Assembly (NCBI GenBank): GCA_048268245.1
Contig: JBLWVX010000039.1
Span: 1 to 19,153, forward strand
Direction: 5' to 3'
Length of the DNA stretch: 19,153 bases
Origin: Arcobacteraceae bacterium
Lineage (GTDB): Bacteria; Campylobacterota; Campylobacteria; Campylobacterales; Arcobacteraceae
Part shown: positions 1 to 19,153 of the stretch, one piece after another
Layout: every line of letters begins with the position of its first letter
Numbering within the stretch: position 1 is the first letter of the stretch
Notes under the pieces: generated by a model
Databases searched by the model: none
What the model saw: only the letters and a program-made list of their open reading frames with translations
What the model was told of the DNA's origin: nothing
Program-made: the position numbers and the translations under genes

Positions 1-598
1 AGGTCACTCCATGAATTAGATTTGAAAGTAAAAATGAAACGAAGATTTAAAGTAATCTCACCAAATCATTTAAATAGAGATTTTTACAGTCATTCAATAG
101 ATAAAATATATGTAGGAGATATTACATATATTCCAACTAATGAAGGATGGTTATATTTAGATGTGGTAATTGATATCTACTCAAAAAAAGTAGTTGGATG
201 GTCAATGAGTCATTCTCTTCATACTTCACTTGTAAATGATGCTCTTATGATGGCAATTAAAAGAAGAGTTCCAAATAAAGGATTAATTTATCATACAGAT
301 AGGGGGGAGTCAATATGCCTCTTATGAACATAAGAATTTACTCAATAAGTATGGAATAATTCAAAGTATGAGTAAAAAAGGTGACTGTTGGGATAATGCA
401 GTTGCCGAGAGCTTTTTTCATAGTTTAAAGACTGAGCTTATCCATCATGAGAAATTTATTTCAAGAAAAGAAGCTAATGAGAAGATATTTGAATACATAG
501 AGATTTTTTATAATAGGCAGAGATTACATTCTTCAAATAACTATTTATCTCCAAGTGATTTTGAAGATAAAATGTTACATTTAGAAATGGTTAGTTAA
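1..598 (+). pseudogene. IS3-family transposase OrfB (rve integrase core), frameshifted
   Basis: Frame 1 is open from base 1. An extra G in the G6 run (302-307) breaks the D-R-G-S-Q-Y motif; removing it joins ORFs 22..327 and 368..598 (...[35 protein letters not shown]...). Confidence 0.85.
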
Positions 599-610
599 TT
601 TAGAAATTTT

Positions 611-636
611 GTGTCCTATTTTCTGTTGACAGATCA
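611..636 (+). repeat. IS3 right terminal inverted repeat (IRR)
   Basis: Reverse complement reads TGATCTGTCAACAGAAAATAGGACAC, a typical IS3 TG...GGACA end, 13 nt after the transposase stop. The partner IRL lies outside the window. Confidence 0.75.
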
Positions 637-653
637 AGCATCTTATTATAGTT

Positions 654-1421
654 CTATATCATCCTCTCCTGCCCAATCCGATAAAGAGCAAAATCATACT
701 TCACAGGATCACTTATATCAAACTCTTTTAGTTTTTCAGTTATTAAAAGTGCTGATTTTAAATCATAGGTTTTTCTATCAAGTAAAGCTAGTTTTTGCGA
801 TACTTTAAAAGTATGGGTATCTAGTGGTAGGATTAGGTCTTTTTTGTTTATTTTTTTCCAAAGTCCCATATCAAGTTCATCTTCTCTTACCATCCATCGA
901 AGGAACATATTCCATCTTTTGTATGGGGCATTTCCTATTTCTTTTATTTTTCCTTGTTTATCTCTTTTAAAAGGACTTGATACTAAGAAAGTGAAGCCTT
1001 GTGATTTGTAGTTTGCTATTTGGTGGATTTTTGTGATTAGAGTGTCTAGACCTTCTAGGATATTATTCTCTTTTTTGTACCCTTCATAAAAAAGCTCTTG
1101 TAAGCTTTGATCTTTTTTCATTTTCGAGAAGGTTTTAAAGATTGTTTTTATATCTTCACTATTTTGAAACCTATAATAGTATCCATCTAGTTTTTCATCT
1201 ATTACCTCATCACTTTCATCTAAAAGTGAAAAGTCAAGGGAGTCTAAAAACTTTACTATTAGTCTTGCATTTCCATATGCAAAAAGTGCACATAAAAGTA
1301 TGATATATTCATCATCATATCTACTTGCCACTAAAAGTGGGTCTGGTTTATCGTATGACAATTCACAGTTATTATTTCTACTACAAACTTCTTTATCTAA
1401 AAGCTCTTTTATATTTTCCAT
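654..1421 (-). CDS. TIGR02757 / DUF2400 family protein
   Basis: Motifs ALFAYGN, YKRWNMFLRWMVR, PLDTHT and DPVKYDFALY; RBS AGGA. Confidence 0.88.
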   Translation of the reverse strand: MENIKELLDKEVCSRNNNCELSYDKPDPLLVASRYDDEYIILLCALFAYGNARLIVKFLDSLDFSLLDESDEVIDEKLDGYYYRFQNSEDIKTIFKTFSKMKKDQSLQELFYEGYKKENNILEGLDTLITKIHQIANYKSQGFTFLVSSPFKRDKQGKIKEIGNAPYKRWNMFLRWMVREDELDMGLWKKINKKDLILPLDTHTFKVSQKLALLDRKTYDLKSALLITEKLKEFDISDPVKYDFALYRIGQERMI

Positions 1422-1442
1422 AATCCTACCTAATTTTCAGTT

Positions 1443-1451
1443 TGGTATAAT
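1443..1451 (+). promoter_or_regulatory. Extended -10 promoter element of the nitroreductase-SDR operon
   Basis: TGGTATAAT (TGnTATAAT) 27 nt upstream of ATG 1479. Confidence 0.65.
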
Positions 1452-1478
1452 AACAAGAAATTAAAAAAAAGAGTTTAA

Positions 1479-2060
1479 ATGAACTATCAAAAACTAAAAA
1501 CTTTAATCCAAAATGCAAGAACTACAAGAAGATTTAAAAAAGATGAAAAAGTAAATCTTGAAGACTTAAAAGAGCTTATTGACCTAGCACGAATAACTTC
1601 TAGTGCTAAAAATATGCAACCTATAAAATACATCCTTGTTACTAAAGAAGAAGATGTACTAAAGCTAGCTAGAAGTGCTTCTTGGGCTAGTCATTTAGAA
1701 GACTGGTCTCAAAGTGAAGAAGAGAGACCAAGTGCTTTTATTTTAATGTTAAATGATCAAATGATAGATGGTTTTCCTATGTTTGATGCAGGTGCTTCTT
1801 TTACAGCTATTTCTTTAGCTGCAAAAGCAAAAGGTTTAGCTACAGCACCTCTTGCTTCAATAGATAAACAGTTATGTCGTAAGCTTTTTGTAATTCCAGA
1901 TAATCTAGATGTTATAATAGGAATAGCTGTAGGTGTTGAAGATGAAAATATCAAGCTAGTTGATACAACAAACTTTGACACAAACTACTACAGAGAAAAA
2001 AACGACACTCATTGTGTTCCCAAAAGAGCACTAGAACAAATAATCATGGGAGAGTATTAA
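1479..2060 (+). CDS. Nitroreductase family protein (FMN-dependent)
   Basis: RTTRRF, SSAKNMQP, DAGAS...ISLAAKAKGL and C-terminal PKR motifs. Confidence 0.9.
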   Translation: MNYQKLKTLIQNARTTRRFKKDEKVNLEDLKELIDLARITSSAKNMQPIKYILVTKEEDVLKLARSASWASHLEDWSQSEEERPSAFILMLNDQMIDGFPMFDAGASFTAISLAAKAKGLATAPLASIDKQLCRKLFVIPDNLDVIIGIAVGVEDENIKLVDTTNFDTNYYREKNDTHCVPKRALEQIIMGEY

Positions 2061-2084
2061 ACTCTTTTCAAAATAGGATAATAA

Positions 2085-2906
2085 ATGCAAAATATTTTAA
2101 TCACAGGATGTTCCACAGGTATTGGACTACAAACAGCAAAAACACTTAAAGACAATGGTTATAAAGTCTATGCAAGTGCAAGAGATATAGAAGATGTTAA
2201 CTCATTAAAAGCTTTAGGCTTTGAGGCACTTAAGATTGATGTTACAAAAAAAGAGGAAATTTCACAAGCTTTGAAATATATTTTAAACAAAGATGAAAAA
2301 CTGGACGCTGTTTTCAACAACGCAGGTTATGGACAACCAGGAGCAGTTGAAGATATAAGTGTAGAAGCCCTAAAAGAACAGTTTGAAACAAACTTCTTTG
2401 GTCTTCATGAAGTTACACTTCAAGCTATGAAGATTTTTAGAGCTCAAGGCTATGGAAAAGTTATACAACACTCTTCTGTTTTAGGAATAATCTCACTTAA
2501 ATTTAGAGGTGCTTACAATGCTTCAAAATACGCTATTGAAGGTTTAGCTGATACTATGAGACAAGAGCTTATGGGAACTAATATTTTTATATCATCAATA
2601 AATACAGGACCAGTTACTTCAAAATTTAGAAAAAATGCCTTAAAAAAATTCAATAAAAATATAGATATAGAAAATAGTTTTTTTAAAGATACCTATAAAA
2701 AAGAGGTAAAAACTAGACTAGAAAATGAAAAAGATACTACACCTTTTAATCTTCCAGCAACATCAGTAGCAAATGTGATTTTAGAAATCATGAAATCAAA
2801 CAATCCAAAACCAAGATATTATGTAACAAAAGCTACATATATCTTAGGTTTCTTCAAAAGAGTTTTATCTACAAGACTTTTAGATAAACTTCTAAATAGA
2901 ATATAA
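2085..2906 (+). CDS. Short-chain dehydrogenase/reductase (YbbO-like SDR)
   Basis: TGCSTGIG, NNAG and YNASK (YxxxK) motifs; RBS AGGA. Confidence 0.93.
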   Translation: MQNILITGCSTGIGLQTAKTLKDNGYKVYASARDIEDVNSLKALGFEALKIDVTKKEEISQALKYILNKDEKLDAVFNNAGYGQPGAVEDISVEALKEQFETNFFGLHEVTLQAMKIFRAQGYGKVIQHSSVLGIISLKFRGAYNASKYAIEGLADTMRQELMGTNIFISSINTGPVTSKFRKNALKKFNKNIDIENSFFKDTYKKEVKTRLENEKDTTPFNLPATSVANVILEIMKSNNPKPRYYVTKATYILGFFKRVLSTRLLDKLLNRI

Positions 2907-2934
2907 AGAGAAAGTTTTAAACCTTCTCTTTATA
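2902..2934. terminator. Probable bidirectional terminator hairpin between the SDR and Thg1-like genes
   Basis: TATAAAGAGAA (2902-2912) pairs with TTCTCTTTATA (2924-2934); the hairpin overlaps both stop codons. Confidence 0.65.
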
Positions 2935-3681
2935 AATATTTTTTACAACTTTTGAAAACTCATCAATTGTTTGAAAAGTATATTTATCTAATTTATCAGA
3001 ATCTGTAGGAATATATAAAGTTGCTAAACTAAATATTTTTTCAACATCATTTAATAAGTTTAATTCTTTTATTTTCAAACAATAGTAATCTATGTTATTG
3101 TAATTTAATTCACTATATAACTCATCATCACAAACACCTTTAATTCTCAATAATTTAGATATTGAATTTCGAATAAAAATCGCATACCTATATATCAAGT
3201 AATTAGATACTTGTTCCAATGAATTTAATATAATCGGACGACCATCAAAAGCACCTTTAATCTTATTATCTTTATTTATTGATTGAGAACCTGACATAGT
3301 AAAAAAAGAACTAAAAGTTGATGCTAATGTAGTGACAGTTTTAAATGTCCTTCTTTCATATTGTTTTTCATTAGGGTTTAAAACTATAGAAACTTCATCT
3401 GAACAAATAATGAAACCTAAAAAAATATTCTTTTCAATATTATCTTTGAAATTCTTATACAATACACCATACGTTGAATATAAAGATTGAATCATTAGAT
3501 TATTAAATCTTTTATTACTCATACTATTTTTTAGATATTTTTTGCTTAAACCTATTCCATCAAGTCTAACACATAAATATTTATCTTCATTATATTTAGA
3601 TATTACCTCAGACTCTTTTTCAATTTCTTTAAAAGACAAGTCTAATTCACAATATTTTTTTAACATTTGTTTATTTAACAT
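2917..3681 (-). CDS. Divergent Thg1-like protein (tRNA(His) guanylyltransferase family / 3'-5' polymerase)
   Basis: Thg1 motifs in the expected order: VRLDG (R39, D41), SDEVS (D95, E96), RRTFK (K114), FDGR (R148) and YLIYR...RN (N172). Confidence 0.85.
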   Translation of the reverse strand: MLNKQMLKKYCELDLSFKEIEKESEVISKYNEDKYLCVRLDGIGLSKKYLKNSMSNKRFNNLMIQSLYSTYGVLYKNFKDNIEKNIFLGFIICSDEVSIVLNPNEKQYERRTFKTVTTLASTFSSFFTMSGSQSINKDNKIKGAFDGRPIILNSLEQVSNYLIYRYAIFIRNSISKLLRIKGVCDDELYSELNYNNIDYYCLKIKELNLLNDVEKIFSLATLYIPTDSDKLDKYTFQTIDEFSKVVKNIYKEKV

Positions 3682-3818
3682 TATTTACCTTTTGAACCTT
3701 TATTATTTGGATTCATTTGAGCACCTCTATTTCCATGAACTTTTGCATTTGCATTATTTGTTCCACTTGTACCTTTATTTGAATTAGCTTGATTTGCTTT
3801 ATGATTATTATTTGCCAT
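3681..3818 (-). CDS. 45-aa Asn/Gly/Lys-rich small protein, not in the ORF track: MANNNHKANQANSNKGTSGTNNANAKVHGNRGAQMNPNNKGSKGK
   Basis: ATG at 3818 with a strong RBS AAGGAG just upstream; its TAA overlaps the Thg1-like ATG (TAATG at 3683-3679); codons end almost entirely in A/T. Confidence 0.85.
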   Translation of the reverse strand: MANNNHKANQANSNKGTSGTNNANAKVHGNRGAQMNPNNKGSKGK

Positions 3819-3891
3819 AATAAACTCCTTTTAAATTTTCTGATAATATAATTTAATATTTAATCAGTAATGTAAGTATTACAAAGAACAA

Positions 3892-3913
3892 GGGGACAAA
3901 ATTGGGGACAAAA
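3892..3913 (+). repeat. Tandem direct repeat GGGGACAAAA x2 (12-bp period), candidate operator
   Basis: Copies at 3892-3901 and 3904-3913, flanking the TTG start at 3902; G-rich against a very AT-rich background. Confidence 0.7.
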
Positions 3914-4222
3914 GTTGGTAGTAATAAAAATTTTAGAAAATTATGGGAAATCTTTTATAAAGAAATTCAAACAAACAAAAAATTTACCCCTAAAACATTA
4001 CATGGATTTAGTAAATATTACATTGAAGGAAATCCTCATATCGAGACAACAGCAAAAAATTTAAAAAGAAAACTTGAAAGATGGAAAGAAAGAATAGAAA
4101 CAAATAACAACTTTCAAAATAATACATATCTTGAGCTTGAAGAATACTATAAGTTTATAAAAAGTTCATATTTTAAACATGAATTATTAGAAGATGAAGA
4201 TATCGAACACTGGTTCGATTAA
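3902..4222 (+). CDS. Hypothetical 106-aa protein, possibly a DNA-binding regulator
   Basis: TTG start after AAGGGG; TATAAT at 3848-3853; basic, probably helical core (KNLKRKLERWKER) and acidic tail. No family recognised with certainty. Confidence 0.65.
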   Translation: MGTKVGSNKNFRKLWEIFYKEIQTNKKFTPKTLHGFSKYYIEGNPHIETTAKNLKRKLERWKERIETNNNFQNNTYLELEEYYKFIKSSYFKHELLEDEDIEHWFD

Positions 4223-4710
4223 TCTTCTTTTGATGAACATTTTTTATATTTTTTTTCTAATTCATCTTCAACCCATGCTTTATCTTTTGAAAGGGTCTTT
4301 GTAATAAAAGAACTCATCTTTTTTACCACACAAAAACAATTATCCCTAACTTCATCAGTAGAACCAAATTTATCAATACATTTTTTCATCATTTTGTATT
4401 CAGTTTCAAGCTTAGTTCTAGCAATAACTGCGTATGTTAACACAGCTGTTCCTGATACATATAAAACCTCACTTGAAACTAACTCTTTATCTTCTAATAC
4501 TGCTCCAGCAGACACTCCTGCCATTAAACTTCCCAAAATTACAATTCCATTTGATTTATATTTAACCATAGAGCCATTTATTGGCTTTTTACAATTTTTA
4601 CATTTAATTGTTTGAGAAAGATTAATTGTATTTTCTTCTTCACAATGGTGACATTCTACTATTAAAGCTGAATCATCATTTTTTGTTAATAGTTTTTCGT
4701 TGTTTGACAT
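4219..4710 (-). CDS. Hypothetical zinc-ribbon membrane protein with a Cys-rich C-terminal domain
   Basis: CHHC...CKNC pair, hydrophobic segments GIVILGSLMAGVSAGAVL and VLYVSGTAVLTYAVIA, four C-terminal Cys (C, CFC, C). Confidence 0.75.
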   Translation of the reverse strand: MSNNEKLLTKNDDSALIVECHHCEEENTINLSQTIKCKNCKKPINGSMVKYKSNGIVILGSLMAGVSAGAVLEDKELVSSEVLYVSGTAVLTYAVIARTKLETEYKMMKKCIDKFGSTDEVRDNCFCVVKKMSSFITKTLSKDKAWVEDELEKKYKKCSSKED

Positions 4711-4787
4711 AGTACTCTTTTAAATAATATTTTAATAAGGTATTATATATTAAAAATTTAAAAATTATATAAAATATGTAAGGATAT

Positions 4788-4817
4788 AAAAAGAAGGAAT
4801 TAAATTCCTTTCTTTTT
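4788..4817. terminator. Intrinsic terminator after the NhaC-family gene
   Basis: AAAAAGAAGGAAT-TAA-ATTCCTTTCTTTTT hairpin with A/T tails on both sides, directly at the stop codon. Confidence 0.75.
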
Positions 4818-6522
4818 ATTTTGTTATGTAAGCTTTCCCATAAAATCTGATTACTAAGAATACTACAAGTAATCCAATTGGTAATAAGAAGTATACAGGT
4901 ACTCCAAATGCAGCTGGGATATATCCACAAACAATAGCAACAGCCCCTACAAACAATGCATAAGGTAATTGCGTAGCGATGTGATCCATGTGGTTACAAG
5001 ATGAAGCCATTGATGATAAGATAGATGTATCAGAAATAGGCGAACAATGATCCCCAAAAATAGCACCTGTTAATACAGCCCCTACATTTAGGACAATATA
5101 ACTATGAAGTTCATTCCCTTCTAAACCTGTATGAATTCCTACAGCACTTGCTAAAGGAATTGTTAAAGGCATTAAAATTCCCATTGTTCCATAAGATGTT
5201 CCTGTTGAGAAAGAGATGATAGAACCAAGTATAAAAATCACAGTTGGTAAAATAAACTGAGGTGTACTATCTGATAAAAGTGTTACAAGATATTGAGCAG
5301 TTCCTAGCTCTTTCATCACAGAAGATAAAGACCAAGCAAGGATTAAAATCACAGCCGTAATAACTAAAGCTTTAACTCCATAAACCCAAGTCTCAATAGC
5401 TTCATGTAATGAGAAAATCTTTTGTTGTAAACCCATACCAATAGCAACAAGAGAAGCTAATAATGCAGCTTCAAAGATTACAATAGAAGCATCAGCAGCA
5501 CCAAAAGCTTCTCTAATTGCTTCAAAAGAGTAAGGAGCAGCTTCTACAATCTTTAAAGCTTCACCTTCAAGTCCTGAAACACCATTTACATAAAATCCTA
5601 CAATAGAAACTATAATAAGTACAAAAATAGGAATAATTGCATTAAAAATAGAATAAGTAACATCTTCTTTAGGCATCATAAATGAGTTTTCTTGATTCAT
5701 TAAAGTACTATCTGTTTTAGGGTTTGTTAATTCACCTTTTTCATATGCTCTTTTTGAAGCTTCATACATAGGTCCAAAATCTCTAAGTGTGAAAGCTGTA
5801 AAGAAAACAAAGGCAAGCATTAGGATATTATAAAATCTATAAGGAAGTGTTTCTACAAAAACAGCAAAAGCATTTACCTCTGGCTGTCCAATAGCAACAT
5901 AGGCATCTTTAATAAGTGATAGCTCATATCCAACCCAAGTAGAGATAAGTGCAAGTCCTGCAATAGGTGCAGCTGTTGAGTCAATAATAAATGCTAATTT
6001 TTCTCTAGCAACTTTTAGTTTATCTGTTACAGGTCTCATAATAGGCCCAACAACTAATGAGTTTGCATAATCATCAAAGAAGATAAAAAATCCCATTACC
6101 CATGTATAAAGTTGTGCAGTTGCAGGAGTTTTAGCTTTTGAAGCAAGCTTAATAGCAATAGCTCTAGGCCCTCCCATTTTTGTAATAACAGCAATCATAC
6201 CACCAATTGTTAGAACTTGAAGAACAATACCTGCATTCCATGAGTCTGCAAGGGAACCAACCATTTTTGATGACATATCAACTAAAGCATTAAAAAAAGT
6301 TGCGAAGATATTCGCACCTGTGATATTTACCATAAAAGTTCCGGTAAATATACCCATAAATAAAGAAAAGATTACATTTCTTGTTACAAATGCTAATACA
6401 ATAGCAACTAATGGAGGAAGTAAGGTTAAAGCTCCAAAGGTAACAGAATTATCTTTTGTATCTGCTAGTAAGGCTATAGGAAGAATAGCTACTAGTATAA
6501 AAGTTTTTAAAAAACTAGTCAA
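4816..6522 (-). CDS. Na+/H+ antiporter NhaC family protein
   Basis: FFDDYAN, REKLAFIIDSTAAP, FSTGTSYGTMGI and GAIFGDHCSPISDT motifs. Start moved to TTG 6522 because AAAGGA precedes it and TATAAT lies at 6559-6554. Confidence 0.9.
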   Translation of the reverse strand: MTSFLKTFILVAILPIALLADTKDNSVTFGALTLLPPLVAIVLAFVTRNVIFSLFMGIFTGTFMVNITGANIFATFFNALVDMSSKMVGSLADSWNAGIVLQVLTIGGMIAVITKMGGPRAIAIKLASKAKTPATAQLYTWVMGFFIFFDDYANSLVVGPIMRPVTDKLKVAREKLAFIIDSTAAPIAGLALISTWVGYELSLIKDAYVAIGQPEVNAFAVFVETLPYRFYNILMLAFVFFTAFTLRDFGPMYEASKRAYEKGELTNPKTDSTLMNQENSFMMPKEDVTYSIFNAIIPIFVLIIVSIVGFYVNGVSGLEGEALKIVEAAPYSFEAIREAFGAADASIVIFEAALLASLVAIGMGLQQKIFSLHEAIETWVYGVKALVITAVILILAWSLSSVMKELGTAQYLVTLLSDSTPQFILPTVIFILGSIISFSTGTSYGTMGILMPLTIPLASAVGIHTGLEGNELHSYIVLNVGAVLTGAIFGDHCSPISDTSILSSMASSCNHMDHIATQLPYALFVGAVAIVCGYIPAAFGVPVYFLLPIGLLVVFLVIRFYGKAYITK

Positions 6523-6616
6523 AATAATCCTTTTATAAAAAATCAAAGCAATTATTATACTCTTAAATTTCTTTAAAGTTACAAAATAGTTAGAATAAAT
6601 TAGTTTTTTATAGTCT

Positions 6617-7264
6617 TTATTGTTGTTTCATACTTTCAATATGCTTTGAGATAAGATTATAAATAGAGCTTTCTAAAAGCTTCAAAAATTGACTTTTATT
6701 TATAAAAACATCTGTAAGTCTAAAGTCTTCTTTTAATACATCTGTTTCATTTACTAAATCTTTCACATAAAGTTCTTGACCGTTTGTATTCACAATTCTT
6801 ACTTGCATGTAAATTTTCATATAAGCAGCCTTTGCAAAGAAACTCTCATCAATCTCATACTTTTTTACATAAAGATTTATTATTGTATCTGCACCAAAAG
6901 GAACAAATCTATTTTTATAAAAACTATCCTCACTCATTTGCTTTGCAAATGAGTCTTTGATTTTATCTTCAAGAGATATATTGTATTTTTGTAAAGCTCT
7001 TTGAAAATTTAAACCCTCAGAGTTTTTTATATCAGGTCTTACACTACTTCCAACATGAATACCAACATGCTTTGAAACATATCCACCAAAACCTAGATTT
7101 AGAGATACTGGTGATTTTACAGTTTGAGCAGGTTGTGATACTACAACATAATCATTTAAAGATATAGATTTGATTTGTTTATTAAAATTTATTTGATTTG
7201 TTGAAGAACAAGCTGTAAGAAATAAAATTGTTGTAAAAAGTAAAGAGTATTTGAAAAAATACAT
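6617..7264 (-). CDS. Putative lipoprotein of unknown function
   Basis: Signal peptide with lipobox FLTA-C; RBS AAGGA; TAAAAT upstream. Confidence 0.75.
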   Translation of the reverse strand: MYFFKYSLLFTTILFLTACSSTNQINFNKQIKSISLNDYVVVSQPAQTVKSPVSLNLGFGGYVSKHVGIHVGSSVRPDIKNSEGLNFQRALQKYNISLEDKIKDSFAKQMSEDSFYKNRFVPFGADTIINLYVKKYEIDESFFAKAAYMKIYMQVRIVNTNGQELYVKDLVNETDVLKEDFRLTDVFINKSQFLKLLESSIYNLISKHIESMKQQ

Positions 7265-7316
7265 GATAATCCTTATATTTATTTTTTATATTTTATCATA
7301 ACAAATATAAGGTGTA

Positions 7317-7342
7317 TAAAAGAAGAAGTTATTCTTCTTTTA
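7317..7342 (-). terminator. Terminator after fccB
   Basis: TAAAAGAAGAA-GTTA-TTCTTCTTTTA hairpin 7 nt beyond the stop codon. Confidence 0.7.
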
Positions 7343-7349
7343 CACTTGA

Positions 7350-8627
7350 TTATCTAAATACGTCAGCCATTTGGTTTTCATACCAAGCAACAGCATATTC
7401 TGCTTCTAAATTTCTAAATGACATAGAAGCATTCATTGGACTTAATCCACCAGCACCTGCAACTTTTTCAATTTTATCTTCATGTGCTTCATATACAGCA
7501 GCAACTGAAATACCATACTTTGGTGCAATTAAACTATAACAAGTATTAGCTAACTTTGGAGGGTTTACAACAGCTTGCTTTCTTAAAAGTCTTGAGATTT
7601 GTAAAGCTGCAACTTTTGCTTGTGAGTTAGCAGAGAAACCAGATTTTGGCATCTTTGTAGCAATCGAAGCATCACCAATTACGTGTACATTTTTTACAAG
7701 TCTTGATTCAAAAGTTTTAGTATTTACAGGACACCAATCACCTTGAGTTAATCCTGAATCAAAAGCTAATTGACCTGCTTTTTGAGATGGGATATAGTTT
7801 AGAACATCTGCTTTAACAATCTCATCTTCAGTAGTTATCTCTAATTTCTTAGGATTAACTTCTAAAACCTTACCACCAAATTCAGCACTTCTCCACTCAA
7901 TCATATCACCATAAAGTTTTTCCCAGCCTTCTTGGAATAATCCTTGTTTAGAAAACTTATTTTTTTGATCTAAAATAATAATCTTAGAATTTGGTTTATG
8001 AGTTTTTAAATAATGAGCAACTAATGAGATTCTTTCATAAGGTCCAGGAGGACATCTAAATGGATTTGGTGGTGCTACCATCACATAAGTTCCACCATCA
8101 TTCATACCTTCAAGTTGTTCTCTTAAAAGTGTAGTTTGAGCTCCAGCTTTATATGCGTGAGGTGCATACATTTCAGAACCTTCTACATAACCTTTATCAT
8201 ATTTGAAGTCTATTCCTGGAGAAACAACAGCTCTATGATAAGGAATAACATCGCCATTTTCTAAAATTACACTATTTATAGCTCCATCAACTTTTTTAAC
8301 TTTTGCATGAATAACTTTTACTTTGTATTTACTCTCTAAAGTTTTATAGTCATGTTTGATATACTCAATATCATTTAAGCCTGCGATTACAGTATTTCCA
8401 AATGGACAAGTATAATACTCTTTATTTTGCTCAATTAAAATAACTTCTGTTTCAGGGCTAAATTTTTTAAGGTATTTTGCAGCAGTTGCCCCACCAAAAC
8501 CTCCACCTACAACAACAACTCTTTTTTTATCTTTAGGTAAAGAAACACTTGTTAAACTACTACAAGCAGTAAAAGAAAGAGCAATAGATCCAACAAGTAA
8601 TTTGTTAAAATTTCTTCTATTCATCAT
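7350..8627 (-). CDS. fccB: Flavocytochrome c sulfide dehydrogenase, flavoprotein subunit (FccB/SoxF)
   Basis: Tat motif NRRNF, GGGFGG Rossmann motif, YYTC (covalent FAD Cys), RCPPGPYER, MPKSGFSANSQAK and NTCYS. Confidence 0.92.
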   Translation of the reverse strand: MMNRRNFNKLLVGSIALSFTACSSLTSVSLPKDKKRVVVVGGGFGGATAAKYLKKFSPETEVILIEQNKEYYTCPFGNTVIAGLNDIEYIKHDYKTLESKYKVKVIHAKVKKVDGAINSVILENGDVIPYHRAVVSPGIDFKYDKGYVEGSEMYAPHAYKAGAQTTLLREQLEGMNDGGTYVMVAPPNPFRCPPGPYERISLVAHYLKTHKPNSKIIILDQKNKFSKQGLFQEGWEKLYGDMIEWRSAEFGGKVLEVNPKKLEITTEDEIVKADVLNYIPSQKAGQLAFDSGLTQGDWCPVNTKTFESRLVKNVHVIGDASIATKMPKSGFSANSQAKVAALQISRLLRKQAVVNPPKLANTCYSLIAPKYGISVAAVYEAHEDKIEKVAGAGGLSPMNASMSFRNLEAEYAVAWYENQMADVFR

Positions 8628-8637
8628 CTTTTATCCT

Positions 8638-8934
8638 TTATCTCTTAACTTTTGAAAAATAGTAGGCTATTTGTTCTAATTCAGCATCAGTGAAACCTTT
8701 AGTGTGCTTTTGCATCATAGTTCCTTCTTTTTTACCATATTTGTAATCAAGAAGTGTTTGATACATACTAGCTTTACCCATTCCAGCTATATATGGAGTA
8801 ATCATTTCTGATTTACCATCTGTACCATGACATGATGCACACGATAATGACAACATTTTCCCTTGTAGTTCATCATACTCTACTCCAAATGATAAACTAT
8901 AAAGAGACACAAGAATAACTGCTATCCTTTTCAT
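8638..8934 (-). CDS. fccA: Monoheme cytochrome c subunit of flavocytochrome c
   Basis: Sec signal peptide, single CASCH, distal GTMM; lies immediately upstream of fccB. Confidence 0.85.
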   Translation of the reverse strand: MKRIAVILVSLYSLSFGVEYDELQGKMLSLSCASCHGTDGKSEMITPYIAGMGKASMYQTLLDYKYGKKEGTMMQKHTKGFTDAELEQIAYYFSKVKR

Positions 8935-8959
8935 ATTAACCCCTTTGTGCTTTTAGTTT

Positions 8960-8991
8960 TGTTGAGTTCTTCACTCAACATTTAAATTATA
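8960..8991 (-). promoter_or_regulatory. fccAB -10 box plus an 8-bp inverted repeat at the predicted transcription start
   Basis: TATAAT on the minus strand at 8991-8986; TGTTGAGT-N5-ACTCAACA at 8960-8980. Confidence 0.55.
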
Positions 8992-9022
8992 AAATATAAA
9001 CATAACAAAAACATAGCATTTT

Positions 9023-9823
9023 TTATGTTTTCTGAATTTCTTTTTGATTTGCTTTTGATTGAAGATAATCTGATATTTGCATCAGACAAAATGTTATGAT
9101 AAAAATCATAAGACCTGGGAAAAAACTAACCCACCAAGCGATGTCTATAACAGCCTTTCCATCGCTAAGAAGCGATCCCCATGACATATCAGGAGGATTT
9201 ATTCCAAGTCCTAAAAAAGAAAGTCCTGATTCAGCTAATATAGACCCACCTACTCCGAATGTAAATGAAATCAAAAATATAGGTGCTAATAATGGCGCAA
9301 AGTATTTAAAAATAATCTTAAAAGTAGAAACATTAGCTAGTTTTAAAATTTTTATAAAAGGTCTGTTACTTATAGCAAAGCTTTCACTTCTAATTAACCT
9401 TGCCATACCCATCCAACCCGTAATTGATATTACTATGATTAAAATAAGTGCTGATGCTTGAATATAAGAAACAAGTGCTAAAAGTAAAAAGAAAGTTGGG
9501 AATGTTAAAAATAAATCAATTATTATAGTAATTGATTTATCTATATTACCTTTAAAATAACCGGCATTTATCCCAATGAAAAGTCCAATTATTGAAGAAA
9601 TAGCTGCAGCTAAAAATCCAATAATAAGTGAAGTTTGACCACCTTCTAAAACTCTTGCTAAAACATCTCTTCCAAGTCTATCTGTGCCAAATAGATGTTC
9701 TAAAGATGGAGCTTGAAGAATTTTGTCAGGGTTTAATTCATATGGAGATACAGTATAAATAAAGGGCATTAAAAATACTAATAAAATAGTAGTAATTAGC
9801 AAATATAAAGCCCATTTAAACAT
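9023..9823 (-). CDS. ABC transporter permease, DppC/OppC family
   Basis: HLFGTDRLGRDV, GWMGMARLIR and AESGLSFLGLG...SWG motifs. Confidence 0.92.
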   Translation of the reverse strand: MFKWALYLLITTILLVFLMPFIYTVSPYELNPDKILQAPSLEHLFGTDRLGRDVLARVLEGGQTSLIIGFLAAAISSIIGLFIGINAGYFKGNIDKSITIIIDLFLTFPTFFLLLALVSYIQASALILIIVISITGWMGMARLIRSESFAISNRPFIKILKLANVSTFKIIFKYFAPLLAPIFLISFTFGVGGSILAESGLSFLGLGINPPDMSWGSLLSDGKAVIDIAWWVSFFPGLMIFIITFCLMQISDYLQSKANQKEIQKT

Positions 9824-9826
9824 ATC

Positions 9827-10426
9827 TTAGTTCTCATCCTTATATGTATAATATGAAAGTGAACTCTTACCAAATTTTTTAGTTTTATTTAAACTAAATT
9901 TACCTAAAACCTCTGGCATTTCAAGAGTTGATACATGCTCAATTATAACAATATAAATATTATCATTTTCAATCTCTTCTATCATTTTAAAAGATTTATC
10001 ATAAATCTCTTCCATTCCATCTCTATAATCAAATGGAGGATCAACATATAAAATAATTTCATCTTCAGAGTTTTTTAAACTATTTAAAATAGTTGGCGTT
10101 TGAACAAAAGTATCACCTTGCATAGTTTGACATGAATTCATATCTAATGACTTACAGTTTCTAACTAAAATATTATAAGAGTTTCTATCTAATTCAACAA
10201 AGTATGCTCTTTTTGCATCTCTACTTAAAGCTTCTAATCCAATAGATCCAGAACCAGCAAAAGACTCTACAAAAATCTTATCAATTATATCAAACTGTAA
10301 TACATTAAATAGTGATTCTTTCAATCTAGCTTTTGAACTTCTTGTAACTTCTAAAGAAGGTAGTTCTAGAACCTTCCCTTTATATTTTCCTGCAATGATT
10401 TTAGTAGTTGGTTTATTTCTTTTCAT
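9827..10426 (-). CDS. rsmD: 16S rRNA m2G966 methyltransferase
   Basis: IIAGKYKG, KESLFN, FAGSGSIGLEALSR and DPPF motifs. Confidence 0.93.
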   Translation of the reverse strand: MKRNKPTTKIIAGKYKGKVLELPSLEVTRSSKARLKESLFNVLQFDIIDKIFVESFAGSGSIGLEALSRDAKRAYFVELDRNSYNILVRNCKSLDMNSCQTMQGDTFVQTPTILNSLKNSEDEIILYVDPPFDYRDGMEEIYDKSFKMIEEIENDNIYIVIIEHVSTLEMPEVLGKFSLNKTKKFGKSSLSYYTYKDEN

Positions 10427-10446
10427 ATTCTTCTTTATCTTTAAAT

Positions 10447-11991
10447 TTATCTAGCGTATGATTCAGCTCTTAGTTCTCTAATAACATTTACTTTAATCTC
10501 ACCTGGATATTGAACTTTTTCTTCAATCTCTTGGGCAATTTCAGTAGCTAAGATAACTGCTTCATCATCATTTACAAGCTCTGCTTGAACAATAACTCTA
10601 ACCTCTCTACCTGCATTAATTGCATAAGCATTTAATACACCTGTTTTTGCTGTAGAGATTTTTTCAACCTCTTCAACTCTTTTTAGGAAACTTTCAAGTA
10701 CTTCTCTTCTTGCACCTGGTCTTGCTGCACTTAATGCATCAGCTGCACAAACAGCCGCACTTTCTACATTTATAGGTTCTTCATGACCATGATGTGCATA
10801 AATAGCATTTATTACAGTATCACATTCATCATATCTTCTACAAATTTCAGCACCTAAATGCACATGTGAACCTGGCATTTCATGTGTTAAAGCTTTTCCA
10901 ATATCATGTAAAAGTCCTGCTCTTCTTGCTAAGATAGCATCTCCACCCATTTGAGCTGCTAATAATCCTGAAAGATGAGAAACTTCTAAAGTATGCGCAA
11001 GTGCATTTTGACCATAAGAAGCTCTATATCTTAACTTTCCAACAAGTTTTACAAGCTCTGGATGCATAGATTTAATTCCTAATTCAAGAATAACATCTTC
11101 ACCCTCTTTATGAATATTTCTATCAAATTCAGCTTTTACATTTTTGTAAACTTCTTCAATTCTTGCAGGTTGAATTCTTCCATCTTCTAATAACTCTTTA
11201 ATAGTTTTTGTTGCTACTGCTCTTCTATAAAGATTAAAAGAAGAGATTGTAATAGTATTAGGAGTATCATCAATAATAATATCAACACCCATTAACATTT
11301 CAAGGGCTTTGATGTTTCTTCCTTCTTTACCAATAATCTTACCCTTAGTTTCTTCATCACTTAAAGGAATATTATTGATAAGTCTTTCAGCTGCAAATTC
11401 ACCTGCATATCTTGTAACAGCATGTGATAACATATTATTAATCTCATTTTTACAGTTTTGCTCAGCTAACTTATATTTTTTTCTAAATATTGAAGCGATT
11501 TTAGCTCTTGAGTCTTCTTTAACTTTTTTAATCATTAAATCAGTAGCTTCATCTTCTGTAAGACCTGATGCATTTTCTAAAATCTTAATAGCTTCTGCTG
11601 TTTTTTCTTCATAAGTTTTCTTTTGCTTTTTAAGCCCCTCTTTTAAAGTACTTAACTTATTGTTTTTATCAACAATCTGTTCTTTTTCTTCTTTTATTGC
11701 ATTTAATTCTTTCTCTAAATGCTCATTTAATTCTTTCTCTTTTTTCTCAATTTTTGCAAGCATAGCATCATAATCTCTTCTTGCATTCTTAAACTCTCTA
11801 TCACAGTCGTTTTTTGCTTTTAACTGTGCTTCTTTTAAAGCAACTTCAGCCTCATGTTCTATAACCTTAGCTTTCGCTTTTGCTTGTTCTATGAAAACTT
11901 GAAGTTTTGCCTTATCAATTTTTCTTACTACAAAAATACTAATTGCAGAACTTAAAAGTGCTACAACTCCTCCTACGATAATATATTCCAT
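10447..11991 (-). CDS. rny: Ribonuclease Y
   Basis: N-terminal TM helix, coiled coil, KH domain (IIGKEGRNI), HD domain (LLHDIGK) and ADALSAARPGAR. Confidence 0.97.
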   Translation of the reverse strand: MEYIIVGGVVALLSSAISIFVVRKIDKAKLQVFIEQAKAKAKVIEHEAEVALKEAQLKAKNDCDREFKNARRDYDAMLAKIEKKEKELNEHLEKELNAIKEEKEQIVDKNNKLSTLKEGLKKQKKTYEEKTAEAIKILENASGLTEDEATDLMIKKVKEDSRAKIASIFRKKYKLAEQNCKNEINNMLSHAVTRYAGEFAAERLINNIPLSDEETKGKIIGKEGRNIKALEMLMGVDIIIDDTPNTITISSFNLYRRAVATKTIKELLEDGRIQPARIEEVYKNVKAEFDRNIHKEGEDVILELGIKSMHPELVKLVGKLRYRASYGQNALAHTLEVSHLSGLLAAQMGGDAILARRAGLLHDIGKALTHEMPGSHVHLGAEICRRYDECDTVINAIYAHHGHEEPINVESAAVCAADALSAARPGARREVLESFLKRVEEVEKISTAKTGVLNAYAINAGREVRVIVQAELVNDDEAVILATEIAQEIEEKVQYPGEIKVNVIRELRAESYAR

Positions 11992-12000
11992 TTTAAAACC

Positions 12001-12540
12001 TTAACTAGTAATTATATAATCTGCTTGAATATCGTGGTCTTCTGAGAGTATTTTATCGCTTTTACAAAGTGTTAGTTGAGTAAAGACTATTTCAGGTATG
12101 TACCCTAATCTACCAAAAAATCTATCATACATGCCTTTACCAAAACCTATACGTTTACCTATAATATCAACCCCAACAACAGGAACTATAGCCATATCAA
12201 TTTTTTGTGCTTTGAAAAAAGAATTATTTGGTTCTTTTATTCCAAATTTTTTCCCATGTAAAGGTAATCTATACTTAACAATTTTAAAACTATCTTCATA
12301 CATAAAAGGAACATAAATATTCTTATTTTTATCTTTTCTTAATTTATTTATTAAAGGTTTTGTATCAACCTCTGTTCCTAAAGGTATATACAATAATATA
12401 TTTTTTGCTTTACTCTTATCTATTAAGTTTTCTAACTTTCTAATAATTATTTTGTCTTTATAAAACTTTGAAAAACGACTCGAAAACTCTAATTTTTTTA
12501 TACACGATTTTCTAAAATCACTTTTGTGATTTACATTCAT
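12001..12540 (-). CDS. 5-formyltetrahydrofolate cyclo-ligase
   Basis: FGIKEP, IVPVVGVD and RIGFGKGMYDR motifs. Confidence 0.93.
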   Translation of the reverse strand: MNVNHKSDFRKSCIKKLEFSSRFSKFYKDKIIIRKLENLIDKSKAKNILLYIPLGTEVDTKPLINKLRKDKNKNIYVPFMYEDSFKIVKYRLPLHGKKFGIKEPNNSFFKAQKIDMAIVPVVGVDIIGKRIGFGKGMYDRFFGRLGYIPEIVFTQLTLCKSDKILSEDHDIQADYIITS

Positions 12541-12553
12541 ATTTAAGCCTCAC

Positions 12554-12574
12554 TTGGGTAGAATTCTAACCCAA
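12554..12574. promoter_or_regulatory. Symmetric bidirectional promoter element
   Basis: TAGAATTCTA palindrome (12559-12568) gives TAGAAT on both strands, flanked by TTGGG/CCCAA, in the 61-bp gap between divergent genes. Confidence 0.55.
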
Positions 12575-12601
12575 CAAATAATTTTACCCAAAGGAATTAA
12601 A

Positions 12602-13159
12602 ATGCAGTTTAAAACCTTGGCATTTTTGTCTATTTTATCTATTTTATTCTTTACTGGATGTAGTTCAGAAGATAAAAAAACAACAGATGTTACACAAGAA
12701 GAAACAGTAATTAAAAACTTAAATGAAATAAGTTTAACTACAATAGATAATAAAACTATAACAATTATAAACGATAATAATACATATAAAATAAAAGAGT
12801 ATCCTAATAAAATTGTACTATTAAACTTCTTTGCAACTTGGTGTCCACCTTGTAAAGCTGAAATTCCAAACTTGATAACTTTACAAGAAAAATACCAAGG
12901 TGATTTCAAAGTTATATCAGTATTACTTGAAAAAAATAAATCAAATGAAGAAATAGTAGAGTTTTCAAATAAGTTCAATATAAACTATGATGTAACGAAC
13001 ACAGAAGATAATTTTAAACTAGCAGATAAAATTGGTCCAATAAAGTCAATTCCTTCAATGTTTATGATAGACAAAAATGGTGAAGTTTTTCAAAAGTATG
13101 TAGGTATTGTTCCTGTTGAAATGATGGAATTAGATTTAAATAAATTATTAAAAAAATAG
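12602..13159 (+). CDS. TlpA-family thiol-disulfide oxidoreductase lipoprotein
   Basis: Lipobox FFTG-C and NFFATWCPPC. Start moved to ATG 12602, which follows AAGGAA. Confidence 0.92.
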   Translation: MQFKTLAFLSILSILFFTGCSSEDKKTTDVTQEETVIKNLNEISLTTIDNKTITIINDNNTYKIKEYPNKIVLLNFFATWCPPCKAEIPNLITLQEKYQGDFKVISVLLEKNKSNEEIVEFSNKFNINYDVTNTEDNFKLADKIGPIKSIPSMFMIDKNGEVFQKYVGIVPVEMMELDLNKLLKK

Positions 13160-13169
13160 AAGGTAATTA

Positions 13170-14327
13170 ATGTTTAGTTTTTTTAAGAAAAAGAAAAAAG
13201 AAGAACCAAAAAAAGAAGAAGATCAACAACTTCAAGAAGTTCAAGAGGTTCAAGAAGAGATAAAAGAGCAAGAAGTTCCTGTACAAGAAGAAACTAAGAT
13301 AGAAGAAATATCTGTACAAGAGGAAATTAAAGAAGAAACAGTTGAAAAAGAAGAAATAACTCAAGAGCTTCAAAAAGAGAATAAAGAACAAGAAGAACAA
13401 AAAGTTCAAGAAGAAGTAAAAAAAGAAGAGTCTAAAAGCCAAGAGAAAAAAGGCTTCTTTACAAGAGCATTAGAAAAAACCTTTGGAAATATCAAGTCTG
13501 TTATTCCACAAAAGCAAGAAAAAATTGCCTTTGAAGATATTGAAGAAATGCTTATTGAAGCAGATATGGAGTATGAAATCATTGAAAAAGCTATGGATGG
13601 ATTACCAGAAGAGATTACAAGAAAGCAGTTAAGACATAGACTTGTAATGTTATTTGAACATGCACCTGATGTTGATTTATCAAACCTTCCAAAACCTTTT
13701 GTAAGATTAATTATTGGGGTAAATGGAGCAGGAAAAACTACAACTATTGCAAAACTTGCTAATAAATCTAAAAAAGAAGGTAAATCAGTAATTTTAGGTG
13801 CTGGTGATACATTTAGAGCAGCTGCAATTGAACAACTTTCAACTTGGGCAGATAAATTAGATGTTCCAATTATTAAAACAAAACAAGGGCATGATGCAAG
13901 TGCAGTAGCCTATGATACTATATCTTCTGCAACAGCAAAAGGTATTGATAATGTAATTATTGATACAGCAGGAAGATTACAAACACAAACAAACCTAAAT
14001 AATGAGCTTAAAAAAATAGTAAAAGTTTGTAATAAAGCATATGAGGGAGCACCTCATCAAAAACTTATGATTTTAGATGGTACACAAGGTAATACAGCAA
14101 TTGCACAAGCAAAAGCCTTCAATGAAATAGTTGGAGTTGATGGTATTATTGTTACAAAACTTGATGGTACTGCAAAAGGTGGAGCATTATTCTCTATCTC
14201 AAATCAACTTGAATTACCTATCTTCTTTGTTGGAGTTGGTGAGAAACAAGATGACCTAATCGAATTTAGTCCAGATGATTTTGTTGATAGTTTATTAGAT
14301 GAAATCTATACACCTGAAGATAATTAA
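13170..14327 (+). CDS. ftsY: Signal recognition particle receptor FtsY
   Basis: Acidic N-terminal region, GVNGAGKTT, DTFRAAA, DTAGR and TKLDGTAKGG. Confidence 0.97.
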   Translation: MFSFFKKKKKEEPKKEEDQQLQEVQEVQEEIKEQEVPVQEETKIEEISVQEEIKEETVEKEEITQELQKENKEQEEQKVQEEVKKEESKSQEKKGFFTRALEKTFGNIKSVIPQKQEKIAFEDIEEMLIEADMEYEIIEKAMDGLPEEITRKQLRHRLVMLFEHAPDVDLSNLPKPFVRLIIGVNGAGKTTTIAKLANKSKKEGKSVILGAGDTFRAAAIEQLSTWADKLDVPIIKTKQGHDASAVAYDTISSATAKGIDNVIIDTAGRLQTQTNLNNELKKIVKVCNKAYEGAPHQKLMILDGTQGNTAIAQAKAFNEIVGVDGIIVTKLDGTAKGGALFSISNQLELPIFFVGVGEKQDDLIEFSPDDFVDSLLDEIYTPEDN

Positions 14328-14349
14328 AGAGAAACCTCTCTTTAATTAT
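14320..14349. terminator. Bidirectional terminator between ftsY and the esterase gene
   Basis: 13-bp stem ATAATTAAAGAGA-AACC-TCTCTTTAATTAT containing both stop codons. Confidence 0.7.
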
Positions 14350-14905
14350 TAAAAAAACTATCTATTTTTCTAAAGTATCTCTCTATTCCTTCAAATGAGT
14401 GGCTTCCACCCTCTTCTATTTCAAGATTTGTTTCTTCTAATTTTTCTACTGCTTCTTCATAATCTAATACTTCGTCTTCAGTTTGTAATAAAGTCATAAA
14501 ATTATTTGGATTTTTTAATTCATAAACATCATAGTTTTCAAAAGATGAAATATGTTCATGTGTAAACTCAAATCTGCTACTATCATAATAGTTTTCAACC
14601 ATTTCTACTTCTTCATATCTATTTAAAGTATCCCTTGGATTAACAGCAGGATTTATAAGCACTGCTTTTAAACTATATTTATTAGCTAAATATATTGAGT
14701 AGAATCCTCCTAATGAAGAGCCAATTAAACTTACTTTCTCACCTTTTCTTAAAAAAGCTTCTATTATTTGCTCTAAAGTACTAATAGCTAAATTTGGGAT
14801 ATTGGATAAGCTTGGTGTTATAATCTCATCTTCAAAATACTCAACAAACTTTTGAGCTTTTGAACCAAATCCACTACTTGCAAAACCATGTATATATATA
14901 ATCAT
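14342..14905 (-). CDS. YqiA/YcfP (UPF0227) alpha/beta hydrolase, esterase
   Basis: YIHGFASS, GSSLGG, LINPAV, DEVLD and GGSHSF motifs. Confidence 0.92.
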   Translation of the reverse strand: MIIYIHGFASSGFGSKAQKFVEYFEDEIITPSLSNIPNLAISTLEQIIEAFLRKGEKVSLIGSSLGGFYSIYLANKYSLKAVLINPAVNPRDTLNRYEEVEMVENYYDSSRFEFTHEHISSFENYDVYELKNPNNFMTLLQTEDEVLDYEEAVEKLEETNLEIEEGGSHSFEGIERYFRKIDSFFNN

Positions 14906-15369
14906 TTATTTTCCCCTTTTATAAACTCTCTTAAAGCACTTCTTGAAGCTTTATCTACTAAATTAAAAGCTTTATCTATTTCATCTTTCAAACTACTTTT
15001 TTTATGACCTTTTACTTTTATAAACTCTATTTCATATTTATCAATAAAAGAGTAAAACTCCTTATATAAAAGCTCATTCTTAACTATTTTATTTGTTGAT
15101 GTTTTAAAGTTATTTCTTTCAAGTTTTTCTCTTCTATTTAATAAACTAAAAATATTTTGACAATCTGTATAGACTTGAACTTTTTTTTCTTCTATATTCT
15201 TAGCTTCCAAAGCCCATAATAACACTTCAAGTTCAAGTTTAGTAGAAGAAGTGTTTTCAAACTTTTTTGTTTTTATATTTTGATTTTGAATATTTTCATC
15301 TAAAATAAAATAAGCCCCAAAGCCTACTTTTATTTGAGGATTTACACTTCCATCACAAAAAAGTTTCAA
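14902..15369 (-). CDS. Ribonuclease HI-family protein
   Basis: FCDGS, KLELE, YTDCQ, KVKGH and VD...R give a complete D-E-D-D set plus His; ATGA overlap with the esterase gene. Confidence 0.85.
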   Translation of the reverse strand: MKLFCDGSVNPQIKVGFGAYFILDENIQNQNIKTKKFENTSSTKLELEVLLWALEAKNIEEKKVQVYTDCQNIFSLLNRREKLERNNFKTSTNKIVKNELLYKEFYSFIDKYEIEFIKVKGHKKSSLKDEIDKAFNLVDKASRSALREFIKGENK

Positions 15370-15422
15370 GAGTTTAGCCTTTATATTTAAAATTGAAGGA
15401 TTTTATCATAGTTTTTTATTTA

Positions 15423-15719
15423 TTAAACTTTTGTTTCTCCACAATTCCAACAAACATTAAATTGTCCTTCATGAACCTCGCCACATTTTTGACATATCCA
15501 AGAGGATAAGTTCTCATTTTTTACATCGATGATAGCTTTTGCTTTTTCAAGATCTTCTTCTTTTACAAGAATAAATACACCTATTGTAGCTTGCAGGTGA
15601 GGATGCATACCTCCTGCATCATCTTTGTCAATAATGGCTTCTATATTTTCATCACTTAAATGTGTAACTAAAACTTGTGCTTCCATTTCGCTATAAACTT
15701 TTTTTAGTTCTACAAACAT
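15423..15719 (-). CDS. DUF2007-like small protein with a C-terminal zinc ribbon
   Basis: EAQVLVTHLSDENIEA...VKEEDLEKAKAII followed by WICQKCGE...FNVCWNCG. Confidence 0.8.
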   Translation of the reverse strand: MFVELKKVYSEMEAQVLVTHLSDENIEAIIDKDDAGGMHPHLQATIGVFILVKEEDLEKAKAIIDVKNENLSSWICQKCGEVHEGQFNVCWNCGETKV

Positions 15720-15825
15720 AAATATCCTTAATTATATAATCTTAAAATTATAACATATTGCAATATTTTTAAATCCATAATAAAAATTTCACTATAATTG
15801 CACCAAGATATAAATAGGAACACAT

Positions 15826-17175
15826 ATGGCTAAAAAGAAAAAAACACTATTTGAGTGTCAACACTGTGGAGAACAATCAACAAAATGGTTAGGTAAATGT
15901 CCTAACTGTGGAGGATGGGATAGTTTTGTAGAATTAAATCAAGAGCAACAAGAAGTATTAAAACAAGTATCAAAAGTTACTTCAAGTGCTTCAAAAGCAA
16001 AAGCTATAACTGAAATTGTTCAAGATGATGTTACAAGATTTAGTTCACATAACGAAGAGTTTGATTTAGTTTTAGGTGGAGGAATTGTTCCAGGTAGTTT
16101 AACTCTAATTGGAGGAAGTCCAGGTGTTGGTAAGTCTACTTTACTTCTTAAAGTAGCAGGAAGTATTGCCTTTTCAGGGAAAAAAGTTTTATATGTATCA
16201 GGTGAAGAGAGTGCTGGTCAGATAAAATTGCGAGCAAATAGACTTGAAGCAAATAGCGATAAAATGTTTCTATTAAGTGAAATAAAACTAGAAGAAATCC
16301 AAGATGAACTACTTAGACAAGATTATGAAGTATGTATTATTGACTCTATTCAAACTATCTATTCTTCAAACCTAACATCAGCACCTGGAAGTGTAAGTCA
16401 AGTTCGTGAAATCACTTTTGAGCTTATGAGAAAAGCAAAAGAGTCTAATATAGCTATGTTTATAATTGGACATATAACAAAAGATGGAAGTATTGCAGGA
16501 CCTAGAGTACTTGAACATATGGTTGATACAGTTTTATACTTTGAAGGAGAAGCCTCAAAAGAGCTTAGAATGTTAAGAGGTTTTAAAAATAGATTTGGTT
16601 CTACATCTGAAATTGGTATTTTTGAGATGACAGGAGAAGGATTAGTTAGTGCAAAAGATATAGCCTCTAAGTTTTTTGATAAAACAAAAGCTCAAAGTGG
16701 TTCTGCTTTAACTGTATCCATGGAAGGTTCAAGGGCTTTAATACTTGAAGTTCAAGCTTTAGTAACAGAATCAACACATCCAAACCCTAAAAGAAGTGCA
16801 ACAGGCTTTGATGTAAATAGATTAAATATGCTTTTAGCCCTACTTGAAAAAAAGATTGATTTACCTCTAAATCACTATGATGTATTTGTAAATATAAGTG
16901 GTGGTATCAAAATAAAAGAAAGTTCTGCTGATTTAGCTGTTGTTGCAGCTATTATCTCCTCTTTTAGAGACAGACCTATTTCAAAAGAGTCAGTATTTAT
17001 TGGGGAAGTTTCACTTACAGGTGAAATTAAAGATGTATACTCAATGGATATGAGACTAAAAGAAGCCCAAGCTCAAGGTATAAAGAAAGCTGTAATATCA
17101 CAAAAACCAAACCTAAACCTTAAACTAAAGTGCTTTGCTGTTGATGAAGTACCAAAGATGATTGAACTATTTTAA
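15826..17175 (+). CDS. radA: DNA repair protein RadA (Sms)
   Basis: C4 zinc finger, GSPGVGKS, KNRFG and Lon-like C-terminus; TATAAT at 15793-15798. Confidence 0.97.
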   Translation: MAKKKKTLFECQHCGEQSTKWLGKCPNCGGWDSFVELNQEQQEVLKQVSKVTSSASKAKAITEIVQDDVTRFSSHNEEFDLVLGGGIVPGSLTLIGGSPGVGKSTLLLKVAGSIAFSGKKVLYVSGEESAGQIKLRANRLEANSDKMFLLSEIKLEEIQDELLRQDYEVCIIDSIQTIYSSNLTSAPGSVSQVREITFELMRKAKESNIAMFIIGHITKDGSIAGPRVLEHMVDTVLYFEGEASKELRMLRGFKNRFGSTSEIGIFEMTGEGLVSAKDIASKFFDKTKAQSGSALTVSMEGSRALILEVQALVTESTHPNPKRSATGFDVNRLNMLLALLEKKIDLPLNHYDVFVNISGGIKIKESSADLAVVAAIISSFRDRPISKESVFIGEVSLTGEIKDVYSMDMRLKEAQAQGIKKAVISQKPNLNLKLKCFAVDEVPKMIELF

Positions 17176-17245
17176 ACTAATTTTTTTCTTTTATCTTTTA
17201 ATTTGCAAAACTTAGATACAATCGCGCAAATTAAAAGGGAAAAAA

Positions 17246-17665
17246 ATGATTGATATAGAAAACAACTCCTCTTTAAAGTTTGACTTAACAAAACTTGAAG
17301 AGATAGCTTCATATGTAACTTCAAAAGATATTGAACTAATTATCACAAACAATGATGAAATTCAAGAGCTAAATAAACAGCATCGAAGCATAGATAAACC
17401 AACTGATGTATTAAGTTTCCCTTTAGAGTTTGATATGCCTAATATGCCAGTTGGATCAATAGTAATCTCAGAAGAGTTTGTAAAAAACAAAGCAAATGAG
17501 TATAGACACAAAGAAGAAGAAGAGTTTTTTCTTCTTTTTATTCATGGATTACTTCATTTAGTTGGATATGACCATGAAGTTGACAATGGAGAGCATAGAG
17601 ATAAAGAAGAAGAGTTGATTAATAAATTTAATCTACCAAAAAGTTTAATAGTAAGGAATTCATAA
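17246..17665 (+). CDS. ybeY: rRNA maturation endoribonuclease YbeY
   Basis: DKPTDVLSFP and HGLLHLVGYDH motifs. Confidence 0.95.
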   Translation: MIDIENNSSLKFDLTKLEEIASYVTSKDIELIITNNDEIQELNKQHRSIDKPTDVLSFPLEFDMPNMPVGSIVISEEFVKNKANEYRHKEEEEFFLLFIHGLLHLVGYDHEVDNGEHRDKEEELINKFNLPKSLIVRNS

Positions 17666-18586
17666 ATGGATTTTATAATTTTTACAATAGCAATGGCTGC
17701 ACTTATATATGGAGCAGATTTTATTATTGAGCAAAGTGAAAAGATTGCACTTCATTACAATATCTCACATTTTGTAATTGGAGCTACTTTAATTGCAGTA
17801 GGAACATCACTACCTGAAATGGCTGTATCTATGTCAGCGTCTATGAAAGGAAGTGCAGATATTGCCGTAGCAAATGTTGTTGGAAGTACAATATTTAATA
17901 TAGCCCTAGTTTTAGGTGCTGTTTTTCTTGTTGCTAAAAAAATATCTCCAGATAGAGACCTTTTTGCAAAAGATTCAGCTTGGGCATTATTTCCTATTTT
18001 AGTATTTATTCTAATGGGAATTGATGGTAAAATAAATATAGTTGATGGTGTTTTATTCCTTTTATTAATGGCTGCTTATTTAATCTTCTTAATTAGTTCA
18101 AATCAAGTTGAAAAAATAGATGAAGATTTAGCAAAAGAAAAATTTGCATGGGGAAAAACATCTGTCTTACTACTTGTTGGTTTTGTATTTGTAGTAGGAG
18201 GTGCTGATTTTGCTATTGATAGTGCTGGAAACATTGCAAGAAACTTTGGTATTTCAGAGTGGTTAATCGGACTATTTTTAGTTGCTTTTGGTACATCTTT
18301 ACCAGAACTTACAATCTCAATTAAATCTGCTATGAAAAATAATGCAGATTTAGCAATAGGTAATATTATTGGATCAAACGTTGCTAACTTTACGATGGTA
18401 TTAGGACTAGCTTCAATTCTTAATCCTTTAAATGTAGACTTAAATCTTTACTTCTTTGATATAGCAGCAGCAGTTATATTATCACTTATGTTAGTATTTA
18501 TTACAGCAAATAGACTTTATAATAAAAGTGCAGGAATTGTTTTATTAGTAGTTTTAGGATTAGTAATCCAAAATAGTTTAGCTTAA
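17666..18586 (+). CDS. Calcium/sodium antiporter (YrbG-like, CaCA family)
   Basis: Two alpha-repeats: GTSLPE...NVVGS and GTSLPE...NIIGSN. Confidence 0.93.
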   Translation: MDFIIFTIAMAALIYGADFIIEQSEKIALHYNISHFVIGATLIAVGTSLPEMAVSMSASMKGSADIAVANVVGSTIFNIALVLGAVFLVAKKISPDRDLFAKDSAWALFPILVFILMGIDGKINIVDGVLFLLLMAAYLIFLISSNQVEKIDEDLAKEKFAWGKTSVLLLVGFVFVVGGADFAIDSAGNIARNFGISEWLIGLFLVAFGTSLPELTISIKSAMKNNADLAIGNIIGSNVANFTMVLGLASILNPLNVDLNLYFFDIAAAVILSLMLVFITANRLYNKSAGIVLLVVLGLVIQNSLA

Positions 18587-18599
18587 GCTAAACTATTTT
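18570..18599. terminator. Perfect 30-bp palindrome at convergent gene ends, probable bidirectional terminator
   Basis: AAAATAGTTTAGCTT|AAGCTAAACTATTTT spans both stop codons. Confidence 0.7.
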
Positions 18600-18997
18600 A
18601 AACATTTAGGACAAAGTCCGCTAAGTACTATATCAGCACTTTGAATTTTAAAATTACTCTTTATAGCAGCTTCTTCTAAAACATTTGAACTATTTACGAT
18701 TACATCTTCAATATAACCACAAGATGAACAAACCATGTGTGCATGTTCTTCTTTTACTAACTCATAAACTGATTTAGAATTTGGTATCTTTACTTCTGAA
18801 AGAAATACTTTTTCAACCATTGCATTGATATTTTTATATATCGTTGCTAAAGATATAGATGGGAACTTTGCTAATAGCTTTTTATATAAATCATCAATAT
18901 TCATATGTCCATTCATATAAAGTTCTTCTACTATTGCCACTCTTTGAGGAGTAACTTTTAAATCATAATCTTTTAGTAAACTTGTATAATTTGTCAT
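18593..18997 (-). CDS. Fur-family transcriptional regulator, PerR-like
   Basis: TPQR, SISLATIYK, HAHMVCSSCGYIED and CPKC motifs. Start moved to ATG 18997, which follows AAGGA. Confidence 0.9.
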   Translation of the reverse strand: MTNYTSLLKDYDLKVTPQRVAIVEELYMNGHMNIDDLYKKLLAKFPSISLATIYKNINAMVEKVFLSEVKIPNSKSVYELVKEEHAHMVCSSCGYIEDVIVNSSNVLEEAAIKSNFKIQSADIVLSGLCPKCLK

Positions 18998-19153
18998 AGT
19001 TTCTCTTCCTTTCGTGAAATAATACAATATATATCATTTAATTTCACATAATTTACATATATAATCTTATAAAAATTATACACTTATTTTCATAATTTAA
19101 ATTATATCATAAAATTTATTAAATGAGAATAATATACCTAAACTTAAAGGAAA

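Follow-up and report, generated by a model that had tools for sequence, protein, structure and literature searches.

Analysis of the window, a stretch of 19,153 nucleotides from an Arcobacteraceae bacterium, revealed a four-gene islet in which, as judged from the sequences compared, the fixed core is a gene for a basic 45-aa peptide together with the genes of two small partner proteins, and the Thg1-like gene is one of several interchangeable RNA-acting genes. We consider the chances about even that this islet is a conflict-type cassette, toxin-antitoxin-like or anti-phage, with a peptide-led operon carrying an exchangeable RNA-directed effector. Such a cassette would have two layers. The first would be the operon led by the peptide, with an RNA-directed enzyme translationally coupled behind it; this slot would be filled here by a divergent Thg1-like enzyme, and in relatives by a HicA RNase, an NYN RNase or nothing. 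The second, apparently confined to this bacterial family, would be formed by a divergent 106-aa helical protein and a convergent 163-aa zinc-ribbon membrane protein.

The four ORFs were found at the coordinates given in the initial annotation (Table 1), and its coupling features could be read directly from the DNA, namely a TAATG overlap at 3681, an 83-bp spacer (3819-3901) and a TTAA convergent overlap (4219-4222). A hairpin had also been described at the end of each flanking gene, SDR and NhaC, and both fold far better than shuffled sequences. The folding energy of the left-edge hairpin is −11.7 kcal/mol on one strand and −15.6 kcal/mol on the other (z −3.8 and −4.8 against shuffles), and that of the right-edge hairpin (~4785-4818) is −12.0 kcal/mol on one and −13.9 kcal/mol on the other (z −4.35 and −3.9 against shuffles). 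An internal hairpin gave −13.5 kcal/mol (z −3.9 against shuffles). The earlier hand counts of GC were exact (12/60 and 9/60 in the islet, 21/60 in the SDR gene). The mean GC content of the genome is 0.279, that of the islet 0.241 and that of the Thg1-like gene alone 0.221. Of 5172 genome windows of 1.9 kb, 7.6% have a GC content at or below the islet value; the low GC of the islet is only mild. Its neighbours in this genome are ordinary genes (SDR and NhaC), with no defence island.

Table 1. Positions of the islet genes, their flanking genes and the associated hairpins in the window.
Feature	Position	Strand	Description
Thg1-like gene	2917-3681	-	254 aa, 3′-5′ nucleotidyltransferase, exchangeable cargo
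Basic peptide gene	3681-3818	-	45 aa, most conserved element
106-aa protein gene	3902-4222	+	TTG start preceded by AAGGGG
163-aa membrane protein gene	4219-4710	-	Zinc ribbon and hydrophobic segment
Divergent spacer	3819-3901		83 bp between the peptide operon and the 106-aa gene
Left-edge hairpin	2902-2934	two-way	Overlaps the SDR stop codon and the Thg1-like 3′ end; terminator-like
Internal hairpin	4196-4227		Last 106-aa codons and TTAA stop overlap with the 163-aa gene; terminator-like
Right-edge hairpin	4785-4818		3′ of the NhaC stop codon
SDR flank gene	2085-2906	+	Pfam adh_short, 135 bits
NhaC flank gene	4816-6546	-	Pfam Na_H_antiporter, 179 bits

Our family survey covered 184 genomes; G-numbers denote genomes (G000 is the islet genome) and L-numbers denote loci. 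The peptide was found in 22 genomes, and the gene behind it was HicA in 10, Thg1-like in six, NYN in one, and something else or nothing in five. All ten HicA genes scored above the Pfam cut-off, and no candidate ORF for HicB was found adjacent to HicA in these relatives. The islet had initially been regarded as a module built around Thg1. This did not hold, as the Thg1-like gene is an exchangeable piece, replaced by NYN in G002 or by HicA in 10 genomes, or absent. In G002, a genome of the same genus, the peptide, 106-aa and 163-aa genes are kept and an NYN RNase gene (97 bits) stands in place of the Thg1-like gene; the homology between G000 and G002 is 94-96% and ends exactly at the SDR stop (2906) and the peptide stop (3681). 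Similarly, L056 and L058 have the upstream gene and the peptide in common, with HicA as cargo in the former and Thg1-like in the latter, and L040 and L041 differ by the presence or absence of the Thg1-like gene. In both pairs the homology breaks within the 3′ end of the peptide gene. If this reading is true, such sharp breaks mark a natural cassette-exchange joint, which could be used to discover further effectors.

The description of the islet as a linked, recurring module was supported, since G144 and G181 each have all four gene types together and in this order, with a Thg1-like protein of only 28-29% identity. The 163-aa/106-aa pair stands beside the peptide in nine genomes. The order, with the 163-aa and 106-aa genes convergent and the peptide gene divergent from the latter and followed by the slot gene, was seen in 7/7 further family genomes examined and in G002, and the module occupies two different chromosomal contexts. 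The 163-aa protein co-occurs with HicA, NYN or no cargo, and in G140, G086 and G071 the Thg1-like gene follows the peptide with neither the 106-aa nor the 163-aa gene. The latter finding argues against the earlier proposal that the membrane protein is an effector dependent on Thg1.

In the SDR-NhaC interval of the same genus, a clean empty site was found in two of five genomes (G001 and G003), with a gap of 22-24 bp between SDR and NhaC and one similar hairpin between them. G004 has a different 467-aa ORF at this site, and NhaC is missing in G005. The proposed horizontal acquisition was only partly supported: the same module adjoins an orthologous SDR gene in three genera and the GC content is only mildly low. 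The low protein identities between shared loci argue against a single recent block transfer.

The peptide has a high content of Asn, Lys and Gly (13 N among its 45 codons, 6 K, no D or E, charge +7) and is probably disordered. Its core, QxNxNKGTSGTN, is invariant. Its identity among nine family genomes is 72-100%, compared with 35-54% for the neighbouring proteins, and its pN/pS is 0.06-0.34 in 35 of 36 pairs, the remaining pair (G000/G002) having no amino-acid change. As judged from these substitutions, it is under purifying selection. The ribosome-binding site AAGGAG of its gene is conserved, and its stop overlaps the next start by one base, in this genome as in the relatives with HicA or Thg1. 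No family was assigned to the peptide in Pfam, NCBIfam, PADLOC or PHROGs, and only unnamed clusters were returned by the ESM Atlas; the source names listed for its relatives are 'hypothetical protein' or 'Alpha-amylase'. The peptide is unlikely to be a direct neutraliser of basic RNA-binding enzymes because of its charge of +7. A classical antitoxin role also seems doubtful, since its sequence is the same whatever the partner.

Relatives of the peptide formed 54 protein clusters and 253 genome loci across many phyla, with an identity of 60-93%. Of these loci, 80 were examined for partners and 13 were scanned with Pfam. In 11 of the 13 (a raw count) restriction-modification (RM), BREX, Gabija-like, reverse-transcriptase, NACHT, recombinase or transposase genes were present. 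The partners included pVip or pVip-kinase (305-976 bits) and viperin-associated HicA-like and NERD models, pVip being found at seven of the 80 loci. In the Shewanella loci L068, L092 and L096 the peptide is directly preceded by a pVip gene and a HicA-like gene of the viperin-associated kind, and in the Neisseria/Kingella loci L102, L107, L110 and L114 a HicA-like gene precedes it and pVip is absent. The partners met most often in other phyla were a ~520-aa protein (21/80 loci) and a ~220-aa HTH-like protein (16/80), neither of which is a recognisable toxin. No link between these two families was detected by hhalign, and the ESM Atlas gave sub-threshold leads for the ~520-aa partner to TPR, HTH_3 and RNPP_C (0.80-0.85). 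In these phyla the next gene starts 40-200 nt from the peptide. Acidic peptides rich in Trp occur at some peptide loci, and the peptide of L119 itself carries a fused acidic tail; these features suggest a protein partner for the peptide. A relative was encoded by three of 2.9 million viral contigs. No match was found by tblastn of the peptide against plasmids, for which the low-complexity filter may be the reason.

The assignment of the 254-aa protein to Thg1 was confirmed by a PF04446 match over residues 22-151 (53.1 bits against a cut-off of 29.2), with which the PHROGs match (phrog_4717, 2.2e-13) and the PDB matches agree. The profile of its clade matched the PDB Thg1/TLP chains 5xox, 3wbz, 5axk, 4kgk and 3otb at 2.4e-12 to 2e-9. 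These matches span ~130-210 residues and are to Thg1/TLP proper, not to minimal polymerases, and the RLDG, SDE and FDxR motifs of the clade align with these chains. The metal-binding palm carboxylates (the Asp of RxDG and the Asp-Glu of SDE) are D41 and D95/E96; all are kept and align to RIDG and SDE of 5xox and 3wbz. R39, D41, G42, D95, E96, F145 and R165 are invariant in the clade alignment of 34 sequences, and by alignment the catalytic motifs are intact. There was no Pfam match to Thg1C (PF14413) at E≤0.1, yet the alignment of the profile with 3wbz extends as far as profile position 243, and the conserved Y161, R165, R171, K176, L178 and R179 are present.

Relatives of this protein are sparse: a set of 1.84 billion proteins gave 93 clusters at E≤1e-3, with a best identity of 47%. 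The clade profile gave six strong matches and one marginal match in the 184 family genomes, and all six strong matches stand directly after the peptide gene. The peptide is linked to each of two Thg1-like clades, which are deeply separated and have 100/100 support each. A metagenome scan with a 9-row alignment returned four loci; in L131, a metagenome relative, a different small peptide overlaps the gene start. No match was found by tblastn against phage records. Among the 41 tRNAs found in this assembly there was none for His. A housekeeping tRNA-His guanylyltransferase (G-1 addition) was considered and rejected, as the protein occurs in only six or seven of the 184 genomes; the protein query also found no match in 60 relatives sampled, which indicates no housekeeping need. 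If it is an exchangeable effector beside RNases, bacterial Thg1-like enzymes gain a concrete, testable biological setting.

For the 106-aa protein, seven database homologues and seven more in family genomes were found. Its AF2 model (pLDDT 76.7) has a four-helix domain (helices 3-24, 33-43, 51-66 and 73-88) and a disordered acidic tail (pLDDT <50) ending in EDEDIEHWFD, in which L95, L96, D98, E99, W104 and F105 are invariant. The 4-nt convergent overlap with the 163-aa gene is kept in eight of nine genomes. Foldseek with this model against PDB gave nothing at E≤0.001. The resemblance to POU-specific/XRE HTH domains is weak, its Z of 6.1-7.6 being no higher than the noise seen with helical proteins, and the model offers no confident DNA-binding fold. 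A HEPN identity was rejected because the HEPN-like rows (Z 6-7.6) lie within helical noise and no Rx4-6H motif is conserved, as was ACP_PD (20.8 bits, below the cut-off of 27). No link to the ~220-aa HTH-like partner family was found by hhalign. The spacer between this gene and the peptide gene presumably holds candidate promoters and ribosome-binding sites and is unstructured as RNA (z 0.15). Self-regulation of the module had been suggested, but the inverted repeats of the spacer (CTGAT..ATCAG and similar) are no better than shuffles, 9-65% of which match the best arms; they were rejected as an operator.

The 163-aa protein, initially noted as a Zn-ribbon/TM protein, has an invariant CxxC...CxxC (C20, C23, C37 and C40) and a hydrophobic segment. 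Its N-terminal zinc ribbon, CxxC-x13-CxxC, is followed by this segment and by a C-terminal domain with four further invariant Cys (C111, C125, C127 and C158). Nine database homologues were found, and matches occurred in 13 of the 184 family genomes, nine of them strong. The relative in G032 consists of a signal/TM segment and the Cys domain alone. The AF2 model is poor (pLDDT 52). DmmA and S27e were rejected for the zinc ribbon, as their matches were below the cut-off.

For the conflict-type cassette we tentatively propose a specific wiring of three steps, which in this exact form is somewhat unlikely. The Thg1-like effector would modify or extend the 5′ ends of tRNA or other RNA, leading to translation arrest, a role parallel to that of the RNases in the same slot. 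The peptide and the 106-aa protein would control the expression or activity of the effector, and the basic peptide has a candidate partner in the acidic tail of the 106-aa protein. The 163-aa membrane protein might pass an envelope signal into this control.

The islet might instead be an RNA-repair accessory that protects RNA, in which the enzyme restores tRNA 5′ ends damaged by, e.g., a ribotoxin or a phage nuclease and the small proteins are regulators or bystanders. The 5′-end repair activity of bacterial TLPs is established, and those bacterial Thg1-like proteins that have been characterised are described as enzymes of tRNA 5′-end repair, not as toxins. The intact catalytic motifs and a full length comparable to that of solved TLPs are in keeping with repair. 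A review of jumbo phages also counts Thg1 among RNA-repair enzymes (PMC7824862). However, destructive RNases occupy this slot in relatives and are translationally coupled in the same way (HicA in 10 genomes and NYN in one), no ligase, kinase/phosphatase or other RNA-repair partner is adjacent to the Thg1-like gene, and the enzyme was not found in the 60 sampled relatives; we regard repair as unlikely. We judge equally unlikely a control by leader peptide only, in which translation or stalling of the 45-aa ORF sets the expression of the next gene, the peptide molecule has no function and the 106-aa and 163-aa proteins are an unrelated pair. The one-base stop/start overlap, the strong conserved ribosome-binding site and the 13 Asn codons among 45 would all fit such a leader, but the amino-acid conservation across phyla and the low pN/pS are unusual for attenuation leaders, the next gene is 40-200 nt away in other phyla, and the acidic Trp-rich peptides and the acidic tail fused in L119 suggest a protein partner.

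Nucleotide signalling is a very improbable explanation. Here the palm enzyme would make a (cyclic) nucleotide and the 163-aa membrane protein would be the effector, as in Panoptes or GGDEF systems. The Thg1, GGDEF and Cas10/mCpol palms are related, according to PMC12657218, and a membrane protein does lie inside the islet. Nevertheless, the matches are to Thg1/TLP proper and not to minimal polymerases, the 163-aa protein is found equally with HicA, NYN or no cargo, and the Thg1-like gene is found without it in G140, G086 and G071. There is even less to be said for coincidence at a hot spot, in which the four genes would be unrelated passengers at a variable insertion site, the SDR 3′ end. The site does vary in the genus (empty in G001 and G003, occupied by the 467-aa ORF in G004, NhaC missing in G005), but the gene order and couplings are met again in other genera, with proteins 35-54% identical, and also in a second genomic context, and the Thg1-peptide linkage is 6/6. 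From the loci compared, coincidence is contradicted by this recurrence.

Extending the preferred reading of a conflict-type cassette beyond the family is speculative, and we hold the full extension to be rather improbable: the peptide would define an undescribed cross-phylum class of immune or conflict cassettes, licensing viperin, orphan HicA, NYN and Thg1-like effectors; it would be the missing regulator of orphan hicA beside viperins; and the Thg1-like enzyme would be a new kind of toxin that disables RNAs at their 5′ ends. If true, the peptide gene is, in many phyla, a very conserved companion of defence genes, among them those of viperins and orphan HicA toxins, and the family bears on the published question of how orphan RNases are controlled.

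The four islet proteins matched no family of PADLOC-DB 2.0.0 (2023 library) at E≤1, and neither a description of the module nor a known TLP in an operon of this kind was found in the literature searched. Within these searches, the initial remark that no described system of this composition was known is supported. The islet enzyme resembles TLPs (4kgk and 5axk) and eukaryotic Thg1 (3otb, 3wbz and 5xox) in its Pfam Thg1 domain, its RLDG/SDE/FDxR motifs and its length of ~250 aa. It differs from them in forming a separate sparse clade, with PDB matches that reach only 1e-9 to 1e-12, and in standing behind a small peptide in every strong family match.

With its overlapping small ORF and enzyme, the islet architecture appears similar to that of type II toxin-antitoxin systems. 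MenT and AbiEii are nucleotidyltransferase toxins of toxin-antitoxin and abortive-infection systems, with a Pol-beta-type fold, which act on 3′ ends. By analogy, the islet may share with them the idea of growth arrest via nucleotide addition to tRNA ends and the small two- or three-gene cassettes, but its enzyme, being built on a Thg1 palm, would work on 5′ ends; the likeness is one of idea, and no homology is claimed. Panoptes (mCpol with a 2TM effector) likewise has a palm enzyme of the same superfamily beside a small membrane protein, but the islet has a full Thg1-like protein. An obligate pair of the Panoptes type was rejected, as enzyme and membrane protein occur independently: the 163-aa protein with HicA, NYN or no cargo, and the Thg1-like protein without it in the three genomes named above.

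Likeness to hicAB, and to the orphan hicA beside prokaryotic viperins (classes 9 and 10 of Gerdes 2024), lies in the same slot holding HicA in 10 family genomes. The differences are that no HicB was seen, that the upstream partner is a basic 45-aa peptide and that the islet itself has a Thg1-like gene, not HicA. Membership of hicAB was rejected, since neither HicA nor HicB was found in the window by Pfam and the HicA genes of the relatives have no adjacent HicB candidate. In Gerdes 2024 (PMC10865869, section 10), orphan hicA is reported beside pVip genes and the regulation of these RNases is posed as a question; the terms 'peptide' and 'small protein' do not occur in that paper and the 45-aa peptide is not mentioned. 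Finally, the WYL/BrxR and RptR regulators are similar to the islet in that one conserved small gene family stands beside many unrelated defence genes; those regulators are folded DNA-binding proteins, whereas the islet has a 45-aa low-complexity basic peptide.

Reading the open reading frames of the window bore out exactly the four genes, strands and junctions that the initial annotation had proposed for the islet, and its three hand counts of GC were exact on recount. By Pfam, the islet is flanked by an SDR gene and an NhaC-type antiporter gene, each with a terminal hairpin (z −3.8 to −4.8 against shuffled sequence). The GC content of the islet is 0.241 against 0.279 for the genome, which is the 7.6th percentile among 1.9-kb windows, so that the islet is only mildly AT-rich for its own genome. 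A stable hairpin (z −3.9) in the last codons of the 106-aa gene spans the TTAA overlap and could end both convergent transcripts. A direct repeat, GGGGACAAAA, covers the ribosome-binding site and start of the 106-aa gene; several homologues of this protein carry a doubled MGTKMGTK at the N-terminus.

Coordinates of the islet genes and of related features in the window and in loci from other genomes and metagenomes (L numbers)
Feature	Location	Strand	Remark
Thg1-like gene	2917-3681	-	ORF reading
45-aa peptide ORF	3681-3818	-	stop shares one base with Thg1 start (TAATG)
Spacer, 83 bp	3819-3901		between 45-aa and 106-aa ORFs
106-aa ORF	3902-4222	+	TTG start, preceded by AAGGGG
163-aa ORF	4219-4710	-	stop overlaps 106-aa ORF stop in TTAA
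Hairpin at convergent stops	4196-4227		z −3.9
Direct repeat	3893-3914		
Islet-flanking hairpins	2902-2934; 4785-4818		
467-aa ORF at SDR-NhaC site	L016:910-2313		genome G004
98-aa motif-bearing ORF	L056:5743-6039; L143:2243-2539		
~434-aa ORF	L130:1646-2953; L131:1235-2536	-	
~520-aa partner, example	L082:5163-6734		20 similar loci
~220-250-aa partner, example	L107:5206-5892		15 similar loci
Short, strongly acidic Trp-containing ORFs beside peptide or HicA partner	L068, L092, L096; L143:1889-2011; L153:1107-1244; L137:1831-1974; L152:1977-2144		first three after peptide

Our profile of the 163-aa protein matched 13 of the 184 family genomes searched, nine of them strongly. All seven additional strong genomes keep the order of 163-aa gene, convergent 106-aa gene and divergent peptide gene, with identities to the window of 35–39%, 44–54% and 72–93%, respectively, and the 4-nt stop overlap of the first two genes is kept in eight of nine genomes. 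The gene that follows the peptide is Thg1-like in G144 and G181 (28–29% identical to that of the window) and codes for a HicA toxin in G189, G063 and G074; G185 and G069 have no adjacent gene there. The initial annotation had built the islet around the Thg1-like gene and looked to co-occurrence of the four genes elsewhere; all four gene types do co-occur in G144 and G181, but Thg1 is the variable member rather than the centre of the module. In the three HicA genomes the module adjoins the orthologous SDR gene, near the permease-RsmD-RNase Y gene run of the window; in G144, G181 and G185 it sits after a DUF2779 gene, among genes for an SMC-like ATPase, MazF and ORF6N.

The peptide itself was found in 22 of the 184 family genomes (10 of 22 genera). 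Directly downstream of it we found HicA in 10 genomes, all exceeding the Pfam cut-off, a Thg1-like gene in six, an NYN gene in one, and another gene or nothing in five. A profile of the Thg1 clade gave six strong matches in the same 184 genomes and one marginal match (5.6e-4 over 52 columns). All six strong matches are genes behind the peptide, three of them (G140, G086, G071) lacking the 163-aa and 106-aa genes. Within the family, this Thg1-like clade is strictly linked to the peptide. The joint of exchange is precise: a HicA locus (L056) and a Thg1-like locus (L058) are 91% identical up to the 3′ end of the peptide, and a Thg1-like locus (L040) shares 92% identity with one that has no cargo (L041) as far as that point. 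This is a peptide-led operon, in which three unrelated RNA-directed enzymes alternate in one slot.

The same joint was seen within the genus. G002 is 94%, 92% and 100% identical to the window in the 163-aa, 106-aa and 45-aa proteins and encodes in the Thg1 position a protein of 223 aa with an NYN domain (97 bits in Pfam; OST-HTH weak); in BLASTN, homology breaks off precisely with the stop codons of the SDR gene (2906) and of the peptide (3681). The site is empty in G001 and G003, where the SDR-NhaC gap is 22–24 bp with one hairpin common to both genes. It looks as if the insertion took place in or beside the shared terminator, leaving one hairpin per side. G005 has no NhaC gene. In G004 the site holds an unrelated ORF of 467 aa, which had no match in Pfam or PADLOC; with a different ORF occupying this intergenic position in a second species of the genus, the 3′ end of the SDR gene is a variable hot spot. 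The single hairpin of the empty sites (AAAGAAGAG..CTCTTCTTT; L017, L018) is similar to both hairpins flanking the islet.

The peptide contains 13 Asn, six Lys, six Gly, no acidic and almost no hydrophobic residues. Changes among nine family copies of its gene are mostly synonymous, with pN/pS of 0.06–0.34 in 35 of 36 pairs and no amino-acid change in the other (the window's genome and G002), and its AAGGAG site is conserved. By these signs the peptide is translated and selected as a protein. A word-indexed protein search gave 54 clusters, with named members in Pasteurella, Massilia, Agaribacter, Ureaplasma, Psychroserpens, Photobacterium, Phocoenobacter and Shewanella; some members carry the odd UniRef label 'Alpha-amylase'.

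Against Pfam Thg1, the Thg1-like protein scored 53.1 bits (cut-off 29.2). Searched exhaustively with HMMER, 1.84 billion representatives yielded only 93 clusters at E ≤ 1e-3, the best of them 47% identical. R39, D41, G42, D95, E96, F145 and R165 are invariant across a 34-sequence alignment, whose profile matched the solved Thg1 and Thg1-like chains 5xox, 3wbz, 5axk, 4kgk and 3otb (2.4e-12 to 2e-9), with RLDG, SDE and FDxR aligned to their counterparts. Because of these scores, residues and matches, we regard the protein as a real superfamily member, of a sparse and divergent clade, and probably an active enzyme. It is not housekeeping, and was not found among 60 relatives searched. No tRNA-His gene is present in the 57-contig assembly of the window's genome, in which ARAGORN found 41 tRNA genes only; His, Ala, Ile and Trp are not represented among them, and part of the tRNA set is therefore unassembled.

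A maximum-likelihood tree placed the window's enzyme with metagenomic sequences in one clade and the enzymes of G144/G181 and G140/G086/G071 in a second, each with support of 100/100. Both clades include peptide-linked enzymes, and the link therefore spans the depth of the family. Of three full-length metagenomic relatives, one (L131) overlaps at its start with a peptide of different sequence, 41 aa long (..DNYSRQLDPEHDAYWQSRGG..), and the other two have none. At L130 and L131, whose Thg1-like genes are the metagenomic ones closest to that of the window, a conserved ORF of ~434 aa, unmatched in Pfam, runs convergent to these genes and may be another partner of the clade.

The 163-aa protein (nine database homologues) combines a zinc ribbon of four invariant Cys with a hydrophobic segment and a C-terminal domain in which four further Cys are invariant. 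More distant homologues have one hydrophobic segment each, and the relative in G032 consists of a signal/TM segment and the Cys domain, nothing else, which suggests an outward-facing C-terminal domain and a zinc ribbon on the cytoplasmic side. The 106-aa protein has only seven database homologues, weak fold matches, and a model (pLDDT 76.7) of four helices followed by a disordered tail. In this tail ELLxDExxEHWFD is near-invariant regardless of cargo, and its partner should therefore be equally constant, for instance a host factor, the membrane protein or the peptide itself. Three observations hint at the peptide, as hints only: mini-ORFs that are acidic and rich in Trp (..DLWSDINNPNNDADMDDWAD..) come after the peptide or HicA in G090, in G135 and in Shewanella loci; G032 has a related mini-ORF upstream; and the peptide of L119 is fused to an acidic ..EDEEDIDGDVYW.. 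tail similar to the mini-ORFs.

Beyond the family, a scan of one genome per species found 253 loci encoding a relative of the peptide, and the best 80 were taken for analysis of partners. In 74 of these 80, a same-strand ORF of at least 40 aa starts −25 to +250 nt from the peptide, several of them short and perhaps spurious. Clustering assigned 21 loci (Pseudomonas, Burkholderia, Ralstonia and others) to a ~520-aa protein of no recognised family and 16 (Neisseria, Kingella, Shewanella, Vibrio and others) to a ~220–250-aa protein with a weak N-terminal HTH, besides HicA in four, Thg1-like in three and NYN in one. In Pseudomonadota, the gene directly behind the peptide most often belongs to one of these two uncharacterised families; against the Atlas, the ~520-aa family gave only sub-threshold leads to TPR, HTH and RNPP-type proteins. 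In L056 and L143, a second ORF with a copy of the peptide motif (..NQQNPNKGTPGTNKQYDQNQGNRGKQMNPNQ..) and an extra C-terminal part follows the peptide-HicA pair at a distance of a few hundred bases; at 98 aa it is longer than the peptide.

The peptide family keeps the company of conflict systems. A prokaryotic viperin gene occurs in seven of the best 80 loci, directly downstream of the peptide in Flavobacteriaceae and Aureispira and upstream in three Shewanella loci (PADLOC pVip-kinase 976 bits, pVip ~305 bits). In Shewanella and Neisseria loci, the gene immediately upstream of the peptide matched the viperin-associated 'HicA-like' model of PADLOC; in others, upstream genes matched its viperin-associated NERD model and its 'Ankyrin' model (PDLC02908). 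Among the larger ORFs, defence or mobile genes were present in 11 of 13 Pfam-scanned loci, an impression of enrichment and not a statistic; they include restriction-modification, GmrSD, Mrr, BREX, OLD-TOPRIM with UvrD, reverse-transcriptase, NACHT, recombinase, transposase and integrase genes.

We put at about even the chance that the islet is a peptide-led conflict cassette with an exchangeable RNA-directed effector. The Thg1-like enzyme would then act on RNA 5′ ends, probably of tRNA, and halt translation, as the RNases of the same slot would by cleavage; the peptide and the 106-aa protein would set effector expression or activity, and the 163-aa membrane protein would supply an envelope input. 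Against such a cassette stand the ordinary neighbours in the window's genome; the basic nature of the peptide, which is unusual for an antitoxin of RNA-binding enzymes that are themselves basic; and the lack of recognisable toxins among its most frequent partners elsewhere.

The Thg1-like enzyme might instead repair RNA, a role to be set beside its place in a slot shared with HicA and NYN proteins, and one we consider unlikely. Equally doubtful is a purely leader function of the peptide ORF, given beside the signs of selection on its protein. A nucleotide-signalling pair, in which the membrane protein would be the effector, is very improbable, and mere coincidence of the four genes, whose order recurs in other genomes, slightly more so.

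None of the four islet proteins matched a PADLOC model. In Pfam, NCBIfam and PHROGs, the peptide and the 163-aa protein had no family above cut-off, and the 106-aa protein had sub-threshold matches only. Open-access and bioRxiv full text, searched for Thg1 with toxin-antitoxin, anti-phage, conflict, defence islands and abortive infection and for the peptide motifs, held no description of the arrangement. It has been reported that hicA genes adjoin pVip genes, and the regulation of such RNases was posed as a question (Gerdes, mBio 2024, PMC10865869); the terms 'peptide', 'small protein', 'Thg1' and 'NYN' do not occur in that text. The islet would be a small conflict cassette with exchangeable effectors, and there is a substantial chance that the peptide family stands for a more distinct kind of system.

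Follow-up and report, generated by a model that had tools for sequence, protein, structure and literature searches.

The window, by which we mean the whole stretch of 19,153 nucleotides analysed from an Arcobacteraceae bacterium, carries on its reverse strand a gene for a peptide of 45 amino acids (P0001) followed directly by a gene for a Thg1-like protein (P0002); the coordinates of both genes and of the signals around them are given in Table 1. Translation of the first open reading frame yields exactly the 45 residues listed in the original prediction, and a direct count reproduces the composition stated there, with 13 asparagine (29% of the 45 codons), 6 glycine, 6 lysine and 6 alanine residues and no aspartate, glutamate, phenylalanine, tryptophan or tyrosine. 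The peptide is strongly basic, with a net charge of about +7, its hydrophobic residues are limited to one valine and one internal methionine, and it contains an N-x-G-x-Q element (N30-R-G-A-Q34). The strong ribosome-binding site that had been proposed for it is confirmed, and an AAAGGAG-like sequence is kept upstream of the peptide in 12 aligned Arcobacteraceae loci. Translational coupling to the next gene had also been claimed, and indeed the last A of the TAA stop codon (3683 to 3681) is the first base of the ATG of a genuine Thg1-family open reading frame (TAATG overlap at 3681). A comparison of loci indicates that the junction ...AAAGGTTCAAAAGGTAAATAATG is kept ahead of HicA and Thg1-like genes, whereas at locus L008, where no such gene follows, the junction with the embedded Shine-Dalgarno sequence has decayed to AAACAATCAAAAAGTAAATAG. 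The genome from which the window derives contains one copy of the peptide gene.

Table 1. Features of the peptide locus, with positions in the window
Feature	Position	Strand	Basis or remark
Terminator-like hairpin, 15-bp stem and T-rich tail	2902..2934	-	spans the Thg1-like stop
Segment replaced between relatives (Thg1-like gene in the window, NYN-domain gene in L001)	2907..3680	-	blastn
Predicted Thg1-like 3'-5' nucleotidyltransferase (P0002, 254 aa), exchangeable cargo	2917..3681	-	Pfam, AF2, Foldseek, motifs
45-aa N/G/K-rich small-protein gene (P0001), conserved lead gene	3681..3818	-	ORF translation, homologues, codon patterns
AAAGGT, embedded Shine-Dalgarno sequence in peptide codons K43-G44	3687..3692	-	6 nt ahead of the Thg1-like ATG
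AAGGAG, Shine-Dalgarno sequence of the peptide gene	3825..3830	-	sequence; 6 nt upstream of the ATG
Promoter region	3840..3880	-	sequence; -10-like boxes TAATACTT (3880-3873) and TATTAT (3848-3843)

The promoter region includes a small palindrome, CTGAT (3867 to 3863) and ATCAG (3844 to 3840), and in the 12 aligned upstream regions from Arcobacteraceae a TAATAYT box and the palindrome recur, with arms that vary between loci. A hairpin or operator in the 5'-UTR was considered and rejected, as the folds were weak (z of -0.18 in the window and below -2 in one of 12 loci), no Rfam element was matched at the locus, and no terminator lies between the peptide and Thg1-like open reading frames, which overlap. 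A terminator scan detected two terminator-like sites as compared with 0.2 expected in shuffled sequences, and the hairpin listed in Table 1 ends the two-gene operon, facing a convergent SDR gene. No RNA data set is listed for the window itself. Contigs of about 93% identity in wastewater runs (four, all of a single study and taken as RNA by guess) span the Thg1-like and peptide genes; they document the presence of the pair in a relative and not its transcription. In a single study whose runs were presumed to be RNA, three contigs stop at 3836, 7 nt past TATTAT, which is a weak hint of a transcript start. The divergently oriented neighbour coding for 106 amino acids (3902-4222) is in synteny in some Arcobacteraceae only, and it shares 53% identity with the copy at L004, while the neighbour at L010 gave no significant match.

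The product of the second gene matches the Pfam model for Thg1 (PF04446) with 53.1 bits at a cut-off of 29.2 bits and over profile positions 5-128 of 130, and a genome search gave 54.4 bits. The AF2 model of P0002 (pLDDT 93.1) was compared with the PDB by Foldseek, and all 32 matches at E<=1e-3 were Thg1 proteins or Thg1-like proteins (TLPs) with TM values of about 0.5-0.65. Across 46 relatives no substitution occurs at R39, D41, G42, D95 or E96, residues that line up with the RVDG and SDE motifs in Thg1 from C. albicans (3wbz). Judged by its Pfam match, its predicted palm-domain fold and its putative metal-binding carboxylates, P0002 is a member of the Thg1/TLP family. Like the bacterial TLPs (PDB 4kgk/4kgm and 5axk-5axn) and eukaryotic Thg1 (3wbz, 3otc) it is predicted to have the complete Thg1 fold together with the catalytic carboxylates, but it is only 15-20% identical to these solved proteins. 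In sequence it groups with enzymes from gamma-proteobacteria (40-53% identity) and is 28-30% identical to other Arcobacteraceae Thg1-like proteins; as the peptides at the latter loci are about 90% identical to that of the window, peptide and cargo have not diverged together. A second difference from the solved enzymes is that Thg1-like genes are accessory in Arcobacteraceae, where Pfam detects them 4 times in 184 genomes, directly behind the peptide in 4 of 4 cases, and that they can be exchanged for HicA or NYN genes. This accessory, peptide-linked and exchangeable context suggests that the Thg1-like protein at this locus may act as a conflict effector (toxin or defence) and not as a housekeeping tRNA-His or tRNA-repair enzyme. 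A search of the literature found no paper linking Thg1-like proteins with toxin-antitoxin or defence systems in such a role, PADLOC-DB v2 at E<=0.1 gave no match for the peptide, the Thg1-like protein or both upstream open reading frames, and a metagenome scan with the Thg1-like alignment returned 4 loci only.

At 8 of 8 loci examined for close gamma-proteobacterial relatives of P0002 the peptide is absent; a different, acidic small open reading frame is found in 4 of these loci and none in the other 4. The peptide and the acidic open reading frame of 41 aa were considered as possible homologues, a reading that was rejected, the hhalign E value of 0.058 being not significant. Proteins with both the peptide and the acidic 'DNYSRQLDPEHDAYWQSRG' motif types, such as P0104 and P0139, constitute the sole link between the two.

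A widespread family of tiny unannotated proteins had been anticipated, and this is what was found: 54 homologues of the peptide at E<=0.01, 274 loci confirmed by tblastn among 185,579 species genomes, and, in a set of 1.84 billion proteins, 346 representatives of clusters at E<=1e-3. Members occur in several phyla and, within Arcobacteraceae, in 22 of 184 genomes. No model from Pfam, NCBIfam or PADLOC matches the peptide, its matches in the ESM Atlas are unnamed clusters only, and motif strings of the family gave no match in full-text literature; the label 'alpha-amylase', named in the original prediction as a frequent error, is carried in UniRef or NCBI by 4 of the 54 homologues. Only 2 peptide loci were detected among 2.9 million viral contigs, and tblastn found no peptide in phages and plasmids, a weakly informative result given that the low-complexity filter was on. 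Two longer proteins found at E<=0.01 as possible fusions of the peptide look like start-codon miscalls. Genuine fusions are few among the cluster representatives (P0165, P0186, P0239 and P0108), and Pfam detected in the fused representatives a weak N-terminal match to Glyoxalase_8 alone.

Across 73 peptide genes the diversity at the three codon positions was 0.33, 0.24 and 0.63, and the invariant residues fall on saturated third positions. These codon patterns show that purifying selection acts on the peptide itself. No variation is seen at G16, T17, G19 and Q34 and almost none at H6, R31 and P37, the core GT(S/N)G(T/V)N is invariant, and conservation extends over the whole peptide. The AF2 model has a mean pLDDT of 60.6 with no residue at or above 70, and this absence of a confident predicted fold fits a disordered peptide. 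An internal pseudo-repeat had been proposed, and in a comparison of the N-terminal with the C-terminal half hhalign recovered it in the same register (P 4e-4), although with a probability of 34% the repeat itself is weakly supported. The two halves are far more alike in some relatives, for example at L049.

To define what follows the peptide gene, a census of the best 80 of the 274 loci was made in which a close follower was a same-strand open reading frame of at least 70 amino acids starting no more than 210 nt past the peptide stop. Such a follower was present in 59 of these 80 loci, and the followers comprise at least 7 recurrent unrelated families (an all-alpha solenoid protein, an HTH-like protein, pVip-kinase, HicA, Thg1-like, a 213-aa protein and bpMoxR-vWA, in which the bpMoxR gene is succeeded by a vWA gene) and 10 singletons, one of which is NYN. 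The solenoid gene was found in 25 of the 80 loci, 20 times downstream, 3 times upstream on the same strand and twice as a divergent remote homologue. The pVip-kinase, present in 7 of the 80 loci, was identified by PADLOC (E 8e-295) and matches models of nucleotide-acting viperins over its full length. A few followers resemble housekeeping genes (AIR synthase, class II aaRS and redoxin), and at L069 and L075 the peptide gene is followed by genes for a GT4 glycosyltransferase, a radical-SAM/SPASM protein, a phosphatase and an O-methyltransferase. No close same-strand follower was recorded in 21 of the 80 loci; in 5 of these less than 1.2 kb of sequence is available past the peptide, and 3 have the solenoid gene after all. 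Junctions between peptide and cargo, in several phyla, overlap or measure 2-70 nt. In the 22 Arcobacteraceae genomes with the peptide the followers are HicA (10), Thg1-like (6), NYN (1) and a 117-aa open reading frame (1), with none or a remote one in 4, and follower starts overlap or abut the peptide stop. Among 121 open reading frames surrounding 23 loci there were genes for restriction-modification, Mrr, GmrSD, BrxC/D, Tn3, TnsA, integrases, MazF and a CI repressor, and the peptide cassette thus resides in defence islands and mobile elements. Searches of the literature matched no paper for 'bpMoxR' and nothing relevant for 'pVip' with 'ankyrin'.

The exchange of cargo is evident from closely related loci. 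In L001, which is about 92% identical to the window and encodes an identical peptide, a gene for an NYN nuclease (Pfam NYN, E 1.9e-27) occupies the place of the Thg1-like gene; in blastn, positions 473-4138 and 4863-7115 of L001 correspond to 7321-3681 and 2906-655 of the window, and the breakpoint falls exactly at the stop codon of the peptide. In total, five pairs with such swaps at the peptide stop were obtained: Thg1-like versus NYN (window and L001), HicA versus Thg1-like (L009 and L042, and also L003 and L004), HicA versus NYN (L003 and L001), and Thg1-like versus no cargo (L004 and L007 as compared with L008). Peptides that are 85-100% identical precede HicA, NYN, two further Thg1-like subtypes or nothing, always with the junction at the stop codon, and the original view of the peptide as a specific partner, substrate or primer of the Thg1-like enzyme is not supported. 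At L002, L005 and L006 the shared stretch is the peptide-HicA unit of roughly 500-600 nt alone.

The HicA loci bear on a possible role as antitoxin. Peptide and HicA genes are adjacent in 10 Arcobacteraceae genomes, where they overlap by 0 to -3 nt, and no HicB family of Pfam was found among the 50 open reading frames within 1.1 kb of HicA at 8 loci. Of the 13 HicA matches in Arcobacteraceae, the 10 closest lie behind the peptide and the remaining 3, which are distant, behind a 75-aa HicB-like open reading frame, so that this frame and the peptide occupy equivalent overlapped slots upstream of HicA. At the HicA loci the peptide gene thus directly precedes a toxin gene and is translated together with it, whereas the follower in the window is the Thg1-like gene, a putative toxin gene. 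A scan of 55 family members at E<=10 gave no match to an antitoxin family, and no HTH, RHH or AbrB domain was found in the peptide or these members. The role as antitoxin-like partner is, among the alternatives offered originally, the one that best fits the architecture, but the peptide belongs to no known antitoxin family and has no DNA-binding domain. Its charge, similar to that of usually basic RNases such as HicA, disfavours a classical acidic antitoxin, and its identity of 60-93% across partners of unrelated folds argues against partner-specific interfaces. pVips, for their part, function when cloned alone.

Several known systems can be compared with this arrangement. As in HicB-HicA type II toxin-antitoxin modules, HicA is preceded by a small gene that overlaps its start, in a compact, mobile unit located in defence islands; unlike HicB, to which it has no relation in sequence or domains, the peptide is basic, has no confident fold or DNA-binding domain, and fronts unrelated cargo without co-diverging, and neutralisation by it is putative. 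PanA spans roughly 150 amino acids and is folded, whereas the partner here is a near-invariant 45-aa low-complexity peptide, for which partner-specific binding is less likely than for PanA. Panacea (PanA/DUF4065) is a hyperpromiscuous antitoxin domain and a precedent for promiscuous antitoxins (PMC8832971, PMC10440598), PanA complexes with its cognate toxins (PMC8832971), and the likeness to our loci is in a single conserved upstream partner that goes with numerous unrelated families of toxins, in modules of two genes tied to phage defence. The PADLOC 'Ankyrin' model PDLC02908 (its N-terminal all-alpha part) and the pVip-kinase fusion PDLC02905 describe frequent neighbours of the peptide family, but both are absent from the window and its genome, the window having the minimal arrangement of peptide and Thg1-like genes. 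Regulators such as the BrxR/CapW WYL proteins and CapH-CapP accompany many defence systems, and there too a conserved small accessory gene heads diverse defence operons; those regulators have known domains, being folded proteins that bind DNA or proteases, whereas the peptide has none.

These results clearly show that the peptide is a real, widely conserved and unnamed small protein whose gene is the first before interchangeable toxin or anti-phage genes. As to its function, we tentatively prefer, at somewhat less than even chances, that its gene leads two-gene conflict cassettes in an antitoxin-like or regulatory role that does not depend on the effector. The peptide gene is the invariant first gene of a compact 'lead peptide + cargo' cassette and provides a promoter and a strong ribosome-binding site as well as the embedded ribosome-binding site and overlapping start for the follower, and the cargo is interchangeable, being Thg1-like here and HicA, NYN, pVip-kinase, MoxR-vWA, the all-alpha solenoid or others elsewhere. 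The data show this architecture, the conservation of the peptide and selection on it, the exchange of cargo at its stop codon, the setting among defence genes and mobile elements and the equivalence in position with a HicB-like gene, from which neutralisation or regulation, lability and a toxic Thg1-like protein are inferred. The peptide would be produced in excess of the coupled cargo and would probably be labile, as no stable fold is predicted for it, and it may restrain a potentially toxic RNA- or nucleotide-directed enzyme or couple expression of that enzyme to ongoing translation. A more far-reaching version, which we regard as rather unlikely, is that of an undescribed modular conflict architecture in which a universal, probably disordered 'fuse' peptide silences any of a dozen unrelated effectors. 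Produced ahead of the effectors and in surplus, the peptide would hold them silent for as long as it is synthesised or stays intact, and its loss or modification upon phage attack would release them; Thg1-like 3'-5' polymerases would then be immune or toxin effectors acting on 5' ends of host or phage tRNA, and the acidic small-ORF family would play an equal part before gamma-proteobacterial Thg1-like genes.

Alternatively, the peptide might be an autonomous small basic protein (nucleic-acid-binding, stress-related or an RNA chaperone) whose well-expressed gene serves as a convenient expression slot and recombination anchor, with followers that hitch-hike without a functional tie. The loci without a close follower, the near-invariance of the peptide regardless of what follows it, the housekeeping-like followers, and a basic, N/G-rich sequence without a confident fold, as in RNA-binding tails, speak for this explanation, and a role as basic RNA chaperone, one of the original suggestions, may still apply, given its basic sequence and the three cargo families of RNA enzymes. 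It is nevertheless unlikely, if a serious contender, as the peptide is patchy and accessory in its distribution, recurs in several phyla at tight junctions before toxin or defence genes, and moves with HicA as a unit, as an antitoxin-less HicA would be hard to maintain, and as the embedded Shine-Dalgarno sequence decays when cargo is lost. That same embedded sequence, the TAATG overlap, the many asparagine codons and the coupling kept ahead of both HicA and Thg1-like genes would also be expected of a cis-acting leader, in which translation of the Asn/Lys-rich frame sets that of the cargo by termination-reinitiation, perhaps by sensing Asn- or Lys-tRNA or by stalling. Selection across phyla on the peptide, in which residues other than asparagine are invariant at saturated synonymous sites, the existence of stand-alone copies and the lack of an alternative terminator or antiterminator and of an Rfam element at the locus make such a leader quite improbable.

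Modification of the peptide by its neighbours is an even less probable function. According to this explanation it would be a RiPP-like precursor, a modified protein (nucleotidylated by the Thg1-like enzyme at the Ser/Thr of GTSGT, glycosylated by GT4 or altered by a radical-SAM enzyme) or a primer, and the enzymes encoded at L069 and L075, the presence of pVip (a radical-SAM enzyme) and of a nucleotidyltransferase among the other followers, and the invariant core would be consistent with it. HicA, NYN, MoxR and the solenoid protein, however, are not peptide-modifying enzymes, the pVip-kinase resembles viperins that act on nucleotides, and Thg1 enzymes are established to act on 5' ends of RNA; moreover, the peptide lacks the variable core typical of RiPPs, the window has no maturase, and GT4 occurs together with radical-SAM/SPASM in only 2 of the best 80 of 274 loci. 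It is extremely improbable that the peptide is an amyloid or prion-like signalling motif by which a partner is templated to aggregate: the asparagine content and the N-x-G-x-Q element, which may resemble fungal and bacterial amyloid signalling motifs, are in favour of this, but hydrophobic residues are nearly lacking in this highly charged peptide, its gene is free-standing and not a motif common to an NLR/STAND protein and its effector, with no STAND/NLR neighbour in the window, and only 2 of 5 long forms (3 from a set of 6 typed and 2 from another set) fuse the peptide to anything, by apparent start miscalls. The amyloid and nucleotidylation-substrate ideas of the original prediction thus gained nothing from the data.

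The finding corrects a recurring misannotation of these small proteins as 'alpha-amylase'. If the peptide controls its cargo, it would represent a control element common to toxin and defence modules, new effectors could be sought in whatever gene comes next, and, if this is true, bacterial Thg1-like reverse polymerases would have a testable role in conflict.

The minus-strand ORF is translated exactly into the 45 residues quoted in the original prediction, and both the strong ribosome-binding site claimed there and the overlap with the next gene were recovered, the final base of the peptide's TAA (3683-3681) being common to the ATG of a 254-aa ORF. This downstream ORF encodes a real Thg1-family protein, as had also been proposed; it matches Pfam PF04446 with 53.1 bits (cut-off 29.2), its AF2 model has a pLDDT of 93.1, all 32 PDB matches of this model obtained with Foldseek at E<=1e-3 are Thg1/TLP structures, and its RxDG and SDE carboxylate motifs are invariant across 46 relatives. 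Because a terminator-like hairpin closes the pair against a convergent SDR gene, the peptide and Thg1-like genes form a compact two-gene operon, and each is present as a single copy in the genome of the window (2.68 Mb, 99.3% complete). A look-up of RNA runs gave none for the window. Contigs of a ~93%-identical relative with the same pair were found in four wastewater runs from one study, whose status as RNA is a guess; three of these contigs stop at 3836, 7 nt past a TATTAT box, which gives a weak hint of a transcript start.

Coordinates of features in the window and in related loci (L numbers denote loci from genomes or metagenomes)
Feature	Location	Strand	Remark
Peptide gene	window 3818..3681	-	45-aa ORF
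Shine-Dalgarno AAGGAG of peptide gene	window 3830-3825	-	6 nt before ATG
Thg1-like gene	window 3681..2917	-	254-aa ORF, Thg1 family
Terminator-like hairpin	window 2934..2902		closes the pair
Palindrome	window 3840-3880	-	upstream of peptide
106-aa ORF	window 3902-4222	+	divergent from peptide gene
163-aa ORF	window 4219-4710	-	adjoins 106-aa ORF
Flavocytochrome c sulfide dehydrogenase pair	window 7350-8934	-	FCSD flavoprotein, small cytochrome c
PDLC02908 match, upstream protein	L002:2030-3283		E 1.5e-43
PDLC02908 match, upstream protein	L006:2008-3906		E 2.6e-31
PDLC02908 match, upstream 1036-aa ankyrin/solenoid protein	L075:760-3870		E 1e-18
Solenoid, downstream position	L041:4173-5717		and 19 other loci
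Peptide, then modification-type genes	L069:4173-8077		
Peptide, then modification-type genes	L075:4445-6899		
Acidic 45-aa ORF after HicA (peptide decayed to a fragment)	L104:1113-1250	-	one Arcobacteraceae genome
92-98-aa protein with second peptide domain	L009:4743-5039		= L093:2246-2542
Acidic small ORF	L108:575-673		
Acidic small ORF	L109:257-382		
Acidic small ORF	L113:2350-2475	-	
Acidic small ORF	L115:1305-1430		

The palindrome, which recurs at the corresponding position of L001-L007, separates a TAATAYT box from the Shine-Dalgarno sequence; its arms vary by locus and stay complementary (CTGAT/ATCAG, GTGATTT/AAATCAC, GTTGTTT/AAACAAC), and it may function as an operator or as a 5'-UTR hairpin, the predicted folds being weak. 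The divergent 106-aa ORF starts with a GTK repeat, the product of a TTTTGTCCCC tandem, and the adjoining 163-aa ORF looks like a zinc ribbon because its relatives in L001, L004, L007 and L008 start with paired CxxC motifs; neither has a significant family match, and several Arcobacteraceae loci (L001, L003, L004, L007, L008) show the two in synteny with the peptide. Apart from the sulfide dehydrogenase pair, the remaining window genes are ordinary housekeeping genes (RNase Y, FtsY, RadA, YbeY, Fur, RNase H).

The suggestion that the peptide belongs to a widespread family of small proteins mislabelled as 'alpha-amylase' proved sound. At E<=0.01 a word-indexed search yielded 54 homologues, with lengths of 41-76 aa and identities of 58-96% to the query; UniRef or NCBI gives that name to four of them. 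Scanning a single genome for each species returned 274 loci confirmed by tblastn, and when 1.84 billion cluster representatives were searched with a profile, 346 proteins reached E<=1e-3. Of the 274 loci, the best 80 made up the locus survey and belong to Campylobacterota, Bacteroidota, Gamma- and Betaproteobacteria, Mycoplasmatota and Desulfobacterota. Residues N12, N14, G16, T17, G19, N21 and Q34 are invariant, and the codons of invariant residues are saturated at the third position (the aligned codons of 73 genes have diversities of 0.33, 0.24 and 0.63 at positions 1, 2 and 3), so that the protein itself is under selection; to judge from these alignments, the peptide is a real, conserved and translated protein. 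It matches no Pfam, NCBIfam or PADLOC model, an Rfam search at the locus gave no family, and a search of the literature, taken as articles without supplements, retrieved no paper on it. Its AF2 model from a 55-sequence alignment (pLDDT 60.6, zero residues >=70) is compatible with disorder. The internal pseudo-repeat was recovered by hhalign in the predicted register, with weak support (P 4e-4, probability 34%). The peptide domain recurs as the N-terminus of a 92-98-aa protein (cluster representative P0108) whose C-terminal extension is acidic (...TPEQRM.KAKIWL.LD...EDEYL); this second copy lies a few hundred bases past a peptide-HicA pair.

Comparison of related loci reveals exchange of the gene behind the peptide. 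The DNA of L001 is ~92% identical to the window, with a 100% identical peptide, and is colinear with it up to base 3681, the last base of the peptide stop, and again from 2906, where the SDR gene ends; the segment separating these stretches carries the Thg1-like gene in the window and an NYN-domain gene in L001. The same break, at or within ~25 nt of the peptide stop, was seen in four further comparisons: HicA versus Thg1-like (L009/L042 and L003/L004), Thg1-like versus nothing (L004 and L007 versus L008) and HicA versus NYN (L003/L001). The peptide-HicA pair also moves as a unit, because L002, L005 and L006 have only this unit of ~500-600 nt in common. The junction ...AAAGGTTCAAAAGGTAAATAATG is conserved 5' of both HicA and Thg1-like, and the last peptide codons (S-K-G-K) serve as Shine-Dalgarno sequence for the overlapped cargo start; in cargo-less L008, a single case, they read K-Q-S-K-S-K and AAAGG is lost.

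When the downstream gene was taken as the first ORF on the same strand with >=70 aa and a start no more than 210 nt past the peptide stop, it was present in 59 of the best 80 loci and absent in 21, five of which have <1.2 kb of sequence after the peptide and three of which (L051, L054, L071) carry by HMM a solenoid gene that overlaps the peptide with its longest ORF. Families were obtained by BLASTP clustering and named from Pfam, PADLOC and NCBIfam. The largest is an all-alpha protein of ~520 aa with no Pfam family, the solenoid (17 loci, 20 with L051, L054 and L071), followed by proteins of ~220-250 aa with a weak N-terminal HTH (11), prokaryotic viperin (pVip)-kinase fusions (7; PADLOC PDLC02905 E 8e-295, NCBIfam viperin_w_prok 321 bits, cut-off 180), HicA_toxin (5), and Thg1-like, a 213-aa protein and bpMoxR followed by a vWA protein (3 each). 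The 10 singletons include NYN, HsdM, GT4 followed by rSAM/SPASM, and housekeeping-looking genes (AIR synthase, class II aaRS). The Thg1-like enzyme, to which the original prediction tied the peptide, is one cargo among many. Pfam matches of 121 flanking ORFs from 23 loci include restriction-modification, Mrr, GmrSD and BrxC/D, together with Tn3 and TnsA transposases, integrases, AlpA, MazF, ORF6N and CI repressor; these neighbourhoods are defence-island and mobile-element territory. At L069 and L075 the genes behind the peptide are of the GT4 glycosyltransferase, radical-SAM/SPASM, tyrosine-phosphatase-like and O-methyltransferase types, an arrangement that looks like a peptide- or nucleotide-modifying cluster.

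The solenoid is the commonest neighbour: when downstream, upstream and divergent homologues are counted together, 25 of 80 loci, from three phyla, have it directly behind or before the peptide. It is absent from the window's genome. Its Atlas model is similar to the part of 887-aa ankyrin proteins outside their ankyrin region (TM 0.68 by query). In three loci the N-terminal part of the PADLOC 'Ankyrin' model PDLC02908 matches the protein immediately upstream of the peptide, and the one in L075 aligns with the downstream class (BLASTP E 6e-17). The divergent upstream proteins of L009 and L042 (527-530 aa) are related to the solenoid remotely, as judged by hhalign (probability 82%, E 1e-5).

Within Arcobacteraceae, the peptide occurs in 22 of 184 genomes and 10 of 22 genera, and is followed by HicA (10), Thg1-like (6), NYN (1), a 117-aa ORF (1) or nothing or a remote gene (4). 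A reciprocal Pfam Thg1 search, whose threshold two L004-type genes do not reach, found matches in four of the 184 genomes, all directly after the peptide. The HicA query hit 13 places in 12 genomes; the 10 closest matches (47-100% identity) all follow the peptide, including one decayed and one variant copy, and the three distant ones (39-41%) are preceded, in this overlapped upstream position, by a 75-aa ORF. This ORF looks HicB-like, a weak label drawn from sequence matches (PDB 2yzt E 2.5e-4; HicB3 4p78 E 0.48). As in HicB-HicA operons, where a HicB-like ORF overlaps upstream of HicA, the peptide holds that slot, and since no HicB Pfam family was found among 50 ORFs (40-200 aa) within 1.1 kb of HicA in eight peptide-HicA loci, it occupies the antitoxin position. 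At L104, HicA is followed by an extremely acidic 45-aa ORF (D/N-rich, NNPNND motif), which may be an alternative partner.

The window's Thg1-like protein shares 40-53% identity with enzymes assigned by name to Endozoicomonas, Amphritea, Neptunomonas, Vibrio and Photobacterium and only 28-30% with other Arcobacteraceae Thg1-likes; in a quick ML tree, rooted at midpoint only, it falls with a gamma-proteobacterial group and is split from L004, L042 and L097 (SH-aLRT 100). The peptides preceding these divergent enzymes are ~90% identical, and peptide and cargo have not co-diverged. The peptide was upstream of none of eight gamma-type loci, three from metagenomes and five out of 301 genomes in the gamma-proteobacterial family to which L037, Vibrio salinus, belongs (L110, a fourth metagenome locus with only a 60-residue fragment, was left out); four of the eight have, just upstream, a different, acidic 32-41-aa ORF (M[ED][KQ]HDWDNYSRQLDPEHDAYWQSRG...) and four have none. 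Acidic ORF and peptide have a common Q-L-[ND]-P core, and the cluster representatives P0104 and P0139 contain both motif types in tandem; homology was not supported by profile comparison (E 0.058).

The peptide is firmly established as a conserved small protein heading interchangeable cassettes rich in toxin and defence genes. The layout matches that of type II TA or defence modules, with a promoter, a small, probably disordered protein, an overlapped start and a toxin, and because of this architecture and the occupied slot of the HicB-like gene our best reading, inferred and tentative, is that the peptide may be an antitoxin-like or regulatory lead protein acting independently of cargo fold. 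Against this stand its basic character without a DNA-binding domain, its failure to co-vary with partners, the 21 loci lacking a close follower and the close Thg1-like relatives that manage without it; pVips, moreover, function alone. That it is an autonomous small basic protein whose gene is merely an expression slot seems rather doubtful. A cis-acting leader ORF is improbable, a modified substrate would be quite improbable, and amyloid signalling by the peptide is hardly credible.

PanA, as described in two reports (PMC8832971, PMC10440598), is comparable to the peptide as a promiscuous partner. The peptide module would be a variant of the two-gene conflict module with a promiscuous small partner, and it might, though we hold this to be unlikely, mark a novel modular architecture with Thg1-like reverse polymerases as conflict effectors.
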